In this document: positions 1-64,000 of the stretch, in pieces | Layout of the letters: every line of letters starts with the position of its first letter | How positions within the stretch are numbered: the first letter of the stretch is position 1 | NCBI GenBank assembly: GCA_041492755.1 | Contig: JBGPXN010000004.1 | Location: forward strand, 1,373-65,372 | DNA length: 64,000 nucleotides | Direction: 5' to 3' | Source of the DNA: Candidatus Methylomirabilia bacterium | Lineage (GTDB): Bacteria > Methylomirabilota > Methylomirabilia > Rokubacteriales > CSP1-6 | Notes under the pieces: generated by a model | What the model saw: only the letters and a program-made list of their open reading frames with translations | Databases searched by the model: none | Told to the model about the DNA's origin: nothing | Position numbers and translations under genes: made by a program

Positions 1-91
1 AGGCGCTCGCGCAGCTGAAGACCGATGGCGTGATCTGACGCGTGAACGATCGATCGGAGTGACGACGACTCTTCCTCGACGGAGGTCGCAC

Positions 92-592
92 ATGGCGTAC
101 ACACTGGAGCAGTTCTCGGCCGAGTTGCGGCGCATCCTCACGGCGAAGCCGGGGCCCGAAGGCCGGCAGCAGGTATGCTCGCTCGTCCAGGAGGTGCTGA
201 AGGACGATGCCTTCATCGCCCGCCACCTCACCGACGACGTGCCGGAGCGCAAGATCCTCTACGAAGATCCCGAGCTCGGCTTCTGCATCCTCGCCCACAA
301 CTATCGTGGCGCGAAGGAGAGCAATCCGCACGACCACGGACCGCACTGGGCGATCTACGGGCAGGCGCGGGGCGAGACGGAGATGACGGACTGGGCGCTC
401 GTCGAGCCTGCCGCGGAGAACAAGCCGGGCAAGGTGCGTCGGGTGCGCACCTATCGGCTCAAGCCGGGGATGGCGTACGTCTACAACGAAGGCGATCTGC
501 ATTCGCCGCGCCGCGAGGGGCCGACCGGATTGATCCGGATCGAAGCGCGCAACATGGACACGGTTCGCCGCCTGTCCTACGAGGCGGTCTAG
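92..592 (+). CDS. cupin-fold protein (cysteine-dioxygenase-type-I-like)
   Basis: Lies in ORF 59..592. ATG at 92 is preceded by GGAGGT (81-86). His-rich cupin core NPHDHGPHWAIYG and GDLHSP. Confidence 0.55.
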   Translation: MAYTLEQFSAELRRILTAKPGPEGRQQVCSLVQEVLKDDAFIARHLTDDVPERKILYEDPELGFCILAHNYRGAKESNPHDHGPHWAIYGQARGETEMTDWALVEPAAENKPGKVRRVRTYRLKPGMAYVYNEGDLHSPRREGPTGLIRIEARNMDTVRRLSYEAV

Positions 593-607
593 CGGTTACT
601 CCCGCAA

Positions 608-1045
608 GTGGCAGATCCGGACAGCGCGGCGCTTCGACACCGGCTCGCGCAGGCGGGCGCGTGGCTGTTCTTCATCGGTCTGGTCACGGGACTGTGGTCG
701 GCCGCGGCCCTGACTGGCAAGGTGACGGTCGCGATTCCGCGTATGGCCCTGGCCGCGCACCTGAACGGACTGCTGGGCGGCCTGTGGTTGATCGCCGTGG
801 CCTGGACCCTCGACTTCCTTCGCTACCGTGAGCGCGGCCGCCGCCGCCTCGCGCTCCTCGTCTCCACGGCGACGTGGGGAAACTGGCTCATCACGTTGAT
901 CGCGTCGGTCCTCGGCGTGCGCGGCCTCGAGTACACCGGCGCGCTCGCCAACGACGTCGTCGCCGCGCTCCTGCAGCTCTTCGTCGTCCTGCCGGCCCTC
1001 ATCGGCGCCGGCGCGTGGGCCTGGGGATTCGGGCCGCGCCGATGA
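608..1045 (+). CDS. small integral membrane protein, unknown function
   Basis: ORF 608..1045. Four hydrophobic segments (WLFFIGLVTGLW, LLGGLWLIAVAW, WLITLIASVLG, LLQLFVVLPALIGAG). Follows the cupin gene by 15 nt. Confidence 0.5.
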   Translation: MADPDSAALRHRLAQAGAWLFFIGLVTGLWSAAALTGKVTVAIPRMALAAHLNGLLGGLWLIAVAWTLDFLRYRERGRRRLALLVSTATWGNWLITLIASVLGVRGLEYTGALANDVVAALLQLFVVLPALIGAGAWAWGFGPRR

Positions 1046-1158
1046 GTCGTCGACCCCATCAGGGCTGACGCCGCGCGACCTTCGCGGCGCCGAACCTTGA
1101 CGGAGAGCCCGCTCCTCGGGCTATGATGCAGCCCACTTCCTGGGAGGAGATGAGAATC

Positions 1159-3144
1159 ATGGCGGACGCCCCGCGCAGTAGTGCAACGGCCGAGCCTTTC
1201 CGGACGACCGATCAGCCGGCACCGCCGTGCATCCTCGTGATTTTTGGCGCTTCCGGTGACCTGACCAAGCGCCTGCTCATGCCCGCTCTGTACAATCTGG
1301 CCTGCGACGGCCTGCTCTCCAAGAAGTTCGCGCTGATCGGCACCGCGATGGACGACCTGACCACCGAGCAGTTTCGTAGCAAGATGTCGACCGACATCAA
1401 GCAGTTCTCGACGCGCAAGACCTTCGACGAGGACGTCTGGAAGGACCTCGCCGGCCGCTTGCACTACACCCCCGGCAAGTTCGACGACGTCAAGGCGTAC
1501 GAGAAGCTGCGCGACATCATCAAGCGGCTCGACGCCGAGCAGGACACCGGCGGCAACATCGTCTACTACTTCGCGACGCCGCCGGTGGTGTTCGGCATGA
1601 TCTCCGACCACCTCGCCAAGGTCGGCATGATCGCCGGTGATCGCGGCTGGCGGCGGGTCATCGTCGAGAAGCCGTTCGGCGCCGACCTGCCGTCGGCGAT
1701 GGAACTGAACAAGGTCCTCCTCAAGAACTGGAAAGAGGAGCAGATCTTCCGGATCGACCACTACCTGGGCAAGGAGACCGTGCAGAACCTCCTCGCCTTC
1801 CGCTTCTCCAACGGGATCTTCGAGCCGTTGTGGAACAAGGCCCACATCGACCACATCCAGTTCACCGTCTCGGAGATCGTCGGCGTGGAGGGACGCGGCG
1901 GCTACTACGAGCGGTCGGGCGTGCTGCGGGACATGATGCAGAACCACATGTTCCAGATGCTGGCCTACCTGTGCATGGAGCCGCCGTCCTCCTTCAAGCC
2001 GGACGCGATCCGGAACGAGAAGTCGAAGGTCCTCGACGCCGTGCGGGTGATGACTCCCGACGAGGTCAGGCAGAACACCGTGCGCGGGCAGTACGGCCCG
2101 GGCAAGAAGGCGGACGGCAAGGACACGGTCGGCTACCGCGAAGAGTCGGACGTCAATCCCCAGTCCCGGACGGAGACGTTCGCGGCCGCGAAGCTCTTCA
2201 TTGACAACTGGCGCTGGGAGGGGGTGCCGATCTACCTCCGCTCCGGCAAGGCGCTCTGGCGGCGCGGCACGGAGATCCTCGTGCAGTTCAAGAAGGCGCC
2301 CGAGGTCATCTTCCGCGACACGCCGGCCGTGCGGAAGCTGGAGTCCAACCAGATCATCTTCCACATCCAGCCCGACCAGGGGATCGAGCTGCGCTTCCAG
2401 GCCAAGACGCCGGGCCCGACCATGGCGCTGCAGAAGGTGAACATGCGGTTCGACTACAAGGAGGCCTTCGAGGCCTCGCGCGGCACCGGCTACGAGGTGA
2501 TGATCTACAGCTGCATGGCCGGCGACGCGATGCTCTTCTCCCGTAGCGACCTCGTGGAGACCGCGTGGCGGATCGCGCAGCCCATGCTCGACCTCTGGAG
2601 CAAGACGCCGGCGGACGAGTTTCCGAACTATCCGGCGGGGTCGTGGGGGCCCAAGGCATCGTTCGATCTCATCGAGCGCGACGGCCGGCGGTGGATGGAG
2701 GCCGTCAACCGCGGCGTGATCGAGAAGGTGCCGCTCTTCGCCGGCTGCGACGAGGTGTTCCATCACCAGCTCGCCATGGTGCTCAAGCCCGACGTCTTCG
2801 CGCCGGGGGATTTCATCATCAGAAAGGGTGACGTCGGGCAGGAGATGTACTTCGTGGTCGGCGGCGACGTGGATGTGCTCGACGGCGACAAGGTGCTCGC
2901 CACCCTGGGCCCGGGCAGCAACTTCGGTGAGACAAGCCTGCTGCTTTCCGAGAAGCGCACCGCGTCCATCCGCGCCAAGACCTACTGCGACCTGTTCGTG
3001 CTCGACAAGGCCGATTTCAACAAGGTGCTCCGCGATCATCCGCAGTTCGCCAAGTCGATTCTCGAGATCGCGCAGACGCGCTACAAGGTCAGCGTCAAGG
3101 CCGACCAGGCCTTCGACAAGACCGTCAGCCGCTTGATGGAGTAG
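1159..3144 (+). CDS. zwf: glucose-6-phosphate dehydrogenase fused to a C-terminal cyclic-nucleotide-binding domain
   Basis: GGGAGGAG RBS then ATG 1159. G6PD motifs FGASGDLTKR and RIDHYLGKE. From about nt 2728 a cNMP-binding fold: VPLFAGC..., GDFIIRKGD, FGETSLL..KRTASIRA. Confidence 0.9.
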   Translation: MADAPRSSATAEPFRTTDQPAPPCILVIFGASGDLTKRLLMPALYNLACDGLLSKKFALIGTAMDDLTTEQFRSKMSTDIKQFSTRKTFDEDVWKDLAGRLHYTPGKFDDVKAYEKLRDIIKRLDAEQDTGGNIVYYFATPPVVFGMISDHLAKVGMIAGDRGWRRVIVEKPFGADLPSAMELNKVLLKNWKEEQIFRIDHYLGKETVQNLLAFRFSNGIFEPLWNKAHIDHIQFTVSEIVGVEGRGGYYERSGVLRDMMQNHMFQMLAYLCMEPPSSFKPDAIRNEKSKVLDAVRVMTPDEVRQNTVRGQYGPGKKADGKDTVGYREESDVNPQSRTETFAAAKLFIDNWRWEGVPIYLRSGKALWRRGTEILVQFKKAPEVIFRDTPAVRKLESNQIIFHIQPDQGIELRFQAKTPGPTMALQKVNMRFDYKEAFEASRGTGYEVMIYSCMAGDAMLFSRSDLVETAWRIAQPMLDLWSKTPADEFPNYPAGSWGPKASFDLIERDGRRWMEAVNRGVIEKVPLFAGCDEVFHHQLAMVLKPDVFAPGDFIIRKGDVGQEMYFVVGGDVDVLDGDKVLATLGPGSNFGETSLLLSEKRTASIRAKTYCDLFVLDKADFNKVLRDHPQFAKSILEIAQTRYKVSVKADQAFDKTVSRLME

Positions 3145-3171
3145 GCGGCGGCCAGCGCCGCCGTCGATTCC

Positions 3172-4056
3172 ATGACCGATCGCCGCGGCCTCGCGATTGT
3201 CGTCGCCACCGACGGCTCACCCTCGGGCCGCGCGGCGGTGGCGACCGCGCTCGAGTTCCCCTGGCCCCCGGGCACCCGCGCCGCCGGCGTCGTCTCGCGC
3301 CGTACCCGGGCCACCCGAGGCCGCCCGGGGTACGTGGTCCTCGCATTCGAGCGGCACTTCGACGCGGTCGCCGCCCGTACCCTCCGCATGCTCCGACGGC
3401 GCTGGCCGGACGCGCAGGTCCGGGTCCTCGACGCGCCGCCCGTCGAGGCCATTCTCGACGTTGCGCGCCGTGAGCCCGCGGACGCGATCGTGCTCGGCTG
3501 GCGCGGACACGGCGCGATCCGCCGCCTCCTGATGGGCAGCGTCTCGCGTGGGGTGGTTCGCCGCGCGACCTCACCCGTGCTCGTGGTTCCGAAGCGCCGG
3601 ACCCGTGTGCGTCAGTTCGTGATCGGCATCGACGGCTCGGCGCTCGCCCAGCGCGCGGCGGCGTTCGTGGCCCGGCTGCGTCCACCCGCGGGCGGGCGCG
3701 TGCTTTTGCTCGCAGCGCTGGAGCCCGTCACGCTACCGTCGAGCGCATTCCTGCCCCGCGCCGTCGCCGCCACCATCAAGCGCGAGCTGGCCGCCGCGGA
3801 AGCGGAGTCCCGGCGCCGGCTGCAGGACCAGCTCGACCGCGCGGCGGGATTGCTGAACAAGGCGGGATGGCGCGCTCGCACGGCCGTACGTTCGGGCCCA
3901 CCGCTCTCCGTACTCCTCGACGCTGTCCGTGCCGAGCGGGCCGACGTGCTCGCGCTCGGCGCACGCGGCAGCGGCGGGGTGGAGCGGCTCGTGCTCGGCA
4001 GCGTCGCCGGCGGCGCGCTGAACCGCTGCCCCGTGCCCGTGCTCGTCGTCCGCTGA
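3172..4056 (+). CDS. universal stress protein, tandem USP domains
   Basis: Two USP-like halves, each ending in the typical strand (SPVLVVPKR and CPVPVLVVR), with GSVS/GSVA motifs. Confidence 0.8.
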   Translation: MTDRRGLAIVVATDGSPSGRAAVATALEFPWPPGTRAAGVVSRRTRATRGRPGYVVLAFERHFDAVAARTLRMLRRRWPDAQVRVLDAPPVEAILDVARREPADAIVLGWRGHGAIRRLLMGSVSRGVVRRATSPVLVVPKRRTRVRQFVIGIDGSALAQRAAAFVARLRPPAGGRVLLLAALEPVTLPSSAFLPRAVAATIKRELAAAEAESRRRLQDQLDRAAGLLNKAGWRARTAVRSGPPLSVLLDAVRAERADVLALGARGSGGVERLVLGSVAGGALNRCPVPVLVVR

Positions 4057-4127
4057 CCCGCGGCGCCAGTCCAACGTCGTCGCTGCCACGCGATCCGCGC
4101 GGCTAGGCTAGGAGCCTGTCGGAGTAA

Positions 4128-4210
4128 CCGAGAACGAGGAGCGCCCCGGGTGCCCCGGGGCGCTTCCGAGCGCTGGGGGGGTATGGGGGGCCATATCGGG
4201 GCCCCCCATG
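4128..4210 (-). repeat. GC-rich palindromic intergenic repeat, family A, copy 1
   Basis: Its reverse complement aligns by eye over ~83 nt with 54386..54469 (CATGGGGGGCC..GATATGGCC..CCATACCCCCCCA..GCTCGGAAGCGCCCCGG..GCTCCTCG.TCTC.GG). Internal hairpins GGGGGGCC/GGCCCCCC and GCGCCCCGG/CCGGGGCGC. Starts 4 nt after the stop of the 4214..4618 gene. Confidence 0.75.
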
Positions 4211-4213
4211 TCA

Positions 4214-4618
4214 CTAGACCACCGGCAGGTCGCGGCGCCAGCGGCACGGCGCCGTCGACGTCCGGGCCGACGATTCCTCGCGATCGAGTACGCTGGCGTC
4301 GATCCAGATCGGCGTGCGCGTGCGGGGGCTCGGATCCACGGCGACCAGCTCGGTGCCGCGCCAAACCACCGCCACCTCGCTCTCCCCGCTCTTGTAGAGC
4401 ACCCACGCCGCGTTCGCGGACGAGCCGTCCGCGCGCGGGATGCGGAGCGGACGGAATGCATGCACCGGCCACGCGAAGAACTCAGCGCTGACGCCGGGCG
4501 GCAGGCAGCGCACCTCGGTCCTGGGCGACGCAGCAACCGGCGCTTCGACGCGTCCGGCGCATCCGGCCGCCAGCGCGCCGGTTACCAGCAGCATACCGAT
4601 GGTGACGCGTGGCCGCAT
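4214..4618 (-). CDS. putative lipoprotein
   Basis: N-terminus MRPRVTIGMLLVTGALAAGC is a signal peptide plus lipobox. No recognisable domain. Confidence 0.55.
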   Translation of the reverse strand: MRPRVTIGMLLVTGALAAGCAGRVEAPVAASPRTEVRCLPPGVSAEFFAWPVHAFRPLRIPRADGSSANAAWVLYKSGESEVAVVWRGTELVAVDPSPRTRTPIWIDASVLDREESSARTSTAPCRWRRDLPVV

Positions 4619-4702
4619 GGTTCAGGCGCCCACGATCGTTCCGATCATGGACGCCTTGCTGGCGCAACTTTGGTGCCGGCGACTCTGCCGGGTCCGCGGG
4701 TC

Positions 4703-6130
4703 CTAGCCCGTGGTCGGTGGGATCGCGACGTACAGCGAGGCGGCGCCCCGCTGCAGCTTGACCGTCGTGGGCTGCTCGCGCTTGGTCGCGCGGGTCAGCC
4801 GGTGGAAGTCGGCCGTCGACTTGACGGGCTTGCGGTCGATCTCGCGGATGACGTCGCCCCGGCGGATGCCCGCCTTCTCGGCGGCGCTACCGCTCGCCAC
4901 GCCCTCCACGAGGACGCCCTCCGTCGACGGCAGCTCGAGCTCGCGGGCAACCTCCGCGGTGACCGGCCTCACCGTGAGCCCGAGCGCCTGACGGTCGCTG
5001 GCTCCGGTCGCCATCGCCTGACCCTCGCCCGGCTGCTCGACCATCCGGACGTCGAGCGCGCGCTCCTGGCCGTCGCGCCAGACTTTGAGCTTCGCCGTCT
5101 GCCCCGGGGCAGCCATGCCGACGGCGCGCGCCAGGTCACCGGGCTCGTCGACCTTCTGACCGTTGTATTCCAGAATGATGTCGCCCGACTTCACGCCGGC
5201 CGCGGCGGCCGGGCTGTCGGCCACCACGTCGGCCACGAGCGCGCCCTTGCGGTCCTTGGCGCCGAACGAGGCGGCCAGCTCGGACGTGAGTGGCTGCATC
5301 GACACGCCGAGCCAGCCCCGCGTGACCTTGCCCTTGGCCGTCAGCTCGGCCGAGACGCGCTTGACCAGCGAGGACGGGATCGCGAAGCCGATGCCGGACC
5401 CCCCGCGGACGATCGCGGTGTTGATGCCGACCACCTCGCCGCGCACGTTCACGAGCGGGCCGCCGGAGTTGCCGGGATTGATGGCGGCGTCGGTCTGTAG
5501 GAAATCGTCATAGGGGCCGGCGCCGATATGCCGCGCCTTGGCGCTGATGATGCCGGCGGTCACGGTGGCCTGCAGCCCGAACGGCGAGCCGACGGCGATG
5601 ACCCAGTCGCCCACGCGCGTCTCGTCGGAATCGCCGAGCGGGAGGGCGGGGAAGTCGGTCTTTCCGTTGCCGATCCGCAACACGGCGAGATCGGTCTTCT
5701 TGTCGACACCGAGGACCTTCGCCCCGTACTTGCTGCCGTCCAGCGTCACGACTTCGATCTGGCTGGCGCTGTCCACGACGTGGGCGTTGGTGAGCGCGAT
5801 GCCGGACGGATCGATGATCACCCCCGAGCCGAGACTGCGACGCGGGAGACGCTCCGGCGCGTCACCGAAGAACCGCTTGAACAAATCCTCGCCGAAATGC
5901 TCCTCCGGCGCCGTGCGCCCAGCGGTCTTGCCCTGGGTCGCCACGTTGATCACCGCGGGCTTCACCGCGTCCGCGAGCTTCGCGAACGTGCTTCCCTCGA
6001 GAGGACCGGCGGCCTGAAGCAGGGCGGGCGCTGGGCCTGGTGCGGCCAGGCTCGAGCCCAGGCTGCTGACCCCGACTCCAACCCCCAGTCCGAAGACCAG
6101 GGCCAGGACGATAGCCATCGAACGCTTCAT
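4703..6130 (-). CDS. htrA: Do/DegP/HtrA-family periplasmic serine protease with two PDZ domains
   Basis: Lies in ORF 4703..6229. GAGGAGG RBS then ATG at 6130 (MKRSMAIVLALVFG signal). Catalytic motifs TNAHVV, DLAVLR, GNSGGPLVN. Two PDZ-like C-terminal segments. Confidence 0.9.
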   Translation of the reverse strand: MKRSMAIVLALVFGLGVGVGVSSLGSSLAAPGPAPALLQAAGPLEGSTFAKLADAVKPAVINVATQGKTAGRTAPEEHFGEDLFKRFFGDAPERLPRRSLGSGVIIDPSGIALTNAHVVDSASQIEVVTLDGSKYGAKVLGVDKKTDLAVLRIGNGKTDFPALPLGDSDETRVGDWVIAVGSPFGLQATVTAGIISAKARHIGAGPYDDFLQTDAAINPGNSGGPLVNVRGEVVGINTAIVRGGSGIGFAIPSSLVKRVSAELTAKGKVTRGWLGVSMQPLTSELAASFGAKDRKGALVADVVADSPAAAAGVKSGDIILEYNGQKVDEPGDLARAVGMAAPGQTAKLKVWRDGQERALDVRMVEQPGEGQAMATGASDRQALGLTVRPVTAEVARELELPSTEGVLVEGVASGSAAEKAGIRRGDVIREIDRKPVKSTADFHRLTRATKREQPTTVKLQRGAASLYVAIPPTTG

Positions 6131-6359
6131 CTCAATGAACCTCCTCGTGACAGACCGGTTAGTCGTGGGCCGACACCCGAGCCGGCCCGGCCTTGCAGGA
6201 TGGACGGACGACCCACCCCGTTGATTCACCCTCCGTCCGCTGCTTCACCCCAGAGCCGGCTGGCCGGCCTGAATCGCGAGCACGGGAGTTGCAGCTCTCG
6301 TCCGGGATGCGCCCAGGGAAGGAGAACGCCGTGGCCAAGCGGTGCGGGAACGATCCCGG

Positions 6360-7940
6360 TCAGCGGCGGCGTATTTGCCCCGCGACGACTTCTTCCGTGC
6401 CGCCCATGTTGCCGAAGCCGGAGACGAACGGCTCGACGCCGAAGCTCGATCCCGTCGACCGACCCACGAACCACTCGCCCGTGACCCGATCGTGCACGGC
6501 GGCATCGGCTCGCCCATCGCCGGTGACGTCACCGACGAAGGCTTCTTCGCGCGCCGCGCCAAGGTTGCCGAAGCCGACTGCCCACAGCTCGACGGCGAAG
6601 CTGCTGCCGGTCGAGCGGCCGATGAACCAGCCCCCGGTTTGTCGGTTGTGGATGGCGACGTCGGCCTTGCCGTCGCCGGTGAAGTCGGCGGCGAACGTCT
6701 CTTCGGGATCGCCGGCGTTGCCGAATCCCGCCGCCCACTGCTCGACGGTGAAGGCGGTGCCCGTGGACCGGCCGATGAACCAGTCGCCCGTTTGCCGGTT
6801 GTGAATGGCGACGTCGGCCTTGCCGTCGCCGGTGAAGTCGCCGACGAAGACTTCCTCCACCGCAGAGCCGAGCGTGCCGAAGCGCGAGACCCACGGCTCG
6901 ACCGTGAAGCTGCTGCCGGTGGACCGGCCGACGAACCAGTCGCCCGTCTGTCGGTTGTGGATGGCGACGTCGGCCTTGCCATCGCCGGTGAAGTCGCCGA
7001 CGAAGGCCTCTTCGACGTCGCCGAGCGTGCCGAAGCGCGCCGCCCATTGCGTGATCGCGAAGGCGGCGCCCGTGGAGCGGCCCACGAACCAGTCGCCCGT
7101 GAATCGGTTGCGGATGGCGGCGTCCACGCGGCCGTCACCGGTGAAGTCGCCGGTCAGGGTCTCCTCCGCCGCGCCGCCGGTGCCGAACCCCGCCGCCCAC
7201 TGCTCGATGGTGAAGGTCGTGCCGGTCGAGCGGCCGATGAACCACTGACCGCTGGTGCGATCGTGGATGGCGAGGTCCGTGCGTCCGTCGCCGCTGAAGT
7301 CCCCGGAGAACGCTTCTTCGGCGAGCGGGCCGCGGTTGCCGAAGCCGGTCACCCAGAGGGCTGGAACGAAGCGGCCTCCGCTGGAGCGGCCGACGAACCA
7401 GTTCCCCGACGTCCGATCGTGGATGACGGTGTCGGCGTGGCCATCGCCGTCGAAATCCGGGGCGCGGGTGACGTCCACGGCGGCGACCGATCCCGCGAGC
7501 TGACAGGAGTCCGCCGGCGTCAGCGTGAATTGCATCGTGAGCGTGTTGCCGGACACGGCGCCCGTGAAAGCGCCGGAGCCTTGGGCCGGCAGGAGGCCGG
7601 GCACCGTGGCGATATAGGTGAAGGAGCCGCTCAGCGAGCCTTGCCAGCCGATCGTGCCCGTCAGCGTCGCCGTGGCGGTCGCGGTGACGCCGGCGACCGT
7701 CGTGGTGAGCGTCGACACTCCGACGACGACCGAACCGGACCCGGAGGTGAAGATCACGCCGGCCGTCAGCGACACGCTGGCGTCGTCGTTCGGATCGGCG
7801 CACGACGTTCGGCTCAGCGCCCCCGAGCCCGTATACGTTCCGAGCACGGGCGGATTCGTCTGCGCCTGACTGGAGGGAGCGGCCAGGAACGTCGCGAAGG
7901 CGGCGACGGCGAGACCCTTCAGCTTCAACCCCGTCATCAT
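6360..7940 (-). CDS. secreted FG-GAP/VCBS-repeat protein (seven repeats, probable beta-propeller)
   Basis: Lies in ORF 6360..8150. ATGATG at 7940 gives the signal peptide MMTGLKLKGLAVAAFATFLAAPSSQAQ. C-terminal seven copies of ~51-52 aa: GDFTGDGKADVAIHNRQTGDWF(V/I)GRSTG..F....W...FG. Confidence 0.85.
   Translation of the reverse strand: MMTGLKLKGLAVAAFATFLAAPSSQAQTNPPVLGTYTGSGALSRTSCADPNDDASVSLTAGVIFTSGSGSVVVGVSTLTTTVAGVTATATATLTGTIGWQGSLSGSFTYIATVPGLLPAQGSGAFTGAVSGNTLTMQFTLTPADSCQLAGSVAAVDVTRAPDFDGDGHADTVIHDRTSGNWFVGRSSGGRFVPALWVTGFGNRGPLAEEAFSGDFSGDGRTDLAIHDRTSGQWFIGRSTGTTFTIEQWAAGFGTGGAAEETLTGDFTGDGRVDAAIRNRFTGDWFVGRSTGAAFAITQWAARFGTLGDVEEAFVGDFTGDGKADVAIHNRQTGDWFVGRSTGSSFTVEPWVSRFGTLGSAVEEVFVGDFTGDGKADVAIHNRQTGDWFIGRSTGTAFTVEQWAAGFGNAGDPEETFAADFTGDGKADVAIHNRQTGGWFIGRSTGSSFAVELWAVGFGNLGAAREEAFVGDVTGDGRADAAVHDRVTGEWFVGRSTGSSFGVEPFVSGFGNMGGTEEVVAGQIRRR
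6363..7460 (-). repeat. in-frame tandem coding repeats (period ~153-156 bp) of the FG-GAP protein
   Basis: GTG(G/A)ATGGCGACGTCGGCCTTGCC(G/A)TCGCCGGTGAAGTCG recurs near 6648, 6801 and 6957. The central three units are nearly identical at DNA level. Confidence 0.85.
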
Positions 7941-8213
7941 CGCACACGGCCGGGCCTGTCCCCAAACCCGCGGGCGCGGGGGTATCATCCCGGCACACCG
8001 ACTCACGTTCGGAGGACCGCCGCTCCTCACCCTGGCGCTCCGCGCTCGGCATGGTCGCCATGGGCCGCCTTCGCCGCCTTCCCGAATCGTCACGGCTCGC
8101 CGGCGGCCGTCGCTGAGCGTTCGAGTCACGTCGTCCCCCTCGCCGCGCACCCTCCCGGCTGGCGCGCGCGGGATCGTGATCGGAGAGATCTAGCGCCGGC
8201 GGTCGCCGGAACG

Positions 8214-8921
8214 TCAGGACGGCGTGCGGATGGCGAGCAGGGCGACGGCGTGGACGACCGGGTGGGACGTCACCTGCTCGGCGTCCGCGGCTGGCGTCGG
8301 GCCCCAGGCGCCGCCGGCGTCGCGGGCGATGCAGATCAGCTCCTCGCGCCGAAATCCCTCGGTGAGGGTGCGCAGCCCGGAGTCGTCGTAGACGCGATGG
8401 CCGGGGCCGCCGGCGGGACGGCCGAAGGGCACGGTGAGGAGGAACCGTCCGCCCGGTCTGAGGAGTCGCAGGATCTCGCGCACGGCGGCGCGGTCGCCCC
8501 CGGGGTCGGCGGATTCGGCATAGAAGCCGAGCCCGACGTGCTCGATGGTCGAGAGCGCGACGGCGGTGTCGAAGGTGTTCGCGGGCAGCGAGCAGCGGCG
8601 GATGTCCTCGCGCAGAGACGTGATGCGCGGATGGCGGAGCGGGTAGGGACGAAGGTCGAGGGCCGTCACGTCGTACCCCAGGCTCGCGAGCTCGAGGGGG
8701 AGCAGACTCTCGCAGCAGCCGATGTCGAGCACGCGGCGGCCCTCGACGCGCGCGTGCACGAACGGGATCTCGACGATGCGCTCGTTGACGTCGGTGACGC
8801 GCGCCTGGCGCCACGTGCCGTCGGTGCGGATCGAACGGTTGAACCAGGCGTGGCTGCGGCGTTCGATCGCCTCGACCGCGCGCCAGAGCACGCGGCCGGC
8901 GAGCAGGCTCTTGAGATCCAT
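8214..8921 (-). CDS. class I SAM-dependent methyltransferase
   Basis: Lies in ORF 8214..9056, with internal ATG 8921 (MDLKSLLAG...). Motif I VLDIGCCES, then LRPGGRFLLTVPFG. Confidence 0.75.
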   Translation of the reverse strand: MDLKSLLAGRVLWRAVEAIERRSHAWFNRSIRTDGTWRQARVTDVNERIVEIPFVHARVEGRRVLDIGCCESLLPLELASLGYDVTALDLRPYPLRHPRITSLREDIRRCSLPANTFDTAVALSTIEHVGLGFYAESADPGGDRAAVREILRLLRPGGRFLLTVPFGRPAGGPGHRVYDDSGLRTLTEGFRREELICIARDAGGAWGPTPAADAEQVTSHPVVHAVALLAIRTPS

Positions 8922-8956
8922 GCGCGGCCATACTGTACGATGTCCGCGGATTCTAG

Positions 8957-10294
<1,338 letters not shown>

Positions 10295-10407
10295 AGGCGG
10301 GTTGCGCCGGCGAAGCCGGCGCCCGAATCGCGGCCCCTCGCGGCGCGCCGTGGTGGGCGGCGTGCGATAATCTCGGCGCTTCGGGGCGAATCCAGGCGAG
10401 GTGTGAG

Positions 10408-10593
10408 ATGCCCAACATCACGGTTCAGTGGTACGCGGGGCGCACGGACGATCAGAAGCGGCAGATCGTGGCCGCCATCACCGACGCCATGGTCACCATC
10501 GGCAAGACGACCGCCGACCAGGTGCACGTCGTGTTTCAGGACGTCGAGAGGTCGAACTGGGGCGTAAACGGCAAGCTCGCGAGCGACAAGTAA
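10408..10593 (+). CDS. 4-oxalocrotonate tautomerase family protein
   Basis: 61 aa starting MPNITVQWYAGRTDDQKRQIV (catalytic Pro after Met). This is the end of spurious ORF 8722..10593. Confidence 0.8.
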   Translation: MPNITVQWYAGRTDDQKRQIVAAITDAMVTIGKTTADQVHVVFQDVERSNWGVNGKLASDK

Positions 10594-10610
10594 GCGCAAC
10601 ACACGAGAGT

Positions 10611-10734
10611 ATCCTTCGTTCACCGTGCCGTTCGTGACGTGGCTCCTCATGGGCTACTTCGAGTCCATCCGGTGTACAGGTATTTGCAGAAGTACATGGT
10701 GGAAGGTCTGACGGTCGGGAGCGTGAAGGGCTAG
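10611..10734 (+). pseudogene. relic of a carbohydrate ABC transporter permease (MalG/UgpE-type C-terminus)
   Basis: Frame A reads FTVPFVTWLLMGYFESI. Frame B, from 10669, reads PVYRYLQKYMVEGLTVGSVKG-stop (10732-10734), the typical permease C-terminal tail. About 60-70 aa between the two pieces and the whole N-terminus are missing. Confidence 0.5.
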
Positions 10735-10993
10735 CGCTCGCTCGGCACCGTCAGCCGCGACAGCGGCCTTGCCCACATGTCCACAGTTGTCCCCAACGCG
10801 AAAACCACACGGCTTGGTGCGGGCTCGCAGCCGGATAGCGGAAAAAGTGACGGAGTATCGGCACGCGCGAAGCGGCCCCTGAAATTCTCACGGAGCGACG
10901 CGAGAGAGTTGGTGCCGAGCCTCGCGCCGCCGCCTGCGACGCGGGCGCGCGCGTCGTTGACGTACCGGGTACGGACGCCTACCGTCCAGCGCC

Positions 10994-11383
10994 ATGGACA
11001 AAGCCACGGAAGCGCGGACAACCACGGAAGCGCGGATTCAAGCGGAGCTCGACGCCGAGCTCGACGCCGTGCTGGTGCGTCTGCGGCAGCTCGGGCAGGC
11101 GATCGCGGTCGAGGCCGAAACCACCGACAGCCTCGACCTCGCTGGCGATCTCTTCGACAACGCGCAGGCGGTGGAGACGCGCGAGCTGGGTCAGCTCGGA
11201 GTCGCGCGGCTCACCGAGCGGGCGCGTCGTCTGAAGACGGCGTTGGTCCGGCTGCAGGAGGGCGTCTACGGTCGGTGCGAGGAATGCGGGAAGCCGATCC
11301 CGCCGGCGCGGCTGCGCGCCATCCTCGGCGTCGCGACGTGCGTGGTGTGCCAGGAGGCGCTCGAGAGAGCCGGCGGCCGCTGA
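10994..11383 (+). CDS. TraR/DksA-family C4 zinc-finger protein
   Basis: C-terminal CEECGKPIPPARLRAILGVATCVVC (C-x2-C-x17-C-x2-C) after a coiled-coil region. Confidence 0.8.
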   Translation: MDKATEARTTTEARIQAELDAELDAVLVRLRQLGQAIAVEAETTDSLDLAGDLFDNAQAVETRELGQLGVARLTERARRLKTALVRLQEGVYGRCEECGKPIPPARLRAILGVATCVVCQEALERAGGR

Positions 11384-11456
11384 GCGACCTCGCGGGTGGC
11401 ATTCCCGCGCGCCATGCCGTATCCTGCTCGGAACCCCGCGTTATGAGGAGGAACGG

Positions 11457-11702
11457 ATGCCGCCGTCGGTGACCGTCTACAGCAACGTCGGGTGAGGGCC
11501 CTGCCATCGCGCGATGGAGTATCTATCGCGAAAAGGTGTCGCTTTCACCGAGAAGAACGTCGGTAAGGACCCGCAGGCCCGGCAGGAGCTGATGGAGCTC
11601 GGGACGCTGTCGTTGCCCGTGATCCTCATCGGTGACGCGCGCTTGACCGGCTTCAACCCCGGTCAGATCGACGCGGCGCTCACGGCGGCCGGCATCGGAT
11701 GA
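11457..11702 (+). CDS. glutaredoxin-like protein with probable selenocysteine (U-G-P-C redox motif, TGA at 11493..11495)
   Basis: GAGGAGG (11445-11451), 5 nt, ATG 11457, then MPPSVTVYSNVG-TGA-GPCHRA, which runs in frame into track ORF 11514..11702 (MEYLSRKGVAFTEKNV...). The track ORF alone lacks strand beta-1 and the CxxC motif. Confidence 0.7.
11504..11517 (+). promoter_or_regulatory. candidate SECIS-like hairpin 3' of TGA 11493
   Basis: CCATC-GCGC-GATGG (5-bp stem, 4-nt loop) starting 8 nt after the TGA. It is short, so support is weak. Confidence 0.35.
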
Positions 11703-12118
11703 GTGACGCGCCGGCCGGCCCCTCGCAGGCGAACATCGACAAGATGTGGGCGTACGCGCGCAAGTACGCCGAGAAGTCCGGCACCCAGCTGCATCCCGAT
11801 CGCAACGTGACCCAGACGGTGGCCGAGGGGCTCGCGCGCCACATCGAGCTGGTGGGCAAGCCGCTGTGCCCCTGCGTCTTCTATCCCGATCCCAAAGAAG
11901 AGGCGAAGCAGCGGCGATGGGTCTGCGCGTGCGACGAGATGCAGAATTACAAGTATTGCCACTGCCTGCTGTTCGTGAACAAGGACGGTGTTCCCATCAC
12001 GGAATACCTGCCCGAAGGCCACGAAGGCCGCGAAGCGTACGGCATCGTCAAGGATCCCAACCCTGAGCGGGGTCGAGGGATGGCAAAGGTGCGCGAGCGG
12101 CAGCAGGCGTCCGGCTAG
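11699..12118 (+). CDS. ferredoxin:thioredoxin reductase catalytic-subunit-like protein
   Basis: Exact Cys spacing CPC-X16-CAC-X8-CHC (CPCVFYPDPKEEAKQRRWVCACDEMQNYKYCHC). Its ATG overlaps the glutaredoxin-like stop (ATGA). Confidence 0.85.
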   Translation: MSDAPAGPSQANIDKMWAYARKYAEKSGTQLHPDRNVTQTVAEGLARHIELVGKPLCPCVFYPDPKEEAKQRRWVCACDEMQNYKYCHCLLFVNKDGVPITEYLPEGHEGREAYGIVKDPNPERGRGMAKVRERQQASG

Positions 12119-12306
12119 CTGCGGCTCGCTGGCCGGCGCCCCCGCAACGTCCAGGGGGGCGGGATCCCCAGGCCCCCCGGGTGGCCGTCTCGGCGCCCCA
12201 ATGACTAGTTGTTGACAGCCTGAGACTCCTGTAAAGTACGTCCACTTTTTTGCTGTGACCGTCCGCTCGATCCGTCCCGTTCGACCTGTGAGGGAGGGAA
12301 GACGAC

Positions 12307-13923
12307 ATGCGCTCACGACGTTTCCTGCAAGGCCTCCTCCTCTCGTTGTTCACGCTGACCTGGGTCCTCGCGCCGCCGGCCCCGGCCGGCGAAGCCCAGA
12401 CACCGAAACGTGGAGGCACGCTCCGTGTGAGCTACGGCAACGAGATCGCCAACCTCGATTTTCACACCGCGCCGGGCTACGAAATGATGTGGGTCGCCAT
12501 GAACGTCGGCTGCGGCCTCATCGACATCACGCCCGACGGGAAGTTCGTCGCGGACGCCGCCGACTCGTGGACGGTCTCGCCAGACAGCCTCCTGTATACC
12601 TTCAAGCTCAAGAAGAACGTCCTTTTCCATGACGGCACGCCGGTCGACGCCGCCGCCGTGAAATTCAGCATCGACCACCTCATGGACCCGAAGACGAAGT
12701 CGGGCATGCGGAGCTTCTACGACTCCGTGCACAGCGTCGAGGTTATGGATCCCCTGACCGTCCAGGTGCGCATGAAGCAGCCCTACGCCTTCTTCCTGCA
12801 CATGCTCGCGGCCTACCGCACGGGCCTCATCCTCTACTCGCCGACGGCGACGCAGAAGTTCACCATCGAGGACCGGAAGCAGGGCAAGCCGGGCGCGGTG
12901 GTGGGCTGCGGTCCCTTCAAGCTGGTCGAGTGGGTGAAGGGCAGCCACCTGGCCATGGAGCGGTTCGACAAGTACTTCGTGCCGGGGCGGCCGTACGTGG
13001 ACCGCATCCTCATCCGCGTGATCAAGGATCCGGTCACCGAGATGGCGGCCTTCAAGAATGGCGAGATCGACTTCATCGCTTCGTTCTCGCCCGAGCACGT
13101 CGACACCATGAAGGCGCAGGTTCCGAAAGCCCAGATCATGACCGGCAAGGAAACGACGCCCATGGTGGCGGCGATGAAGGTCACCGTCCCCAAGGACGGC
13201 AAGCCGATGTCCAAGGAGCGCGCGCCGCACCCGCTTTTCGGTGACCTTCGCGTGCGCAAGGCCGTCGGCTGCTACGGGATGGATCGCAACGAGATCGTGA
13301 AGATCGCCTTCAAGGGCAAGGCGACGCCCTGGCTCGGGATGGCGCCTCCGGGGACGCTGGAATCAGTGGACCTCAACGCCATGTGCCCCTACGACCCCGC
13401 GAAAGCCAAGGCGCTGCTGGCCGAGGTGGGCTACGGCCCGCAGAAGCCGCTGACGTTCGAGGTCATGGCCGACACCGAGAAGTCGGTGTTCAACGTGATC
13501 GCCACCGTCATCAAGGAGCAGATGGCGCGGATCGGTGTGACGGCAAACATCCGGGTGCTGGACAAGGTGAGCTGGATGAACACGACCCTGCAGGACGGGC
13601 CGTGGGACATGTACGTCGAGGACCTCCTGTCGCTGCTCACGATCGACAGCAACGGGTACCTGTCGAACAGCACGTCGACCTGGAGTCACCCGCGCCACAA
13701 CGACACGAAGGTGGACGACTACTACGCGCGGTACGCGAGGGAGATTGACCCGGCCAAGCGCAAGGCCATCGGCAAGGAGCTGCTGGAGTACATGGCCGAC
13801 AAGATGTACTGGAACAACGTCTCGGGCTCGCCGTTCTACATGGTCGCCCAGCCGTGGGTGAAGGGCTACACGTACAACGCCGAGTTCGAGGTGCACTGGG
13901 ACACCGTCTGGCTCGACAAGTAA
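12307..13923 (+). CDS. ABC transporter substrate-binding protein, family 5 (peptide/nickel, DppA/OppA-like)
   Basis: Signal peptide MRSRRFLQGLLLSLFTLTWVLAPPAPAGEA. 538-aa SBP-5-type sequence (GGTLRV, WTVSPDSLLYTFKLKKNVLFHDG). Confidence 0.9.
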   Translation: MRSRRFLQGLLLSLFTLTWVLAPPAPAGEAQTPKRGGTLRVSYGNEIANLDFHTAPGYEMMWVAMNVGCGLIDITPDGKFVADAADSWTVSPDSLLYTFKLKKNVLFHDGTPVDAAAVKFSIDHLMDPKTKSGMRSFYDSVHSVEVMDPLTVQVRMKQPYAFFLHMLAAYRTGLILYSPTATQKFTIEDRKQGKPGAVVGCGPFKLVEWVKGSHLAMERFDKYFVPGRPYVDRILIRVIKDPVTEMAAFKNGEIDFIASFSPEHVDTMKAQVPKAQIMTGKETTPMVAAMKVTVPKDGKPMSKERAPHPLFGDLRVRKAVGCYGMDRNEIVKIAFKGKATPWLGMAPPGTLESVDLNAMCPYDPAKAKALLAEVGYGPQKPLTFEVMADTEKSVFNVIATVIKEQMARIGVTANIRVLDKVSWMNTTLQDGPWDMYVEDLLSLLTIDSNGYLSNSTSTWSHPRHNDTKVDDYYARYAREIDPAKRKAIGKELLEYMADKMYWNNVSGSPFYMVAQPWVKGYTYNAEFEVHWDTVWLDK

Positions 13924-13938
13924 CCAAGGGACTGGGCG

Positions 13939-13970
13939 CGGCGCCCGCCACCCCGCGGTGGCGGGCGCCG
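13939..13970 (+). terminator. 13-bp GC stem-loop between the binding-protein and permease genes (intercistronic attenuator or stabiliser)
   Basis: CGGCGCCCGCCAC-CCCGCG-GTGGCGGGCGCCG is a perfect inverted repeat, 16 nt after the stop at 13921-13923. No T-tract. Confidence 0.5.
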
Positions 13971-13987
13971 CGAACTCGGAGCGACCG

Positions 13988-14962
13988 ATGCGCGTCTACA
14001 TCCTGAAGCGACTGTTCCAGATCGTCCCGACGATCCTCATGATCACGTTCGTGGTCTTTCTCATGATGCTTTCGATCCCGGGCGACCCCGTCGTGGCCCT
14101 TCTCGGCGACGCCTACACCCAGGAAGATGCGGTCAAGGTCCGAGAAGCCTACGGGCTCGACAGGCCCGCCGTCGTGCAGTACTTCATCTGGCTCGGCAAG
14201 CTGGTCCGGGGCGACTGGGGCACGTCGATCCTGAGCGGGCGGCCCGTCCTGAACGACGTGCTCGTCCGCCTGCCGGTCACGCTCGAGCTGATCGTGCTGT
14301 CGATGGCGGTCGCGCTGCTGATCTCGATCCCGGCCGCCATCATCGGAGCATTGCGGCAGAACACGTGGGCCGACTACATGGCGACGACGGTCGCCATGGT
14401 CGGCGTCTCCATTCCCGAGTTCTTCATCGGCGTCCTGCTCCTCCTCGTCTTCTCGATCGGCCTGGGGGGGGTCCTGCCGAGCTCGGGCTGGGTGTACTTG
14501 CCGGGCACCTGCCCGATGATGGTGTGTGGGGTGAGCCTCTGGGGGAACATGCAGCACGTCTTGATGCCCGCCTTCGCGCTCGGGGTGGGGCGGGCCGCCC
14601 TCCTGACGCGCCTCCTGCGGGCCAGCATGCTGGAGGTGATCCGCACCGAGTACGTCACGACCGCGCGGGCCAAGGGGCTGAGCGAGGGTCCCGTCGTGTT
14701 CAAGCACGCGCTGAAGAACGCGCTGATCCCCACCGTGACCGTCATGGGGCTCCAGGTCGGATTCCTCATCGGAGGCGCGATCGTGGTGGAGACGCTGTTC
14801 GCCATGCCCGGCCTCGGCACGTTCGGGATCGACGCCATCATCGCGCGCGACTACCAGCAGGTGCAAGGCTTCGCGCTGATCACGGCGGTCGCCTTCGTGG
14901 TGATGAATCTGCTCGTCGACCTCACCTACACGTTCCTGGATCCCAGGATCCGATACGCTTGA
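13988..14962 (+). CDS. ABC transporter permease (DppB/OppB-like)
   Basis: MRVYILKRLFQIVPTILMITFVVF N-terminus typical of DppB. EAA-like region in the C-terminal half. Confidence 0.9.
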   Translation: MRVYILKRLFQIVPTILMITFVVFLMMLSIPGDPVVALLGDAYTQEDAVKVREAYGLDRPAVVQYFIWLGKLVRGDWGTSILSGRPVLNDVLVRLPVTLELIVLSMAVALLISIPAAIIGALRQNTWADYMATTVAMVGVSIPEFFIGVLLLLVFSIGLGGVLPSSGWVYLPGTCPMMVCGVSLWGNMQHVLMPAFALGVGRAALLTRLLRASMLEVIRTEYVTTARAKGLSEGPVVFKHALKNALIPTVTVMGLQVGFLIGGAIVVETLFAMPGLGTFGIDAIIARDYQQVQGFALITAVAFVVMNLLVDLTYTFLDPRIRYA

Positions 14963-14970
14963 GGAGGACC

Positions 14971-15936
14971 ATGGCGAACGGGAGAGAGCCCGTAGGCGCA
15001 AAGCCGATCAGTGGAGGAAGCTTGCGCGAGGTCGAGCTCCCGGTCGTCGCGGAGATCGGCCTGCGGGCGCGGGAGACGCGTACGGAGTCGCCGTTCGCGG
15101 AGGGCGTTCGACGCCTCCGCAAGAGCGCGACCGCGCTCGTCGGCCTCGCCATCGTCCTGGTGCTGATCGTCGTTGCGCTCTTCGCCGACGTGCTGGCGCC
15201 CGGGAGCCCGACCGCCAGCGACCAGACGCAGACGTTCGCGCGCCCGAGCTGGGACCATCCGCTCGGCACCGACCAGCTCGGGCGCGACATGCTTTCCCGC
15301 GTCATCCACGGCACCCGGATCTCGCTGCTGGTCGGCGTGTCGTCGGTGGTGCTCGCGCTCTTCGTCGGTGTGCCGTTCGGGATGATCGCCGGGTTCTACG
15401 GCGGCCGCATCGACAGCGTGGTGATGCGGGTCATGGATCTCATCCTGGCCTTCCCGATCTACCTGCTCGCGATCATTCTGATGGTGATCTTCGCGCCCAC
15501 GGCCGGGCTGATCGGGACGATGAAGGTCACGGGCGCCATCGCGATCGTGCGGATTCCGATCTACGCGCGCCTCGTTCGCGGCAGCGTGCTCTCGATCAAG
15601 GAGAAGGAGTACATCGAGGCGTGCCGCGCGCTCGGGGTGCGCGATCCGTGGATCCTCTTCCGGCACGTCCTGCCCAACTGCCTGGCGCCGATCATCGTGA
15701 CCACCACCCTCGGCATCGCGACCTCCATCATCGTGGAGGCGACTCTCTCATTCCTGGGGCTGGGCACGCAGCCGCCGACGCCGAGCTGGGGGTGGGACCT
15801 CAAGGCCAACGTGGCGTTCATCCAGGCCAACGCCTGGCTGTCGCTCTTTCCCGGCCTCGCCATCTTCCTGACCGTGCTCGGCTTCAACCTGTTCGGCGAC
15901 GGCCTTCGCGACGCCCTGGATCCGCGGCTGAAGTAG
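14971..15936 (+). CDS. ABC transporter permease (DppC/OppC-like)
   Basis: GAGGAGG then ATG 14971. Motifs HPLGTDQLGRDMLSRVIHG and YIEACRALG. Lies in the frame of spurious ORF 14365..15936. Confidence 0.9.
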   Translation: MANGREPVGAKPISGGSLREVELPVVAEIGLRARETRTESPFAEGVRRLRKSATALVGLAIVLVLIVVALFADVLAPGSPTASDQTQTFARPSWDHPLGTDQLGRDMLSRVIHGTRISLLVGVSSVVLALFVGVPFGMIAGFYGGRIDSVVMRVMDLILAFPIYLLAIILMVIFAPTAGLIGTMKVTGAIAIVRIPIYARLVRGSVLSIKEKEYIEACRALGVRDPWILFRHVLPNCLAPIIVTTTLGIATSIIVEATLSFLGLGTQPPTPSWGWDLKANVAFIQANAWLSLFPGLAIFLTVLGFNLFGDGLRDALDPRLK

Positions 15937-15960
15937 GACGTCGGTGGTGGGGACCGTCGG

Positions 15961-15980
15961 CGTCCGTCACGTCACGGACG
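15961..15980. terminator. hairpin between convergent genes
   Basis: CGTCCGT-CACGTC-ACGGACG lies between the dppC-like stop (15936) and the LLM stop (16002). Confidence 0.35.
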
Positions 15981-16001
15981 CGACGGGCTGGTCGAGGACG
16001 G

Positions 16002-16550
16002 TCAGGCTCTCTGGAGCTTCGGCATGACCTCGCGGGCGAACGCGCCGAGTTGCTCGAGCATGACCGACTTCGGCGTGCCCATGTCGACCTGCTCTTCGAA
16101 CAGCTCGCGGTTGGCGTCGGCGTCCAGCATGGGGGCGCCGAACGTCTCGACCTCGCGGGTGTGATAGCCGCGGCCCACCCCGAAGATGGTGCGGCCGCCG
16201 GTCAGGATGTCGGCGGTGGCGTAGTCCTCGGCGAGGCGCAACGGGTGCCACATCGGCGTGATGTTGAAGCCGCAGCCGAATTTGAGCCGCCGCGTCACGT
16301 GCGAGAGGTGGACGGCGACCATGAGGATGTTGGGGATCGCCTCGTAGCCCTCGTGCTGGAAGTGATGCTCGGCGAGCCAGAGCGCGTAGTACCCCAGATC
16401 GTCCATCGTGCGGGCGAGGGCCTCGGTCTTCTCGAATACGGACGCCAGGTGCTCGTTCGAGTACCGCCGCTCGTTGGCCGGGGTGGCGTCCTGGCCCATG
16501 TCGCCGAGGTCGACGTGGCCGGCATAGAGGGTGGAGAACTTGGTGATCAT
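16002..16550 (-). CDS. luciferase-like (LLM) flavin/F420-dependent oxidoreductase, abnormally short (apparent internal in-frame deletion)
   Basis: The N-terminal ~155 aa are typical LLM (YYALWLAEHHFQHEGYEAIPN, GGRTIFGVGRGYH). The sequence then jumps to a typical LLM C-terminal tail (GTPKSVMLEQLGAFAREVMPKL). 182 aa against my expected ~330-370. Confidence 0.6.
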   Translation of the reverse strand: MITKFSTLYAGHVDLGDMGQDATPANERRYSNEHLASVFEKTEALARTMDDLGYYALWLAEHHFQHEGYEAIPNILMVAVHLSHVTRRLKFGCGFNITPMWHPLRLAEDYATADILTGGRTIFGVGRGYHTREVETFGAPMLDADANRELFEEQVDMGTPKSVMLEQLGAFAREVMPKLQRA

Positions 16551-16581
16551 GATCGCTCCCTCGCCGTCGTGGCCGGCGCGC

Positions 16582-17355
16582 TCACGTCGCGTACGACGGA
16601 TCGATCCGGTCGAGCCGCCGCCGCAAGCCCGGCCACACCAGATCGCCGCGGCTGCCGCGGGGCCGACTGGCGACGCGCGCGTAGGCGTCGTCCATGATCT
16701 CCTTGCCGACCGGGATCAGCTCGCCGCCGCCGGCCTGGGCCCGCACCTGGATGGCGCAGGACGCTTCGAGGTAGTACATCGCGACGAACGCCTCGGCCAC
16801 CGTCTCCCCCACCGTGAGCAGGCCGTGGTTCCTCAAGATCAGGAACGTGTTGTCACCGAGGTCGGCCACCAGCCGTGGCTTCTCGTCGTCGTTCAGGGCC
16901 GGGCCCTCGAAGTCGTGGTAGCCCAGGCTCGGCAGAACGAAGATCGAGTGCTGCGAGATCGGCTGCAAGCCGGCGCGCTGGGTGGAGACGGCCACGCCGT
17001 TTACGGTGTGGGTGTGGAGCACGCAGCGCGCGTCGTGGCGGGCGGCGTGGATGGCGCTGTGGATGATGAAGCCTGCCGGGTTCACCGGGAACGGCGACTC
17101 GTCGAGCTTGTTCCCGTGCAGGTCGATCTTCACCAGGCTGGAGGCGGTGATCTCGTCGAAGAACATCCCGTACGGGTTGATGAGGAACTGGTCCTCGGTG
17201 CCCGGGATGCGGGCGGTGATGTGAGTGAACACCAGGTCGCTCCACCCATGCTGGGCCACCAGCCGGTAGCAGGCGGCCAGATCCACCCGCACCGCCCATT
17301 CATCCGCCGACACCTTGTCCTTCAGAGACGGGACGTTCGACGCCGAAGCCGTCAT
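16582..17355 (-). CDS. class II aldolase/adducin-family protein
   Basis: GGAGAG RBS. Motifs HITARIPG, HSAIHAAR, VLHTHT, ILRNHGLLTVG. Confidence 0.85.
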   Translation of the reverse strand: MTASASNVPSLKDKVSADEWAVRVDLAACYRLVAQHGWSDLVFTHITARIPGTEDQFLINPYGMFFDEITASSLVKIDLHGNKLDESPFPVNPAGFIIHSAIHAARHDARCVLHTHTVNGVAVSTQRAGLQPISQHSIFVLPSLGYHDFEGPALNDDEKPRLVADLGDNTFLILRNHGLLTVGETVAEAFVAMYYLEASCAIQVRAQAGGGELIPVGKEIMDDAYARVASRPRGSRGDLVWPGLRRRLDRIDPSYAT

Positions 17356-17530
17356 GCGTGATCTCTCCTACGGGTTGATGTGGATGGGAACGGTAAGAAG
17401 ACTACCGCGGCCAGGAAAGAAGGGCTAGACCCTCCTTTCGAGCGCGGGCCGGCTGCCGTAACAGAGCGAGGGCGGCGATGCCCCTTGACCGGGCCGCCCC
17501 GTTGCGATATCCACGGCGCGGGGAGCGCAA

Positions 17531-17638
17531 ATGGGACGGAGTGACATCGACATCGCACGCGCGGCGCGGCTCGAGCCCGTCACCGCGTTCGCTCGTGGGC
17601 TCGGCCTCGACGAATCAGAGCTGCATCCGTCGCAGTGA
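17531..17638 (+). pseudogene. relic of the N-terminus of formate-tetrahydrofolate ligase (Fhs)
   Basis: The 35-codon ORF MGRSDIDIARAARLEPVTAFARGLGLDESELHPSQ-stop matches the conserved Fhs start (SDIEIAQ.A.L.PI..IA..LGL....L) and then terminates. Confidence 0.5.
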
Positions 17639-17650
17639 GAGGATAACAAC

Positions 17651-18580
17651 ATGCGTATCGTCGTCCATGGGCAGCAGGCGTTCGGGAAAAGCGTGCTGGA
17701 AGCTCTGGTGGAGCGAGGCGAAGACGTCATCGCCGTCTACTGTGCCCCGGAGCCAACGCAGGGGGCAGCGAGAATCGATCCGCTCAAGGAGGCCGCGCTC
17801 GCCCGGAGCCTTCCCGTCTATCATCCACGATCCTTTCGCAACAAACCCGAGGTGTGGGAGGAATTCGCGCAACTCAAGGCGGACCTCTGCGTCATGGCCT
17901 ATGTCACCCTCCTGGTGCCCGAGGAAGTGCTCAATCTGCCCACGCTGGGCACGATCCAGTACCATCCATCCTTGCTCCCCCGACACCGCGGCCCCAGCTC
18001 CATCAACTGGCCGATCCTCCGGGGAGAGACGCACACCGGGCTGAGCATCTTCTGGCCCGATCGCGGCCTCGATACCGGACCGATCTTGCTCCAGAAGGAA
18101 GTCGAGATCCTGGACTCCGACACGCTGGGCAGTCTCTATTTCGATCGGCTGTACCCGCTCGGTGTCACGGCGCTGCTCGAAGCCGTCGATCTGGTGCGTG
18201 CCGGCAAAGCGCCGAAAATCCCGCAGGACGAGAGCCAGGCCACCTATGAAGGGTGGTGCAAGCCGGAGCACGTCCAGGTCGACTGGCGGAAGCCGCTTCA
18301 AGAGATTTGGAACATGATCCGCGGCGCGGATCCACAACCGGGTGCGTGGACCACGTACAAGGGAACGACCGTACAGCTTTTCGATGCGAAGAAGTTCGTT
18401 GGTGTAGCTGCCGGTCAGCCGGGAGAAGTAACGGCCGTCGAGGATGCAGGATTGAAAGTCGCGGTCACCGGCGGACAAATCCTGGTACACCGCGTACGTC
18501 CCGAGGGTGGTCAAAAAGTCGGTGCTGGAGCGTTTGCCAGAAGTGCGGGGTTGGCTCCCGGCGTGAAACTGGGTGGCTGA
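17651..18580 (+). CDS. formyltransferase-family protein resembling the N-terminal hydrolase domain of 10-formyl-THF dehydrogenase
   Basis: YHPSLLPRHRGPSSINWPILRGETHTGLSIFWPDRGLDTGPILLQKEVEI and GKAPKIPQDESQATYEGW align with the FDH N-domain as I remember it. Confidence 0.85.
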   Translation: MRIVVHGQQAFGKSVLEALVERGEDVIAVYCAPEPTQGAARIDPLKEAALARSLPVYHPRSFRNKPEVWEEFAQLKADLCVMAYVTLLVPEEVLNLPTLGTIQYHPSLLPRHRGPSSINWPILRGETHTGLSIFWPDRGLDTGPILLQKEVEILDSDTLGSLYFDRLYPLGVTALLEAVDLVRAGKAPKIPQDESQATYEGWCKPEHVQVDWRKPLQEIWNMIRGADPQPGAWTTYKGTTVQLFDAKKFVGVAAGQPGEVTAVEDAGLKVAVTGGQILVHRVRPEGGQKVGAGAFARSAGLAPGVKLGG

Positions 18581-18631
18581 GGAAGCGCGCCCGTCATCGG
18601 CCGGCCAGCTGTACTACCGTGGCATCGTCAG

Positions 18632-18656
18632 GTCCACCGGCTCCGTTCCGGTGGAC
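18632..18656 (+). terminator. stem-loop after the formyltransferase gene
   Basis: GTCCACCGG-CTCCGTT-CCGGTGGAC (9-bp stem), followed by CTTCATCC. Confidence 0.45.
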
Positions 18657-18768
18657 CTTCATCCGTCAGGATCTGGCCGCGCGCCTGACCACGCTCGTGG
18701 CCAGGCATCGCCTGGTCGCCGCCTGATGCATGACGAGCGATACGTCACGGCAATTGCGAGGAGGAGTA

Positions 18769-19917
18769 CTAAGCGATGTTGTAGAGCGCGCGCACGTTGT
18801 CGCACGTGATCTTGCGGCGCACGCGCTCCGGCACCGCGGCCAGATTCGCGTCGATGTGCTTGCGCGAGTCGGGCCAGATGCAGTCGGGGTGCGGGTAGTC
18901 CGCGCCCCACATGATGTTGTCCTCGCCCACCAGCGGGATGATCGGCTCCATGAACTGGTCTTGCTGGTAGGTCGTATAGCCCTGCCGCCGGAAGTAGTCG
19001 CTCGGCTTCATCGAAAATCCGAGCTGCCGGGCCCGGTCCTCGTACTCCGTGTCCAGCCGGTCGAGGACGTACGGGATCCACGTCACGCCCGACTCGCCGA
19101 GGACGAACTTGAAGCCGGGATACTTCTCGCACGCGCCCGAGGCGATCAACGAGACCAGCACCTCCATGCCGTCGAGCTGGAACAGGGCCGAGCGCACCAG
19201 ACGCCACTGGATCATGCACTCCTGCTCCATCTGTGGAGTGTCGGGCGCGCGCAGCCCCTTGAATCCCGTGGAGTGGAACGAGATCGGGAACCGGCACTCT
19301 GCGGCCGCTTCCCACAGGGGGAACCACGCCTGGTGGTAGAGCGGCAGGCCGAGGTTCTTGAAGGCGAGGTCGCCGCCCCGCAGACCCATCCCGGCGCAGC
19401 GACGGACCTCGGCCGCAGCCACCTTCGGATCGTTGTTGGGAATGATGGCGAGCGGGAAGATGCGGGCCGGATCGGCGCGCTTGGCGAAGTCGATCGCCCA
19501 GTCGTTGTAGATCCTGTAGGACCACGCGCGCAACTCGGCGTCGCCGATGAGCTCGTTGATCATCAGGCAGCCGTACACGACCTCGGCGCTGAGCCCGTCC
19601 CGGTCGAGGTCGGCCAGCCGCAGCTCGGGCGTCGTCGGGCGCGGCTGCGCGCCGCGGCGGCTGTCCCACTCGAAGCCGACGGCCTTCATCTCGTCGATGT
19701 GGCGGAAGACCCCCGGCTGGTACTTCAGGAAGCGGGGGCCGACGCCGTTCCACATGCCCTGGTCGCGGCCCTCCACGAACCAGTGCTGGCCGTCCTCCAG
19801 CTCCTCGACCCGGGGCGCCAGGAGCTTCCACTTGGCCGGCGCCTGCGCGGACCACAGATCAGGCGGGCAGTAGGTCAGGTCGATGTGATTGTCGCCGGAA
19901 ATGAGCCTCTCTTGCAT
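18769..19917 (-). CDS. amidohydrolase-2 family protein (ACMSD-like metal-dependent hydrolase/decarboxylase)
   Basis: Lies in ORF 18769..19962. AAGGAG, 6 nt, then ATG at 19917 (MQERLISGDNHIDL). C-terminal WGADYPHPD. Confidence 0.8.
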   Translation of the reverse strand: MQERLISGDNHIDLTYCPPDLWSAQAPAKWKLLAPRVEELEDGQHWFVEGRDQGMWNGVGPRFLKYQPGVFRHIDEMKAVGFEWDSRRGAQPRPTTPELRLADLDRDGLSAEVVYGCLMINELIGDAELRAWSYRIYNDWAIDFAKRADPARIFPLAIIPNNDPKVAAAEVRRCAGMGLRGGDLAFKNLGLPLYHQAWFPLWEAAAECRFPISFHSTGFKGLRAPDTPQMEQECMIQWRLVRSALFQLDGMEVLVSLIASGACEKYPGFKFVLGESGVTWIPYVLDRLDTEYEDRARQLGFSMKPSDYFRRQGYTTYQQDQFMEPIIPLVGEDNIMWGADYPHPDCIWPDSRKHIDANLAAVPERVRRKITCDNVRALYNIA

Positions 19918-20227
19918 GACGCGCTCCTTTGCCCAGTCCCGCTGGGACGACCGCTCCCGCACGAGATCGTAAACTGTCTCGCGCCTCAGGGCCAGCCGTC
20001 AATCGCGGGCCTCCTGAGCACGCGGTTGGATGAGACTCGCGCCGTGGCTGACACCCCGGACCTGCGCACGCATCTGAAGATCGCCCCGCGCCTCTGCGGC
20101 CGGCCGGCGGAGGTTGCCCCCGGTTCCTCGGGCGGTCGTCGCCGGCGACCGGCTCGAAGCCGAGGCCGTCGTCGAGCGGAGCGAGGGCAAGAAGCGGCGG
20201 GTGAAGATCGTGGTGCGCCGCGAGGGC

Positions 20228-21130
20228 TCAGCGCCGTAGCCGCAGCGCCTTGGGACGGATCGCGAACTCCACCGGCGTGGTGCCGCCCGCCTCGCCGTCG
20301 ACATGCACGGGCGCCGGCGGCGTCGCCTCGATCCGAGCTTCCGCCAATCGCCGGACGGTTACCTTGGCGTTCGTGACGTGCGTGCCGCGGTAGACGCTGG
20401 GGAGCCAGCGCAGCAGCTCGAGCCGCCCGACCGCGCCGAGCGCGACCAGGTCGAGCACGCCATCGAGCGGGTCCGCCGCGGGCGCGATCTTCATGCCCCC
20501 GCCGTAGTACGGACCGTTTGCCACCACGGCCATCGTCATCGCGCCGCTCCACGTCTGGCCGTCGTCGTGGCGAATCACGCCCGCGACCGGCCGGTAGTGG
20601 CGAAGCGCGCCGAGAATCGACATGAGGTAGGGCAGGGTGCCGGAGCCGCCGGCGGCGGCGGCGCGGCGCGCCACCTCGGCGTCGAAGCCGACACCCGCGG
20701 AGTTGACGAACCAGCGGACGGCGCCGGTGGCCGGCCATGACGCGCGGCCGAGATCGATGCTGACGTCCTCGCCCTGAAGCAGGCGGCGCGCCGCCGCCTC
20801 GGGATTGGCGGCGAGTCCAAGATTGCGGGCGGCGTCGCGGCCGCGACCGGTGAGGATGGCGCCCAGCGCCGCACGCGCGCGGCCGTCGGCATCGACGAGC
20901 CCGTTGACCACTTCGTTGAGCGTTCCGTCACCGCCGACCGCCACCACGAGCGGCCAGCCGTCGTCCGCGGCGGTCCGCGCGAGGAGCGTGGCGCCGCCGG
21001 GTCCCGTCGTCTCGCGGACGGTGAAGTCGAGTCCGCTCGTGCGCAGCGGGCCTTCGAGCCGGCGCCAGACGCGGCCCGTGCGGCCGCCGCCGGCGGCAGG
21101 GTTGACGACGATGAACGCGCGCGGGCTCAC
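20228..21130 (-). CDS. diacylglycerol/lipid kinase family protein (YegS-like)
   Basis: GTG at 21130. FIVVNPAAGGG and VAVGGDGTLNEVVNG catalytic-domain motifs. Lies within spurious ORF 20228..21985. Confidence 0.85.
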   Translation of the reverse strand: MSPRAFIVVNPAAGGGRTGRVWRRLEGPLRTSGLDFTVRETTGPGGATLLARTAADDGWPLVVAVGGDGTLNEVVNGLVDADGRARAALGAILTGRGRDAARNLGLAANPEAAARRLLQGEDVSIDLGRASWPATGAVRWFVNSAGVGFDAEVARRAAAAGGSGTLPYLMSILGALRHYRPVAGVIRHDDGQTWSGAMTMAVVANGPYYGGGMKIAPAADPLDGVLDLVALGAVGRLELLRWLPSVYRGTHVTNAKVTVRRLAEARIEATPPAPVHVDGEAGGTTPVEFAIRPKALRLRR

Positions 21131-21258
21131 ACGGAGAGAGTACCTCGGTCGCCGCCGAATCGCGCTGACCGGGGCGCGCCGGCCTGACGGAGCGCGGTTG
21201 CGCGGCCGGCGTTGACCGCAGACGCGGTGTCGATCCGGGGCGCGCGGATGGCCGAGCG

Positions 21259-22467
21259 TCAGGTCGAGCGAAATTCCAGCGGCAGCTTGCCGAGCCGGCG
21301 GTAGCCGCCGGCCATGATGACCACTTGCTCGGAGATGTGAAGCCCCATCTGGGCGCGCTCGTCGTAGGCGGCCGGCTCGAACAGCATGACCATGCCTTCT
21401 CGCAGCTTCGTGCCCTGCGGCGGGCCGGCGCCGAGGCCGACGCCGTGCGGGCTGTAGGGTTGCTCGGCGATCGTCACGCCCATGCCCTTGAACAGCGGCA
21501 TCGCGTTGGAGGCCAGGCCGGCCTCGCTGACGGGCCGGCGCACCGCATCGGCCACGTCCATGGTGTCGACGCCGGGCTTCAGCACCGCCTCGCCGGCCCG
21601 GAGCGCGGCCAGCGCGACGTCGAAGAGCCGCCGCGACTCGGCGGCCGGCGCCCGCCCCACCGACACCGGCGCGTGCATCTGCGCGTGGTACCCGGTGTAC
21701 TTGCCGGTGATCTCGTTGATGATGACGTCCCCGGCCTGGAGCGTCCGTTCCGGAAAGATGCGGGCGGCCACGCGCGGCGGCTTCGGCCCGGCGCTCAGCA
21801 GGAGCTGAATCCCGAGGTCGGAGCCGGCGCTCACCATCTCGCCCAGCATCCGGCCGACGACCTCCCTGACGCGGACGCCCGGCCGCGCGTAGCGGACCAT
21901 GACGTCCACGGCTTGCTCGGTGATGGCCATCGCCTTCTCGATCGCGCCGATCTCCTCGGCGCTCTTGACCGCCATCTCCTCCCATAGCTCCTCGTCGAAG
22001 TCTACGAACGTCGCGTCCGGTAGCTCGCGGCGCAACGCCTCGTAGTTGCCCTGGGGCCAGCGGCCCTCACCGCGCCAGAGCCGGCTGCCGAGCCGTCCGA
22101 CCAGCCCGATCGTGGACGCCGCGCGTCCGAGCTCCCGCACCCGTTGCGCGGTGGTCTTCGCGAACGATGGCGTGAACGGCCGGATGTCGGGACACCAGTC
22201 CTGGATCTCGCGCCAGTTGCCGACGTGGTCGGGACCCCAGATGACGAAGACGGGATCGGCGTCGACGTCGAAGACCACGTAGCCGTCCTCGCCGTTGCCG
22301 CCGATGTGGGTGAGATAGCGGCCTTCCGCCGAGCCGGCGTCCCACTTCGAGGAATCGGACCGGATGATGACGCACTCGACGCCGCGCCGTCGCATGCGGG
22401 CGCGGACGGCGGCCCAGCGGCGATCGCGCTCCTGGATCGACAGGCGAGGAAACTCGACGGCGGACAT
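21259..22467 (-). CDS. M24-family metallopeptidase (Xaa-Pro peptidase/creatinase-like)
   Basis: GGAGG then ATG 22467 (MSAVEFPRLSIQERDRRW). Creatinase-type N-domain plus pita-bread C-domain (INEITGKYTGYHAQ, MVMLFEP). Confidence 0.85.
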   Translation of the reverse strand: MSAVEFPRLSIQERDRRWAAVRARMRRRGVECVIIRSDSSKWDAGSAEGRYLTHIGGNGEDGYVVFDVDADPVFVIWGPDHVGNWREIQDWCPDIRPFTPSFAKTTAQRVRELGRAASTIGLVGRLGSRLWRGEGRWPQGNYEALRRELPDATFVDFDEELWEEMAVKSAEEIGAIEKAMAITEQAVDVMVRYARPGVRVREVVGRMLGEMVSAGSDLGIQLLLSAGPKPPRVAARIFPERTLQAGDVIINEITGKYTGYHAQMHAPVSVGRAPAAESRRLFDVALAALRAGEAVLKPGVDTMDVADAVRRPVSEAGLASNAMPLFKGMGVTIAEQPYSPHGVGLGAGPPQGTKLREGMVMLFEPAAYDERAQMGLHISEQVVIMAGGYRRLGKLPLEFRST

Positions 22468-22502
22468 CGGAGGCCTCCTTCCGGGGGTCGGGACTCGAGC
22501 GC

Positions 22503-23342
22503 CTACCGGCGCTCGCGCCGCCACGGGATCAGCAGCCGCTCCAGCTCCTCGATGAGGAGCGTGAGCGCGTAGCCGAGGAACGACACCACGACGAGGCCGA
22601 CGAACAGGCGCTCGATGGCGAAGACCTGCCAGGCCTCGAAGATGAGCACGCCCAGCCCGGTCCGGGCCCCCACGAACTCGGCGGTCACGAGCACGATCAG
22701 GGCCACCCCGATGGCGAGCTTGATCCCGGTGAAGATCGGCGGCAGCGCGCCCTTCAGGACGACGTTGAGGTAGAAGTCGCGGCGGGGCGCGTTGAAGTTC
22801 TTGGCGACGTCGAAGTAGATGCGATCGATCATGACCACGCCGGCCATGGTGTTGACGAGGACCAGGAAGAAGACCGCGATGGCGATGATGACGTACTTGC
22901 TCATCTCGCCCAGGCCGAAGATCAGCATGATCAGCGGGAGGATCGCCACTTTGGGCACCGGGTAGAGCGCGTACACGATCGGGTTGGCGAACGCCCGCGC
23001 CAGTCGCGACAGGCCGAGCACGAGCCCGAGCAAGAGCGCCGGCACGGCGCCCATCAGAAAGCCGGCGGCGATCCGGGACAGGCTGACCGTCACGTGCGTG
23101 AGCAGCTCGCCGCTCGCGATGAGGGCCCCGAACGTCCCGACGATCGACGTCGGGGCGGGAAAGAACCGGGCATCGAGCAGGCGGACGCGCACGAGCAACT
23201 CCCAGGCGATCAGCACGAGGACCGGCGAGAAGATGGACACCAGCAGCTCGCGCCGGCGCAGGGTCAGGAAGGGCACGCCGGTCTCGGCGTCCTGCAGGGC
23301 CCGCCAGATGATCCGGGGGACGGTCCGCTCGACGGTGCTCAT
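22503..23342 (-). CDS. ABC transporter permease (NitT/TauT family)
   Basis: FPAPTSIV motif and six hydrophobic segments. ATG 23342 overlaps the ATPase stop (ATGA). Confidence 0.85.
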   Translation of the reverse strand: MSTVERTVPRIIWRALQDAETGVPFLTLRRRELLVSIFSPVLVLIAWELLVRVRLLDARFFPAPTSIVGTFGALIASGELLTHVTVSLSRIAAGFLMGAVPALLLGLVLGLSRLARAFANPIVYALYPVPKVAILPLIMLIFGLGEMSKYVIIAIAVFFLVLVNTMAGVVMIDRIYFDVAKNFNAPRRDFYLNVVLKGALPPIFTGIKLAIGVALIVLVTAEFVGARTGLGVLIFEAWQVFAIERLFVGLVVVSFLGYALTLLIEELERLLIPWRRERR

Positions 23343-24145
23343 GCGTTCTTCCCCGGCGCGCCGTGCTGCTCGCGCGCCCGCAACACTTCGTCCCGCAACG
23401 CGCTCCAGATGTCGTAGACGATCTCGCCGAACCGGGCATCGCGCCGCAGCTCCGGGATGCTCCGCGGGCGCTTGAAGTCGATCGGCACCATGCGCTTCGC
23501 GCGCCCGGGCTGCGCGGTCATGACCAGCACGCGGTCGCCGAGGGCGACGGCCTCGTCGATGCTGTGGGTGATGAAGACCACGGTCTTGCCGGATTCGTCC
23601 CAGATCCGGAGCAGCTCCTGCTGGAGCAGCAGCTTGTTCTGCTCGTCGAGCGCGGCGAACGGCTCGTCCATCAGCAGTATCTCGGGATCGGTGGCGAAGG
23701 CCCGGGCCACGGAGACCCGTTGCTTCATTCCGCCCGAGAGCTGGTGGGGATACGCCTTGGCGAACCGGGTCAGCCCGACCTGCTCCATGTAGTAGCGGAC
23801 GACGTCGCGACGGGCACTGGCCGCCATGGGCTGGCTGCGGAGTCCGAAGCCGATGTTGTCCTCCACCGTCATCCACGGGAACACCGACTGGTCCTGGAAG
23901 ACCATCGCCGTTCGTGGCCGGCCGTCCTGCTGGTAGTACACGGAGGCTTCGCCCGCGGTCTTCGTCTCCAGACCGGCCAGGATGCGGAGGATCGTGGTCT
24001 TGCCGCAGCCCGAGGGGCCGACGATGCAGAAGAACTCGCCCCCGCGGACCTCGAAGCTGATGTCGTCCAGGGCGGTGAACGTGCCCGTCGGCAGCGTGAA
24101 CCGCTTGACCAGGTGATCGACCGCGATCTGGACGTCGTCGCGCAT
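23339..24145 (-). CDS. ABC transporter ATP-binding protein (NitT/TauT family)
   Basis: Walker A GPSGCGKTT, signature LSGGMKQR, Walker B LLMDEPF. Confidence 0.9.
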   Translation of the reverse strand: MRDDVQIAVDHLVKRFTLPTGTFTALDDISFEVRGGEFFCIVGPSGCGKTTILRILAGLETKTAGEASVYYQQDGRPRTAMVFQDQSVFPWMTVEDNIGFGLRSQPMAASARRDVVRYYMEQVGLTRFAKAYPHQLSGGMKQRVSVARAFATDPEILLMDEPFAALDEQNKLLLQQELLRIWDESGKTVVFITHSIDEAVALGDRVLVMTAQPGRAKRMVPIDFKRPRSIPELRRDARFGEIVYDIWSALRDEVLRAREQHGAPGKNA

Positions 24146-24173
24146 CGGCGATGTGCTCGGTGCACGAAATTGA

Positions 24174-24230
24174 GCTTTCTCGACCTGAAAGTCAAGCCGA
24201 GAAAGCGATTGACATTCACATCGCGAATGT
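24174..24230. promoter_or_regulatory. two inverted repeats in the divergent ABC/IclR intergenic region (candidate operators)
   Basis: GCTTTCTCG-N15-CGAGAAAGC (24174..24206) and ACATTC-N7-GAATGT (24212..24230). A TTGACA sits at 24209..24214. Confidence 0.4.
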
Positions 24231-24277
24231 TCATTTTCTCACTCACTCATGCCGACCCAATCGCCGCCCTCGACGTC

Positions 24278-25174
24278 ATGACCCTGCCCGCCAAGTCCGA
24301 ACCCGCGCGGAGCCGGCCGGCCGCCGTCGGCGGCACCATCCGCTCGCTTCGCCGCGGGCTCCAGGTGCTCGACGTCATCGCCGAGCACGGCGGCCGGCTG
24401 GCCCTCACCGAGATCGCGCGCCGCCTCGGCCTGCACTTCAGCACGACGCACCACATGGTCAAGACGCTGCAGACCTCCGGCTACGTGATCCAGGACGACG
24501 CGAGCCGCGAGTACCGGCTGGGTGGCCGGCTCCTGCGCCTGGCCGCCGTCGCGTGCAACGAGGACGAGATCGGCTACCTGGGCGAGCCGCTGGTGAGCGA
24601 GCTCACGCTGAAGACCGCGCTGACCTCGCAGCTGGCCGTGCTCGACTGCCACAACGTCGTCGTCATCCGACAGATCGACGCCGACGGGCCCTGGCGCCTG
24701 GCCGAGCGCGTGGGCACGCCGCGGCCGGCATACTGCACCGCGCTCGGCAAAGTCTTGCTGGCAAATCAGACGCCCGAAGGCTTGCAAGCCTATCTGGCTC
24801 GGACCGAGCTGCGGCCGTTGACCCCGCGGTCGATCACCGGCGCGGCCGAGCTGCAGGCGGAGGTCGCGCGGGTGCGCGCGCTGGGTCTCGGCGTGGACGA
24901 CGAGGAGTTCTCGGTGGGGATCCGGTGCGTGGCCGCGCCCGTCATGAACTTCACCGGCAACGTGCGGGCGGCGCTCGGCGTGTCGGGTCCGGCGTGGAGC
25001 CTGACGCTGGAGCGGCTGCAAGAGCTCGCGCCCCTCGTGCGCGAATACGCCGAGCGCCTCTCCCGCCAGCTCGGCTGGCAGCCCGTGCGCCGCGCCCGCG
25101 GCGGCAACGGGGCACGCCCCCGAAAGCACAAGGCCCCGACGGCGGGACGTCCGGGCGCACGGCGCCGGTCGTGA
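24278..25174 (+). CDS. IclR-family transcriptional regulator
   Basis: IRSLRRGLQVLDVIAEHGGRLALTEIARRLGLHFSTTHHMVKTL (wHTH) plus a C-terminal effector domain. ATG 24227 is an alternative start. Confidence 0.85.
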   Translation: MTLPAKSEPARSRPAAVGGTIRSLRRGLQVLDVIAEHGGRLALTEIARRLGLHFSTTHHMVKTLQTSGYVIQDDASREYRLGGRLLRLAAVACNEDEIGYLGEPLVSELTLKTALTSQLAVLDCHNVVVIRQIDADGPWRLAERVGTPRPAYCTALGKVLLANQTPEGLQAYLARTELRPLTPRSITGAAELQAEVARVRALGLGVDDEEFSVGIRCVAAPVMNFTGNVRAALGVSGPAWSLTLERLQELAPLVREYAERLSRQLGWQPVRRARGGNGARPRKHKAPTAGRPGARRRS

Positions 25175-25563
25175 ACCCGGAATTCTTGACCGTCGCGGGC
25201 GCGCCGCCCCCGCCGCCGACGGCGCCCTACAGCCACGCCGTGCGGGCCGGGGACTATCTCTTCGTCACCGGCCAGCTCCCGACCGACCCGCGGACCGGTG
25301 ACCGCCTCGTCGGCGACGGTATCGGCGAGCAGACCCACCAGGTCATGCGGAATCTCCAGACCGTGCTGGCCGGCGCCGGCACCAGCCTCGCGCGCGTGGC
25401 CTTTGCCCGCGTCTACCTGGTGAACTTCGGCGACTACCCGCGGATGAACGCCGTCTACGCGAGCTACTTCGAGCCGGGCCGGCTGCCGGGCCGCACGTGT
25501 ATCGGGGTCACCGGGCTGGCGCTCGGCGCGCTCGTGGAAATTGATCTGATCGTCTGGCCGTAG
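25171..25563 (+). CDS. RidA/YjgF/UK114-family protein
   Basis: PYSHAVRAGDYLFVTGQLP ... RTCIGVTGLALGALVEIDLI. GTG 25171 overlaps the IclR stop. Confidence 0.85.
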   Translation: MNPEFLTVAGAPPPPPTAPYSHAVRAGDYLFVTGQLPTDPRTGDRLVGDGIGEQTHQVMRNLQTVLAGAGTSLARVAFARVYLVNFGDYPRMNAVYASYFEPGRLPGRTCIGVTGLALGALVEIDLIVWP

Positions 25564-25604
25564 TCCGGAGGCCGGCCCGATCCCCGTATGCGAATCGCAA
25601 CCAC

Positions 25605-27977
25605 GTGTCGCGTGACGAGTCCCATCGCCGCCGGGACGAAGGTGGCCGCGTGAGCGCGGCGGCTGGCCGCGGGAAGCTCACCGTCGTCGGCCAGTCGCTG
25701 CCCATGCTCGGGGCCCACGACAAGGTCTCCGGGCGCGCGCTCTACGTCAGTGATTTGAAGCTGCCCCACATGCTCCATGCCAAAATCCTGAGATCCCCGT
25801 ATCCGCACGCGCGCATCGTCCACATCGACGCGGAGCGGGCGCGGCGCCTGAGGGGGGTCAAGGTCGTCCTCACCGGCGCCGACACCCCGCGCCCCATCGG
25901 CGCGATCGGCGCGCACAAGGACGAGCACATCCTGGCCGTGGATAAAGTCCGTCACGTCGGCGAGGAGGTGGTCGCGGTCGCGGCCGTCGACGAGAACACC
26001 GCGCTGGACGCGCTCGAGCTGATCCGCGTCGACTACGAGGAGCTGCCGGCCGTCTTCGATCCCGAAGAGGCGCTTGGCCCGGGCGCGCCCGCGGTCCACG
26101 CCAGCGGCAATCTCGTCCGCGAGATTCGCATCGACCGCGGCGACGTCGACGCGGGCTTCGCCAGCGCCGCGGTGGTCCACGAGGCGACCTACCAGACCCA
26201 GCCGCAGTACCACGCGCCGATGGAGCCGACGGGGGCGGTGGCCACCATCGACGCGTCCGGCCGGCTCACCGTGTGGGCGGCGGTGCAGTCCATTCACCGC
26301 AATCAGCTCCGTCTGGCCGACGCCCTCGGACTGCCGACCTCCAGGGTGCGCGTGATCCAGCCGCACATGGGCGGCTCGTTCGGGGGCAAGCTCGGCGAGG
26401 ACTCCACGCACTACATCGCGGCCCGGCTGGCCCTCGCGTGTGGGCGCCCGGTGCGCCTGCTCAACACGCGGCTCGAGGACTTCCTCGGTGTCCGCGCGCG
26501 CATGGCCGCGCGCATCCGGCTCAAGATGGGCGTGGATCCCGCGGGGCGGATCACGGCGAAAGAGACGTGGATCCACGGCGACAACGGCGCGTACTGCGGG
26601 CTGTCGCCCGAGGTCATCCTCGTCATCGCCGCGCGCCTGGACTCGCTCTATCGCCACCGGAACGTGCGGACGCTGGCGCGATTGGTGTACACGAACAACC
26701 CGCCGTCCGGCGCCTTCCGTGGCTTCGGCAATCCGCAGATGGCGTTCGCGCTGGAGTCGCACCTCGACGTGCTGGCCGAACAGCTCGGCATGGATCCCCT
26801 CGAGCTGCGGCGGCGGAACTCCGTCCAGCCCGGCGACACCACGATCCACGGCTGGTCCATCGGAAGCTGCGAGCTGTCGAAGTGCTACGAGGAGACGGCC
26901 AAGCGCATCGGCGGGCCGCTGCGCCGCCGGCCCCGCGCGCCCGCCGATGGCGCGCCTGTCGCCGAGGGCCGCCGCCGCGGGATCGGCATCGCGGTCGCCA
27001 TGCACGTGTCCGGCGCCCGCCAGGCGGCCGACTGGGATGGCTCCAACGTCGTGGTGAAGCTGACCCCCGATGGCCGCGCCGTCATCATCTGCGGCGAGGG
27101 CGACATCGGGCAGGGTGGGCCTACGGCGCTGACGCAGATCGCCGCCGAGACGCTCGGGATCCCCCCCGACCACGTCACGGTGACCCCGGCGGACACGGAA
27201 ACGACGCCGTTCTGCTTCGGCCCCATGGCCAGCCGCCTGACCCTCGTGGCCGGCAACGCGGTCATCAAGGCCGCGGAGGGCGCGCGCCGCCAGCTCCTGT
27301 CGATCGCCGGCCAACTCCTGGAGGCGTCACCGGAGGACCTCACCATCGCCGGCGGCGCCATTCACGTCGTGGGGGCGCCGGACCGCAGGGTCACCATCGC
27401 GCAGGCCTGCACCGCCCACATCTTCCGGCGCGACGGCGAGGACATCTTCGCGCGCGGCACCTACGACGCGCCGTCGGTCGTCGCGGACCGGAAGACGTAT
27501 CTCGGCAACGTGTCGGCCGCGTACTCGTTCGCGGTGCAGGCGGTCGAGGTCGAGGTCGACGTCGAGACCGGTGTGGTGCGGATCATCCGGATCGTCGCGG
27601 CCGACGACGTCGGCACCCCGGTGAACCCGCGCGCGGTGGAAGGGCAAATCCACGGCGCGATCGCCCAGGGCGTCGGCTACGCCCTGTTCGAAGGCTTCGC
27701 GCTCGAGAACGGGCGTCTGCTGAACGGCAACCTGGCCGACTACCCGGTGGCCACGGCCGCCAGCATGCCGACGCCCGAGACGGTGCTGGTCGATGGCTGG
27801 GAGCCCAACGGCCCGTTCGGCGCCAAGGGCGGCAGCGAGGCCCCCATCTCGCCGACCGCCGCCGCCATCGCCAACGCCATCTACGACGCGGTCGGCGTCA
27901 GGATCACGTCGCTGCCGATCACGCCGGACAAGATTCTGCGCGCGCTGCGCGAGCGCGGGGGCCGGCGCGATGCGTGA
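25605..27977 (+). CDS. xanthine dehydrogenase/aldehyde oxidase-family molybdopterin-binding large subunit
   Basis: 790 aa with GGSFGGK, FRGFGNPQ and GAKGGSEAP motifs. The start is uncertain (GTG 25605 or 25650). Confidence 0.9.
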   Translation: MSRDESHRRRDEGGRVSAAAGRGKLTVVGQSLPMLGAHDKVSGRALYVSDLKLPHMLHAKILRSPYPHARIVHIDAERARRLRGVKVVLTGADTPRPIGAIGAHKDEHILAVDKVRHVGEEVVAVAAVDENTALDALELIRVDYEELPAVFDPEEALGPGAPAVHASGNLVREIRIDRGDVDAGFASAAVVHEATYQTQPQYHAPMEPTGAVATIDASGRLTVWAAVQSIHRNQLRLADALGLPTSRVRVIQPHMGGSFGGKLGEDSTHYIAARLALACGRPVRLLNTRLEDFLGVRARMAARIRLKMGVDPAGRITAKETWIHGDNGAYCGLSPEVILVIAARLDSLYRHRNVRTLARLVYTNNPPSGAFRGFGNPQMAFALESHLDVLAEQLGMDPLELRRRNSVQPGDTTIHGWSIGSCELSKCYEETAKRIGGPLRRRPRAPADGAPVAEGRRRGIGIAVAMHVSGARQAADWDGSNVVVKLTPDGRAVIICGEGDIGQGGPTALTQIAAETLGIPPDHVTVTPADTETTPFCFGPMASRLTLVAGNAVIKAAEGARRQLLSIAGQLLEASPEDLTIAGGAIHVVGAPDRRVTIAQACTAHIFRRDGEDIFARGTYDAPSVVADRKTYLGNVSAAYSFAVQAVEVEVDVETGVVRIIRIVAADDVGTPVNPRAVEGQIHGAIAQGVGYALFEGFALENGRLLNGNLADYPVATAASMPTPETVLVDGWEPNGPFGAKGGSEAPISPTAAAIANAIYDAVGVRITSLPITPDKILRALRERGGRRDA

Positions 27978-28830
27978 CTTCGTGTTCCTCGAGCCACGAA
28001 CGATGGCCGAGGCGAGCGGGATGCTGGCCGACCACGGTGACGCCGCGCGCCTCCTGGCCGGCGGGACCGCGCTCGTCCTCTTGATGCGCAACCGCCTGGC
28101 CAGCCCCAGCCACGTCGTCTACCTCGGCGGCGTGCCCGACCTCGACCGGATCGTCATCGACGACGACGGGCTGCGGATGGGCGCGCTGGCGACCCACGCG
28201 GCGATCGCCGCGCACCCCGGCATCCGCGCCCGCTATCCCGTCATCGCGGACACGGCTGGCGTGGTCGCCAATCCGCAGATCAGGAACGTGGCGACCATCG
28301 GCGGCAACCTCTGTCACGGCGATCCCGCCTCCGATCCCCCCGCCTGCCTGCTGGCCCTCGGGGCACGGGTCAGGGCGGTGCGGGGTGCGGCCGCTCGGGA
28401 CATCGCGCTCGACGATTTCTTCACCGACTACTACGAGAACGCGCTGGCGCCGGGGGAGATCGTGGCCGAGGTCTTCGTCCCGGCGCCGCCCCCCGGCGCG
28501 CGCGCCGCGTACACGCGCTTCGTGACGTCGGCCGCGGAGAGCCGGCCGCTGGTGGCCGTCGGCGTCCGGCTCACGCTCGCCGGCGCCGCCTGCACCGAGG
28601 CGCGCATCGCGCTCGGCGCGGTGGCGCCCGTGCCCCGACGGGCCACCCGAGCCGAGACGTTCCTGCGCGGCCGGACGCTCACGCCCGACGTCGTGGCCGA
28701 GGCCGCGTCGCTGGCGGTGGCCGATCTCGATCTCGTCTCCGACTTCCGGGGCTCCGCGGACTACCGAAGGGACGTGGCGCGGGTCACGGTGCGGCGGACG
28801 CTCGGGCGGGCACTGGGAGGCGCGGCGTGA
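27970..28830 (+). CDS. FAD-binding medium subunit of the molybdenum hydroxylase (CoxM/XdhB-like)
   Basis: LLAGGTALV and IGGNLCHGDPASD. ATG 27970 overlaps the end of the large-subunit gene. Confidence 0.85.
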   Translation: MRDFVFLEPRTMAEASGMLADHGDAARLLAGGTALVLLMRNRLASPSHVVYLGGVPDLDRIVIDDDGLRMGALATHAAIAAHPGIRARYPVIADTAGVVANPQIRNVATIGGNLCHGDPASDPPACLLALGARVRAVRGAAARDIALDDFFTDYYENALAPGEIVAEVFVPAPPPGARAAYTRFVTSAAESRPLVAVGVRLTLAGAACTEARIALGAVAPVPRRATRAETFLRGRTLTPDVVAEAASLAVADLDLVSDFRGSADYRRDVARVTVRRTLGRALGGAA

Positions 28831-29306
28831 GCCTGCCCCGGCATCGACTGACGCTGAGGGTGAACGGTGAGGAGCAGGAGCTCCTGGTGGAGTCGCGCCG
28901 CCTCCTGCTCGACGCGCTTCGCGACGACCTCGGGCTCACGGGGACGAAGCGGGGCTGCGAGGAAGGCGTGTGCGGCGCCTGCACCGTGCTTGTCGACGGC
29001 CGCCACGTCCGGTCGTGCCTGCTGCTCGCGCTCCAGGTCCGCGACCGCGCCGTCACCACCATCGAGGGACTGGCCGGCGACGGCGCGCTCCACCCGATCC
29101 AGGCGGCGTTCATCCGGGCCGGGGCGCTGCAGTGCGGCTATTGCACGCCCGGCTTCATCATGACGACCAAGGCGTTGCTCGACGCCCGGGCGGCGCTCAC
29201 CGAAGCAGAAGTGCGGGAGGCTCTGTCCGGCAACATCTGCCGGTGCACGGGCTACGCGCACATCGTCGAGGCCATTCTCGCCCTGACGGAGGACACCAAG
29301 CGATGA
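28827..29306 (+). CDS. (2Fe-2S)-binding small subunit of the molybdenum hydroxylase
   Basis: GCEEGVCGACTV and QCGYCTPG cluster motifs. Overlaps its neighbours by 4 nt on both sides. Confidence 0.9.
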   Translation: MSLPRHRLTLRVNGEEQELLVESRRLLLDALRDDLGLTGTKRGCEEGVCGACTVLVDGRHVRSCLLLALQVRDRAVTTIEGLAGDGALHPIQAAFIRAGALQCGYCTPGFIMTTKALLDARAALTEAEVREALSGNICRCTGYAHIVEAILALTEDTKR

Positions 29307-30280
29307 AGCGGAGGGGATCGATGATCCGCCTGACCCTGTGCGCGCTCGGATTGGGGGCCATCGCCGCCACCGCCGAGGCCGCCGACAAGCTCAGCCTCGG
29401 CTACCTGCGCGGCTCCTCGGGCGCGCCCATCGAGGTGATGAAGGCCCAGAAGTTTGCCGAGAAACAGGGCCTCGACATCGACGCCAAGGGCTTCCTCGAC
29501 GTTGCGGCGATGGACCGCACCTTCGTGCTCGGCGAGTACGACGTCCACGTGAACCTCGCGCTCAACCAGTGGGCCGGCTACCTCAACCAGGGACACGACC
29601 TGATCGGGGTCCTCGGGGCCCTGCACCCGACGGGCTTCCTCGTGGTCCCGACGAAATCGCCGTACCACGAGCTGAAGGACCTCGTCGGCAAGCGCGTCGG
29701 CGTCTACGGGATCCACGGCACCAGCACCGCGATCTTCGGCGTCATCGCCCACGAGCAGCTCGGCGGCGTGGACATCCGCAAGAGCATGCAGCTGTTCAAC
29801 TCGGTGCCGCCCGCGCTGGCCACGCTGATCGCCAAGGGCGAGGTGGACGCGGTTCTGTCGCTCGCCCCGTTCGTCCCGAAGATGGTCAAGTCCGGCGAGT
29901 ACCGGGTGCTCCTCGACACCAACGAGGGCTGGAAGAAATCCACCGGCCACGCGCTGCCGTTCGCGGTGATCGCGGTGACCCGCAAGACGCTCGAGGCCAA
30001 GCCGAAACAGATCCGCGCCTTCGTGGCGGCCTGGAAAGAGTCGGTCGACTATCTCCGCAAGAATCCCGACTCGCTGAACGAGTACCTGGCGACCGGGCGC
30101 ATCACCGCGCCCGACGAGCAGAAGTTCGCGCAGCAGATGATGCTGCCGCACTACATGAACACGTGGACGCCGCGCGACATCGAGATGATCCGCGCGTACT
30201 GGGACCGGGCGCTCAAGGCCGGGTTCCTCGACACGCCGGTCAAGACGCAGACGTGGTACACGCTCGAGTTCGCCAGGTAG
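29303..30280 (+). CDS. ABC transporter substrate-binding protein (NMT1/SsuA-like)
   Basis: Signal peptide MKRRGSMIRLTLCALGLGAIAATAEA. Periplasmic-binding fold typical of NitT/TauT systems. Confidence 0.75.
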   Translation: MKRRGSMIRLTLCALGLGAIAATAEAADKLSLGYLRGSSGAPIEVMKAQKFAEKQGLDIDAKGFLDVAAMDRTFVLGEYDVHVNLALNQWAGYLNQGHDLIGVLGALHPTGFLVVPTKSPYHELKDLVGKRVGVYGIHGTSTAIFGVIAHEQLGGVDIRKSMQLFNSVPPALATLIAKGEVDAVLSLAPFVPKMVKSGEYRVLLDTNEGWKKSTGHALPFAVIAVTRKTLEAKPKQIRAFVAAWKESVDYLRKNPDSLNEYLATGRITAPDEQKFAQQMMLPHYMNTWTPRDIEMIRAYWDRALKAGFLDTPVKTQTWYTLEFAR

Positions 30281-30323
30281 CGCGAGGTGGCCGCGCCGGC
30301 CGGCGGAGCGGCGGTCGTTGCCG

Positions 30324-31112
30324 ATGACGCCGAAGATCGTCGTCCGCGACCTGGTCAAGACCTTTCCCGGTGCGGACGGCCGGGCGCGGATGGTGCTGGA
30401 CCACGTCTCCTTCCGCCTGCCCGAGGGCACGTTCGTGAGCGCGGTCGGCCCGTCCGGCTGTGGCAAGTCGACGCTGCTGAATATCGTGGCCGGACTGGTG
30501 CCCGCCACCGCGGGCACCGTCGAGCTGTCGGGGGAGCCGGTCGTGGTCGGCCAGCGGCGTGGCACCCACGTCGGCTACGTGTTCCAGCAGCCGCGGCTGC
30601 TGAACTGGCTGACGGTGGAGCAGAACATCGAGTTCGTGCTCGAAGCGTCCGAGCTCGCGCGCGCCGAGTGGGGTGATCGGGTGCAGAAAGCCCTCCGGTT
30701 GGTGCGGCTGGAATCGTACCGGCGCGCGTACCCGCTACGGCTGTCCGGGGGACAGCAGCAGCGCGTGTCGATCGCGCGGGCGTTGGCCACGGACCCGGAA
30801 GTCGTGCTCATGGACGAGCCGTTCAGCCACCTCGACGAGATCACCGCCGCCCGGCTGCGGGAAGAGCTGATGGAGATCTGGGAGCGGACGGGCAAGACCG
30901 TGCTGTTCATCACGCACAGCATCGCCGAGGCCGTGCGGCTCTCCGAGTCGATCATCGTGCTCGGGCCGAACGGTTGCGTGGCCGAGGAGCTCACCGTCGA
31001 CGTGCCGCGCCCCCGGGCCGGCCGCGACGACGCGCTCTTCCAGGTCGAGCGGCGCGTGCGATTGGTGACGTCCAAGTGGTGGGTCGAATCCGAGGCGCGG
31101 CCACCGGCCTGA
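30324..31112 (+). CDS. ABC transporter ATP-binding protein (NitT/TauT family)
   Basis: Walker A GPSGCGKST, signature LSGGQQQR, Walker B VLMDEPF. The track ORF starts at TTG 30318; ATG 30324 is preferred. Confidence 0.9.
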   Translation: MTPKIVVRDLVKTFPGADGRARMVLDHVSFRLPEGTFVSAVGPSGCGKSTLLNIVAGLVPATAGTVELSGEPVVVGQRRGTHVGYVFQQPRLLNWLTVEQNIEFVLEASELARAEWGDRVQKALRLVRLESYRRAYPLRLSGGQQQRVSIARALATDPEVVLMDEPFSHLDEITAARLREELMEIWERTGKTVLFITHSIAEAVRLSESIIVLGPNGCVAEELTVDVPRPRAGRDDALFQVERRVRLVTSKWWVESEARPPA

Positions 31113-31133
31113 CGGCGGCCAGGGGAGACAGCG

Positions 31134-31283
31134 ATGCCGATCGGGACTTCGGCGACGATGGTGCGGGCGGTGGCGGGCCAGCAGATCGTCCGTGTCCAGC
31201 CCGAAGGTCTGGTGACGGCGGACGCGCTGCTCTGCAACGATCCCGCCGGCAACACGCTGGAGTTCCAGCCGTGCACGCTCTGA
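31134..31283 (+). CDS. possible 49-aa small protein (hypothetical)
   Basis: GGGGAGA, 6 nt, ATG 31134; MPIGTSATMVRAVAGQQIVRVQPEGLVTADALLCNDPAGNTLEFQPCTL. The third codon position is strongly G/C, like real genes here. Below the track length cutoff. Confidence 0.3.
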   Translation: MPIGTSATMVRAVAGQQIVRVQPEGLVTADALLCNDPAGNTLEFQPCTL

Positions 31284-32389
31284 CGACGGCGCTCCGTCGG
31301 CTGGTTCGGAGGACCCGCGGCCGCACGCGTTGGGCCCGGCCCCGGGCGGCCGCGGCGGTGGTCGCGATGCTCGCCGCGGGTCCCCTGAACGCCGCCGTGG
31401 CCGAGGCTCAGGCGCCGGGCCAGGCGATCCCGAAGCTCACGGCACCAACGGTGGTCAAGATCGGACTCACCGATCGGCCGCTCACGCTCGCCGGGGTCTA
31501 CGTCGCGATCGCCCGCGGCTACTTCAAGGAAGCGAACATCACCAACGAGTTCGTCGCGGTCGGCGGGATGAACGCGCTCGTCGGGCCGCTGGCGACCGGT
31601 GAGCTCGATCTGGCCACGGGCGGTCCGGGCGCTGGGCTGTTCAACGCGATCGAGCGTGGCATCCGGCTCAAGTTCGTCGCCGACCAGCACACGGCATTTC
31701 CGGGCAAGGCGGCGATCGCGCTGATGCTCCGCAAGGACCTCGCGGATTCGGGACAGGTCAAGACGTTCGCCGACCTCAAGGGCCGCAGCGTCGGGATCAC
31801 GACCCGGAAGGCGACGCTCGAGCTCGCGCTGGTGAAGGCGCTGCGCGAGGCCGGCCTGGGCCTCGGCGACATCAATCTGGTCGTCATGCCGTTCGCGCAG
31901 ATCAACGGCGCCTTCGGCAGCAAGGCGCTCGACGCCGGCTACCAGGTCGAGCCGCTGGTCGCCGCCGCCGTCGGCAAGAACCTCGCGGTCCGGTGGCGGG
32001 GGCTCGACGACATGTGGCCGAACGTGCAGAACGTGTTCCTGGTCGCCTCCGAGAAGTTCGCCGCCCGCCCGGACGTGGGCCGCGCCTGGATGGTCGCCTA
32101 CCTGCGCGGCGTCCGCGATTACAACGACGCGATGTTCAAGCGCCGTGACCGCGACGCGGTGATCCAGATCCTCATCGAATTCACGCTGGTCAAGGACCGG
32201 CCCACCTACGACCGCATCGTCATGCCCGGCATCCACCCGGACGGCGAGTTGAACGTCGAGAGCATCCGGGATGCGGTCCAGGCCCTCAAGGCCGCGGGCG
32301 ACGTCAAAACGGACGTCGATCTCGACAAGATCATCGACCTGTCGCTCGTCCGCTACGCCCAGACCGTGCTTGGACCCTACGGACGCTGA
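31271..32389 (+). CDS. ABC transporter substrate-binding protein (NMT1-like), paralog of 37042..38094
   Basis: Arg-rich signal region then AMLAAGPLNAAVAEAQA. By eye about 60% identical to the 37042 protein along its full length. The GTG 31271 start is tentative. Confidence 0.75.
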   Translation: MHALTTALRRLVRRTRGRTRWARPRAAAAVVAMLAAGPLNAAVAEAQAPGQAIPKLTAPTVVKIGLTDRPLTLAGVYVAIARGYFKEANITNEFVAVGGMNALVGPLATGELDLATGGPGAGLFNAIERGIRLKFVADQHTAFPGKAAIALMLRKDLADSGQVKTFADLKGRSVGITTRKATLELALVKALREAGLGLGDINLVVMPFAQINGAFGSKALDAGYQVEPLVAAAVGKNLAVRWRGLDDMWPNVQNVFLVASEKFAARPDVGRAWMVAYLRGVRDYNDAMFKRRDRDAVIQILIEFTLVKDRPTYDRIVMPGIHPDGELNVESIRDAVQALKAAGDVKTDVDLDKIIDLSLVRYAQTVLGPYGR

Positions 32390-33399
32390 TGGCCGACTAT
32401 CCGATCCGCCTGGCCTGCCTGCACTACGACCGGACGACCGCGATCGTCACGGGCAGCCTGCGCCCGCCCGGCGTCGATCTCCGCGTCACCGAGCAGACCA
32501 GCGTGCCCGGCATGTTCGCCGCGATGTTCCGCGGCGAGTTCGACGCGTCGGAGATGTCGCTGGCCGAGCTGATCTACTACACCTCGCGCGATCGGTGTGA
32601 CTTCGTGGCGATCCCGGTCTTCCCGTCCCGCGTCTTCCGCCACGCGTTCCTCTACGTCAACACCGGCTCGGGAATAGGGCGGCCCGAGGAGCTCGACGGC
32701 AAGCGCATCGGCTTTCCGCGGTTCGTGCAGACGGCCTGTATCTGGATCCGCGGCATGCTGATCGACGAGTACGGCATTTCCCCGCAGCGCACGCGGTGGC
32801 TCATCGGCCGGACCCATCACTGGGGTGGCGCGGGCGAGGACGACGTGCTGCAGACACGGGACGGCTCGCGCTTCGAGCACCTGCCGTCCGACGGCCGGCA
32901 CGAGAACGAGACGGTGGAGCGCGCGCTCGTCGAGGGCACGATCGACGCGCTGGGGACCGCACTCATGCTCAAGTCGCTCGCCGCGGGTGATCCGCGGGTG
33001 GCGCGGCTGTTCCCGGACTATCGCGTGGTGGAGGCCGCCTACTATCGCAAGACGCGGATCTTCCCGATCATGCACGTGCTCGCCATTCGCAAGGACGTGG
33101 TGGCCCGTCACCCGGATCTGCCGCTCGCGCTCTTCACCCTCTTCGTCCAGGCCCGGCGGCGGGCACTCGAGTGGCTGCGGGTCGACCCGAGCCTCGGCCT
33201 GGTCTGGAAGAACGTCTATCTCGACGCGGAGCGGGAGGTGTTCGGCGGCGACCCCTGGACGTATGGGCTGCCCGCCAATGCCCACACGCTCGAGAAGTTC
33301 CTCGCGTACTGCGACGCGATGGGGGTCACGGCCCGGCCGCTCACGCCCCGCGACCTGTTCCATCCCGACACCTGGGACCTGACCGAGGAGGTCGTGTAA
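32389..33399 (+). CDS. 4,5-dihydroxyphthalate-decarboxylase-like protein (PhnD/SsuA-fold enzyme family)
   Basis: LHYDRTTAIVTG, FDASEMSLAE, VAIPVFPSRVFRHAFLYV, GKRIGFPRFVQTACIWIRG. Confidence 0.7.
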   Translation: MADYPIRLACLHYDRTTAIVTGSLRPPGVDLRVTEQTSVPGMFAAMFRGEFDASEMSLAELIYYTSRDRCDFVAIPVFPSRVFRHAFLYVNTGSGIGRPEELDGKRIGFPRFVQTACIWIRGMLIDEYGISPQRTRWLIGRTHHWGGAGEDDVLQTRDGSRFEHLPSDGRHENETVERALVEGTIDALGTALMLKSLAAGDPRVARLFPDYRVVEAAYYRKTRIFPIMHVLAIRKDVVARHPDLPLALFTLFVQARRRALEWLRVDPSLGLVWKNVYLDAEREVFGGDPWTYGLPANAHTLEKFLAYCDAMGVTARPLTPRDLFHPDTWDLTEEVV

Positions 33400-33441
33400 G
33401 CCGATGTCGTTCGTCGGGTTCTTCCTGGAGCACCCGTCGAC

Positions 33442-34461
33442 GTGATTCGCGCAATCGCCGGCGTGAAGAAGGGGGGGCCCACCGCGCTACGGGCCGTCGA
33501 CACCGTCCGGTTGACGTCGCTGGCCGGCGATTTCGCGAGCTGCACCGAGCGCAGCGCGGGGCCGGTGCGCCGGCGCGGGAACATGTTCGAGGCCCGGCGA
33601 CCGACCGCGATGCTCGGGGCCCACGGCCTGTCGTTCCTCGTCGAGGTCGGCGTGGATGGGCGGTGGTCGAGCGCGCTGTTCGACGCGGGCCTGCGGGGTG
33701 ACGTGCTGCGCGAGAACGTCGCCTACCTTGGCGCCGACCTCGGCCGCGTCGAGGCGATCTTCCTGAGCCACGGCCATCCCGATCACTACGGTGGGCTGCC
33801 GGCGGCGCTGGAGCTCGCGACCCGCCGGCGACGGCGCGTGCCCGTCGTCATGCACCGCACCGCGCTGCGCGAGCGCATGTGGGTCTGGCCCGGGCACCGC
33901 GGCGGCCGCTACCGGCTCGACCCCGCCGTCCTGCGTTCGCGGCGGGCGGCGACGCGGTTCCTGGAGGGCCCCGAATCCTTGCTCGACGGCGCCGCGCTGT
34001 TCCTGACCGACATTCCACGGCGGACGCCGTACGAGCGGCGACGGCCGGGTGGCCAGGTCCTCTACCGAGCGGGCAGCCGCTGGCAGCTCGACACGACGCC
34101 CGACGACGGCGCGCTCGTCATGTATCTTCGCGGGCGCGGCCTGGTCATCCTCACCGGCTGCGGCCACGCCGGCGTGCTCAACACCGTGCGCGAGGCGGTG
34201 CGGCTGACCGGGGTCCCGCGCGTGCATGCGCTCGTGGGCGGCTTTCATCTCTGCGGCGCGCCGCGGCGGCGCATCGCGGCGACGATCAGGGATCTGAAGA
34301 AGTTTTCCCCGCGCTGGGTGGTACCGTCGCATTGCAGCGGCCTCGAGTTCGAGGCCGCCTTGCAGCAGGCGTTTCCGCGCGGCTACGCGCTCGACATGGT
34401 CGGTACCGAGTATTCGTGGGCGGCGCCCGGCGCCCGCCGTGTGAAGAGGAGGAGAGCATGA
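33442..34461 (+). CDS. MBL-fold metallo-hydrolase
   Basis: LSHGHPDHYGG (HxHxDH). The start is uncertain (33442 or ATG 33583). Confidence 0.8.
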   Translation: MIRAIAGVKKGGPTALRAVDTVRLTSLAGDFASCTERSAGPVRRRGNMFEARRPTAMLGAHGLSFLVEVGVDGRWSSALFDAGLRGDVLRENVAYLGADLGRVEAIFLSHGHPDHYGGLPAALELATRRRRRVPVVMHRTALRERMWVWPGHRGGRYRLDPAVLRSRRAATRFLEGPESLLDGAALFLTDIPRRTPYERRRPGGQVLYRAGSRWQLDTTPDDGALVMYLRGRGLVILTGCGHAGVLNTVREAVRLTGVPRVHALVGGFHLCGAPRRRIAATIRDLKKFSPRWVVPSHCSGLEFEAALQQAFPRGYALDMVGTEYSWAAPGARRVKRRRA

Positions 34462-35771
34462 CGGAACGCGGCCCCTTCCTGACCCAGCCGTACACGGCCT
34501 ACCTGAATCGGGCGGTTCCGAAGGAGGACGTGGAGCTGACCCACGTCGGCCCCGGGACCCCGTGCGGCGAGTACATGCGCCGCTTCTGGCAGCCGGTCGC
34601 TTTCTCGGACGAGCTCAAGGACCTTCCCAGGGCGATCCGCATCCTCGGGGAGAACCTGGTGGTCTTCCGCGACGGCACCGGGCGGGTCGGCGTGCTGCAG
34701 CCGCACTGCGCCCACCGCGGGACCTCGCTCGAGTTCGGCCTCGTCTCCGAGCGCGGCATCCGCTGCTGTTACCACGGTTGGCTGTTCGACGTGGACGGCA
34801 AGATTCTCGAGACGCCCGGCGAGCCGGCCAACAGCACGCTGAAGAACCGGCTCTGCCAGGGCGCGTACCCGACCCACGAGCACAAGGGCCTCGTCTTCGC
34901 CTACATGGGCCCACCCGACAAGAAGCCAGGCTTCCCGATGCTCGACACCTTCAACCTCCCGGGCTACCGGTGCCTGCCGGGCCGCCGGCACGTCATCCAC
35001 TGCAACTGGCTCCAGATCAAGGACAACTCCATGGACCCCGCCCACGGCCAGTTCCTGCACACGGTCGTGAGCGGCGCCCAGTTCACCGAGGAGTTCGGCA
35101 TTCTCCCCGAGCTGGAGTGGCACGAGACGAGCTGCGGCATGGCCTACGTCGCCACCCGCCGCATCGGCGAGATGGTCTGGGTACGGACTTCCGACTACAT
35201 CCCCCCCAACATCCACCAGTTCCCGCCGACCTGGGAGAGAGCACGCGAGGAGAAGATCTTCAGCCGCCCGTACATGACGATCTGGGCGGTGCCGGTCGAC
35301 GACACGACGACCATCAACACCGGCTACCTGCACGTGCCGGACACGATGGAGGTGACCGAGGAGCGGCTGGCCCAGCTGAAGTTGAGCGTGGGCCAGACCG
35401 CCGACCGGCCGTACGAGGAGCGGCAACGCCAGCCCGGCGACTACGACGCCCAGGTCACCCAGCGGCCGATCACCGTGCACGCCCTCGAGCATCTGGGCGC
35501 CACCGACCGCGGCGTGATCATGCTGCGCAAGATCGTCCGCGACGGGATCCGGGCGACCCAGGCTGGCCAGGACCCGCGCGGCGTCGTCTTCAGGCAGGAA
35601 CGGCCGATCGCGACGTACTGCCAGGACACGGTGCTCCGGCTGCCTCCGGGTGCCACCCCGGCGCAGGAGCGGCAGCTCCTGATCGACACCGGCCGCCGGG
35701 TCCTCGACGGGTACTACGTGAAGAATCCTCCGCCGGGCGTCGTCACCCCGCCCTACGCGATGGTCGGCTGA
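34458..35771 (+). CDS. Rieske (2Fe-2S) aromatic-ring-hydroxylating oxygenase alpha subunit
   Basis: GAGGAGGAG then ATG 34458. Rieske motif CAHRG...CCYHGW. Catalytic domain DPAHGQFLH. Confidence 0.9.
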   Translation: MTERGPFLTQPYTAYLNRAVPKEDVELTHVGPGTPCGEYMRRFWQPVAFSDELKDLPRAIRILGENLVVFRDGTGRVGVLQPHCAHRGTSLEFGLVSERGIRCCYHGWLFDVDGKILETPGEPANSTLKNRLCQGAYPTHEHKGLVFAYMGPPDKKPGFPMLDTFNLPGYRCLPGRRHVIHCNWLQIKDNSMDPAHGQFLHTVVSGAQFTEEFGILPELEWHETSCGMAYVATRRIGEMVWVRTSDYIPPNIHQFPPTWERAREEKIFSRPYMTIWAVPVDDTTTINTGYLHVPDTMEVTEERLAQLKLSVGQTADRPYEERQRQPGDYDAQVTQRPITVHALEHLGATDRGVIMLRKIVRDGIRATQAGQDPRGVVFRQERPIATYCQDTVLRLPPGATPAQERQLLIDTGRRVLDGYYVKNPPPGVVTPPYAMVG

Positions 35772-35800
35772 GGCTGCCGGCCGTGACACGCCAGGTGGTG

Positions 35801-36163
35801 ATGACCGACAAGATCGCGCGGCCTCGGGTTCCCTTGTCCAGCGCGGTGAAGGCCGGCGGCCTGGTGTTCGTGTCGGGCAACGTCGGCTTCACCGTTGACG
35901 GTCAGGTGGCCCGCGGCGACTTTCGGGCCCAGATGCGCCAGACGGTGGAGAACGTGAAGGCGATCCTGGAAGCGGCGGGCTCGTCGCTCGACAAGGTGGT
36001 CAAGGTCAAGGTGATCCTGGCCCGGGCCGAGGACTTTGGGGCGATGAACGAGATCTACCGGACGTATTTCCGAGAGGGGAACTACCCGGCGCGCACGACG
36101 ATCGAGGCGCGCCTGATGAACCCGGACTTGCTGGTCGAGATCGAGTGCGTGGCCGAGGCGTGA
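35801..36163 (+). CDS. RidA/YjgF-family protein (second copy)
   Basis: LSSAVKAGGLVFVSGNVG ... ARTTIEARLMNPDLLVEIECVA. Confidence 0.85.
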   Translation: MTDKIARPRVPLSSAVKAGGLVFVSGNVGFTVDGQVARGDFRAQMRQTVENVKAILEAAGSSLDKVVKVKVILARAEDFGAMNEIYRTYFREGNYPARTTIEARLMNPDLLVEIECVAEA

Positions 36164-36164
36164 C

Positions 36165-37004
36165 GTGGCGAAGGACCGGATGACGGCCACGCGGGCGGAG
36201 GCGGGTCTCGCCGCCGAGGTCCCGCCCGCGCCGGCCGCGCCCGGGGCGTGGCGAGGCGTGCTGGGGCCGAAGCTCGTCGCCGTTCTCAGCATCGCCGCCG
36301 TGTGGTGGATCGGCTCGGTGGCGCTGCCGCGCGACATCGTTCCCGCGCCGGGCGAGGTGCTGGGCGCGATGGCGAAGCTGCTGGTGTCGGGCGACGCGTT
36401 GGTGCACCTGCGGGCGACACTCTGGCGGATCCTGCTCGGCTTCACCGTCTCCGCCCTGCTCGGCATCGTGGTCGGCCTGCTCATGGGCCTCGGCCGCGGC
36501 GTCGCCCAGTACCTCGAGGTGTGGATCACGTTCGTCATCACGATCCCGAGCCTGTGCTGGGCCATCATCGCGCTCGCCTGGTTCGGCCTCCGCAACACCG
36601 CGGCCGTTTTCACCATCGTCGCCATCACGTTCCCGCTCATCGCCGTGAACTTCTGGAGCGGTGTCCGCCAAGTCGACATGAGCCTCGTCGAGATGGCCCG
36701 GGCCTTCCGGGCCCGCCGCCGCCTCATCGTGCGCCGGGTGGTGGTTCCCCAGCTCGTGCCGTACGCGATCGCCGCCACCCGGTACGGGTTGCCGATGGCC
36801 TGGAAGATGGCGATCATCGCCGAGATGCTCGGCCTCTCCAACGGTGTCGGCTACATGTTGATGTACTGGTTCCACGTCCTGAACATGGTCCAGGTCTTCG
36901 CCTGGATGCTCCTGTTCACGTCCGTGATGCTGGTGGTCGAGTACGTGGTCATCAAGCCGCTGGAGCGGGCCAGCCTCAGGTGGCGCGCCGAGGTGGCGTT
37001 CTGA
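36165..37004 (+). CDS. ABC transporter permease (NitT/TauT family)
   Basis: VPAPGEVL motif, multiple TM segments, EAA-like MARAFRARR loop. Confidence 0.85.
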   Translation: MAKDRMTATRAEAGLAAEVPPAPAAPGAWRGVLGPKLVAVLSIAAVWWIGSVALPRDIVPAPGEVLGAMAKLLVSGDALVHLRATLWRILLGFTVSALLGIVVGLLMGLGRGVAQYLEVWITFVITIPSLCWAIIALAWFGLRNTAAVFTIVAITFPLIAVNFWSGVRQVDMSLVEMARAFRARRRLIVRRVVVPQLVPYAIAATRYGLPMAWKMAIIAEMLGLSNGVGYMLMYWFHVLNMVQVFAWMLLFTSVMLVVEYVVIKPLERASLRWRAEVAF

Positions 37005-37041
37005 GGCCCGGCGTCGCCGCCGGATAGGAAGGGAGTCCATC

Positions 37042-38094
37042 ATGCTGCGCATGCGCATCGCGGCGTTGGTCGTGGTCGCCGTCGTCATGGGCGCCGGGTT
37101 CGCCTCGTTCTCGGCGGGGCAGACCCGTCAGGTCCCCCGGATGGCGTCGCCGGCCACCGTCAAGCTCGGCTGGACGGTGGGCTCGATGTCGGTCGCCGGC
37201 GTGTACATCGCCATCGAGAGGGGCTACTTCCGGGACGCGAACATCACGACCGAGCTCATCCCGGTCGGCGGCTTGGCCCCCCTGCTCGGCCCGCTGTCTA
37301 CGGGGGAGCTGGATCTCGGAACCGGCGGCCCCAGCGTGGGTCTGTTCAACGCCATCAGCCGTGGCATCAATCTCAAGATCGTGGCCGACCAGAACACGGC
37401 CTTCCCCGGCCGTTCCTTCTTCGCTCTGATGGTCAGGAAGGACCTCGTCGACTCCGGTCAGGTCAAGAGCTTCGCCGACTTCAAAGGCCGGAAACTGGGG
37501 ATGTCGACGCGCCGGACCTCGCTGGAGCTGGATCTCCAGAAGGCGCTCAAGACCGGCGGGCTCGATCTCCCCGACGTGAACATCGTGACGATGGAGTGGC
37601 CGCAGATCAACGCCGCCTTCGCCAGCAAGTCGCTCGATCTCGGCTTCCAGATCGAGCCGCTGGTGACGGTCGCGGTGATGCGCAACCTGGCCGTCCGCTG
37701 GCGCGGCCTCGACGAGATCACGCCGAACCGTCAGAACGCCTTCCTGGTCGCCTCCGAGCACTTCGCGGCCAAGCGTGACCTGGCGCGGGCCTGGATGGTC
37801 GCCTACGTCCGGGGCCTGCGCGACTACAACGACGCCGTCGTGAAGAACGTGGGCCGGGAGGCGGTCATCCAGATCCTCCAGAAGCACTCGTCGGTCAAGG
37901 AGCGCGAGATCTACGAGCGCATGACGATGCCGGGCATCCACCCCGACGGCGAGGTCAACGTGCCGAGCGTCCGCGAGGCCCTCGACGCGTTCAAGGCGAT
38001 GGGCGACGTCAAGCCCGACCTCGATCTCGACAAGGTCGTCGACATGTCGTTCGTGAAGTACGCCCAGGAGGTCCTCGGCCGCTACGAGCGCTAG
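37042..38094 (+). CDS. ABC transporter substrate-binding protein (NMT1-like)
   Basis: Signal peptide MLRMRIAALVVVAVVMGAGFASFSAG. Paralog of 31271..32389. Confidence 0.8.
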   Translation: MLRMRIAALVVVAVVMGAGFASFSAGQTRQVPRMASPATVKLGWTVGSMSVAGVYIAIERGYFRDANITTELIPVGGLAPLLGPLSTGELDLGTGGPSVGLFNAISRGINLKIVADQNTAFPGRSFFALMVRKDLVDSGQVKSFADFKGRKLGMSTRRTSLELDLQKALKTGGLDLPDVNIVTMEWPQINAAFASKSLDLGFQIEPLVTVAVMRNLAVRWRGLDEITPNRQNAFLVASEHFAAKRDLARAWMVAYVRGLRDYNDAVVKNVGREAVIQILQKHSSVKEREIYERMTMPGIHPDGEVNVPSVREALDAFKAMGDVKPDLDLDKVVDMSFVKYAQEVLGRYER

Positions 38095-38134
38095 TTCTCC
38101 GAAGACCGGTGCGCCGCGTGCCGGCCGGGCCGGC

Positions 38135-39055
38135 TTACATCGCGAGCGTGAGCTGTTTCGGCACCGGTGGCGGCTCGAGCCTGACCAGGCGCCGGTCCTC
38201 GATCTCGAAGCGGCGGGCCAGCTCGTGGACACGGCGGCGAACGGGCTCCGTATCCGAGCGCCCGAGGTAGGCGCTCGCGTAGAGCTTCTCGTAGCGCGGC
38301 AGCAGTTCCGGCCAGTCGCGGGCAAGATGGGCGAGGAAGTGCTCTCGCGTGCCGGGCTTGAGGAAGAGCACGTTGCACCAGACCGCCGTCGCTCCGGCGT
38401 CACGGGCGGCGCGCACGACCTCGAGCAGCAGCTCCGGCCGGTCAGAGATCCCGGGCAGGATCGGCGCGATCCCGACACCGGCCTTGATGCCGGCGTCCAC
38501 CAGCACACGGAGCGCGCGGAGCCGCTGGCGCGGCGGCGCCGTGCCCGGCTCGGTCTTGCGCCAGACGTCGAGATCGAGCGTCGGCACGGAGAAATTCACG
38601 CCGACCTCGGCGCGTCCCGCGGCGTGCTGGAGCACGTCGACGTCGCGCACGATCATGGGGCCGCGTGTGATGATGCTGAACGGCGTACGGGCGGCGGCGA
38701 AGGCCTCGAGGCAGCCGCGAGTGAGACGGTAGCTGCCCTCCACGGGTTGGTACGGATCGGTGGCGGCGCCGACGGCGACGCTCTCGCGTTGCCAGCCCGG
38801 TCGCGCGAGCTCCTGCCGGAGCACCTCGGCCACGTTCGTCTTCACGCGGATGACCTGGCCGTAGCGCTCGTCGGCCGGGCGGTCGGCCCGGCGCTCGAAG
38901 AACCGCACGTAGCAGAACGTACAGCGGTGCGCACAACCCATGTAGGGGTTGAGTGACCACGCGAAGTCCATGCCGGTCACCCGATTCAGCGCGCTGCGGC
39001 ACGCCTCTTCCCGAAAAACCGGGCGCATGCGCGCAGTGTACATCGTGCCGCGCAT
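38135..39055 (-). CDS. radical SAM protein (SplB/Rv2578c-like, DNA-repair-photolyase-type family)
   Basis: CAHRCTFCY (CxxxCxxC) near the N-terminus. Lies within spurious ORF 38135..40324. The start could be ATG 39055, 39043 or 39028, and none has a clear RBS. Confidence 0.8.
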   Translation of the reverse strand: MRGTMYTARMRPVFREEACRSALNRVTGMDFAWSLNPYMGCAHRCTFCYVRFFERRADRPADERYGQVIRVKTNVAEVLRQELARPGWQRESVAVGAATDPYQPVEGSYRLTRGCLEAFAAARTPFSIITRGPMIVRDVDVLQHAAGRAEVGVNFSVPTLDLDVWRKTEPGTAPPRQRLRALRVLVDAGIKAGVGIAPILPGISDRPELLLEVVRAARDAGATAVWCNVLFLKPGTREHFLAHLARDWPELLPRYEKLYASAYLGRSDTEPVRRRVHELARRFEIEDRRLVRLEPPPVPKQLTLAM

Positions 39056-39268
39056 CGAGTCGCTGGAGGCATGGCGATCGTGCATCACCACCCTGAGCCG
39101 ACGCACGTCGAGGTGCCGGGCGTTCGGGACGTGCACGATCAGCGGCGTGTGCGTGAGGGCGAGTTGCCACGCTGGGATGTCCCGGATCACGCGAGACCCG
39201 GCACGGTGGAGACGGTGTCGGCGCGTTCGCCCGCTATTCGCAGTGCTCCGGGTCTGTACAATGGCCGC

Positions 39269-39754
39269 GTGCAGCCGATCGACCGGGGGCTGGTGGACGA
39301 GGTATGGGGCGAGATCCTCGAGTATCATCCCGCTCGCCTGCAGATGGAGGCGGCGGCTTTCCTCGACCAGCAGCCGCACGTCGGCACGTTCACGAGCCTC
39401 GTTGGCCGGGAGTTCGACGATACCGTGCAGCGCACGGCGTTTGGCCTGGCCTTCCTGCTGTTCAAGGTCCTGGAGCGCAGTCGCGCGCAGAGCCTGCCTG
39501 TGCTCGCCGAAGAGCCCATCAACGCCGCCTATGAGGCGAACGTCGATTGGCTGGCGACGATGGAAGGCGGTGAGCCCGCGCTGATCGAGGCGGTGGAATC
39601 CGGCCCGGACCTCAACCCGTTGAGCTACCTTCTGTCCGTGTTCTATGAGGGGGACGGCGATCCGGGCGGGTACGATATCCGGGTCCGCGCAAACCTCTAC
39701 CTCATGCTCAAGACGCTGACGGAGGCGCTGGACGCCGGAGCGCCGGAGGGCTGA
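39269..39754 (+). CDS. hypothetical protein
   Basis: Lies in ORF 39071..39754. The coding-like part starts around GTG 39269 (VQPIDRGLVDEVWGEILEYHP...). No motif recognised. Confidence 0.45.
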   Translation: MQPIDRGLVDEVWGEILEYHPARLQMEAAAFLDQQPHVGTFTSLVGREFDDTVQRTAFGLAFLLFKVLERSRAQSLPVLAEEPINAAYEANVDWLATMEGGEPALIEAVESGPDLNPLSYLLSVFYEGDGDPGGYDIRVRANLYLMLKTLTEALDAGAPEG

Positions 39755-39865
39755 TGGAATACGGGCTGCTCGCGCTCGTTCGTCACCCCGCCGACGGCCA
39801 CAAGATCGCGGCCCACCTCCGTTCTCCGCGGCCTCGCCGATCTCCCGGTCGCGTTTTGACCACGC

Positions 39866-40348
39866 GTGCCTGACGACACGCTTCGCCGCGCGACGGATCT
39901 GTGGCAGGAGGCCTGCCGGCATCAGATGGCCGGCGAGCTGGACCGCGCCATCGAGCTCTATCGCGAGTCGATCGCCACCCATCCGACCGCCGAAGCGCAC
40001 ACGTACCTCGGCTGGACGCTGAGCTTTCAGGGGCGGCTGGAGGAAGCGACGGCCGAGTGTCTGCGCGCGATCGAGGTGGATCCGGACTTTGGCAACCCGT
40101 ACAACGACATCGGCGTCTACCTGATGCAGCAGCAAAAGCTGGAGGAAGCGATCCCGTGGCTCGAGCGGGCGAAACACGCCAAGCGCTACGAGCCGCGGCA
40201 GTTCCCGTACATGAACCTCGGGCGCATTTACATGCGCCGGGGGCGGTGGAGTGAGGCGCTGGCCGAGTTCCAGGGCGCGGTGGCCGCCGCCCCGCGTGAC
40301 GGCGAAGCGCACAAGGCCCTGCACGGTCTACGCGCGCGCCTGAATTGA
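39866..40348 (+). CDS. tetratricopeptide-repeat protein
   Basis: Several 34-aa TPR-like units (AIELYRESIATHP, AEAHTYLGWTL, ATAECLRAIEVDPDFGNPYNDIG, ALAEFQGAVAAAP). Confidence 0.75.
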   Translation: MPDDTLRRATDLWQEACRHQMAGELDRAIELYRESIATHPTAEAHTYLGWTLSFQGRLEEATAECLRAIEVDPDFGNPYNDIGVYLMQQQKLEEAIPWLERAKHAKRYEPRQFPYMNLGRIYMRRGRWSEALAEFQGAVAAAPRDGEAHKALHGLRARLN

Positions 40349-40370
40349 CCATCCCAAGGCGAGCTCTGCC

Positions 40371-40451
40371 GAGCACGTTCGCGAGAATGCCGGCGCGCTC
40401 GACTTCACCCTCGCTCCGGAGGACCTTGCGGCCATCGATGCCGCGAACTGA
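40371..40451 (+). pseudogene. relic of an aldo/keto reductase C-terminus
   Basis: EHVRENAGALDFTLAPEDLAAIDAAN-stop matches the AKR tail (..E.L.EN.GAL...L..E.L..ID..). Nothing coding lies upstream in that frame. Confidence 0.45.
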
Positions 40452-40606
40452 TGGGGACCCTTGCCGCTCTGGCAACGTGCGTGCGTGACCGCACCCGCGG
40501 GGCCGCGCGCAGGAAGCCGTTTTTCCTCGCAGAATCCGCCCCGCCCCGGCTACGCTGATATGGCAGGTTTGTTGCTCTGTGGGCGCGCGACGCCAAGGAG
40601 GATTGG

Positions 40607-41533
40607 ATGCGATACCTCGCGGTGGTGACGACGCTGGCGCTGGTGCTTGTCGGGTGCGCAACGGCGGTGCCGCGCGAGCCGGCTTCGGTCGATCTCACGG
40701 GTCGCTGGTCGGGGTCGTGGGAAGGCTACGGCATCCTCGATATCCCGCGCGAAGAGTCGGTGACCGCCGAGTTCACACAAGAGGGCGGCCGCGGGTACGG
40801 TCGGCTGTCGCTCGAGGGCACGATGGCCGCGGAGACCGTTCCCATGTCGCTGCGTCGCGCCGGGCTCACCGGGGCGCCGGTGCTCTTCGACGTGAGCGGC
40901 AACCACGTCATCGTCCGTCACGAGCTCGGCGAGAACCTCCTGCGGGCGGAGTTCACGGTGACGGGCCAGCGCATGGTCGGCCGTCTGCTGGACACCGCAC
41001 TGCCCGTGCGCATCGTGCTGGAGCGCGAGCGGCCGCAGACGGCGGCGGCACCGGTCGCCGCGGCCCCCGCGCCCGTCACGCCCCCGCGGCCGGCTCCCGC
41101 TCCTCCGCCGGTGGTCGCCGCCCCTCCTCCGCTGCCACCGGCGGTCTCCGCTCCGACGTCGGCGAGCCTGCCATCGCCGCGGGAGTTCTCGGCCGCGGCT
41201 GAGCTGAAGCCGGTCTACTTCGATTTCGATCGCGCCGACATCCGTCCGGCCGATGCGAGCGTCCTCGACGCGAACGCGCGCTGGCTACAGACGAACCGCG
41301 ACGCGCTCGTGCTCATCGAGGGACATTGCGACGAGCGTGGCACCGACGCTTACAACGTCGCCCTCGGCGAGCGCCGCGGCAGGTCCGCGCGTGACTACCT
41401 CGTCGCCCATGGCGTCGCGGCCGACCGCATCACCACGGTTTCCTACGGCGAAGAGCGGCCGGTGTGCCCCCAGCACAACGAAGGCTGCTGGCGCCAGAAC
41501 CGCCGCGCCGAGTTCCTCGTCAAGCCGAAATAG
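40607..41533 (+). CDS. OmpA-family lipoprotein with a Pal-like C-terminal domain
   Basis: Lipobox MRYLAVVTTLALVLVGC, a Pro/Ala-rich linker, and a C-terminus of VYFDFDRADIRP...IEGHCDERGTDAYNVALGERRG...NRRAEF. Confidence 0.85.
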   Translation: MRYLAVVTTLALVLVGCATAVPREPASVDLTGRWSGSWEGYGILDIPREESVTAEFTQEGGRGYGRLSLEGTMAAETVPMSLRRAGLTGAPVLFDVSGNHVIVRHELGENLLRAEFTVTGQRMVGRLLDTALPVRIVLERERPQTAAAPVAAAPAPVTPPRPAPAPPPVVAAPPPLPPAVSAPTSASLPSPREFSAAAELKPVYFDFDRADIRPADASVLDANARWLQTNRDALVLIEGHCDERGTDAYNVALGERRGRSARDYLVAHGVAADRITTVSYGEERPVCPQHNEGCWRQNRRAEFLVKPK

Positions 41534-41535
41534 CG

Positions 41536-41692
41536 CTCGGAGGGGGGCTCCGGCCGGAGATGGGGGGACGGGGAATGGGTCACCCGGACCCCATCTCCCA
41601 TCTCCGCCCGTGCCCCCCGGTCGATCGCGGTGTGCGCGTTCACGAATGATCCAGGCCTAACGGCCCGCTCCGCTGGTCTCCCCCCCAAAGCT
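41536..41692 (+). repeat. GC-rich intergenic repeat, family B, copy 1
   Basis: The flanks CTCGGAGGGGGGCT (41536) and CCGCT.G..CTCCCCCCAAAGCT (41670-41692) recur at 60405..60479. The core 41568..41660 aligns with 47799..47893 (GGGAATGGGTCACCCGGACCCCATC...GTGCGCGTTCACGAAT.ATCC.GGC). Starts 3 nt after a stop codon. Confidence 0.7.
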
Positions 41693-41953
41693 CTTTCGCG
41701 CGTCTTCCGCCCGACCGTCGACTCCGGCGTCGCCGTTTTTGGAGTCGGCGACTGCCTGGTAATTGATTTCCACTCGCCGTTGTTGGGCGGCGTCAGCGGG
41801 TGGACGACGCGTCGGGGGGGTGACGGGGCACGGGGGGAGGCGGGGCGGGAGGTTCGGTGGCGCGCGGAGTTACACGCAGGTGGAGGCGTGGCGGGGTCGT
41901 TGCAAATCGTGGGTGCTGAGGTCGCAGGATTTCCGCGTGGGCGAGGAGGCAGT

Positions 41954-42691
41954 ATGCGAGTGGCATTGACCGTCGGGACTCTGGCCGTTGCGGTGCTGGC
42001 CGCGACGGGGTGCGCCACCCGCGATTGGGTGCGCGAAACGCTCGGGACCAAGGAAGCGCAGATCAATCGTCGTGTCGCGGACGTCGAGGGGTCGGTCGGC
42101 GAGGAGCGCGCGCGAATCGATGGCGTCGAGCAGCGGGTGGGTGAGCACCGCGACCGCATGGGACAGGTCGAGGGCCGGTTGCAGCAAGAGGCGCAGCGGG
42201 TCGAGGGTATGGGCTTTCGCGTGACCGGTGTCGAGACGCAGATCACCGAGCTCGGCGGCGGGGTCAAGTCCGCGCGTGAGCGCGCGGATGCGGCGTTCAC
42301 GAAAGCCGAAGAAGTCGACGCGCGGGTGACGCGCCTGGCGAATCGCGCTCAGGCTCGCCAGCTCGTCGAGAAGGTGGATCTCACGTTCCCCTTCGGCCGC
42401 GCCGACCTCAACGACAACGCTCAGACCACGCTGGCTGGCCTCGTCAAAGATCTCCAGGCCAACCCCAAGCTCAGCGTCGACCTCGAAGGCTTCACCGATC
42501 CCATGGGCCCCCACGAGTACAACCTCGGACTGAGTGCGCGCCGCGTGGAAGCGGTCCGCCGCCACCTCGTCGAGCAGGGCGTCGAGATGCCCAGGATCCA
42601 CGCCATCGGCCGCGGCCCGCTCGGCGACGCCGGTGTCCCGAACGACAAGAAGCGGCGCGTGACCGTCAAGCTGATGATCCAGGCCGACTGA
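41954..42691 (+). CDS. OmpA-family lipoprotein with a coiled-coil N-terminal region
   Basis: GAGGAGG then ATG 41954. Lipobox LAVAVLAATGC. C-terminal OmpA-like domain (FPFGRADLND...LEGFTDPMGPHEYNLGLSARR). Confidence 0.8.
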   Translation: MRVALTVGTLAVAVLAATGCATRDWVRETLGTKEAQINRRVADVEGSVGEERARIDGVEQRVGEHRDRMGQVEGRLQQEAQRVEGMGFRVTGVETQITELGGGVKSARERADAAFTKAEEVDARVTRLANRAQARQLVEKVDLTFPFGRADLNDNAQTTLAGLVKDLQANPKLSVDLEGFTDPMGPHEYNLGLSARRVEAVRRHLVEQGVEMPRIHAIGRGPLGDAGVPNDKKRRVTVKLMIQAD

Positions 42692-42700
42692 CCAACCGCT

Positions 42701-42740
42701 CGCATGCCGCGCTGGCGCGTGTCTGCCAGCGTGGCATGCG
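42701..42740 (+). terminator. 16-bp stem-loop after the OmpA-family gene
   Basis: CGCATGCCGCGCTGGC-GCGTGTCT-GCCAGCGTGGCATGCG (one G-U pair), 10 nt after the stop. Confidence 0.55.
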
Positions 42741-42875
42741 GGCGCAGACGTGGCGGGCGGGAGATCGCGGCGAAAGGGGCGAAATCTTCCGATTACCCAC
42801 GGGCCGCCGGTGTGGCACGCCGGTTGCCCTTGAGCGACATATCTTCGTTGGATACTATTTGTCGCGGAGTCAGGC

Positions 42876-44126
42876 ATGAGACCGACGTTTAGAACCCTCA
42901 AAGTTCACGACGCACGCGCCTTGCAAGCGCTGATGGCGGAGCACGCCGACTCCGTCGAGCCCGGCCTCAAGGTCCTCGACGAGCGCGTACTCCTCGGCGG
43001 CGGCGCGGTGGATCTGGTTGCCCTCGATTCCGAAGGAGCGCTCGTCCTCGTCGCCGTCTCGTTCGTCGCCGACGACGCGATGCTGCTGCGCATGCTCGAG
43101 GCCTACGCGTGGTGCCTCGAATACCCTGACACCATCACCCGGCTTTATCCCGCGAGCCGCACTACCCTGGCCGCGCCGCCGCGGGTGATGTTCATCGGCG
43201 AGCGCTTGCCCGACGCCTTCCTGCGGAAGGTGAAGCACCTGCGGATGCCGTCGATCGACTGCCTCGAGTTCCGCTATCTCGAAGTCAACGGTGTCGCCGG
43301 CTTGTACTTCAACGTCGTCGAAGATGCCCGCCCGAGCGACGGACCGGCGGCGATCAATTCGGCGGCCGCCAGTGCTTCGGTCCAGGCGAGGCCCTCGCGC
43401 GAGCCCGCGACGATGAGCGCGGCGCCCGTCTCGGCGGCTGCACCGATTGCGCCGGTTGCGAGTCCGCCAATCGCCGAGCCAGTCGCGCCGATCATGCCGG
43501 CGCCCGCATCGATCGAGTCGCCGTCCGCGCCCGGCGCCGCGGCTCGTGTCGAGCCGGATGTGTCGGCGCCGAAGCGCAGCGTGGCCGCGCGCGGGACCGC
43601 AACGCAGGCCCCGGGGGACGTCGCGCCGGCGGCCGCGGTCGAGCCTCTCGCCGCGAGTATCGCGGCCGCCGATCCAGCGCCGGGCGCCGAGCCCCTGACC
43701 AAGGGAGTGGCCAACGCGGTTCTTGACGTCCCGCGCCCGATGGAGATGCCGCCGGCCGAGTTGCTGGAAGGGCTTCGGATGCCGGAGACGCTGTCTTCGC
43801 AGTGGCGCCGGGTTCTGAGCAAGACGCCCGATGCCCCCGACGCGGCGAAGGTCCTGGTCGTCCGCGAGTTCCTTCAGCGGGAGTTCCCCGGCTGCACCGT
43901 CTACGATTTCTACGAGCACCAGCGCGCCGCCCAGGTCTTCCATCTGCAAAATAGCCAGGGAAGCCTGATGCACCTGGCGGTGGTCTCCGACGACTTCTTC
44001 GAAGTCCAGGCCGAGGGTGACATCAAGCGCTTCCTGGAGAAGAATCGGCTCGCCCGCGCGCTTCGGGACGCCGGGTCGACCGACGTGCTGGTCACCCCGG
44101 CCGGCGTTCGCGTCGCGAAGGCCTGA
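42876..44126 (+). CDS. hypothetical protein: nuclease-fold-like N-domain, ~170-aa Ala/Pro-rich linker, unknown C-domain
   Basis: ORF 42876..44126. The N-terminal segment PGLKVLDERVLLGGGAVDLVALDSEGALVLVAV resembles NucS/DUF91-type PD-(D/E)xK cores, but no E-x-K follows. Confidence 0.55.
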   Translation: MRPTFRTLKVHDARALQALMAEHADSVEPGLKVLDERVLLGGGAVDLVALDSEGALVLVAVSFVADDAMLLRMLEAYAWCLEYPDTITRLYPASRTTLAAPPRVMFIGERLPDAFLRKVKHLRMPSIDCLEFRYLEVNGVAGLYFNVVEDARPSDGPAAINSAAASASVQARPSREPATMSAAPVSAAAPIAPVASPPIAEPVAPIMPAPASIESPSAPGAAARVEPDVSAPKRSVAARGTATQAPGDVAPAAAVEPLAASIAAADPAPGAEPLTKGVANAVLDVPRPMEMPPAELLEGLRMPETLSSQWRRVLSKTPDAPDAAKVLVVREFLQREFPGCTVYDFYEHQRAAQVFHLQNSQGSLMHLAVVSDDFFEVQAEGDIKRFLEKNRLARALRDAGSTDVLVTPAGVRVAKA

Positions 44127-44178
44127 AGTCGGCCCGCCGGCGGTGCCCGCGAGCCGAACCGCGGCGGCGAGCCGCAGG

Positions 44179-44586
44179 TCAGCGGCGCGGCGGTAGTCGC
44201 TCGACCGTCACGACCAGCAGCGCCCCCGGGACGTCCTTGAGCCCGAAGGCGATGTGGTCGCCCACCTTGAGACCGGCAAAGAGGTCCAACGAGCCCGCGA
44301 TGAACGGCATGCTCATCTTCTCGTTCATCAGCCCGGCGATCGGATCGTGGTCGATCACGATGACCGGGCGAGACTCGTGCAAGCTCGACGGGGGTGGAAG
44401 GATGGCCATCACGACGCCGGTGCCCCGCCAGTCCGGCCGGGGCGCCGGCGCGCGACCGCCGGCGCTCTGCGCCTCCGCGGCGGCGCCGGCCATGGCGAGG
44501 AGCACCACGCAGGCGAGCGCCGTCAGCGAAACGGGCCCAGGGCGGATCGGCCGTTCATCGGCACGAGCGGGTACGTGTAGGCACAC
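44179..44586 (-). CDS. CusF-like periplasmic copper-binding protein
   Basis: GTG 44586 gives the signal LTALACVVLLAMAGAAAEA. Core VIDHDPIAGLMNEKMSMPF...LKVGDHIAF resembles the CusF HHDPI...M.M.F...GD motif. Confidence 0.7.
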   Translation of the reverse strand: MCLHVPARADERPIRPGPVSLTALACVVLLAMAGAAAEAQSAGGRAPAPRPDWRGTGVVMAILPPPSSLHESRPVIVIDHDPIAGLMNEKMSMPFIAGSLDLFAGLKVGDHIAFGLKDVPGALLVVTVERLPPRR

Positions 44587-44619
44587 CGGTGCGGTCCATT
44601 CTATCCCCCCGGTCTCCCG

Positions 44620-44790
44620 GGGTCCCAGTGGTTCGCCTACTACGCCAGGCACTTCGACACGGCCGAGCTGAACAACTCCCTTTACGGGCTGCCCGCCCGG
44701 GCCACGTTCGCCGCCTGGCGCCGCGCCGCCGGGGTTCATCGTCGCCGTCAAGGCGAGCCGGTACCTCACGCACATGAAGCGGTTAAAAGG
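44620..44790 (+). pseudogene. frameshifted relic of a DUF72-family gene
   Basis: WFAYYARHFDTAELNNSLYGLPARATFAAWRRAA, then after a 1-nt frame change PGFIVAVKASRYLTHMKRL. Both pieces match the conserved DUF72 N-terminal half. The rest is absent. Confidence 0.5.
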
Positions 44791-44994
44791 GGTCGGGAAG
44801 CCGCCCGCGGATCCGCCCTCGAGAACGCCGCCCGCCCGCCCGACCTCGCCGGCTGAACCGGCGCGCCGCCCCGCCCCCGCGCTGGGGTAAAGTTGCAGCC
44901 GGCCGTCCCGGACCGATACAGTCGAAGCCTGCGGGGGCCGTGGCTGCTGGTTGCTCGCTCCAATCGCGCGGACCCGCTGAAAGGACGCGGCGCG

Positions 44995-45636
44995 ATGAAA
45001 GAGGTGCGCTGGATGTTTGTTTCGATCCTCCTGGTCGTGCTGACCGTCGTTCCCGTGTGGGCGGGGCCGCCGACGGACCAGGTGAAACAGTACACGGACC
45101 AGGTGGCAAAGATCCTTCAAGATCCGGCGTTGCGCCGGATGGACAAGCGGGAGGCGGTCCGCAAGGTCGCCGAGCAGATCTTCGACGTGAACGAGACGGC
45201 CCGCCGCGCGCTCGGTCCCCACTGGCAGAAGCTCAGTCCCGCCGAGCGCGAGGAGTTCGTGAACCTCTTCGCCGACCTGCTCGAGCGGACCTACATCTCC
45301 AAGATCGATCTCTATGGCGGGGAGCGCCTGCGCTTCACGAACGAGACGATCGACGGTGACTTTGCCGTCGTGAAGGGACGGGTGACCACGCAGAAGGGCA
45401 CGGAGATTCCGGTCGACGCGCGGATGCTCAAGAAGGACGGTCGCTGGCTGATCTACGACATCATCATCGAGAACGTGAGCCTGATCGGCAACTATCGGGC
45501 GCAGTTCGACCGGATCATCCGCACCAGCTCGTTCGACGAGCTGATGAAGCGGCTGAAAACCCGACGCAATGAGTTCCTCAACGAGCGGACCGGCCGGACC
45601 TCGTCGCTTGAAATGGTGCTGACGAGGTTCATATAA
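44995..45636 (+). CDS. mlaC: MlaC/Ttg2D-family phospholipid-binding protein
   Basis: Signal [23 protein letters not shown]. Motifs [47 protein letters not shown]. Confidence 0.85.
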
Positions 45637-45689
45637 TCGGGCCGCTCGAATCCCCGGACGCGCCCACGCGTCCCTCCAGAGGTCATCCC

Positions 45690-47642
45690 ATGCCGAAAAC
45701 GGGCTCCCGGAGCGAACCGATCGAGGCTCTTCTCAAGGAAGGCCGCAAGTTCCCGCCACCGAAGGCCTTCACCGAGCAGGCGACCGTCAAGAGCCTGGCG
45801 ATCTACCGGGAGGCCAAGCGCAACCCCGTCGCCTTCTGGGAGAAGCAGGCGAAGACGCTCCGGTGGATGAAGCCGTGGAAGAAAGCGGTCGAATGGAAGC
45901 TGCCCTATGCCAAGTGGTTCGTGGGCGGCAAGCTCAACGTCTCCGACAACTGCCTGGACCGGCACGTGGAGACCGCGCGTCGTAACAAGGCGGCGCTCAT
46001 TTGGGAAGGCGAGCCCGGCGACACGCGGGTGCTGACGTACTGGGACCTCTATCGCGAGGTCAACCGGTTTGCCGCCGCGCTTCGCCGCCACGGCGTCAAG
46101 AAGGGCGACGCCGTCACCATCTACATGCCGATGATCCCGGAGCTGCCGATTGCCATGCTCGCCTGCGCGCGCATCGGCGCGCCTCACAGCGTGGTCTTCG
46201 GCGGGTTCTCGCCGGAGTCGCTGCGCGATCGCATCAACGACTGCAAGTCGCGCGTCGTCATCACCGCGGACGGCAGCTTCCGCCGGGGCGGGATGGTGCC
46301 GCTGAAGACGAACACCGACGACGCGATCAAGGAATGCCCGTTCGTCAACACCGTGATCGTGTACAAGCGGACCGGCCAGGACGTCGCCTGGCAGCACGAC
46401 CGTGACTACTGGTGGCACGACTTCATCAAGGACGCCGACGGCTACGTCAAGCCCGAGCCCATGGACTCGGAGGACATGCTGTACCTGCTGTACACGTCCG
46501 GCTCGACCGGCAAGCCCAAGGGCATCGTTCACACCACCGGCGGCTATCTGACCGGCGTCAGCGCCACCCACCGGCTGATCTTCGACCTCAAGGAAGAGGA
46601 CGTCTACTGGTGCACGGCCGACATCGGTTGGGTCACCGGCCACTCCTACATCGTGTACGGACCACTCGCCAACGGCGCCACCGGCGTCATGTACGAGGGC
46701 ACGCCCGACTATCCGGACAAGGACCGCTTCTGGCGGATCGTCGAAAGGTACGGGGTGACGATTCTCTACACCGCGCCGACCGCCATCCGGACGTTCGTGC
46801 GCTGGGGTGAGGAGTATCCGAAGCGGTGCAACATGTCGTCGCTGCGGCTGCTGGGCACGGTCGGCGAGCCGATCAATCCGGAGGCGTGGGTCTGGTACTG
46901 GAAGGTGATCGGCGGCGGACGCTGCCCGATCGTCGATACCTGGTGGCAGACGGAGACGGGCCACATCCTGATCTCTCCCCTCCCCGGTGTCACGGTCTGT
47001 AAGCCGGGTTCGGCGACGATGCCGTTCCCGGGTATCGAAGCCGACGTCGTCAACGACAAGGGCGAGTCGGTGGACGCGGGTTACCTGGTCATCAAGCGGC
47101 CGTGGCCCGGTATGCTGCGCGGGATCTACGGAGACCCGGAGCGGTTCGTGAAGCAGTACTGGAGCCAGATCCCCGGGATGTACTTCACGGGGGACGGCGC
47201 CAAGCGCGACAAGGACGGCTACCTCTGGCTGCTCGGCCGCATCGACGACGTCATGAACGTCTCCGGCCATCGGGTGTCCACCATGGAGGTGGAATCGGCG
47301 CTCGTCGATCACCCGGCGGTGGCGGAGGCAGCCGTCATCGGCCGGACCCACGAGATCAAGGGGCAGGCGATCGCCGCGTTCGTCACGATCAAGGCCGGCA
47401 TCACCGCCACCGAGGACCTCAAGAACGAGATCAAGGCGCACGTGGCCAAGAAGATCGGCGCGCTGGCCCGGCCGGACGACGTGATCTACGCCGCGGAGCT
47501 GCCGAAGACCCGGAGCGGCAAGATCATGCGGCGGCTGCTCCGGGACGTTGCCGAAGGCCGCGCGCTCGGTGACACGACGACGCTGGCCGATGCTTCCGTC
47601 GTTTCCGAGTTGAAGAAGAAGTACGAGGACAAGGAAGGCTAG
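45690..47642 (+). CDS. acs: acetyl-CoA synthetase
   Basis: 650 aa with [11 protein letters not shown] and WWQTETG, plus a C-terminal [11 protein letters not shown]. Confidence 0.95.
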
Positions 47643-47656
47643 CCCAAGGCTAGCCC
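47635..47656 (+). repeat. perfect 11-bp tandem duplication spanning the acs stop codon
   Basis: AAGGCTAGCCC AAGGCTAGCCC. The first copy contains the acs TAG (47640-47642). The second copy starts the long inverted repeat. Confidence 0.9.
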
Positions 47657-47893
47657 GAACTATTCCTGAACGGGCGACGGGGCGCCGAACGGGCGGCGCG
47701 GCCGGAGACGGGTGGATGGGGCCCTCTGACCACAGCCGATGTCGTACCGATCACCCGCGAGCCGTTCCCATTCCTGACCCGCTGCCGCGTCGCCTCGCGG
47801 GGCGGGAATGGGTCACCCGGACCCCATCCACCCGTCTCCGGCCGCGCCGCCCGTTCGATCACGGGGTGCGCGTTCACGAATAATCCGGGCTAG
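47650..47893. repeat. ~244-bp long inverted repeat (MITE-like or large REP element), family B
   Basis: The arms 47650..47730 and 47813..47893 are reverse complements over ~80 nt (CTAGCCCG.A.TATTC.TGAACG...GAACGGGCGGCGCGGCCGGAGACGGGTGGATGGGG). The right arm is homologous to 41568..41660. Confidence 0.8.
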
Positions 47894-47984
47894 TTAGCCG
47901 CCCCACCACGACGACCGTTCCGGCCGAGAGTCCTCGTCCGATCGCGGTTGACGGGGCCGGCGACATTTCTATAGGATTCGAAAT

Positions 47985-48284
47985 ATGAGAGCGATCGCGT
48001 TGTCGCGGCTGGAGGCGACGCCGGAGCACGTCGAGGCCTACAAGGCGCTGGCGCACTTGACGCGGCTCGAGGTGTTTTTCTTTCTGGTGCGGGCGCGGCG
48101 GGAGGTGCCGGCGGGGGAGATTCAGGGGGAGCTGGAAATTCCAGGGCCGACGCTGTCGCACCATCTGGACGTGCTGCGGCGCGCGGGGTTGATTCAGAGT
48201 CGGAAGGAAGAACGCTACGTCTATTACTCGCCCCGGCCCGAGATGGTCTCGGAGCTGGTGCGCCTGCTCACCGCGTGCTGCTAA
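47985..48284 (+). CDS. ArsR/SmtB-family metalloregulator
   Basis: 99 aa with the wHTH GEIQGELEIPGPTLSHHLDVLRRAGLI and a C-terminal CC. Confidence 0.85.
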   Translation: MRAIALSRLEATPEHVEAYKALAHLTRLEVFFFLVRARREVPAGEIQGELEIPGPTLSHHLDVLRRAGLIQSRKEERYVYYSPRPEMVSELVRLLTACC

Positions 48285-48294
48285 ATTTAGGAGG

Positions 48295-48744
48295 GTGACC
48301 ATGGACATCGCGCCTCGCGTTCACGTCCATCTGACCGTCTCGAACCTCGACAAGAGCCGGGAGTTCTACACCCGCTTCTTCGGCGTCGCCCCCGTGAAGG
48401 AACGGCCCGGGTACGCGAAGTTCCTGCCGTCCTTTTGTCCGCTGAACCTCGCCATCTCCGACGGCCACACCGCCACCGCGGGCGGCGCCGTGGACCATCT
48501 CGGGCTGCAGCTCGCCTCGGGTGAGGACGTGCTGCGTGAGCTGACGCGCGTGAAGGCGGCCGGACTGGCCGTGCGCGAGGAGATGGGGGTGGACTGCTGC
48601 CACGCGAACCAGGACAAGTTCTGGGTGCGCGATCCCGACGGCGTCGACTGGGAGGTCTACGTCCTCAACTACGACCTCGAAGAATCGGCGCCGGTGCGCC
48701 GGTCGCTGCCGCTCGCCAGCGGTGGGTGCTGCGCATCGTCATGA
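48295..48744 (+). CDS. ArsI/CadI-family VOC (glyoxalase-fold) metalloenzyme
   Basis: VHVHLTVSNLDKSREFY, HLGLQ, the vicinal Cys pair VDCCHA, and FWVRDPDGVDWEVY. Confidence 0.8.
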   Translation: MTMDIAPRVHVHLTVSNLDKSREFYTRFFGVAPVKERPGYAKFLPSFCPLNLAISDGHTATAGGAVDHLGLQLASGEDVLRELTRVKAAGLAVREEMGVDCCHANQDKFWVRDPDGVDWEVYVLNYDLEESAPVRRSLPLASGGCCASS

Positions 48745-49076
48745 CGACGGGCCCGGTTCCGGCCACGCCCGCGGCGTCGCCGCCGGTCGCGGTGGAGGTC
48801 GTGAGCTGGGTGACGAAGTTCATCGGGGGCGACGGCTCGGGTCGGCGCGTGTTCGAGGAGCCGCTGGTCGACGGCAGCACGGTGCGTGACGTGCTCGCCG
48901 CGGTTTCGGCGCGCTTCCCGGAGCTGGCCGCCGCGCTCTGGAACGGCCGGGAGATCGGTGAGCACATCGAGGTCCTCGTCAACGACGCCGTGCTCGGCAT
49001 CAGCCACGAGCTCGATTCGCCCCTCCGGCCCGGCGACCGCGTCACGCTCCTCGGCCAGTACATGGGTGGCCGCTGA
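48741..49076 (+). CDS. MoaD/ThiS-family ubiquitin-like protein ending GG-R
   Basis: ATG 48741 overlaps the ArsI-like stop (ATGA). Beta-grasp-like sequence ending ...GDRVTLLGQYMGGR-stop. Confidence 0.6.
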   Translation: MTTGPVPATPAASPPVAVEVVSWVTKFIGGDGSGRRVFEEPLVDGSTVRDVLAAVSARFPELAAALWNGREIGEHIEVLVNDAVLGISHELDSPLRPGDRVTLLGQYMGGR

Positions 49077-49109
49077 GGGGCCGGCCATGACGACCTGAGC
49101 CGTCGCTCC

Positions 49110-49394
49110 ATGGCGACCTACCAGATCGTGCAGTGGCGCGGCATCCCGCTCATCGTCGAAGCGAGCGATGGTTCCGGCGCCGCGACGCGTCCGCTGTCCG
49201 AGCGGTTCCAGATGCTCGTGGATTCCGCGGCGATGCAGCTGGGCCTCGAGGGGTCGGAGGAGTATCTCGCCCAGTGGGGGAAGAGCGCGCCGGCGGCGCG
49301 TGCGGGAACCGCGCAAGAAGTCGTCGACACGATCGCGCTCGAGCTCGAGGAGCGTTTCTCCGAGTTCATCGGTCAGACCTTCCGCCGTCCGTGA
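49110..49394 (+). CDS. small conserved protein of the so-called 'virulence factor' domain type
   Basis: MATYQIVQWRGIPLIVEA...LSERFQMLVDSAAMQLG...EYLAQW matches my memory of that ~90-aa family (Y.I..WR.IP.QV). Confidence 0.55.
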   Translation: MATYQIVQWRGIPLIVEASDGSGAATRPLSERFQMLVDSAAMQLGLEGSEEYLAQWGKSAPAARAGTAQEVVDTIALELEERFSEFIGQTFRRP

Positions 49395-49457
49395 GGGGCG
49401 CCCTACGCGATGAGCCGCTTTGGCGAGGTCACCCGCCGGGAGGCGACCTCGGCGGCC

Positions 49458-49604
49458 TCAGAACTCCCCGCCGTGCCCCATCGATGGGGCCGCGTTCTCG
49501 GCCTCCGGGACGTCCGTGATGAGGACTTCGGTCGTGAGCAGCAAGGACGCGATCGACGCCGCACTCGGCAAGGCGACCGGTACGGCGACCTTGGTCGGAT
49601 CGAA
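49458..49604 (-). pseudogene. relic of a GroEL C-terminus
   Basis: The minus strand reads [48 protein letters not shown]-stop. Compare the GroEL tail DPTKVTRSALQNAASIA.L.LTTE...........M.G.GG. Confidence 0.55.
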
Positions 49605-49818
49605 TCTTCTCCTTCATCTCGGTCTCGGTGGCCGCCCCGGCCGAGGGATCGTCTCGTCCGCCGGTCGGTGGTCACCCGCCTTGAGCGCTGTTCGTGCGGT
49701 TCCCGCCCCGTGTGCGCCCGTTGCCCGCGCGGACGATTGTTGGCACGTTCGTGACACGGCGCTACGCGAACGGGCAGACTATCAGCGGCGCGACGTCGGG
49801 TCGGCCGGGAGGCCGCGG

Positions 49819-50364
49819 ATGACGAGATCACGGGAACGATACGGTATTCTCGGGGCAATGCTCGGCATGGTCGTCGGGGCAATGGTGGTGTTCGCGTCGT
49901 TGGCCGGGGGGCAAGCGTTGCGCCTCGGGACACCCGCGCCGGAGATCGCCGGGGCGCCGTGGGTGAATTCGCCACCGCTCACCACGGCTGTCCTCCGCGG
50001 ACGCGTGCTGTTCGTCGAGTTCTGGACGTACGGCTGAATCAACTGCAAGAACGTGATCCCGCAGTTGCGGGACTGGCACGAGCGGTATGCGGGGGAAGGG
50101 CTCACCATCGTCGGTGTGCATTCGCCCGAGTTCGCGGGGGAGAAGCGCTGGGACAGCGTGGTGGAGGCGACGCGCCAGCTGGGCATCCGATACGCGGTCG
50201 TGCAGGACAACGACTTTGCGATCTGGAAGCGGTTCGGCGTGCGCGCGTGGCCGACGGGGGTGCTCGTCGATCGCAAAGGGATCCTCCGGTATCGCCACAT
50301 CGGCGAAGGGGAGTACGAGGAGACGGAGGCGATGATTCGCCGGCTCCTCGGCGAGCGCGGGTAG
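49819..50364 (+). CDS. membrane-anchored TlpA/DipZ-like thioredoxin-fold redoxin with probable selenocysteine (U-I-N-C, TGA at 50035..50037)
   Basis: GGGAGG, 6 nt, then ATG 49819. A TM segment ILGAMLGMVVGAMVVFASL, then VLFVEFWTYG-TGA-INCKNVIPQL, continuing in frame into track ORF 50053..50364 (GLTIVGVHSPEF...WPTGVLVDRKG). Confidence 0.75.
50057..50072 (+). promoter_or_regulatory. candidate SECIS-like hairpin 3' of TGA 50035
   Basis: TCCCGC-AGTT-GCGGGA (6-bp stem, loop containing GU) starting 19 nt after the TGA. Confidence 0.4.
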
Positions 50365-50378
50365 TCGGGCGCGTCGGC

Positions 50379-51194
50379 ATGCGCGTGTTCTGGCGTCGGA
50401 TCGTCTTGAACGAGCCACCGTCCCCACCGGAAGCGGTCAGCGAAGACGTGGCGGAGGAGCTGCAGCGCCGGCTCCTCCGGCTCGTCGCCGTTCACTCGAC
50501 CGGAGATCGCCCTGTGGATTACGCCGCGCTCCGGACGTCGGCGGACTTCCGCGGGGTCGAGGCCTGCGCCCGGCGCCTGGTCCACCTCGATCCCCGGACG
50601 CTTGGCTCCCGTGAGAGGCGGCTGGCATTCTGGATCAACCTCTACAACGCGCTCGTGCTGCACGGAATCGTCGCCCTCGGCGTGCGCCGCTCGGTGTGGG
50701 AGGTGTGGAACTTCTTCGGGCGCGTGAGCTACCACGTCGGCCCGTTCGTCCTCACCGTGGACGAGATCGAGCACGGGATCCTGCGCGGCAACCGCCGGCG
50801 CCGCCTGCCGCCGCGCGTCCCGTTCCGCTCGGGCGATCCGCGTCGCGCCCTCGTGCTCGACCCCGTCGAGCCGCGCATCCACTTTGCCGTCAACTGCGGC
50901 TCGCGCTCGTGCCCGCCCGTCGCCGTCTACCGCGCCGACGTGCTCGAGGCCCAGCTTGATCTCGCCACCCGGGGGTTTCTCAATGAGGAGGTCAAGCTCG
51001 ATGCGCGCGGCCGCGTCGAGTGCTCGCGCCTGCTGAAGTGGTACGGCGGCGACTTCGACGCGGCCGGCGGCCTCGCGTCGTTCCTGCTGCGTCATCTGGA
51101 CGACGGACCGGCGCGCGCGGCGCTGGCGGCCGGGGCCGCCCCGTGCCAGGTATTCAGGCCGTACTCCTGGTCCGTGGGCCACCGCGTTGCGTGA
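50379..51194 (+). CDS. DUF547-domain protein
   Basis: RLAFWINLYNALVLHG, VDEIEHGILRGN, IHFAVNCGSRSCPP, LKWYGGDF. Confidence 0.8.
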   Translation: MRVFWRRIVLNEPPSPPEAVSEDVAEELQRRLLRLVAVHSTGDRPVDYAALRTSADFRGVEACARRLVHLDPRTLGSRERRLAFWINLYNALVLHGIVALGVRRSVWEVWNFFGRVSYHVGPFVLTVDEIEHGILRGNRRRRLPPRVPFRSGDPRRALVLDPVEPRIHFAVNCGSRSCPPVAVYRADVLEAQLDLATRGFLNEEVKLDARGRVECSRLLKWYGGDFDAAGGLASFLLRHLDDGPARAALAAGAAPCQVFRPYSWSVGHRVA

Positions 51195-51201
51195 ATCGGC
51201 G

Positions 51202-51969
51202 ATGATTCCGCGCGTCTCCGTCGTGATCCCGGCCCGCAACGACGCCGACGCCCTCGGCCGGACGTTGGAGCATCTTCTGGGGTTGCCCGGGATCGACTCG
51301 GCGGAAGTCATCGTCGCCGCGGCCGGCGATCCCGACGGAACCCGCCGCGCGCTGGCGGACCGGGCGCGGCTGTTGTGGCCCGACGCCTCCACGCGGGCGC
51401 GGCTCATGAACGCGGGCGCGGCGGTCGCGCGCGGCGACGTGCTGTTCTTCCTCCACGCCGATTCTTTCCCCCCGCGCGATGCCCTCGCGCTGATCGAAGC
51501 GGCCTTGGCGGACACCCTGGTGGTCGGGGGTGCCTTCGAGCATCTCTTCGCGGAGCCCGGCTGGAGCCTGCGCGCGATCACGTGGATCAACCGTTTCCGC
51601 TACCGTCTGACCCACAACTACTACGGCGACCAGGGTATCTTCGTCCGCGCGGCTGTGTTCCGAACGCTCGGCGGCTATCGCGATCTCACGCTCTTCGAGG
51701 ATCTCGACCTCAGCCAGCGGCTCAAGCGGACCGCCCGCACGGTTCTCGTTCCGGTCCCGATGCTGACCTCGGGACGTCGCTTCATCGCCCGCGGGCCGTG
51801 GCGGACCTTCCTCTTCTGCGTCTGGCTCCTGGTGGTGCGGATGCTCGGCTTCGACGTCGAGCGTTACGCCGAGCGCTGGCGCGGCCCGGCGAGCCGGCCT
51901 CCCGGAAGCCCCTGGCCGGCGGACGAGTCCCCGGAGCGACCATCGCGGCCGCGGATGGCCGTGCCATGA
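51202..51969 (+). CDS. family-2 glycosyltransferase; resembles the TIGR04283-type (rSAM/selenodomain- or arsenosugar-associated) family from memory
   Basis: VSVVIPARNDA, GDVLFFLHADSFPP, YGDQGIFVR..F..LGGY, LFEDLDLSQRLKR. Confidence 0.75.
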   Translation: MIPRVSVVIPARNDADALGRTLEHLLGLPGIDSAEVIVAAAGDPDGTRRALADRARLLWPDASTRARLMNAGAAVARGDVLFFLHADSFPPRDALALIEAALADTLVVGGAFEHLFAEPGWSLRAITWINRFRYRLTHNYYGDQGIFVRAAVFRTLGGYRDLTLFEDLDLSQRLKRTARTVLVPVPMLTSGRRFIARGPWRTFLFCVWLLVVRMLGFDVERYAERWRGPASRPPGSPWPADESPERPSRPRMAVP

Positions 51970-52736
51970 AGCGCGACGGACTCGTCGCCGCCGGTCGTCG
52001 GGCCGCGGCCACCCTTGCCGCCGTGGTCTCGCTCGCCACGGGGGTGGGGGCCGGTGCGCAGTCCTCGCTGCCCGACGAGCTCGAGGTGATCGCCCGCACG
52101 TATCATCAGGCGCCCGAACGTCTGGACGGCATCCGACAGGCGCTCCAGCAGGCGGTGGACAAGACGCCGACCGCGGAGCTGCTCGTCGCGCTCGCGCGCG
52201 CGCACTACAACTGGGCCGAGGTGCGCGCCAAGACCGACGACGAGAAGCTCGACGCATTCGAGGAGGGCCGGGAGGCGGCCAAGCGGGCGATCGACCTGGA
52301 GGCGAGAAATGCCCGCGCGCACTTCTGGTACGCGACGAACACGGCGAAGTGGGGTCAGCTCACCGGCATCTCGCGGTCGCTCCAGCTCCTTCCCGAGATC
52401 CGGCGCGAGGTCCGGATCGTCCTCGACCTCGAGCCGCAGTTCGCCTCCGCCTACGTGCTGGCGGGGAACCTGGCCGCCGAAGTGCCCGGCATCCTCGGCG
52501 GCAGCCTCGATCGCGCCGAGCAGACGTTCCGCAAGGGCCTCGCGGTCGACCCGCGCCTCACGGCGCTGCGCGTCGGACTGGCCCACGTCCTCGCCCGTCG
52601 GGGCCAGGTCGTGGAAGCGCGGCAGGAGCTCACGGCGGTGCTGAACGAGACGCAGCCCAGCAATGTCGCCGACTGGACGGTCAAGGACGTGCCGGAGGCG
52701 CGGCAGCGGCTCGAGGCGTTGAAGGACAAGCCGTGA
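51966..52736 (+). CDS. TatT-like TPR-fold periplasmic protein
   Basis: ATG overlaps the upstream stop. Signal region AATLAAVVSLATGVGAGA. Motifs AHFWYATNTAKWGQL and AYVLAGNLAAEVPGILGGSLDRAEQTFRKGLAVDP. Confidence 0.6.
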   Translation: MKRDGLVAAGRRAAATLAAVVSLATGVGAGAQSSLPDELEVIARTYHQAPERLDGIRQALQQAVDKTPTAELLVALARAHYNWAEVRAKTDDEKLDAFEEGREAAKRAIDLEARNARAHFWYATNTAKWGQLTGISRSLQLLPEIRREVRIVLDLEPQFASAYVLAGNLAAEVPGILGGSLDRAEQTFRKGLAVDPRLTALRVGLAHVLARRGQVVEARQELTAVLNETQPSNVADWTVKDVPEARQRLEALKDKP

Positions 52737-53395
52737 GCGCGATCGTCGAGGCTCTCCTGCGTCGGTACGCGCACGGGCAGGCCGCCGCCGTCGCTCCCTG
52801 GATCGTTGGCCGCCGCGTCCTCGACGTCGGGGCCGGAGAGGCCTACGTCGCCGCCGCCCTGCGCCAACGGACGGGCGCGTCGGTGGTCTCGGCCGACGTC
52901 GGCCCCTTCGGCCGGGTCCGCGAGCCGTACTTCGTGTTCGACGGTCGCCGGCTGCCGCTGCCCGACGGGGCGGTCGACACGACGCTCCTGCTCCTCGTGC
53001 TCCATCACTGCGTCGATCCCGAGCGTGTGCTCGACGAGGCCGTACGGATCACCCGGCATCGCGTCCTGGTCATGGAGTCCGTCTACCGAAATTGGCTCGA
53101 TCGCTGGTGGCTCGATCGCCTCGACGGACGGGTGAACCGCTTCCGCCACGCCGGCCACATGCCGCCGGCGCTCGCGTTCCGCCCGACCGCGGCCTGGCGC
53201 CGACTCTTCACCGATCGCGGCCTCGGCGTCCGGGCCACGTGCTGGCTCGGCTCTCGGCTCGAACGTCTCGTCCATCACCCGGTCCTCTTCGTCCTCGACG
53301 TCGGCACGTTTCGGCCCCGCGAACCGCACGGAACCGCCGCCGTGTCCAACCCTCGGGGCGTACAGGTTTGCGGCGAGGCGGGCGCGACCGCGTGA
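52733..53395 (+). CDS. class I SAM-dependent methyltransferase
   Basis: GTG overlaps the upstream stop. Motif I VLDVGAGEA, plus LLLLVLHHCVDPERVLDEAVRI. Confidence 0.7.
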   Translation: MSAIVEALLRRYAHGQAAAVAPWIVGRRVLDVGAGEAYVAAALRQRTGASVVSADVGPFGRVREPYFVFDGRRLPLPDGAVDTTLLLLVLHHCVDPERVLDEAVRITRHRVLVMESVYRNWLDRWWLDRLDGRVNRFRHAGHMPPALAFRPTAAWRRLFTDRGLGVRATCWLGSRLERLVHHPVLFVLDVGTFRPREPHGTAAVSNPRGVQVCGEAGATA

Positions 53396-53425
53396 GATAG
53401 TGAGAGACCGGAGACGGAGGATGGC

Positions 53426-54382
53426 ATGCTGATCCGTAAAGCGCCGCGCTTCAAGTCGTCCGAGATCACCGACGAGCGCGTCTACCTGGACCGCCGCACG
53501 TTCATGGCCGGTACGGCCGCGCTCGTGCTGGGTGGCGGTGAGGCCCTCGCCGCCACCCCGCCCGCGCCGCTGGCGCCGCTCAAGGCCGCGCGCAGCGAGG
53601 CGTTCAGCGTCAAGGAGCCGGCCACCAAGGAAGAGAGCGCGACGACCTACAACAATTTCTACGAGTTCGGCGTCAACAAGGAGGATCCCTCCCGTCTCGC
53701 GCACACGCTGCGGACGCGGCCGTGGACGGTGAAGGTGGAGGGATTGGTCGGCAAGCCGAAGACGTTCGACATCGACGAGCTGATCCGGCTGTTCCCGCTC
53801 GAAGAGCGGGTCTACGCGCTCCGCTGTGTCGAAGCGTGGTCGATGATCATCCCGTGGATCGGCTTCCCGCTCGCCTCGCTGCTCAAGCGGGTGGAGCCTA
53901 CCAGCCAGGCGAAGTTCGTCGAATTCACCACGTTGCAAGATCCAGAACAGTTCCCCGGGCAGAAACCCGGGCTGTTCGGGATGTCGTCCCTCGACTGGCC
54001 CTACATCGAAGGCTTGCGCCTGGACGAGGCCCTCCACCCACTCACGCTCCTTACGGTCGGCATGTACGGCAGGATGTTGCCCAACCAGAACGGGGCGCCG
54101 GTGCGGGTCGTCATTCCGTGGAAGTACGGGTTCAAGAGCGCGAAGTCGATCGTGCGGATCCGGGTGGTGGCCGATCAGCCCAAGACCGCGTGGGAGAAGG
54201 CGTCGCCGCAGGAATACGGGTTCTACTCCAACGTCAACCCGAACGTGAGCCATCCGCGCTGGAGCCAGGCCACCGAGCGTCGGATCGGCGAGTTCCGCCG
54301 CCGCAACACGCCTATGTTCAACGGCTACGCCGACCAGGTCGCGTCGCTCTACACGGGGTTGGACCTCAAGAAGTTCTATTGA
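53426..54382 (+). CDS. msrP: protein-methionine-sulfoxide reductase, molybdopterin catalytic subunit
   Basis: Tat signal [14 protein letters not shown]. Motifs [35 protein letters not shown]. Confidence 0.9.
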
Positions 54383-54385
54383 GAT

Positions 54386-54469
54386 CATGGGGGGCCTCGA
54401 GATGGCCTCCCATACCCCCCCACTGCTCGGAAGCGCCCCGGCGCAGCCGTGGCGCTCCTCGATCTCCGG
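54386..54469 (+). repeat. GC-rich palindromic intergenic repeat, family A, copy 2
   Basis: Aligns with the reverse complement of 4128..4210. Starts 4 nt after the msrP stop. Confidence 0.75.
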
Positions 54470-54470
54470 G

Positions 54471-55124
54471 GTGTCGCGGGTGACGCGTCGGGGACGCATC
54501 GTCCTCAAGACGGCGGTGTGGGTGGGCGCCCTCGCGCCGCTCGGCTGGCTCCTCTATCGCACGGCCACCGATCGGCTCGGCGCGAATCCGATCGACGAGA
54601 TCACCGACCGCCTCGGCGACTGGACGCTGCGGCTCCTGCTCGTCTCACTGACCATGACCCCACTGCGCCTGCTGTTCGACCTGTCCTGGCCGGTGACGCT
54701 GCGCCGGCTCCTCGGGCTCTTCGCGTTCTTCTACGCCTCACTGCACCTCTCGGTCTGGATGGTGCTCGACCACTTCTTCGACTGGCCGACCATGGGCGCC
54801 GACGTCGTCAAGCGCCCGTACATCACCGTGGGCATGACCGCGCTGCTGCTGTTGATCCCGCTCGCGGTCACCTCGACCACCGGCATGATCCGCCGCCTCG
54901 GCGCGCGCGCCTGGCGGCGGCTGCACCGCCTGGTGTACCTCGCCGCCATCGCGGCCGTGCTGCACTACCTCTGGCTGGCCAAGGTCGGCGTGCTCGATCC
55001 CTACTGGTACGCGGCGGCGTTGGTCGTGCTCCTCGGCGTCCGCGGGTGGGACGTCGCGCGCCGCGCCGTACGCCGGCGGCGGGGCCGGTCAGTGCCGGGC
55101 GTTTCCTCGCCGGCCACGCCGTGA
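54471..55124 (+). CDS. msrQ: protein-methionine-sulfoxide reductase heme-binding membrane subunit
   Basis: ANPIDEITDRLGDWTLRLLL, the FAFFYASLHLSVW His ligand, and LHRLVYLAAIAAVLHY. The GTG 54471 start was chosen to exclude the repeat. Confidence 0.85.
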   Translation: MSRVTRRGRIVLKTAVWVGALAPLGWLLYRTATDRLGANPIDEITDRLGDWTLRLLLVSLTMTPLRLLFDLSWPVTLRRLLGLFAFFYASLHLSVWMVLDHFFDWPTMGADVVKRPYITVGMTALLLLIPLAVTSTTGMIRRLGARAWRRLHRLVYLAAIAAVLHYLWLAKVGVLDPYWYAAALVVLLGVRGWDVARRAVRRRRGRSVPGVSSPATP

Positions 55125-55204
55125 GCCCGGAAAAAAGTCATCTGGGGCCCGGAGCGGGGCCGTAGTATTTCGGGAGCTCGACGCTTTGATGACGGGGTGA
55201 ATCG

Positions 55205-56536
55205 ATGACACGTCGCGTGTGGATGCTCGCGCTGCTCTTCCTGGCCGGTTGCGCCACCGGCAGTCACGGAGGGGGCTCCAGTGCGTCGGGTCCCTCCACG
55301 CCGGTGCGCACGGTGCTCCCGAACGGCGTGGTCCTCATCGCCCACGAGCACCGTGCCAGTGACGTGGTCGCGCTACAACTGTGGGTCCGCGTGGGCGGCC
55401 GCGATGAAGCGCCCGACGAGCTCGGCCTGTCGCACTATCTCGAGCACATGCTGTTCAAGGGCACGCCCACGCGGCCGCCGGGCTCGATCGACTCGCTGAT
55501 CGAAGGCCTCGGCGGACAGAGCAACGCGTTCACCTCGCACGACTTCACGCACTACGACGTGGTGGTGCCCGCCGCCCACCTGAAGGCGGGCGTCGAGCTG
55601 CTCGCGGACATCGCGGTCAACGCCAATTTCGATCAGGGTGAGCTCGACGCCGAGCGCAAGGTCGTGTTCGAGGAGATGAAGCTCACCGAGGATCGCTCCG
55701 ATCAGTTCCTCGTCCGGCGTCTCTACGAGATCGCGTATGCGCCCCATCCCTACGGCCGGCCCATCCTCGGGACGCGCGAGCTGATCGGCGCGCTGACGCG
55801 CGAGCGCCTCGCCCAGTACTACAAGCGGCTCTACACGCCGCGCCACCTGGTGCTCGTCGCCGTCGGCGCGGTCACTCCCGCCCAGGTGCGCGCGGTCGCG
55901 GAGGCGACGTTCGGGCGGCTCACCGATGGTCCGGCCTCGCGCGCACCCGCGCCGGCGCCCACGCCGCTCGACGGGGGCCGCAAGGTCGACGTGCCGCGTC
56001 CCGAGCAGCAGGCCCACCTCGGATTGGCGTGGCAGGTGGCGTCGACCTCCAATCCGGACGTCTACGCCGTGGACCTGCTCAACTACGTGCTCGGCGACGG
56101 GGCGAGCTCACGGCTGAACCAGACCGTGCGTGAGCGCGAGCGCCTGGTGTTCTCGGTCGAGTCCGCCTACGGTGCCTGGGACAAGGCCGGCCTCCTCACG
56201 GTGACGGCGCGTCTGGAGCCCGCCAACATCGAGCGCACGGAGCGCGCCATCCTCGACGTGATCCGGAAGGTGCAGGCCGAGGGCATCACCGAAGCCGAGC
56301 GCCAGCGGGCCATCATCACCGCGGAATCGAACTACGCGTTCGACATCGAGACGGCCGAGGGACTGGCCAAGACCTACGGGACGGCGGAGGTCACATGGAC
56401 GCTCGACGACGAGCTGCAGTACCTGTCGCGGCTGCGCCGAGTCACGGCGGCGGAGATGCAGGCCGCCGCACGAAAATACCTCGGCGAGAACAACTACGCG
56501 CGCGTGCGGTTCCTGCCGCGGGGAGCCGCGCGGTGA
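55205..56536 (+). CDS. M16-family zinc peptidase (active subunit)
   Basis: Lipobox-like LLFLAGC. The HxxEH motif is present in LSHYLEHMLFKGT. Confidence 0.9.
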   Translation: MTRRVWMLALLFLAGCATGSHGGGSSASGPSTPVRTVLPNGVVLIAHEHRASDVVALQLWVRVGGRDEAPDELGLSHYLEHMLFKGTPTRPPGSIDSLIEGLGGQSNAFTSHDFTHYDVVVPAAHLKAGVELLADIAVNANFDQGELDAERKVVFEEMKLTEDRSDQFLVRRLYEIAYAPHPYGRPILGTRELIGALTRERLAQYYKRLYTPRHLVLVAVGAVTPAQVRAVAEATFGRLTDGPASRAPAPAPTPLDGGRKVDVPRPEQQAHLGLAWQVASTSNPDVYAVDLLNYVLGDGASSRLNQTVRERERLVFSVESAYGAWDKAGLLTVTARLEPANIERTERAILDVIRKVQAEGITEAERQRAIITAESNYAFDIETAEGLAKTYGTAEVTWTLDDELQYLSRLRRVTAAEMQAAARKYLGENNYARVRFLPRGAAR

Positions 56537-57852
56537 GCCGCCGCCTGGTCGCGCTTCTGGCCGTCGGTGTTCTCGTCGCCGGCCTCGTGCCGGCGCCCGT
56601 CATCGCGCAAGCCCCCAGCGGGACCGTCGTCCGGGAGCGTCTGGAGAACGGGCTCACGGTCATCGTCCGGGAAAACCCGCTGGCGCCGGTCGTGGCCGTC
56701 TCGCTGCTGGTCGCCATGGGTTCGCGGTGGGAGCAGCCGCCGACCGCCGGTATCTCCAACTTCGTCCACGCCGTGATGGTGAAGGGGACGCGCAAGCGGA
56801 GCGGGAGCGAGATCGCCGATGCGGTGGCCGCGATGGGCGGCAAGATCAGCGGTTCCGGTGACGTCGATTATTCCGGCATCAGCGGCACCGCGCTCAGCCG
56901 GTTCTGGCGCGATCTGCTCACGCTGACGGCGGAGCTGGCGCTCGAGCCGGTGCTGTCCGCCGACGAGGTCGAGCGCGAGCGGGAGTGGCTGCTGTCGCGG
57001 ATCCAGCGCCGGCGGGACAATCCCTCCTCGCGCGCGTTCGACGAGTTCTACGCCGCCCTTTACGGAACGCATCCGTACGCGCTGCCCTCGCTCGGCACCC
57101 CCGACTCGCTCAAGCGCATCGACCACCCCGCGATCGTCGACACGTACCGCGCCAACTACCGCGCCGATCGCATGACGCTCGCCCTCAGCGGCCAGGTGAA
57201 CGCGGCCGAGGTCGTTGCCGAGGTGCGGCGCCTCTTCGGCGGCATGCCGAGTGGCCCGGCCGCGGCGGACCCCGCAGTGCCGGCACCGACGGCGAGCGGC
57301 AAGCGCATCGTGATCGAGCAGGCCGCGCAGCAGGCGCAGATCCTCACGGGCGGACTGGCGCCCGCGCTCGATCACCCCGACCACGCGGCGGTGAAGGTCC
57401 TGAGCACGGTGCTGGGCGGCGGCATGGCGGGACGACTGTTCGCCGAGCTGCGCGACAAGCAAGGTCTCGCGTACGCCGCGAGCGCGTTCTACGATCCGGT
57501 GCGCGAGCCGGGCGCCCTCATCCTCTACCTCGGCACGTCGCCCGAGAGCGCGGCCGGCGCGGAAGCGGCGCTGATGAAGGAAGTCGCGCGCGTGCGCACG
57601 GAAGCGGTTGGCGCCGAGGAGCTGCTCCGAGCGAAAGGCTTTCTGCTCGGCAACTACGAGATGGACCGTCGGACCAACGCGCGGCAGGCGTGGTACCTCG
57701 CCTTCTACGCCGTGGAGCGCGTCGGCAACGATTTTCCCGAGCGCTACCGCCGCGCCGTGGAGGCCGTGACCGCCGCCGACGTGCGCCGGGTCGCCCAGAC
57801 CTACCTCTCGACACCGACGACCGTGGTCCTGCGTCCGCCCGGCGCGCGCTGA
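56533..57852 (+). CDS. M16-family peptidase-like protein (no HxxEH, probably the non-catalytic partner)
   Basis: GTG overlaps the upstream stop. ISNFVHAVMVKGT sits at the motif position. Confidence 0.85.
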   Translation: MSRRLVALLAVGVLVAGLVPAPVIAQAPSGTVVRERLENGLTVIVRENPLAPVVAVSLLVAMGSRWEQPPTAGISNFVHAVMVKGTRKRSGSEIADAVAAMGGKISGSGDVDYSGISGTALSRFWRDLLTLTAELALEPVLSADEVEREREWLLSRIQRRRDNPSSRAFDEFYAALYGTHPYALPSLGTPDSLKRIDHPAIVDTYRANYRADRMTLALSGQVNAAEVVAEVRRLFGGMPSGPAAADPAVPAPTASGKRIVIEQAAQQAQILTGGLAPALDHPDHAAVKVLSTVLGGGMAGRLFAELRDKQGLAYAASAFYDPVREPGALILYLGTSPESAAGAEAALMKEVARVRTEAVGAEELLRAKGFLLGNYEMDRRTNARQAWYLAFYAVERVGNDFPERYRRAVEAVTAADVRRVAQTYLSTPTTVVLRPPGAR

Positions 57853-57855
57853 GAA

Positions 57856-57873
57856 GGCCGGCAGCTTCCGGCC
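57856..57873 (+). terminator. short hairpin after the M16 pair
   Basis: GGCCGG-CAGCTT-CCGGCC, 4 nt after the stop. The stem is weak. Confidence 0.3.
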
Positions 57874-57962
57874 GTCCTACCGTGCGAGAGACGAACGACG
57901 CGAGCGGGGCAGGAGGCCGGAAAAGAAACGCTGGCGTCAGGGGGGCTGCGCGGCGGTCGGCG

Positions 57963-58199
57963 CTACATGCCCTCGGCCCGCTGGGCCCGGGCTTCCTCGG
58001 CCGCGCGGATCTCGTCGGCAAACATGCCGACGTGGAGCGGGCAGGGGAGCTTGTTCTCGTCGACGTACTGACAGTCGGTCTGGTTGCACTGCACGAAGTA
58101 GCCTGGCGGCCGGCCGAAGCCACCCCAGCGCCGCAGGCGGATCTGGACGTTTTCCGAAACCACTTCACAGAAAAACTCCCGAACTTTCCCTCGGCTCAC
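57963..58199 (-). CDS. small Cys-rich hypothetical protein (78 aa)
   Basis: AAGGAG, 7 nt, then GTG 58199. Contains four Cys and one His (C11, C38, C43, C53, H56). No family recognised. Confidence 0.55.
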   Translation of the reverse strand: MSRGKVREFFCEVVSENVQIRLRRWGGFGRPPGYFVQCNQTDCQYVDENKLPCPLHVGMFADEIRAAEEARAQRAEGM

Positions 58200-58411
58200 T
58201 CCGTGCTCCTTCCCGCTTCGGTGCGGAGACGACCGTCTAACCTTACGTCATCCGGCCGTTTGAGACAACGTCGGCGCGCTCTTTGCTCGCGTTCCGAGGC
58301 GCGGTTCCGGTCAACGTGGCAACGCTTCAGTTTTCAGTCGAAGATGCCGACGGTTTTGGCTATAGTCTGGCGGTAGACTCGCCGGCGGTTGCCAGTCAAG
58401 GAGGGCTTACT

Positions 58412-59422
58412 TTGCGTCGTTTCGGTGGGTTTCGGCGCGACTTCTCGACACTGACGCTGGGTGCGGCCCTCGGCCTGTCGCTGGCCGGCTGCGGCGGCCT
58501 GTTCCAGGCGCTCCACCACGACGCGTTGTTCCCCACGTCAGCCGATGCGCCCCCGCGCATCACCTATCTCGACGAACCATCCGAACCCGCCGCTGAAGTG
58601 ATCGCCACCCCGCTGCTGACCTCGGTCACAGCCGGACAGCTCCAGGAGTCCGCGGTCGACGGGGGCGCCAGCTCGGCGACGCTCGGCGAGCGTGGCGACG
58701 TGCCGCACGTCGAGATCGCCGCCGTGGACCGGATTCCGCAGATGGCGGCCGACGGCGCGCCGGCGCGCGACGGTGGGATGCTGCTGGCGCAGGCGACGGC
58801 GGCGCCGCCGGAAGTCGAAGAGTACGACCCCTGGGAGTCCTTCAACGAGACGATGTTCGACGTCAACCTCAAGCTCGACAAGTACGTGCTCAAGCCGGCG
58901 GCCCGCGCCTACCGCGTGGTGATGCCGGAGCCGTTCCAGCTCCTGATCGACAACGGCTTCAGCAACATCCGGTGGGTGCCGCGGTTCATGAACAGCCTCT
59001 TCCAGGCGAAATGGGAAGGCGCCGGCCGCGAGCTGGCACGCTTCCTCATCAACAGCACTGCCGGCATCGGCGGTCTGTTCGATCCGGCAAAGGATTACTG
59101 GGGCATCCGGCCGAGCAAGGAAGACTTCGGACAGACGCTCGGTGTCTACGGGTACGGACCAGGCCCCTATCTCGTCCTGCCGCTGCTGCCGCCGATGACC
59201 GTGCGTGACGGGATCGGAACGGGTGTCGATGGCCTCCTGGATCCGCTGTCGTACTTCATCCCGTTCATCTGGGACCGGCTCGGGATGCGGATCGGCGACA
59301 CCATCAACGACCGCGCCATCAACTACGAGCTGTTCCAGGGCGTCGAAGAAACCACCGTCGACCTCTACAGTTCCGTGCGGCACTTCTACTTGAACCGCCG
59401 GGAGCAGATGCTCAAAGAGTAG
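58412..59422 (+). CDS. mlaA: MlaA/VacJ-family lipoprotein
   Basis: AAGGAGGG then TTG 58412. Lipobox LGLSLAGC. Motifs YDPWESFNETMFDVNLKLDKYVLKP and INSTAGIGGLFDPA. Confidence 0.85.
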   Translation: MRRFGGFRRDFSTLTLGAALGLSLAGCGGLFQALHHDALFPTSADAPPRITYLDEPSEPAAEVIATPLLTSVTAGQLQESAVDGGASSATLGERGDVPHVEIAAVDRIPQMAADGAPARDGGMLLAQATAAPPEVEEYDPWESFNETMFDVNLKLDKYVLKPAARAYRVVMPEPFQLLIDNGFSNIRWVPRFMNSLFQAKWEGAGRELARFLINSTAGIGGLFDPAKDYWGIRPSKEDFGQTLGVYGYGPGPYLVLPLLPPMTVRDGIGTGVDGLLDPLSYFIPFIWDRLGMRIGDTINDRAINYELFQGVEETTVDLYSSVRHFYLNRREQMLKE

Positions 59423-59477
59423 TAACCCTCGGACGCGGGCGACGCTCCTCGGGAGCGCGCCGCGGGGCGGACAGCCG

Positions 59478-60401
59478 ATGAGTCGATGGTGGGCGGGGGC
59501 CGGCGCAGTCGCCTCGGTGGTCGTCGGATTTCTGCTGGTCTGGACGGGCGCCACGGCGGCCCCGACGGCGTCGGCGTCACGCGCCGGCGAAGCTGGGAAA
59601 GCGCTGTACGCGCGCCAGTGCGCCGTCTGTCACGGCGAATCCGGACGCGGGGACGGCCCATCCGCGGCCGGGTTCGGCACCAAGCCAGCGAATCTGGTCG
59701 ACGGGCGGCTGATGAACACGCTGCCCGACGAGTTCCTCGTCTCCATCATCCTCAACGGCGGCCCCGCGGAAGGATTGTCGCCCGGCATGCCGCCGTTCGC
59801 CGGCCATCTCAGCGAGGCGCAGACCCATCAGGTCATCGCGTATCTCCGTTCCATCGCCGATCCACCGTTCAAGCCCGAGATGGCGAAGCCGCTCGTGACC
59901 GTGAAGGGCGCCCCCAGACAGCCGATCTTCTTCAGCCACGTGATTCACGCGGGATCGTTCAAGATCGAGTGCCAGTACTGCCACGCCGATGCGCGCCGCT
60001 CCGAGTACGCCGGTCTGCCGTCGGTGGAGCGGTGCATGGGCTGCCACAAGATCATCGGCGCCACCGACAATCCCGAGATCGCGAAGATCCACGATCACTG
60101 GCGGCGCCAGCAGCCGATCCCGTGGGTGCGGGTCTTCAAGGTGCCCGAGTTCACGTACTTCCCGCACAAGGCCCACATTCGTGCGAACCTGCCTTGCCAG
60201 GGATGCCACGGCCCCATCGAACGCATGCGCGTCGTCGGCGCCGATACCGGCCGCGCCCTCGCCAACGACCTCTTGTTTCTCGTGGGCCTGAAGCCGCAGC
60301 AGCGCTCGCTCACGATGGGCTGGTGCATCGAGTGCCACCGCGAGCAGAACGCCACACGCAACATGAACGCGCCCGTGGAGTGCGTGACCTGCCATCATTG
60401 A
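59478..60401 (+). CDS. six-heme c-type cytochrome: N-terminal monoheme class-I-like domain fused to an ActA-like pentaheme domain
   Basis: Six CxxCH motifs: CAVCH, CQYCH, CMGCH, CQGCH, CIECH, CVTCH. Has an N-terminal TM/signal segment. Confidence 0.85.
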   Translation: MSRWWAGAGAVASVVVGFLLVWTGATAAPTASASRAGEAGKALYARQCAVCHGESGRGDGPSAAGFGTKPANLVDGRLMNTLPDEFLVSIILNGGPAEGLSPGMPPFAGHLSEAQTHQVIAYLRSIADPPFKPEMAKPLVTVKGAPRQPIFFSHVIHAGSFKIECQYCHADARRSEYAGLPSVERCMGCHKIIGATDNPEIAKIHDHWRRQQPIPWVRVFKVPEFTYFPHKAHIRANLPCQGCHGPIERMRVVGADTGRALANDLLFLVGLKPQQRSLTMGWCIECHREQNATRNMNAPVECVTCHH

Positions 60402-60404
60402 TGA

Positions 60405-60480
60405 CTCGGAGGGGGGCTGCGCCCCCCTTCCGACGCTCCGCGCTCCTGGCGTCGCGCTCCGCTGCCTCCCCCCAAAGCTA
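60405..60480 (+). repeat. family B repeat, short copy (the flanks only), containing a terminator-like hairpin
   Basis: CTCGGAGGGGGGCT...CCGCTGCCTCCCCCCAAAGCT is shared with 41536..41692. Hairpin GGAGGGGGGC-TGC-GCCCCCCTTC at 60408..60430. Starts 4 nt after the cytochrome stop. Confidence 0.65.
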
Positions 60481-60686
60481 GGATTGCGGCGGCAAAGCCG
60501 CCGCTCGAACCGTGCGATGTCCTCGTCGCAGCCCAACCTCGAGCCATGCCCGAACCACGCCGAGCGGCAATTCGGGCTCGCCGTCGACTTTCGCTGGTCG
60601 AGCCAAACTCCTCCCGCCGAGTGACTTCGTCGCCGCGCGATTGGTTCGAGTCGAGCTGGACCCCGCGGACCTACCGACGACGAAGG

Positions 60687-60754
60687 CGGGGGACGGGTGA
60701 TGGGGGTCGCGGGCGACTTCGTCCTCGCGGGCGACCCCCATCACCCGCCCCCCG
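60687..60754. terminator. ~68-nt GC-rich hairpin 3' of metH
   Basis: CGGGTGATGGGGGTCGC (60694..60710) pairs perfectly with GCGACCCCCATCACCCG (60731..60747), with further pairing inside and outside. Lies ~30 nt downstream of the metH stop on the minus strand. Confidence 0.6.
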
Positions 60755-60785
60755 CCGTGGGATGGCGAGGAAGGCCCGGGAGGAA

Positions 60786-63700
60786 CTACTCGGCCTTGAA
60801 ATATTTTGCCCCGGGGTGGTGGAAGACGAGGGCGGAGACGGAGGCTTCGGGGTCCATCATGAACCCTTCGGTGAGCGCGAGACCGATCTGCTCCGGCCGC
60901 AGCAGCGCGAAGAGCGTCGTCTGGTCGGCGAGGCTGGGGCAGGCCGGGTAGCCGAAGGACACGCGGATGCCGCGATAGCGGCCCTTGAGCTTGTCGGCGA
61001 TCTTGACGTCGGGCGCGTCGGGGAATCCCCACAGCGTGCGCAGGCGGGCATGGAGCATCTCGGCGAACGCCTCCGCGCACTCGATGGCGAGGGCCTGCAG
61101 CGCGTGCGACTCGAGATACTCGCCGCGCTGCTTCAGCGTTTCCGCCCGCTCGCGGACGCCCTCGCCGCACGTCACGGTGAACATCGCCACCGCGTCGTCC
61201 GCGTCGTCCCGCACGTAGTCGGTCAGGCAGAGCCGCTCGCCGTCGCGCTGGCGCGGAAACGTGAAGCGCGCCTGTTCGGTGCCGCGCGCGTCGGCCACGA
61301 TCAGGGTTTCACCGGTGGCCCGGACACGAAACCACTGGTAGATCCCGCGCGCCCGGAGCCACCCGTGCTCGGCCGCTTCGCGCTTGAGGGCTTCCACGAC
61401 CTCGTGGATCTCGAGCACCTTCGGATCGCCATCCTCGAGAAGACGCGAGACCAGGCCGCGCACGCCGAGGTGCTTGCCGTAGAGCATCTGGAGGTTCAGG
61501 TACGGATAGATGTGCGCGAGCGGCACCTCGCGCAGAAGGTGTGGCTCGAGATCCGGCGGGGCCGGAGGCTCCACGCGCGTGAGGGAGACGCGAGCCGGCG
61601 GCCGTTGATCCAGCGGCGCGGCCGGTCGCGCGGTGGCGGCATCGCCGGTGGCCAGCGCCGCCTGCTCGGCGCGCACGCGGCTGATGAGGGCATCGCGCGT
61701 CGGCGCCGAGAAGAGCTGGTTCGCAAGGTTCAGACCGTCCATCGCGTCCTTGGCGTAGACGGTCAGGCCCGCGTGCTCGGGGGCGATGCGCGTCGCCGTG
61801 AACTTCTTCGTCAACGCGGCCCCACCCACGAAGAGCGGGATCTCGATCCCGGCCGCCCGGAAGTCCTGCGCGGTGACGACCATCTGCTGCGCCGACTTCA
61901 CCAGCAGCCCGGAGAGACCGATGGCGTCGGGCTTGTGCTCCTGGCAGGCGGCGATCAACGTCTCGGGCGGGACCTTGATGCCGAGGTTGATCACCCGATA
62001 GCCATTGTTGCCCAGGATGATCTCCACGAGGTTCTTGCCGATGTCGTGAACGTCACCCTTCACCGTGGCCAGGACGAACGTCCCGCGCGTGGCCGCCTCC
62101 GCCTTCTCCATGAACGGCTCGAGGTGAGCGACGGCGGCCTTCATCGCTTCGGCGGACTGGAGCACCTCGGCCACGATGAGCTGGTTGTCGTTGAAGAGCC
62201 GGCCCACTTCGTCCATGCCTCGCATGAGCGGACCGTTGACGATGTCGAGAGGCGCCGCCTCCTTCAGCTTGGAGTCGAGGTCCTCGATCAGCCCTTCGCG
62301 GCTGCCCTCGATGATGTAGCGGGCGAGCCGCTCGTCCAGGGACAACGTCTGGGCCACCGGCGCGGCCTTTTGCCGGCCGCGGAAGTGGGCCGCGAACGCC
62401 GCCACCGGATCGGCGCCGCGTCCGAACAGAAGGTCCTCGGCCAGCCGCCGCTCTCCCTCGGGGATCGAGGCGTACCGCTCGAGCCGCTCGGTATTGACGA
62501 TGGCGTAGTCGAGGCCGGCCTTGGTGCAATGGTAGAGGAACACGGCGTTCAGCACTTCGCGACCGGCCGGGGGCAGGCCGAACGACACGTTGGAGATGCC
62601 GAGAATCGTCTTGGTCTCGGGGAAGCGCGCCTTGATCGCGGCCACGCCTTCGATGGTCTCCACCGCCGAGCCGAGGTAGTTGCGGTCGCCCGTCCCCACC
62701 GGGAAGACGAGCGAGTCGAAAATCAGATCACGCGCGGGAATACCGTAGCGCTCGGTGAGCAACGCGTACGAGCGCTCGGCGATGGCGAGCTTGCGTGTCC
62801 GCGTGACCGCCATGCCCTGCTGCTTGTCCTCGTCGATGCAGCCCACGATGACGGCCGCCCCGTAGGCGCGGAGCAGGGGGCACACGCGCTCGAAGCGCTC
62901 CTCGCCGTCCTCCAGGTTGATGGAGTTGACGATCGCTTTGCCCTGGCAGTGGCGCAGCGCCAGCTCCAGCACGCGGGCGTCGGTGGAATCGATCATCAGC
63001 GGCACCTTGACTTTGCGGGTCAGGTTCGCCATGAAGCGCTCCATGTCCGTCGTCTCGTCGCGATCGGGATTGGCGAGGCACACGTCGAGGACCTGGGCGC
63101 CGCCCCGGACCTGGGCCCGGCCGATCTCGGCCGCGCTCTCGAAGTCCTCGGCGACGATCAGCTCCTTGAACCGCCGGGAGCCGATGACGTTGGTCCGCTC
63201 GCCGACGAAGATCGCGCGATTGTCCTCGGTGGGGTAGAGCACCTCGAGGCCGCTGACGGCCTGAAGCGCGCGGGGGGCCGGCGTCCGCGGCCCTCGGCCG
63301 CGGACCATCGTCGCCAGCGCGCGGATGTGGGCCGGCGTCGTCCCGCAGCAGCCGCCCACCAGGTTGACCCAGCCTTCGTCCACGAAGCGCCGCATCTTGA
63401 ACGCCACGCTGGCCGGCGTTTCGCCGTACTGCCCGCGCTCGTCCGGCAGCCCGGCATTCGGATACACGGTCACGAAGCAGGTGGCCATTCCGGCCAGCGT
63501 GCGCAGATGATCGGTCATGAACTCCGGGCCGGTGCCGCAGTTCAGTCCGATCGAGAAGAGATTCAGATGCTCGAGCGCGACGTAGAGTGGTTCCACGCCC
63601 TGGCCGGCCAGCATCGTGCCCATCGGCTCGATGGTGGCGCTGACCATCAAGGGGACGTCGACGCCCGCTTCGCGCATGGCCTCGCGGATGCCGAGGGCGG

Positions 63701-64000
63701 CCGCCTTGACGTTGAGCGTGTCCTGCTGCGTCTCGAGCAACAGCACGTCCACCCCAGCATCGATCAGCGCGCGGCTCTGGATCTGGTAGCCCTCGCGGAC
63801 CTCGTCGAACGTGATGTTGCGGGTGACCGAGATCGACCGGGTCCCCGGTCCGAGCGCGCCGGCGACGAACCGGTCACCCGCGGTGTCACGCGCCAGGCGC
63901 GCGGCCGCGTGCGTGATCTCGTAGGCGCGGTCGGCGAGACCGTACTCGCCCAGCACCCACGGCGCGCATCCGAAGGTGTTCGTGGAGACGAGGTCGGCGC
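60786..64000 (-). CDS. metH: cobalamin-dependent methionine synthase (the N-terminus runs off the window)
   Basis: Hcy, pterin, B12 (GDVHDIGKN) and AdoMet-activation domains are all present. The frame stays open beyond 63956 to the window end (..ADLVSTNTFG..). Confidence 0.95.
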   Translation of the reverse strand, partial: ADLVSTNTFGCAPWVLGEYGLADRAYEITHAAARLARDTAGDRFVAGALGPGTRSISVTRNITFDEVREGYQIQSRALIDAGVDVLLLETQQDTLNVKAAALGIREAMREAGVDVPLMVSATIEPMGTMLAGQGVEPLYVALEHLNLFSIGLNCGTGPEFMTDHLRTLAGMATCFVTVYPNAGLPDERGQYGETPASVAFKMRRFVDEGWVNLVGGCCGTTPAHIRALATMVRGRGPRTPAPRALQAVSGLEVLYPTEDNRAIFVGERTNVIGSRRFKELIVAEDFESAAEIGRAQVRGGAQVLDVCLANPDRDETTDMERFMANLTRKVKVPLMIDSTDARVLELALRHCQGKAIVNSINLEDGEERFERVCPLLRAYGAAVIVGCIDEDKQQGMAVTRTRKLAIAERSYALLTERYGIPARDLIFDSLVFPVGTGDRNYLGSAVETIEGVAAIKARFPETKTILGISNVSFGLPPAGREVLNAVFLYHCTKAGLDYAIVNTERLERYASIPEGERRLAEDLLFGRGADPVAAFAAHFRGRQKAAPVAQTLSLDERLARYIIEGSREGLIEDLDSKLKEAAPLDIVNGPLMRGMDEVGRLFNDNQLIVAEVLQSAEAMKAAVAHLEPFMEKAEAATRGTFVLATVKGDVHDIGKNLVEIILGNNGYRVINLGIKVPPETLIAACQEHKPDAIGLSGLLVKSAQQMVVTAQDFRAAGIEIPLFVGGAALTKKFTATRIAPEHAGLTVYAKDAMDGLNLANQLFSAPTRDALISRVRAEQAALATGDAATARPAAPLDQRPPARVSLTRVEPPAPPDLEPHLLREVPLAHIYPYLNLQMLYGKHLGVRGLVSRLLEDGDPKVLEIHEVVEALKREAAEHGWLRARGIYQWFRVRATGETLIVADARGTEQARFTFPRQRDGERLCLTDYVRDDADDAVAMFTVTCGEGVRERAETLKQRGEYLESHALQALAIECAEAFAEMLHARLRTLWGFPDAPDVKIADKLKGRYRGIRVSFGYPACPSLADQTTLFALLRPEQIGLALTEGFMMDPEASVSALVFHHPGAKYFKAE

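What the first reader, a model, noticed from the sequence alone, without database searches (positions are those of the whole stretch)
11457..11702. Glutaredoxin-like gene with an in-frame TGA at the first Cys of CxxC: probable selenoprotein missed by ORF calling
The track ORF (11514..11702) begins at an internal Met. It lacks both an RBS and the redox motif. In the same frame upstream, a strong RBS (GAGGAGG) and ATG 11457 give MPPSVTVYSNVG-[TGA]-GPCHRAMEYL... This is the beta1-loop-CxxC-alpha1 layout of glutaredoxin/NrdH-like proteins, with U-G-P-C in place of C-x-x-C. A small hairpin follows the TGA. A second gene in this window (49819..50364) shows the same arrangement, which argues against a random nonsense mutation.
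Basis: partly seen in the sequence, partly recalled or inferred. Interest (0 to 1): 0.7.

Follow-up and report, generated by a model that had tools for sequence, protein, structure and literature searches.

The report
Missed selenocysteine glutaredoxin-like redoxin gene
A small redox protein gene uses a UGA "stop" codon to insert selenocysteine at its active site; every public gene caller truncated it, but it belongs to an already known kind of selenoprotein.

Summary

**The gene.** It runs 11457..11702 (+) and encodes an 81-aa glutaredoxin/NrdH-like redoxin. An in-frame TGA (11493-11495) occupies the first position of the C-x-x-C motif, giving U-G-P-C.

**Evidence that the TGA is real and recoded:**
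- It is present in 10 of 10 independent assemblies.
- It is conserved in 76 of 80 orthologous loci, mainly Rokubacteria/Methylomirabilota and Entotheonella/Tectomicrobia. The other four have TGC or TGT in that column.
- An 8-bp hairpin with a G-U-A loop starts 15 nt after the TGA. It pairs in all 68 distinct sequences and shows compensatory changes. It is built from codons that are otherwise very rare in this genome. It meets the published bacterial SECIS criteria.

**Gaps.** No selA, selB, selC or selD lies in the window. Sec decoding in this genome is therefore inferred, supported by phylum-level literature.

**Function.** The overlapping downstream gene is a Cys-type ferredoxin:thioredoxin-reductase catalytic subunit. 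It sits next to the redoxin in 64 of 80 loci and is probably its reductant (inferred).

**Novelty.** Sec-glutaredoxin is a known family. The closest solved structure, Clostridium oremlandii cGrx1, is natively a selenoprotein with Sec at the same residue. This is a new, systematically mis-annotated member of a known kind, of moderate interest.

The parts
11445..11451 (+). Shine-Dalgarno sequence GAGGAGG, 5 nt upstream of the true start codon
   Evidence: Read directly from the sequence.
11457..11702 (+). Full selenoprotein gene: an 81-aa NrdH/YruB-like glutaredoxin-fold redoxin with a U13-G-P-C16 active site. The stop is TGA 11700-11702.
   Evidence: Translation. Pfam Glutaredoxin PF00462, E 2.4e-14, covers residues 5-60 and so spans the TGA. 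The N-terminal peptide is conserved in 76 TGA-containing orthologs.
11493..11495 (+). Sec-UGA codon (residue 13), at the first position of the CxxC motif
   Evidence: Aligns with Cys in P0001, P0096, P0011, L082, L085, L086 and L088. Present in 10 of 10 assemblies. Aligns with residue 13 of the native selenoprotein cGrx1, PDB 7C10.
11503..11537 (+). bSECIS-like element. Lower helix: 11503-11505 pairs with 11535-11537. Upper helix: 11511-11518 pairs with 11522-11529, plus C11510-G11530 in this sequence. Apical loop G-U-A at 11519-11521, 23 nt after the UGA.
   Evidence: The upper helix is 100% paired in 68 distinct sequences. Pair 23-33 is UA:38, CG:27, AU:2, UG:1, and G-C in the Anaerolineae forms. 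The lower helix is 94% paired. Codons in the stem are rare in this genome: CTA 0.5% of Leu, ACA 1.3% of Thr, GTA 0.4% of Val. Energy is -11.3 to -15.1 kcal/mol.
11514..11702 (+). The truncated 62-aa ORF that public gene callers annotate instead (an artefact of stopping at the Sec-UGA)
   Evidence: ORF list. The exact 62-aa product is held in NCBI, JGI, ENA and Logan. All 12 members of its cluster are 62 aa, and those that carry a name are called 'glutaredoxin'.
11699..12118 (+). Cys-type ferredoxin:thioredoxin reductase catalytic-subunit homolog (FTRc). Its start overlaps the redoxin stop (ATGA). It is the probable reductant of the selenoredoxin.
   Evidence: Pfam FeThRed_B PF02943, E 2.3e-23. 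CPC-x16-CAC-x8-CHC aligns with the solved FTR catalytic chains 1DJ7, 2PVG and 7BZK. It is adjacent to the redoxin in 64 of 80 loci.
49819..50364 (+). Second selenoprotein gene in the window: a membrane-anchored TlpA/ResA-like redoxin with a U-I-N-C site. TGA is at 50035-50037. The hairpin is 50057-50062/50067-50072 with loop AGUU at 50063-50066.
   Evidence: Translation. Pfam Thioredoxin_8, AhpC-TSA and Redoxin. In related loci the column holds TGA 52 times and TGC 9 times; the hairpin is invariant in Sec forms and degraded in Cys forms. Hairpin energy is -10.2 kcal/mol.

Best explanation
The gene at 11457..11702 encodes an 81-residue selenoprotein. It is a glutaredoxin-fold, NrdH/YruB-like redoxin whose attacking active-site residue is selenocysteine (U13-G-P-C16).

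How the Sec is inserted: during translation, the UGA at 11493 is read as Sec because the mRNA folds directly downstream into an 8-9 bp stem with a G-U-A loop (11510-11530). SelB carrying Sec-tRNASec binds this hairpin. The second TGA of the same gene (11700) has no such hairpin and terminates translation.

How the protein probably works: once made, it cycles between a selenol/thiol form and a selenenylsulfide form. The most likely reductant is the product of the overlapping downstream gene. [quoted passage not shown] The reduced selenoredoxin then reduces unidentified disulfide or sulfenate targets.

Shown here: the conserved TGA/Cys pair, the coding conservation on both sides of the TGA, the SECIS-like structure with covariation, the fold and position of the Sec, and the gene linkage.

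Inferred: actual Sec insertion, presence of selABCD in this genome, electron flow from ferredoxin through FTRc to the redoxin, and the targets.
For: **Gene and frame**
- RBS, ATG and the in-frame TGA are as described.
- The Pfam glutaredoxin match spans the TGA, covering residues 5-60.
- The AlphaFold model of the 76%-identical Cys form has the order b1-a1-b2-a2-b3-b4-a3, with residue 13 at the N-cap of helix a1 (pLDDT 85).

**The TGA is real and conserved**
- It occurs in 10 of 10 independent assemblies, across two haplotypes.
- It occurs in 76 of 80 genome loci from several phyla, with the conserved upstream peptide xxVTVYxNxG. Cys codons occupy the same column in four loci and in P0001, P0096 and P0011.
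- Most database homologs are 50-63-aa truncations. One 'Trp' form is TGA translated with the wrong table.

**SECIS**
- It meets all four published criteria: 3-nt loop, 8-9 bp stem, G in the first loop position followed by U, 23-nt spacing, and MFE of -11.3 kcal/mol or lower.
- It is 100% paired in 68 distinct sequences, against 21-48% for slid registers.
- Pair 23-33 takes the forms UA, CG, AU and UG, plus GC in Anaerolineae.
- The residue-20 codon (AUG, ACA, GUA, AAA) co-varies with the synonymous Leu codon (CUA, CUG, CUA, CUU).
- These are among the rarest codons in the window.

**TGA is the ordinary stop here**
- 33 of 56 provisional gene calls end in TGA, including this gene itself.

**Independent second selenoprotein gene in the window**.

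**Phylum uses Sec**
- A Methylomirabilota MAG is predicted to carry 63 selenoprotein genes (PMC13188914). Sec-type hydrogenases also occur in Methylomirabilota (PMC13582414).

**Reductant**
- FTRc has all six Cys and the His of the FTR active site.
- It overlaps the redoxin stop by 4 nt.
- It is adjacent in 64 of 80 loci. It is co-directional and tightly packed in 54. It is convergent in 10, mostly Entotheonella/Tectomicrobia MAGs by their record titles. The linkage therefore survives rearrangement.
- U-G-P-C is the thioredoxin-type motif that FTR normally reduces (established knowledge; FTR background in PMC9025218).
Against: - No tRNA-Sec, SelA, SelB or SelD was found in the 64-kb window, in 10 kb upstream of it, or in the fetched loci. 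The tRNA scan covered 60 of the 80 genome loci and the SelD probe all 80. Sec decoding in this particular genome is therefore not directly shown.
- No Rfam family matched.
- The single-sequence fold z-score is modest (-1.99).
- The protein is below the curated cut-off of every NCBIfam glutaredoxin-like model, including the selenoprotein ones.
- For the FTRc partnership: 15 related loci also carry a TrxB-like flavoprotein directly upstream. An NADPH-dependent reductant is therefore an alternative or additional donor.
- No ferredoxin gene and no FTR variable subunit was identified next to the pair.
- Gene adjacency is not biochemical proof.
Confidence: 0.9

Rival explanations
1. The UGA plus SECIS directs insertion of cysteine rather than selenocysteine. 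This would occur through a SelB-dependent tRNA of the tRNA-ReC (SelC*) type, so the mature protein would carry C-G-P-C.
For: Such tRNAs exist and decode SECIS-directed UGA as Cys (Vargas-Rodriguez et al. 2018, as summarised in PMC13582414). Nothing in the window shows which tRNA reads the codon.
Against: In that survey tRNA-ReC-like genes were enriched in genomes with UxxU-type genes and were rare (about 2.3%) in other Sec-type genomes. The closest characterised relative, cGrx1, natively contains Sec at the same residue. Methylomirabilota are reported to be selenoprotein-rich.
Confidence: 0.04
2. The TGA is a nonsense mutation or sequencing error. The gene is either a pseudogene or a 62-aa protein starting at Met 11514 without a redox site.
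For: All public annotations call the 62-aa ORF. ATG 11514 is an available start codon.
Against: The TGA is identical in 10 of 10 assemblies and conserved in 76 of 80 loci across phyla. The 12 codons upstream are under purifying selection and preceded by a proper RBS. There is no RBS before 11514. A 62-aa product would lack strand b1 and the active site of the fold. The hairpin is maintained by compensatory changes and rare codons.
Confidence: 0.01
3. The organism uses a genetic code in which UGA is a sense codon (Trp or Gly, tables 4 or 25), so the residue would be W or G.
For: One JGI record (P0002) translates the codon as W.
Against: TGA ends 33 of 56 provisional gene calls in the window, including this gene itself 207 nt downstream. 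The scan for in-frame TGAs flanked by coding signal found only gene ends apart from the second selenoprotein gene. GC content is 69%, unlike known code-4 or code-25 lineages (the lineage comparison rests on general knowledge).
Confidence: 0.01
4. The selenoprotein call is right, but the reductant is not FTRc. The redoxin would be reduced by an NADPH-dependent thioredoxin reductase, as NrdH-redoxins are, and FTRc would serve another substrate.
For: A TrxB-like flavoprotein gene lies directly upstream of the redoxin in 15 related loci. NrdH-redoxins, which are structural neighbours, are reduced by thioredoxin reductase (established knowledge).
Against: No TrxB-like gene was found among the annotated genes of this window. 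FTRc is linked in 64 of 80 loci against 15 for TrxB, and overlaps the redoxin gene here.
Confidence: 0.3

Closest known systems
Selenoprotein glutaredoxin cGrx1 of Clostridium (Alkaliphilus) oremlandii OhILAs (PDB 7C10; Kim et al. 2011, as cited in PMC13188914 and PMC7642778)
   Same: Same fold: Foldseek TM 0.85-0.91, rmsd 0.9 A, 40% identity with the modelled Cys homolog P0001. It is also the best sequence hit in the PDB (E 3e-12, gap-free alignment of residues 3-74). Sec is natively at the first position of U-x-x-C, residue 13 in both proteins. Both are small proteins of about 80 aa.
   Different: The active site is U-G-P-C (thioredoxin type) rather than U-P-H-C. cGrx1 is described as glutathione-recycled and as the reductant of a Sec-MsrA. 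Here no MsrA gene was found in the window, and the conserved neighbour is an FTR catalytic subunit. The lineage also differs (Rokubacteria/Tectomicrobia rather than Clostridia).
NrdH-redoxins (E. coli 1H75, M. tuberculosis 4HS1/4F2I, C. glutamicum 4FIW) and the YruB family (TIGR02196)
   Same: They are the next-best structural and sequence neighbours. They have a glutaredoxin fold but thioredoxin-like behaviour. The C-terminal L-T-G-F-N-P here resembles the NrdH W-S-G-F-R-P motif (the motif is recalled from memory; the sequence was read directly).
   Different: Scores are below the curated cut-offs: NrdH 54.2 against 85.75 bits, and YruB 71.9 against 88.55 bits. The site is U-G-P-C rather than C-V-Q-C. 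No ribonucleotide reductase genes lie nearby. Those proteins contain Cys, not Sec.
Ferredoxin:thioredoxin reductase system (FTR catalytic chain plus thioredoxin) and archaeal ferredoxin:disulfide reductase with an NrdH-like redoxin (Wei et al. 2015, cited in PMC11846895)
   Same: The neighbour gene has the complete CPC-x16-CxC-x8-CHC active site of FTR catalytic chains. A small C/U-G-P-C redoxin is encoded next to it, matching the pairing of an FTR-type enzyme with a small redoxin.
   Different: No FTR variable subunit or ferredoxin gene was seen. The organism is non-photosynthetic. The substrate would carry Sec at the attacking position. The partnership is inferred from gene linkage only.
NCBIfam 'Uxx-star' glutaredoxin-like selenoprotein families (NF041212, NF041114, NF041211, NF047338)
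   Same: They are glutaredoxin-like selenoproteins, and this protein gives weak matches to them.
   Different: All scores are far below the cut-offs (42.6 against 66, 21.8 against 72, 27 against 100, and 28.7 against 97 bits). This protein reaches none of the curated selenoprotein models.

Membership tests
Bacterial selenoprotein gene | In-frame UGA that aligns with Cys in homologs (Sec/Cys pair) | tested here: met
   U13 aligns with the first Cys of CGPC, CPAC and CPYC in P0001, P0096 and P0011, and with TGC/TGT in L082, L085, L086 and L088.
Bacterial selenoprotein gene | Coding conservation on both sides of the UGA, and TGA-containing orthologs in other organisms | tested here: met
   76 of 80 genome loci keep the TGA and the upstream peptide xxVTVYxNxG. 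10 of 10 assemblies of the same gene keep it.
Bacterial selenoprotein gene | bSECIS downstream of the UGA: 3-9 nt loop, 4-16 bp upper stem, G in the first two loop positions, 16-37 nt spacing, MFE of -7.5 kcal/mol or lower (PMC13188914, Fig. 2 legend) | tested here: met
   The loop is GUA (3 nt), the stem is 8-9 bp, G is the first loop base followed by U, the spacing is 23 nt, and the energy is -11.3 kcal/mol. Covariation and rare-codon evidence support it.
Bacterial selenoprotein gene | Genome encodes selA, selB, selC (tRNA-Sec) and selD | not testable with these tools
   None was found in the window, its upstream 10 kb, or the fetched loci; the tRNA scan covered 60 of the 80 genome loci. Indirect support comes from a second selenoprotein gene in the window and from phylum-level literature.
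Bacterial selenoprotein gene | Selenium demonstrated in the protein | not testable with these tools
   This needs 75Se labelling or mass spectrometry.
Glutaredoxin family (Pfam PF00462) | Profile match above the gathering threshold, and a thioredoxin fold with the active site at the N-terminus of helix a1 | tested here: met
   53.7 bits against a 22.9-bit cut-off, covering residues 5-60. The model has the order b1-a1-b2-a2-b3-b4-a3 with residue 13 at the a1 N-cap.
Classical glutathione-dependent glutaredoxin (GRX_bact TIGR02181) | Curated equivalog score; C-P-Y-C-type site and glutathione-binding residues | tested here: not met
   44.2 bits against a 90-bit cut-off. The site is U-G-P-C. Glutathione-binding residues were not examined individually.
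NrdH-redoxin (TIGR02194 / NF007657) | Curated score; C-V-Q-C site; linkage to nrdEF | tested here: not met
   54.2 against 85.75 bits, and 39.6 against 131 bits. The site is U-G-P-C. No RNR genes appear in the window annotation.
YruB-family glutaredoxin-like protein (TIGR02196) | Curated hypothetical-equivalog score | tested here: not met
   This is the best NCBIfam hit, but 71.9 bits is below the 88.55-bit cut-off. It is the nearest named family, not a formal member.
FTR catalytic subunit (neighbour gene 11699-12118) | PF02943 match, six Cys plus His in CPC...CxC...CHC, and a partner variable subunit | tested here: inconclusive
   The profile match (82.7 bits) and the full Cys/His motif are met. 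No variable-subunit (FeThRed_A) match was found among the ORFs annotated in the window. The [4Fe-4S] cluster and activity were not tested.

The most novel reading that the evidence does not exclude
The Sec-redoxin and the FTR catalytic-subunit homolog form a dedicated two-gene ferredoxin-dependent 'selenoredoxin' system. It would be conserved across Rokubacteria/Methylomirabilota and Entotheonella/Tectomicrobia. Here the selenium sits in the small redoxin substrate (U-G-P-C) rather than in the reductase. An iron-sulfur disulfide reductase would resolve a selenenylsulfide. This would be a thioredoxin-system variant that I did not find described in the papers searched.
Probability: 0.4. Interest if true: 0.55.

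Novelty: new member of a known kind. Interest (0 to 1): 0.35.

Why it matters
**Annotation.** This is a clear case of systematic mis-annotation. Of the 120 best homolog clusters listed, most are 50-63-aa N-terminally truncated products, and those that are named are mostly called 'glutaredoxin' or 'hypothetical protein'. No curated NCBIfam model reaches its cut-off for this protein. Automated pipelines will therefore keep missing this selenoprotein in soil and groundwater Rokubacteria and in Tectomicrobia. A dedicated model, made of the protein profile plus the very conserved SECIS, would recover it.

**Biology.** It adds a widespread, strongly conserved selenoprotein to lineages already reported to have very large selenoproteomes. 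The conserved linkage to an FTR-type iron-sulfur reductase gives a testable hypothesis for how a selenoredoxin is recharged in non-photosynthetic bacteria.

**Limits.** It does not change what is known about Sec decoding, and the protein family (Sec-glutaredoxin) is already established.

Tried and rejected
- **Rfam at gathering thresholds on the window:** no hit, so no curated SECIS or tRNA-Sec model fired.
- **ARAGORN on the window and on 60 related loci:** no tRNA-Sec.
- **Pfam annotation of about 60 window ORFs:** no SelA, SelB or SelD.
This is a weak negative, because the query is from memory and only a few kb per genome were searched.
- **Reaching the rest of the 86-kb source contig:** the upstream 10 kb holds transporter, TPP-enzyme and CoA-transferase genes only. 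The downstream attempt found no record.
- **Window-wide scan for further in-frame TGAs flanked by coding signal:** apart from the second selenoprotein gene it returned only ordinary gene ends. Its filters also did not recover the 11493 TGA itself, so a Sec codon with a short upstream segment could have been missed.
- **Handing the U-to-C edited window protein to structure prediction:** The 76%-identical natural Cys form P0001 was modelled instead.
- **Primary papers on Sec-Grx (Kim 2011) and on FDR/NrdH (Wei 2015):** not held. I relied on papers that cite them.
- **Pseudogene, sequencing error and alternative genetic code:** considered and rejected (see the rival explanations).

Full report
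**1. The observation.**
- The sequence reads GAGGAGG (11445-11451), a 5-nt spacer, ATG (11457), twelve sense codons, TGA (11493-11495), and then an open frame to a second TGA at 11700-11702.
- The mechanical ORF list holds only the 62-codon ORF 11514..11702, which starts at the internal Met.
- Read through, the product is MPPSVTVYSNVG-U-GPCHRAMEYLSRKG..., 81 residues long.
- Pfam's Glutaredoxin model (PF00462) matches residues 5-60, profile positions 1-57 of 60, at E 2.4e-14. The domain therefore begins upstream of the TGA.
The only adjustment is that the RBS sits at 11445-11451.

**2. The TGA is not an error or a private mutation.**
- The exact 62-aa C-terminal product occurs on 16 contigs. 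The ten I could read come from ten different samples and fall into two haplotypes. All ten have TGA at the same place with the same upstream frame.
- A scan of one genome per species returned 80 loci. Most are Rokubacteria/Methylomirabilota and Entotheonella/Tectomicrobia. A few are labelled Nitrospinota, Acidobacteria, Binatota or Anaerolineae.
- 76 of these loci carry an in-frame TGA at the first position of the x-x-C motif, preceded by a conserved peptide (xxVTVYxNxG). L082, L085, L086 and L088 carry TGC or TGT there.
- Full-length database homologs have Cys in that column: P0001 CGPC, P0096 CPAC, P0011 CPYC.
- Among the 120 best protein clusters, most are 50-63-aa truncations.
- One record with 'W' at the site is TGA translated with a wrong table; its DNA reads GGC TGA GGG.
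- TGA is the ordinary stop codon in this genome. It ends 33 of 56 provisional gene calls, including this gene itself. A reassigned genetic code is therefore excluded.

**3. The hairpin is a SECIS-type element under selection.**
- Counting from the U of UGA, positions 19-26 pair with 30-37 (window 11511-11518 with 11522-11529), around a G-U-A loop (11519-11521). A short lower helix pairs 11-13 with 43-45.
- In 68 distinct sequences the upper helix is paired in 100% of cells, against 21-48% when the 3' partner is slid by 1-3 columns.
- Pair 23-33 occurs as UA (38), CG (27), AU (2) and UG (1). Pairs 22-34 and 24-32 switch between AU and GU.
- The divergent Anaerolineae forms keep a hairpin in the same register with a different stem, GAGAGA-GUU-UCUCUC. 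This makes pair 23-33 G-C.
- The covariation links a non-synonymous site to a synonymous one. The residue-20 codon is AUG, ACA, GUA or AAA, and the Leu codon opposite is CUA, CUG, CUA or CUU respectively.
- These codons are among the rarest in the window: CTA 0.5% of Leu, ACA 1.3% of Thr, GTA 0.4% of Val, TAT 11% of Tyr. Yet they are fixed in the stem.
- The element fits every constraint of the published bacterial SECIS model: loop 3-9 nt, stem 4-16 bp, G in the first two loop positions, 16-37 nt spacing, and MFE of -7.5 kcal/mol or lower (PMC13188914). Here the values are 3 nt, 8-9 bp, G first then U, 23 nt, and -11.3 kcal/mol.
- Two distant Cys-form loci have no comparable hairpin (L082 -2.2 and L085 -0.1 kcal/mol). 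The other two (L086, L088) fold into GC-rich hairpins; the L088 loop (UACUUU) has no G in its first two positions, and I did not check L086 against the criteria.
- The close Cys form P0001/L171 still carries the intact hairpin, which suggests a recent Sec-to-Cys change.

**4. The second gene.**
- 49819..50364 encodes a membrane-anchored TlpA/ResA-like redoxin with FWTYG-U-INC (TGA 50035-50037).
- In 80 metagenome loci the column is TGA 52 times and TGC 9 times. My pattern did not locate the motif in the other 19.
- The hairpin UCCCGC-AGUU-GCGGGA (50057-50072) is invariant in Sec forms and degraded in Cys forms.
- So this contig carries two independent, conserved Sec/Cys pairs with SECIS-like hairpins. 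This is the best in-window evidence that the organism decodes Sec.

**5. What could not be shown.**
- No tRNA-Sec, SelA, SelB or SelD lies in the window, in the 10 kb upstream of it, or in the fetched loci; the tRNA scan covered 60 of the 80 genome loci.
- The literature reports that Methylomirabilota include a MAG with 63 predicted selenoprotein genes (PMC13188914) and Sec-type hydrogenases (PMC13582414).
- Sec decoding in this genome therefore remains an inference, though a strong one.
- A SELB-dependent Cys-inserting tRNA (tRNA-ReC) is a formal alternative.

**6. What the protein is.**
- The model of the 76%-identical Cys form has the glutaredoxin topology, with residue 13 at the N-cap of helix a1.
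- Its best structural and sequence match is Clostridium oremlandii cGrx1, PDB 7C10 (TM 0.85-0.91, gap-free alignment of residues 3-74). NrdH-redoxins come next.
- cGrx1 is natively a selenoprotein with Sec at the first position of U-P-H-C, residue 13 (PMC7642778).
- Sec-glutaredoxin (PF00462, UxxC) has been listed as a selenoprotein family since the mid-2000s (PMC2398784; PMC13188914).
- The window protein differs in having the thioredoxin-type U-G-P-C site and an NrdH-like L-T-G-F-N-P segment.
- It is below the curated cut-offs of all NCBIfam glutaredoxin-like models. The best is YruB, at 71.9 against 88.55 bits.

**7. How it probably works.**
- The downstream gene (11699..12118) overlaps the redoxin stop codon (ATGA). 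It is a Cys-type FTR catalytic-subunit homolog. Its CPC-x16-CAC-x8-CHC aligns with the solved enzymes.
- It is adjacent to the Sec-redoxin in 64 of 80 loci. In 54 loci it is co-directional, with gaps of roughly -20 to +74 nt. In 10 it is convergent, mostly in Entotheonella/Tectomicrobia MAGs by their record titles. The linkage persists through rearrangement.
- FTR reduces C-G-P-C thioredoxins through a mixed disulfide with the first Cys. This is established knowledge; the FTR background is in PMC9025218.
- By analogy, ferredoxin electrons would pass through the [4Fe-4S]/disulfide centre of FTRc to the U-G-P-C selenenylsulfide. This step is inferred.
- Other recurrent neighbours are a CMD/AhpD-like gene (27 loci) and a TrxB-like flavoprotein directly upstream (15 loci). 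An NADPH-dependent route is therefore a live alternative, and peroxide or disulfide stress defence is a plausible role.

**8. Verdict.** It is a new and systematically mis-annotated member of a known selenoprotein kind, with a moderately interesting, untested link to an FTR-type reductase.

Noticed in passing
window 49819-50364 (TGA 50035-50037; hairpin 50057-50072): Second selenoprotein gene: a membrane-anchored TlpA/ResA-like redoxin with a U-I-N-C site. In related metagenome loci the column is TGA 52 times and TGC 9 times, and the hairpin is kept only in the Sec forms. All public callers would split or truncate it.
   Followed up: yes
window 50400-51191 and 53426-55121: A DUF547 gene directly follows the second selenoprotein gene. 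An MsrP/MsrQ-like pair (molybdopterin oxidoreductase plus ferric-reductase-like membrane protein) lies about 3 kb further on. This may be a periplasmic redox-repair neighbourhood.
   Followed up: no
L171 57-299 (protein P0001): A 76%-identical homolog has TGC (Cys) instead of TGA but keeps the intact SECIS hairpin GCGGUAGA-GUA-UCUAUCGC and the FTRc neighbour. This looks like a very recent Sec-to-Cys conversion, leaving a 'fossil' SECIS.
   Followed up: partly
L172 3-239 (P0002); proteins P0004, P0005, P0006: The JGI record translates the Sec-TGA as Trp. Three protein-level-assembled 'src' records carry S, R or W at the Sec column, all one nucleotide away from TGA. They may have been assembled from rare error reads that bridge the stop. 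The src cases were not verified.
   Followed up: partly
L087, L089, L090 (Anaerolineae MAGs): Distant homologs have a U-Q-E-C-C site and a different stem (GAGAGA-GUU-UCUCUC) in the same register after the TGA. No FTRc gene lies within 4 kb.
   Followed up: partly
L011-L081 (e.g. L070 2219-2767; L018 2585-3544): Recurrent neighbours of the Sec-redoxin/FTRc pair are a CMD/AhpD-like gene 0.7-1.4 kb downstream (26 of 27 loci that have it; in L056 it lies upstream) and a TrxB-like flavoprotein disulfide reductase directly upstream (15 loci).
   Followed up: partly
window 1123-3141 (+): A glucose-6-phosphate dehydrogenase is fused to a C-terminal cyclic-nucleotide-binding domain, and is followed by a tandem universal stress protein. 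This is an unusual architecture.
   Followed up: no
window 16005-16550 (-): A luciferase-like monooxygenase ORF of 182 aa matches only profile positions 20-132 of 314. It may be a truncated gene, a pseudogene or a frameshift.
   Followed up: no
window 10994-11383 (+): A DksA/TraR-type zinc-finger gene lies 73 nt upstream of the redoxin start codon on the same strand. It is conserved only in the closest relatives (11 hits: the window and L001-L010), so it is probably not part of the module.
   Followed up: partly

Follow-up and report, generated by a model that had tools for sequence, protein, structure and literature searches.

A selenocysteine (Sec) redoxin of the glutaredoxin fold and a homolog of the catalytic subunit of ferredoxin:thioredoxin reductase (FTRc) are encoded side by side in a contig of Candidatus Methylomirabilia, and this pair is a real, conserved module that occurs in soil bacteria of two phyla. 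Because the two genes stay together in both phyla, the genome context indicates that the selenoprotein most likely draws its electrons from this reductase, and we give a probability of roughly 65% to the reading in which ferredoxin, FTRc and the seleno-redoxin would act in that order as a self-contained, co-expressed electron-transfer module. The principle has precedent in a crystallised natural protein that fuses both folds (PDB 7PWE), in Sec-glutaredoxins and in Sec-FTRs; the pairing idea is less new than the original prediction, made from this DNA alone, had assumed. All positions refer to the window, the whole stretch of 64,000 nucleotides that was analyzed.

Layout of the locus

The features of the locus are as follows.

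11446..11451, forward strand: Shine-Dalgarno AGGAGG, 5 nt 5' of the redoxin ATG (sequence reading)
11457..11702, forward strand: Sec redoxin gene, glutaredoxin fold, NrdH/YruB-like (translation, 81 codons; PF00462)
11457, forward strand: redoxin start ATG (sequence reading)
11493..11495, forward strand: UGA selenocysteine codon, residue 13 (conservation, alignment to solved homologs)
11502..11538, forward strand: SECIS-type stem-loop (fold and 39-species alignment)
11699..11702, forward strand: ATGA, overlap of redoxin stop and FTRc start (sequence reading)
11699..12118, forward strand: FTR catalytic-subunit homolog, predicted single-subunit, 139 aa (PF02943, alignment, AlphaFold model, Foldseek)
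11700-11702, forward strand: redoxin stop TGA (frame open up to here)
11867..11875, forward strand: C57-P-C59 (alignment to 1dj7 and 2pvg; invariant in 65 homologs)
11924..11932, forward strand: C76-A-C78 (alignment; CAC invariant in the clade)
11957..11965, forward strand: C87-H88-C89 (alignment; invariant in 65 homologs)
11987..12115, forward strand: FTRc C-terminal extension (65-homolog alignment; pLDDT)

The redoxin and FTRc are read from two ORFs in different frames that are split by the stop/start overlap. The original prediction had described a U-x-x-C protein whose stop overlaps, as ATGA, the start of a gene with the FTRc cysteine spacing, and reading of the sequence bore out every detail, coordinates included. 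The pair is flanked by genes assigned by Pfam to a DksA/TraR zinc-finger protein (upstream) and an ABC substrate-binding protein (ABC-SBP, downstream). These were rejected as members of the module; they recur at 0/45 other genome loci and at one metagenome locus. A scan of 10900-12400 for promoters and terminators gave no match, so the operon boundaries are drawn from gene spacing alone.

The window was also searched for further components of a redox or Sec system. A six-frame search of the whole window returned no TrxA-like ORF, in keeping with the original statement that no thioredoxin gene is adjacent. The window contains no tRNA gene, a Pfam scan of 20 window proteins gave no Sec-machinery protein, and the examined parts of the window yielded no gene for a ferredoxin, for a target or for the Sec machinery. 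A luciferase-like short ORF at 16002-16550 on the minus strand was considered as a case of TGA read-through and rejected, as the frame after its stop has no plausible protein continuation.

The selenocysteine codon and its hairpin

The TGA at 11493-11495 is a true Sec codon, because the triplet is universal, the codons upstream vary synonymously and the hairpin downstream carries a compensatory change. An in-frame TGA was kept in 86/86 distinct redoxin sequences from 118 loci, and TGA occupied the Sec position in each of 80 metagenome loci. The original prediction had proposed recording whether linked glutaredoxin-like genes carry Cys or Sec; they nearly always carry Sec, and the sole Cys (TGC) form encountered is P0121/L087, which also lies directly upstream of FTRc. 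Four sequences in which the Sec position reads as W, S or R (P0122, P0124, P0125 and P0126) were unverified and were set aside as probable translation artefacts of the source pipelines. Sec13 aligns with the first Cys of the CxxC motif in 7c10 and in NrdH structures. The 12 codons ahead of the TGA are under protein-level constraint: codons 5-12 preserve VTVYSNVG via synonymous changes, and Y8, N10 and G12 are invariant with two to three synonymous codons each. Unlike the invariant TGA, the neighboring Cys16 codon alternates between TGC and TGT. In 53/82 loci the redoxin gene itself terminates with TAG or TAA, which shows that TGA does not serve as a sense codon in general.

The hairpin consists of an upper helix of 8 bp (11511-11518 with 11522-11529) capped by a GUA apical loop (11519-21), and a lower helix of 3-4 bp (11502-11505 with 11535-11538). 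The upper helix begins 16 nt past the UGA, and the GUA loop begins 23 nt past it. A bSECIS element is a stem-loop that follows the UGA at a set, short spacing and carries a G among its apical-loop bases, and the hairpin shows both this spacing and the apical-loop G. Its fold energy is -19.4 kcal/mol, with a z-score of -1.64 in this single sequence. All 39 species in the alignment keep the upper helix fully paired (100%); at one of its pairs a compensatory change from U-A to C-G is present in 14/39 sequences, coupled to a choice between CTA and CTG that is otherwise synonymous, and one-sided changes are found at two pairs. The pairing register is specific, as 99.3% of cells pair compared with 20-47% when the partner is slid. 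No Rfam family reached its gathering score anywhere in the window, and a looser scan of 11400-11760 (E<=10) gave neither a SECIS family nor any other relevant one.

The redoxin and its family

The active site of the redoxin is U13-G-P-C16, in the context YSNVG-U-GPC-H. With U read as C, the protein matched the Pfam Glutaredoxin family PF00462 (E=2.4e-14, 53.7 bits, cutoff 22.9). Among its best NCBIfam matches were TIGR02196 YruB (71.9, below the cutoff of 88.55) and TIGR02194 NrdH (54.2, below the cutoff of 85.75), and the Uxx-star selenoprotein model NF041212 scored 42.6 bits, below its cutoff of 66, with Sec at residue 13/81. By these scores the redoxin resembles the NrdH and YruB families without filing as a member of either. 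Among solved structures, 7c10 and NrdH proteins come closest (solved NrdH, E about 1e-10 to 1e-12), and its sequence places it nearer NrdH than Grx3. In place of GGYDD, a motif of E. coli Grx3 with a glutathione-binding role, the redoxin reads LTGFNP.

NrdH and YruB proteins are small glutaredoxin folds of about 80 aa, as is the redoxin here, and NrdH is the standard example of a Grx-fold redoxin whose reductant is a thioredoxin reductase and not glutathione. The active site of NrdH is C-V-Q-C in place of U-G-P-C, and unlike this comparison family the redoxin is not found beside ribonucleotide reductase genes. The reductase of NrdH is a flavoenzyme, whereas the reductase predicted here is an iron-sulfur enzyme. 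Sec redoxins with a glutaredoxin fold have reportedly been described before, as the UxxC selenoprotein glutaredoxins of Kim et al. 2011. In the Geobacter and Clostridium proteins of this type, as here, Sec takes the place of the first Cys in CxxC, and a SECIS element follows closely. Sec and Cys are exchanged within one family of selenoprotein glutaredoxins; the redoxin described here is nearly always Sec and, compared with the Geobacter/Clostridium type, is NrdH/YruB-like and genomically tied to FTRc. The Sec-glutaredoxin family has been listed in previous work (PMC9312934, PMC13188914), where selenoprotein glutaredoxins are described as glutathione-linked and as restricted to relatively few species (PMC13188914).

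A Sec paralog with the motif U-T-G-C lies between MFS transporter genes, without FTRc; therefore Sec redoxins of this type can have another reductant and can be served by something other than FTRc. For a Cys relative with the motif CPAC (P0216, 53% identical), no FTRc was called within the 5.1 kb of sequence around it.

The FTR catalytic-subunit homolog

On sequence grounds the downstream gene product is an FTR catalytic-subunit homolog. It matched Pfam FeThRed_B PF02943 with E=2.3e-23 (82.7 bits, cutoff 22), and no other Pfam family was found on its 139 aa, hence no rubredoxin domain, just as the original prediction had it. The cysteines are spaced C57PC59-X16-C76AC78-X8-C87HC89, and an alignment of 65 homologs shows no variation at the six Cys or the His of this motif. 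The replacement of the second CPC by CAC, which had been remarked on from this one sequence, holds throughout the clade, without exception in those 65 homologs. The protein aligns gaplessly to plant and cyanobacterial FTRc (1dj7, 2pvg, 7bzk; E about 1e-20) through all of the Cys residues and the His. The AlphaFold model has a pLDDT of 93.6 and a pTM of 0.85, and in Foldseek it matched 7bzk_A, 1dj7_A, 2puk_A and 2pvd_A with probability 1.00 and an rmsd of 1.0-1.2 Å over 83-89 aligned columns at 42-44% identity. From the known roles of residues in FTR structures, we take C57 and C59 to be the equivalents of Synechocystis FTRc Cys55 and Cys57, the former ligating the cluster and the latter being the redox-active Cys that is exposed. 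C76 and C78 are presumably two further cluster ligands, and we likewise take C87 to be a cluster ligand, H88 the catalytic His and C89 the cluster-interacting redox Cys.

The core is followed by an extension of about 40 residues in which residues 97-126 are highly conserved. Invariant positions in the 65 homologs are G97, P99, T101, E102, L104, P105, H108, E109, G110, R111, Y114, G115, D119, P122, G125 and R126, and the mean pLDDT is 97 for residues 101-120 and 90 for residues 121-130. FTRc chains in the PDB align only to residues 96-97, whereas the FDR structure 4tpu reaches residue 123. The sole NCBIfam model to match FTRc was NF041072, at 42.1 against a cutoff of 160. Eight FTRc homologs of 158-191 aa were inspected as possible Grx fusions and rejected; they carry only N- or C-terminal run-ons.

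Conservation of the gene pair

The original prediction had called for a survey of FTRc gene neighborhoods for Grx-like genes, and the survey found conserved linkage in two arrangements and two phyla while the other neighbors varied. Searching from the FTRc side, the Sec redoxin was directly upstream on the same strand in 32/32 Methylomirabilota-type species loci. At seven Tectomicrobia/Entotheonella-type loci the redoxin was nearby on the opposite strand; six of these are convergent, with the redoxin about 90 nt downstream, and at one locus the genes are 2.4 kb apart. As the genes are convergent, the Tectomicrobia pair is not co-transcribed. Searching from the redoxin side, FTRc was directly downstream in 74/80 metagenome loci; four of the 80 end at a contig edge, leaving 76 informative loci of which 74 are paired. 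Altogether the pair recurs in about 110 independent loci, well beyond what chance would give, and the pair itself is the conserved unit while the flanking genes are not conserved. Linkage that outlives both rearrangement between same-strand and convergent layouts and full turnover of the neighbors usually signals direct functional coupling. Translational coupling, which had been proposed from the ATGA overlap, stands for this locus as a feature of some lineages only: the 4-nt overlap is found in 6/82 loci of other species, and the median gap estimated from 82 co-directional loci is 13 nt.

FTRc homologs that are 56-72% identical and have the same CAC and C-terminal extension were found in Nitrospira, Chloroflexota/Dehalococcoidia, Actinomycetota and Myxococcota. 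No Grx-, NrdH- or Trx-like ORF was found within 4 kb of these homologs in called-gene contexts and targeted phmmer searches, which were used because blind ORF clustering at the Grx-less loci was swamped by spurious high-GC ORFs. Since FTRc of the same clade occurs without an adjacent redoxin, FTRc does not need this redoxin, and the enzyme probably reduces ordinary thioredoxins as well. The original prediction had cast the Sec protein as the dedicated redox partner of FTRc. Partnership is supported by the linkage and by the 7PWE fusion, but "dedicated" is too strong given the FTRc homologs that have no redoxin beside them. In Dehalococcoidia, an ORF of 64 aa that converges on FTRc was considered as a truncated selenoprotein and rejected, having no CxxC, upstream extension or Pfam match.

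Relation to known reductases

The closest known enzymes are the plant and cyanobacterial FTRc proteins (1DJ7, 2PVO, 7BZK), which belong to the same Pfam family and share 42-44% core identity, a model rmsd of about 1 Å and identical spacing of the six Cys and the His. Shared chemistry is predicted, namely a [4Fe-4S] cluster beside a disulfide, reduction by ferredoxin in two one-electron steps and passage through a mixed disulfide to which the redoxin contributes. These proteins differ from FTRc here in having CPC at the second motif and in being without the conserved extension of about 40 residues. Classical FTR is composed of FTRc and the variable subunit FTRv and has thioredoxin as its substrate, whereas FTRc here adjoins redoxin and ABC-SBP genes and the linked redoxin gene encodes a glutaredoxin-fold selenoprotein. 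FTRv has been reported to be exclusive to oxygenic phototrophs (PMC9025218).

By analogy, the clearest precedent for the pairing of FTR-type enzymes with Grx-fold redoxins is the Grx/FDR fusion of Desulfotalea psychrophila (PDB 7PWE, released 2022), in which a glutaredoxin fold is joined to an FTRc-like [4Fe-4S] reductase fold. The Grx domain is N-terminal and the FDR domain spans residues 86-173 of 196, matching the gene order here, although 7PWE is one polypeptide and the present system is two proteins. The reductase domain is about 25% identical to FTRc (E=1e-3 with a single sequence, 1.6e-5 with a profile), and the Grx domain gave no match to the redoxin-family profile at E<=1. The depositors' name for 7PWE refers to a glutaredoxin fusion only.

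The FDR of Methanosarcina acetivorans (PDB 4TPU) is an FTRc-like enzyme from a non-phototroph that has no variable subunit, and it aligns into the extension, to residue 123, with 24% identity in the Foldseek alignment. This protein of 173 aa bears a C-terminal rubredoxin domain, whereas FTRc here has 139 aa and PF02943 only; it also has Tyr where FTRc here retains the FTR His (CHC). Prakash et al. 2018 (J Biol Chem) reportedly found that the M. acetivorans FDR reduces Trx5 and a Grx-like methanoredoxin in vitro. The FtrB double-selenoprotein (NF041072) places selenium inside a ferredoxin/FTR-type relay, as is proposed here, but in that protein Sec replaces both redox-active Cys of the reductase, whereas the reductase described here has only Cys at its active site, with the selenium located in its partner. 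Sec-FTR was first seen in ocean metagenomes (PMC2398784).

Proposed electron relay and alternatives

Starting from the gene identities, the Sec codon with its SECIS element and the conserved linkage observed here, we infer that FTRc binds a cluster, that ferredoxin is its donor, that electrons pass from it to the redoxin and that the redoxin serves downstream targets. FTRc would be a single-subunit ferredoxin:disulfide reductase with a predicted [4Fe-4S] cluster on Cys57, Cys76, Cys78 and Cys87 and a redox-active Cys59-Cys89 disulfide assisted by His88. Reduced ferredoxin would deliver two electrons to FTRc, singly, and these would open the Sec13-Cys16 selenenylsulfide of the redoxin by way of a mixed Cys59(S)-Se(Sec13) intermediate, like that of FTR with thioredoxin. 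Insertion of Sec at UGA-13 would be directed by the SECIS hairpin 16 nt downstream. The reduced selenol/thiol redoxin could then act on target disulfides, sulfenates or peroxidase-type enzymes encoded elsewhere. A low-potential selenenylsulfide may be matched to a low-potential ferredoxin-driven reductase, an idea that draws on synthetic seleno-Grx3 analogues.

A more far-reaching version can be put forward tentatively, and we judge it slightly more apt to fail than to hold as a whole. Methylomirabilota and Tectomicrobia would run a relay in which ferredoxin feeds an iron-sulfur FTR with Cys only, and this in turn a redoxin with a selenenylsulfide, as the unfused counterpart of the Grx/FDR enzymes; FTRc would be the first FTR-type enzyme with a physiological Se-S substrate; Sec would be kept almost invariably since the selenenylsulfide, of lower potential and faster in exchange, is recycled efficiently only by a ferredoxin-driven reductase; and the module would be a major cytoplasmic reductant system of these soil and sponge bacteria, independent of GSH and NADPH.

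We know of no established physiological acceptor for the widespread single-subunit FTRc homologs of bacteria, and comparative genomics here singles out one candidate, a selenoprotein. If the assignment is correct, FTR chemistry, the iron-sulfur-mediated cleavage of disulfides, would reach selenenylsulfides, and there would be a rationale for a redoxin that remains Sec in about 120 loci with one Cys exception. The pair would also provide a compact two-gene system (81 + 139 residues) for the study or engineering of ferredoxin-driven thiol/selenol reduction.

Two alternatives accept both genes as functional and differ over how the proteins are related. The proteins could be the halves of a split two-subunit enzyme, a stable complex, equivalent to the Desulfotalea fusion but unfused, in which the Sec-redoxin would be the output site acting on a small disulfide, a selenium compound or one protein. 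Such a complex would fit the order of Grx then FDR shared with the 7PWE fusion, the very tight spacing with stop/start overlap in several lineages, the presence of Sec in almost all redoxin copies found, and an FTRc that has no variable-subunit gene beside it and whose conserved, confidently modelled C-terminal extension could be an interface. We nevertheless consider it unlikely, as the convergent Tectomicrobia layout and the 2.4-kb locus argue that the two need not be co-translated in fixed stoichiometry, members of this FTRc clade stand alone in several phyla, and the 7PWE domains are distant, the Grx domain related by fold only and the FDR domain about 25% identical only. It is quite improbable that the linked genes encode no donor-acceptor pair at all, with FTRc serving thioredoxin(s), an NADPH thioredoxin reductase serving the Sec-redoxin, and a shared stress regulon holding the genes together. 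The persistence of linkage across both layouts and through turnover of all other neighbors, the retention of the pair in 74/76 informative loci and the existence of a natural fusion of both folds argue against this arrangement, even though FTRc homologs without an adjacent redoxin are common, the U-T-G-C paralog exists without FTRc, and NrdH-type redoxins are, as general knowledge has it, classically reduced by NADPH-thioredoxin reductase.

The reading of the upstream ORF as a pseudogene, or as a truncated protein of 62 aa starting at Met20, with the TGA a plain stop or a sequencing error, has effectively been refuted. The single-sequence z-score of the hairpin, just -1.64, would be compatible with this reading, as would the public gene calls, which shorten this redoxin to 62 aa beginning at Met20; all public annotations seen across the loci give a 50-62-aa C-terminal fragment without the active site, named "NrdH-redoxin" in one copy and otherwise "glutaredoxin" or "hypothetical protein". 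A 62-aa fragment would, however, miss the entire CxxC active site and the first beta-strand, and a Shine-Dalgarno sequence precedes the ATG at 11457. The invariance of the TGA in 86 distinct sequences while the Cys16 codon varies, the retention of codons 5-12 through synonymous changes and the compensatory change in the hairpin all stand against it, and they dispose of the Grx-like pseudogene that the original prediction had itself raised as a possibility. Because the annotations truncate the redoxin to a fragment lacking its active site, selenoproteome counts and redox reconstructions of these phyla miss it. Methylomirabilota have been described as rich in selenoproteins, with 63 predicted selenoprotein genes in one MAG (PMC13188914).

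The redoxin and reductase genes

The Sec-containing redoxin and the adjacent homolog of the catalytic subunit that belongs to ferredoxin:thioredoxin reductase (FTR), here FTRc, occupy the following positions.

11446-11451, + strand: Shine-Dalgarno-type AGGAGG, 5' of the redoxin ATG at 11457
11457-11702, + strand: redoxin gene, 81-codon frame, ATG at 11457, stop TGA at 11700-11702
11511-11529, + strand: hairpin GCGAUGGA-GUA-UCUAUCGC
11699-12118, + strand: FTRc gene, 139-codon frame, ATG at 11699
11987-12115, + strand: C-terminal extension of FTRc (~40 residues, 97-139), conserved and modelled with high confidence

The redoxin frame translates as MPPSVTVYSNVG-TGA-GPCHRAMEYLS... and, with U read as C, matches Pfam Glutaredoxin (E=2.4e-14). 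Its best NCBIfam matches, the YruB and NrdH glutaredoxin-like families, each fall below the curated cutoff. FTRc matches Pfam FeThRed_B (FTR catalytic chain, E=2.3e-23), and its sole NCBIfam match, the "FtrB double-selenoprotein" model, scores far under the cutoff. The gene upstream of the pair encodes a DksA/TraR zinc-finger protein by Pfam. The identical FTRc protein, likewise with the same neighbours, is found on soil and sediment metagenome contigs, and the closest named homologs belong to Candidatus Rokubacteria / Methylomirabilota.

The factual statements of the original prediction proved correct, as the sequence and the family matches of both genes agree with them. The CPC-X16-CAC-X8-CHC spacing is read directly from the frame (C57-P-C59, X16, C76-A-C78, X8, C87-H-C89), the FTRc clade has CAC for the second CPC without exception, the FTRc start overlaps the redoxin stop as ATGA at 11699-11702, and Pfam detects no rubredoxin domain on FTRc. 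The protein aligns gaplessly to Arabidopsis and Synechocystis FTRc across six Cys and the His (E ~1e-20). Its AlphaFold model (65 homologs, pLDDT 93.6) superimposes on 7BZK, 1DJ7, 2PUK and 2PVD at 1.0-1.2 Å over 83-89 aligned columns with 42-44% identity. By homology to FTR structures, we take Cys57, Cys76, Cys78 and Cys87 to be the cluster ligands, Cys59-Cys89 the redox-active disulfide, and His88 the catalytic His. Much of the C-terminal extension, which plant and cyanobacterial FTRc lack, is likewise invariant in the clade, and its motif …G-x-P-x-T-E-x-L-P-x-x-H-E-G-R…Y-G…D…P…G-R is common to the whole CAC-type clade; the extension could replace the variable subunit or serve as a docking or dimer surface.

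The in-frame TGA and its hairpin

Codon 13 of the redoxin is TGA in 118 of 118 related loci, representing 86 distinct sequences around the site. Among these 86, the nearby Cys16 codon is either TGC or TGT, Y8 is encoded by TAC (75) or TAT (11), N10 by AAC or AAT, and G12 by GGC, GGT or GGG. Codon changes ahead of the TGA are thus synonymous and leave the amino acids as they are, so the upstream region is translated in the redoxin frame. Since 53 of 82 redoxin genes stop at TAG or TAA, TGA is no general sense codon in these organisms.

A stem-loop begins 16 nt after the UGA, with a geometry that agrees with the bacterial SECIS model. Across 39 aligned, distinct species the 8 pairs hold in 100% of cells, and a shift of the 3' partner by 1-3 columns lowers pairing from 99.3% to 20-47%. 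One U-A pair becomes C-G in 14 species, where an ATG or GTA codon changes to ACA together with a Leu codon from CTA to CTG; at two pairs the change is one-sided. The GUA loop never varies at G and U, and a single species departs from A at the third base. For the hairpin region and the window, nothing reached the gathering score of any Rfam family.

This conservation indicates that the TGA at codon 13 is a selenocysteine codon and not a stop. The possibility that the Grx-like gene is a pseudogene, which would have undone the original prediction, is excluded by the invariant TGA, the synonymous variation upstream and the covarying SECIS-type hairpin. The window itself yielded no tRNA genes, and a Pfam scan of 20 window proteins showed no Sec-machinery protein among them. 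Sec decoding is expected in Methylomirabilota, because a recent review lists a MAG of this phylum with 63 predicted selenoprotein genes (PMC13188914).

Public gene calls for the redoxin family (window 11514-11702; P0123, P0127-P0240) begin at Met20 or later and give products of 50-67 aa without the active site, many without a Pfam match and labelled 'hypothetical protein'. On the soil and sediment contigs with the identical FTRc, the called gene upstream of it is just a Glutaredoxin fragment of 62 aa. The selenoprotein is therefore systematically mis-annotated.

The lone true Cys form, P0121, carries TGC at codon 13 (L087:57-299, an ENA forest-soil contig), directly upstream of an FTRc gene that starts 15 nt downstream. 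Its hairpin, GCGGTAGAGTATCTATCGC, is still intact, which suggests that Sec gave way to Cys very recently, unless this form is a sequence variant. Another protein, P0131 (L177:190-420, on a 666-nt ENA contig), is a hybrid: over its N-terminal third it is a glutaredoxin of the classical CPYC type, and from ...RKGVPFTERNVGKDP... onward it closely matches the Sec redoxin family, with FTRc following after 44 nt. An assembly chimera with its joint in the conserved KGV region is the probable explanation, the alternative being a real recombinant Cys replacement.

Conservation of the gene pair

We surveyed the linkage from both sides. A scan for FTRc with one genome per species gave 80 loci, which were analysed reading through TGA. 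The redoxin lies directly upstream on the same strand in all 32 Methylomirabilota-type loci (L007-L038), every copy with TGA and an active site of UGPC, UGGC or UGAC. In the seven Entotheonella/Tectomicrobia-type loci the Sec redoxin is on the opposite strand to FTRc, convergent ~90 nt past the FTRc stop in six and 2.4 kb off in one. The other 41 loci (Nitrospira, Dehalococcoidia/Chloroflexota, Actinomycetota; FTRc 56-72% identical) contain no Grx-, NrdH- or TrxA-like ORF within 4 kb, TGA read-through included; the called-gene contexts of one Dehalococcoidia and one Myxococcota representative agree, with no redoxin beside FTRc.

Scanning metagenomes with the redoxin alignment likewise gave 80 loci, all with TGA. 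FTRc is directly downstream in 74, four are uninformative as they end ≤140 nt from the redoxin, and the two without FTRc hold a U-T-G-C paralog. The predicted linkage to Grx-like genes is borne out in both surveys, with Sec in every linked copy of these scans; P0121 is the single true Cys form. The estimated median distance from redoxin stop to FTRc start is 13 nt, and a 4-nt overlap is found in 6 of 82 loci of other species, plus the window's own. The DksA-like and ABC substrate-binding neighbours of the window recur in 0 of 45 other genome loci and in one metagenome locus; only the redoxin-FTRc pair is conserved.

The U-T-G-C Sec paralog (L170:1707-1949 and L172:51-293) has the same hairpin sequence and no FTRc within ~1 kb downstream, and in L170 an MFS-type transporter ORF lies on either side of it. 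This subgroup seems to include P0159 (62 aa, 'NrdH-redoxin', Rokuibacteriota) and P0126. Two MAG contigs labelled as other groups carry the pair, L027 (Candidatus Acidoferrum) in the Methylomirabilota-type layout and L040 (Gammaproteobacteria) in the Entotheonella-type layout, with FTRc 72-77% identical; either they are mis-binned or the module was transferred horizontally.

A putative ferredoxin-to-redoxin relay

The two genes might merely be under shared regulation. Because the linkage survives a change of orientation, the other neighbours have turned over and the spacing is operonic, a direct donor-acceptor pair is most likely, as judged from genomic context. Reduced ferredoxin would deliver single electrons to FTRc at the centre made up of the [4Fe-4S] cluster and Cys59-Cys89, Cys59 would attack the Sec13-Cys16 selenenylsulfide of the redoxin, and a second electron would resolve the Cys59-Sec13 mixed bond. 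The reduced redoxin would then act on targets encoded elsewhere. The N-terminal residue of the CxxC motif, the exposed one, is Sec here, and in FTR-thioredoxin complexes it is this residue that forms the mixed disulfide. The redoxin is closer to NrdH, the known case of a Grx fold reduced by a thioredoxin reductase and not by glutathione, than to Grx3; it has LTGFNP in place of the GGYDD of E. coli Grx3.

A structure search with FTRc found PDB 7PWE, the Desulfotalea psychrophila glutaredoxin/ferredoxin disulfide reductase fusion. Of its 196 residues, 86-173 make up the reductase part; the Grx domain thus precedes it, in the same order as the window genes, and the fusion is a precedent of the Rosetta-stone type for such a pair. 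The two systems are only distantly related, though: the reductase domain is only ~25% identical to FTRc, and the redoxin family profile did not detect the Grx domain at E≤1. Redoxin and FTRc might instead form a stable enzyme of two subunits, like the fusion split in two, and not a reductase with a diffusible carrier. The Methanosarcina acetivorans FDR (4TPU) is also FTR-like, but has the rubredoxin domain that FTRc lacks; a 2018 paper reportedly describes its reduction of a Grx-like protein in vitro.

The pair is real, and comparative genomics supports the partnership. The original prediction had made the Sec protein the dedicated partner of FTRc; the pairing is supported, and the exclusivity is not, because the same clade occurs without the redoxin in several phyla. 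This partner is thus not the only one open to FTRc, which probably reduces thioredoxins as well.

The proposed system belongs to the known kind of FTR/FDR-redoxin relay, here with selenium in the acceptor, and is no new category. Selenoprotein families already listed include both Sec-glutaredoxins (UxxC) and FTR with Sec (PMC9312934, PMC2398784, PMC13188914). The part of the literature that was searched gave no description of an all-Cys FTRc linked to an NrdH-like redoxin that is almost obligately Sec, and a prior description is possible. The pair would offer bacterial single-subunit FTRs a concrete physiological acceptor that can be tested, predicts a Se-S substrate, which would be the first for an iron-sulfur disulfide reductase, and exposes the systematic truncation of a selenoprotein to 50-62 aa in public data.

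Other genes in the window

At 1123-3144 (+) the window encodes a glucose-6-phosphate dehydrogenase (G6PD_N, G6PD_C) whose C-terminus bears a cyclic-nucleotide-binding domain (residues 558-639, E=1.2e-19). Such a fusion is unusual and suggests that cNMP controls the step by which the oxidative pentose-phosphate route is entered. A luciferase-like monooxygenase ORF of 182 aa at 16002-16550 (-) covers profile positions 20-132 of 314. We considered it as a selenoprotein and rejected this, as the frame past its TGA stop does not go on as a plausible protein; the gene is truncated or has an internal deletion, and the short form is also called on another compared locus, L001.

Follow-up and report, generated by a model that had tools for sequence, protein, structure and literature searches.

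An in-frame UGA very probably read as selenocysteine in an exported TlpA/DipZ-like redoxin gene of Candidatus Methylomirabilia

Results

Two annotated fragments lie in one reading frame

The locus is situated on the forward strand of the analysed DNA stretch of 64,000 nucleotides, referred to below as the window. The following features were assigned, with Sec and SECIS functions being predictions:

49807..49812, + strand: Shine-Dalgarno-like GGGAGG, read from the sequence, 6 nt 5' of the start codon
49819..50364, + strand: putative full selenoprotein coding sequence, 181 codons including Sec73, followed by the stop codon TAG (50362-50364)
49843..49917, + strand: predicted N-terminal export signal with the hydrophobic core GILGAMLGMVVGAMVVFASLAG (residues 9-30), followed by G-Q-A (residues 31-33)
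50035..50037, + strand: UGA codon 73, read as Sec, the presumptive attacking residue of U-I-N-C; aligns with Cys
50044..50046, + strand: TGC codon 76, the predicted resolving Cys of UxxC; invariant in alignment A1 and equivalent to the second Cys of the DipZ motif CINC
50057..50072, + strand: bacterial SECIS-like hairpin inside the coding sequence, stem 50057-50062/50067-50072, apical loop AGUU at 50063-50066
50248..50256, + strand: W144-P145-T146, all three residues invariant in alignment A1 and aligned with WPA of DipZ; we interpret them as the conserved cis-proline loop opposite the active site of the thioredoxin fold, with the cis conformation being assumed

As described in the first-pass annotation, the open reading frames 49420..50037 and 50053..50364 share one frame and are separated by the TGA at 50035-50037 and the five sense codons ATC AAC TGC AAG AAC. 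Translation of 49819..50364 revealed this TGA as the only internal in-frame TGA, with TAG at the end, and the computed read-through product carries RGRVLFVEFWTYG directly before and INCKNVIPQLRDWHERYAGEGLTIVGVHSPEF directly after the TGA position, as had been proposed. A ribosome binding site and start codon belonging to this gene itself had also been claimed, and GGGAGG is indeed present upstream of ATG 49819. The same ATG was chosen by public gene callers for a 72-aa fragment (L001 9767..9985, corresponding to window 49819..50037). Public records split the gene into this ORF and a 103-aa ORF, which are named 'hypothetical protein' and 'AhpC', respectively. Promoter and terminator scans over 49300..50500 returned no candidates.

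The UGA codon is conserved in a coding context

Sequence comparison was performed with 80 species-level genome loci, the best of roughly 550 genome matches and mostly derived from Rokubacteria/Methylomirabilota. Codon 73 is TGA in 72 of these closest genomes and TGC in the remaining 8, and the Cys forms are scattered among the Sec forms. In all 72 TGA loci, homology extends in the same frame to either side of codon 73. The TGA is kept among orthologues that are only about 56-96% identical, and independent assemblies at ~80% identity carry it at the same codon. A metagenome scan yielded at least 120 further TGA forms, and among the metagenome pattern matches listed 120 of 120 showed homology on both sides of the TGA. 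Since it occupies the same column between conserved protein flanks in 72/80 genomes and in all of the metagenome matches listed, the TGA is not a chance event. Upstream of the TGA, third-position variability amounted to 0.32 compared to 0.10-0.13 at the other positions, and variation downstream was likewise mainly found at third positions, which is the coding-type pattern. The assignment of Sec to the position of the nucleophilic Cys held, as homologues with FWTYGCINC, up to 79% identical, have an invariant first Cys in the column of U73. TGA is also the commonest ordinary stop codon in the window, terminating 37 of the 58 called genes; the genetic code is therefore not reassigned, which led us to reject Trp or Gly as the meaning of UGA.

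A SECIS-like hairpin is maintained in the Sec forms

The hairpin downstream of the TGA was recovered as reported earlier, with the 6-bp stem and AGUU loop of UCCCGC-AGUU-GCGGGA starting 19 nt past the TGA. Folding resulted in a dG of -10.2 kcal/mol for the hairpin alone and -12.7 kcal/mol in a 30-nt context. Bacterial SECIS elements are described as having a loop of 3-9 nt, a stem of 4-16 bp, a G in the first two loop positions, a distance of 16-37 nt from the UGA and an MFE <= -7.5 kcal/mol (PMC13188914). The first-pass annotation had proposed a check against a SECIS model, and the hairpin fell within every one of these published limits, with a UGA-to-loop distance of 25 nt and the loop G at position 2, followed by U. 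A first folding test of 66 nt was only weakly better than shuffled sequences (z = -1.5), so that the case for the hairpin is comparative rather than thermodynamic.

In the Sec forms, the codons building the hairpin are almost completely fixed (CCG 72/72, CAG 71/72, TTG 70/72, CGG 72/72), whereas the Cys forms displayed CCG in 4/8, CAG in 4/8, TTG in 5/8 and CGG in 6/8 (Fisher p 4e-5 to 9e-3, with the 8 Cys forms as a small contrast group). The hairpin is still present in 4 of the 8 Cys-form DNA sequences. TTG is a rare codon in the window genes, accounting for 12 of 264 Leu codons. Third-position variability dropped to 0.065 at the hairpin as compared to 0.28-0.32 in the flanks. In the hairpin register 79% of the cells were paired versus 37-60% in slid registers, and the observed covariation score was reached by none of 500 shuffles. 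Diverged relatives contain alternative stems with compensatory changes, by which the hairpin is retained. This comparison of sequences supports a constraint at the RNA level, with synonymous sites held constant solely in the TGA forms.

A G-U-rich alternative pairing (CGUGAU/GUUGCG), suggested by a longest-stem finder in many sequences, was rejected as the CCCGC/GCGGG stem is energetically preferred. Rfam returned no family at gathering thresholds for the whole window and none at E<=10 for 49950..50200, which is uninformative, given that no general model exists for bacterial SECIS elements.

The N-terminus resembles an export signal

Residues ~9-30 are hydrophobic with a maximum Kyte-Doolittle mean of 2.47 (15-residue window). 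A hydrophobic N-terminal segment is found in 85% of the short-form Sec homologues versus 11% of the long forms, and homologues exhibit A-x-A-like motifs ahead of LR[LVT]G. G-Q-A is a possible signal-peptidase site, and no lipobox was detected in the window protein. Judged by these motifs, a cleavable signal peptide (A/G-x-A before LRLG) and a signal anchor would fit equally well. The term "membrane-anchored" used in the first-pass annotation thus describes one of two equally suitable readings.

The protein adopts a predicted DipZ-like thioredoxin fold

With U written as C, the window protein scored above the cut-offs of the Pfam families Thioredoxin_8, AhpC-TSA and Redoxin. An AF2 model was calculated for the Cys homologue P0001 (79% identical), which stands in for the window protein. 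In the model (pLDDT 91.4), a strand at 61-67 is followed by the motif and a helix at 72-91, and the first Cys sits where helix 1 begins; residues 6-21 of P0001 form an N-terminal helix predicted with low confidence. A fold search with this model recovered DipZ, SOQ1, NHLRC2, ResA, DsbE and Etrx2. The designation as a TlpA/DipZ-like redoxin was borne out, DipZ being the best solved relative by sequence as well as by fold. The alignments place the window protein, as a predicted member, in one subfamily with the Trx-like domains of DipZ from mycobacteria, SOQ1 from plants and NHLRC2 from humans. The motif W-[TA]-Y-x-C-I-N-C is common to this group. Bacterial long-form relatives, which combine a Trx-like domain with NHL repeats, carry FWTY[CG]-U-INC and a hairpin at the same position.

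The scores remained far below the NCBIfam cut-offs for ResA (50.7 bits vs 170), DsbE (35.8 vs 123), TlpA (23 vs 230) and StoA (32 vs 210), and no cytochrome c maturation or Sco genes were found adjacent to the locus. The window protein is therefore not an orthologue of ResA, DsbE, TlpA or Etrx. As no NCBIfam model (ResA, TlpA, DsbE) reached its cut-off, a physiological client is not transferable from a characterised orthologue.

Neighbouring genes and a second selenoprotein candidate

MsrP is encoded within 3.5 kb in 46 of the 80 related loci and is also present in the window. Recurrent neighbours are MsrP-MsrQ and, in relatives, also a histidine kinase and a response regulator. This neighbourhood suggests a role in the repair of oxidative cell-envelope damage, and the MsrPQ linkage may be synteny inherited within one phylum.

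Pfam neighbour lists covering ~2.3-60 kb of the 64-kb window contained neither selA, selB or selD nor a nearby CcdA/DsbD, and ARAGORN found no tRNA and hence no tRNA-Sec in the window. Likewise, tRNA-Sec (ARAGORN) and SelA, SelB and SelD (tblastn with the E. coli sequences) were not found in 1.3 Mb of related loci; these loci are short flanks of the redoxin gene, so that this result says nothing about the genomes. Methylomirabilota have been reported to be rich in selenoproteins (PMC13188914, PMC13582414).

The redoxin gene had been postulated to be the second probable selenoprotein of the window, and the Grx-like gene 11457..11702 indeed contains U-G-P-C and a hairpin of its own. Two further in-frame TGAs from a GC3-based scan, 49074 and 59947 (minus strand), were rejected; one marks a junction of adjacent genes and one is antisense. 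Because it missed both real candidates, this crude scan is not a reliable screen.

Discussion

Interpretation of the UGA codon

The conserved UGA, the coding-type flanks and the SECIS-like hairpin point to one gene. We consider it very probable that 49819..50364 encodes an exported thioredoxin-fold thiol:disulfide reductase of ~150-180 residues from the TlpA-like superfamily with Sec73 as catalytic residue (W-T-Y-G-U73-I-N-C76). During translation, SelB with GTP and Sec-tRNA(Sec) would bind to the hairpin and Sec would be placed at the UGA. Guided by its N-terminal signal sequence, the protein would then cross or enter the cytoplasmic membrane, on whose outer side the U73 selenolate might attack a disulfide or sulfenate of a client protein. 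The mixed selenenyl-sulfide would be resolved by C76, and the Se-S bond might finally be reduced again by a membrane electron carrier of the CcdA/DsbD type, whose gene would lie elsewhere in the genome.

In bacterial selenoproteins, SelB and release factor 2 compete at the UGA. Compatible with Sec insertion, the codon might thus act mainly as a selenium-dependent switch in which inefficient Sec insertion gives the full-length redoxin only with selenium and otherwise a signal-anchored peptide of 72 residues. The competition as such is general for bacterial selenoproteins, and the truncated product would retain the export signal. We regard such a switch as improbable, since no data point to a function of the truncated peptide and the conservation of the region preceding the UGA reflects its place in the Trx fold (beta strand VLFVEFW) rather than a separate unit.

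A little less probable still is the insertion of Cys. SelC*/tRNA(ReC)-type tRNAs have been described (PMC13582414), and a UGA decoded via SelB and SECIS with such a tRNA would result in an ordinary CxxC redoxin whose conserved TGA and SECIS hairpin look identical. No tRNA of this type was seen in the window. As the scattered TGC forms show ordinary Cys codons to be within easy reach, a costly recoding to the same amino acid would be difficult to account for. The wealth of selenoproteins reported for Methylomirabilota (PMC13188914) also argues for Sec.

The lowest probability is assigned to a true stop codon, leaving a pseudogene or two small genes of 72 and 103 aa; the gene callers give exactly this split (49819..50037 and 50053..50364) and UGA is the commonest stop codon in the genome, but no thioredoxin fold can work when severed at the active site, 72 of 80 species-level genomes of only 56-96% identity retain the identical interruption, both halves are under coding-type constraint, the downstream piece lacks a separate ribosome binding site and has its GTG within the stretch that runs into the hairpin, and synonymous sites of the hairpin codons are frozen only alongside TGA.

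Significance of the Sec-containing redoxin

Selenoproteins of this kind are already known, and the window gene adds a member. Bacterial UxxC selenoproteins of TlpA, Prx-like and redoxin type have been predicted computationally from 2005 on (PMC1088965, PMC2398784, PMC9312934, PMC13188914); the kind is therefore not new, and current understanding of UxxC thioredoxin-fold selenoproteins is not overturned. None of the NCBIfam selenoprotein models recognises the window protein, and full-text searches on NHLRC2 with selenocysteine and on DipZ with selenoprotein returned no paper describing the WT[YF]GUINC subfamily. Since these genes escape the NCBIfam selenoprotein models, selenoproteome counts for Rokubacteria/Methylomirabilota are underestimates; hundreds of orthologues in MAGs from soil and groundwater are likewise recorded as two fragments.

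With Sec inserted as proposed, the locus would illustrate that Sec can be the predominant state of an exported redoxin in a soil lineage that lives mostly under aerobic or microaerobic conditions, and that a SECIS element can freeze an amino acid motif (I-P-Q-L-R) in a protein. Likewise, Sec-bearing bacterial homologues of SOQ1 and NHLRC2 would be natural evidence that the first Cys of CCINC is a redox nucleophile. A more far-reaching reading is tentative and in our opinion rather unlikely. It holds that WT[YF][GC]-U-INC defines a selenoprotein family of the DipZ-C/SOQ1/NHLRC2 type beyond all catalogues and models, that Sec is ancestral and dominant across the phylum-level Rokubacteria/Methylomirabilota group (~90% of species), and that the family comes in two forms, one exported, stand-alone and tied to envelope repair by MsrPQ, the other a cytoplasmic Trx-NHL protein. 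If this is true, the Sec position would point to the catalytic nucleophile in the SOQ1/NHLRC2 redox domain, which is poorly understood.

Comparison with known systems

Among solved structures, the C-terminal domain of DipZ from M. tuberculosis (2HYX, 5CYY) is most closely related, with an E-value of 2e-36 and ~43% identity for 2HYX and a Foldseek E-value of 1.5e-18. The motifs FW-x-Y-x-C-I-N-C, the WP cis-Pro loop and GEG-Y match between the two proteins, and the DipZ domain is extracytoplasmic, as is predicted for the window protein. In contrast to the window protein, DipZ has Cys instead of Sec and carries two fusion partners, a CcdA-like membrane domain and another domain at the C-terminus. 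The window protein, with 181 residues, stands alone and adds only a signal sequence.

Second-best among the solved relatives are Arabidopsis SOQ1 (7DJJ/7DJK) and human NHLRC2 (6GC1) with the motif FWTYCCINC. These eukaryotic proteins use Cys and bear an NHL beta-propeller, while the window protein lacks NHL repeats and possesses a predicted export signal; among its bacterial relatives, the NHL fusion occurs only in the long forms.

ResA, CcmG (DsbE), TlpA and Etrx belong to the same superfamily of TlpA-like proteins (cd02966), with TM-scores of 0.67-0.76 (query-normalised) in the fold comparison. For these CcdA- or DsbD-fed proteins the predicted cycle is alike, in that the first residue attacks, the second resolves and a membrane carrier re-reduces the protein.

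The previously predicted UxxC TlpA/Prx-like selenoproteins agree with the window protein in fold, Pfam families, Sec as attacking residue, location of the SECIS element in the ORF and widespread Cys homologues. In the catalogue papers Sec forms are a minority among Cys homologues, whereas here they constitute the majority of a lineage from soil and groundwater.

A redoxin gene interrupted by a single TGA

The first-pass annotation had described two ORFs in one frame, split by a TGA, and had proposed a redoxin with its own ribosome binding site and start codon. Sequence and translation bear this out. ORFs 49420..50037 and 50053..50364 lie in one frame, with only the TGA and five sense codons between them. 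Translation of the region from ATG 49819 gave 181 codons with a single internal stop (MTRSRERYGILGAMLGMVVGAMVVFASLAGGQALRLGTPAPEIAGAPWVNSPPLTTAVLRGRVLFVEFWTYG*INCKNVIPQLRDWHERY...). GGGAGG (49807-49812) is located 6 nt before this ATG, which public gene calls also chose as start of the upstream fragment.

49819..50364, + strand: redoxin gene
50035-50037, + strand: TGA, codon of U73
50057-50072, + strand: hairpin UCCCGC-AGUU-GCGGGA, beginning 19 nt past the TGA

The window matched NCBI contig JBGPJB010000001.1 (GCA_041485185.1), where three mapped loci share one offset of 23014 (record position = window position + 23014). With this offset, window base 64000 would fall at 87014, past the contig's length of 86178, and the window may therefore derive from another record or a longer contig version. 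Both this record and the JGI data list a 72-aa 'hypothetical protein' and a 103-aa fragment here, the latter named 'alkyl hydroperoxide reductase subunit AhpC' by JGI. The 424 nt (49395..49818) that separate the redoxin start from the upstream 'Virulence_fact' gene carry no called gene, and this stretch displayed no sigma-70-like promoter, terminator or Rfam match. An opposite-strand TPR gene occupies the same position in two loci of relatives (L003 and L007).

Conservation of the TGA codon

Alignment placed the TGA at the first Cys of FWTYGCINC in full-length homologues of up to 79% identity. Database fragments of 99-103 aa begin directly past this motif. On their contigs, as in the window, a 59-65-aa ORF is followed by TGA, five codons and the fragment, and read-through gives ...VEFWTFG*INCRNVIPQLR.... 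A metagenome scan for TTYTGGACNTWYNNNTGAATHAAYTGY revealed at least 120 loci, and homology extended to both sides of the TGA in 120 of the 120 matches listed. A second scan, with each GTDB species represented by a single genome, yielded 550 relatives; in the best 80 of these the active-site codon was TGA in 72 (Sec forms) and TGC in 8 (Cys forms). The closest named relatives in the latter scan were MAGs of Candidatus Rokubacteria/Rokuibacteriota and Methylomirabilota, and a few related MAGs are labelled Binatia, Chloroflexota, Acidobacteriota or Deltaproteobacteria. Pairwise identity among the Sec forms ranged from 56 to 96% (median 68%), and the Cys forms are dispersed among them except for one pair of 97% identity (L136 and L158). 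TGA is thus the majority state among the best 80 of 550 relatives and probably the ancestral one, with several Sec-to-Cys conversions.

The 72 Sec forms vary mainly at third codon positions, upstream of the TGA (0.32 vs 0.10-0.13 at other positions) as well as downstream of it (0.28 vs 0.15), and therefore both halves are translated in this frame. A reassignment of UGA in the genetic code was ruled out, as TGA serves as normal stop codon in 37 of the window's 58 called genes.

A SECIS-like hairpin downstream of the TGA

Folding confirmed the 6-bp hairpin with AGUU loop noticed in the first pass. The published bacterial SECIS model comprises a loop of 3-9 nt with a G among the first two positions and then G or U, a stem of 4-16 bp, a distance of 16-37 nt from the UGA and an MFE of <= -7.5 kcal/mol (PMC13188914). 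With its 4-nt loop, 6-bp stem, spacing of 25 nt and -10.2 kcal/mol alone (-12.7 kcal/mol within a 30-nt context), the window hairpin agrees with this model.

Comparative support for the hairpin is stronger than thermodynamic support, the fold reaching a z of only -1.5 against shuffles. The hairpin codons are nearly fixed in Sec forms and less frequent in Cys forms.

Hairpin codons in Sec and Cys forms (Fisher p)
Pro CCG: 72/72 Sec, 4/8 Cys, p 4e-5
Gln CAG: 71/72 Sec, 4/8 Cys, p 2e-4
Leu TTG: 70/72 Sec, 5/8 Cys, p 6e-3
Arg CGG: 72/72 Sec, 6/8 Cys, p 9e-3

TTG provides 12 of the 264 Leu codons in window genes. Third-position variability was 0.065 in the hairpin codons vs ~0.3 in the flanks. Moreover, diverged relatives carry a hairpin at the same site, with stems that differ but are mutually compensated and loops containing G (CUCCCGC-AGUU-GCGGGAG, UUUCCGC-AGUU-GCGGAAG, CUGCCG-AGUUA-CGGCAG; further AUUCCCUG-GGU-CAGGGAAU, UGCCUUG-GGU-CAAGGCA, ACCCUUG-GUA-CAAGGGU). 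With the AGUU register held fixed across 111 distinct sequences, 79% of cells were paired, compared with 37-60% when the 3' partners were slid. The covariation score was 0.227 vs 0.139 in shuffles, a value reached by 0 of 500 shuffles. Four of the eight Cys forms (L143, L171, L190 and L204) have kept the hairpin (CCCGC-A[GA][UC]U-GCGGG) and the other four have lost it; those retained look like fossil SECIS elements from recent Sec-to-Cys conversions.

The Cys homologues, the conservation of the TGA and the constraint on the hairpin indicate that the earlier reading, Sec in place of the nucleophilic Cys, was essentially right. We regard it as very likely that UGA is decoded as selenocysteine in this single gene for a predicted exported redoxin.

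A second candidate and the Sec machinery

The redoxin had been proposed as the second selenoprotein of the window, and the other candidate likewise combines a UxxC motif with a hairpin.

11457..11702, + strand: glutaredoxin-like UxxC candidate, TGA 11493-11495 (VYSNVG-U-GPCHRAMEYL)
11510..11530: its hairpin, 9 bp, GUA loop, 23 nt past the UGA, z = -2.8
11699..12118, + strand: ferredoxin-thioredoxin-reductase (FTR) catalytic-subunit gene (FeThRed_B)

With U written as C, this product matched Pfam Glutaredoxin (E 2.4e-14); the best NCBIfam match, the YruB family, was below cut-off. Public calls retain only the 62-aa part past the TGA. The candidate overlaps the start of the FTR gene by 4 nt. The sole NCBIfam match of the latter was 'FtrB family double-selenoprotein' (NF041072; 42 bits vs a cut-off of 160). 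No stop interrupts the window copy, which suggests a Cys-type relative of this known selenoprotein family.

Neither a tRNA nor selA, selB or selD was found within the 64-kb window. The 1.3 Mb of flanks fetched around redoxin loci likewise contained no selA, selB, selD or tRNA-Sec, which is uninformative. According to a review, one Methylomirabilota MAG has 63 predicted selenoprotein genes (PMC13188914), and Sec-type hydrogenases have been reported from Methylomirabilota (PMC13582414); together with the second UxxC candidate, these reports lend indirect support to the Sec reading.

Fold, location and proposed mechanism

The redoxin with U written as C exceeded the cut-offs of three Pfam families, Thioredoxin_8, AhpC-TSA and Redoxin. 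ResA, DsbE, TlpA and StoA barely matched in NCBIfam, all far below cut-offs, and none of its selenoprotein-specific models matched.

Solved relatives ranked by sequence
1: M. tuberculosis DipZ C-terminal domain, 2HYX/5CYY, E 2e-36, FWAYSCINC
2: Arabidopsis SOQ1, 7DJJ, E 5e-25, FWTYCCINC
3: human NHLRC2, 6GC1, E 8.5e-21
Below NHLRC2: YkuV, ResA

The AlphaFold2 model of P0001, a full-length Cys homologue 79% identical to the window protein, had a mean pLDDT of 91.4, with low confidence in the N-terminal helix. In this model a beta strand (VVFVEFW) leads into the motif and helix 1, the predicted order being that of canonical thioredoxin active-site geometry. Foldseek returned DipZ, SOQ1 and NHLRC2, then ResA, DsbE and Etrx2, ranked as by sequence; the DipZ C-terminal domain is the best solved relative by both routes, as expected for the TlpA/DipZ-like redoxin first proposed. 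W144-P145-T146, invariant in the homologue alignment, is taken to be the cis-Pro loop.

The segment of residues 9-30 is strongly hydrophobic, with G-Q-A between it and LRLG. Homologues exhibit A-x-A-like motifs at this position, and 85% of short-form (stand-alone) Sec homologues have a hydrophobic N-terminal segment. These features predict that the redoxin is exported. The signal may be either cleaved or retained as the membrane anchor first proposed.

By analogy with what is established for DipZ, ResA, CcmG and TlpA, the selenolate of U73 would attack a client disulfide or sulfenate, C76 would resolve the mixed bond, and a CcdA/DsbD-type carrier would re-reduce the Se-S bond. No gene for such a carrier was found near the redoxin.

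Gene neighbourhood

MsrP lies within 3.5 kb downstream of the redoxin in 46 of 80 related loci and is followed by MsrQ in 20; an OmpR-type response regulator stands between redoxin and MsrP in 47. In two loci, L149 (3118..5661) and L167 (3136..6451), a histidine kinase precedes the regulator in a block with MsrP and MsrQ, an order that resembles E. coli hprRS-msrPQ. The window has redoxin, DUF547, glycosyltransferase (GT2), TPR, methyltransferase, MsrP, MsrQ and two M16 peptidases, the four genes after the redoxin standing where relatives have two-component genes.

53426..54382: MsrP
54491..55210: MsrQ

The recurrence of this neighbourhood hints at a role of the redoxin in oxidative repair of the envelope; the linkage may also be no more than inherited synteny.

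Comparison with known selenoproteins

Long forms of ~490-650 aa made up 43 of the 120 TGA-form metagenome matches listed (e.g. L017, L042 and L083). They resemble bacterial versions of SOQ1 and NHLRC2 in having NHL repeats after a Trx-like domain, and carry the motif FWTY[C/G]-U-INC and the hairpin at the same position as in the window gene. Most are without a hydrophobic N-terminus and thus probably cytoplasmic.

Predictions of UxxC selenoproteins of thioredoxin, Prx-like, TlpA-like and redoxin type date back to the Sargasso Sea and GOS analyses (PMC1088965, PMC2398784, PMC9312934, PMC13188914), and the window gene therefore belongs to a kind already known. The searchable literature held no mention of the DipZ-C/SOQ1/NHLRC2 subfamily as selenoprotein. 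Specific to this gene are its membership in that subfamily, the dominance of the Sec state across a whole lineage, the putatively cytoplasmic Trx-NHL long form with C/G-U-I-N-C and the systematic mis-annotation as two ORFs. Its value is that of a solid annotation correction and a tidy comparative SECIS case rather than a new kind of system.
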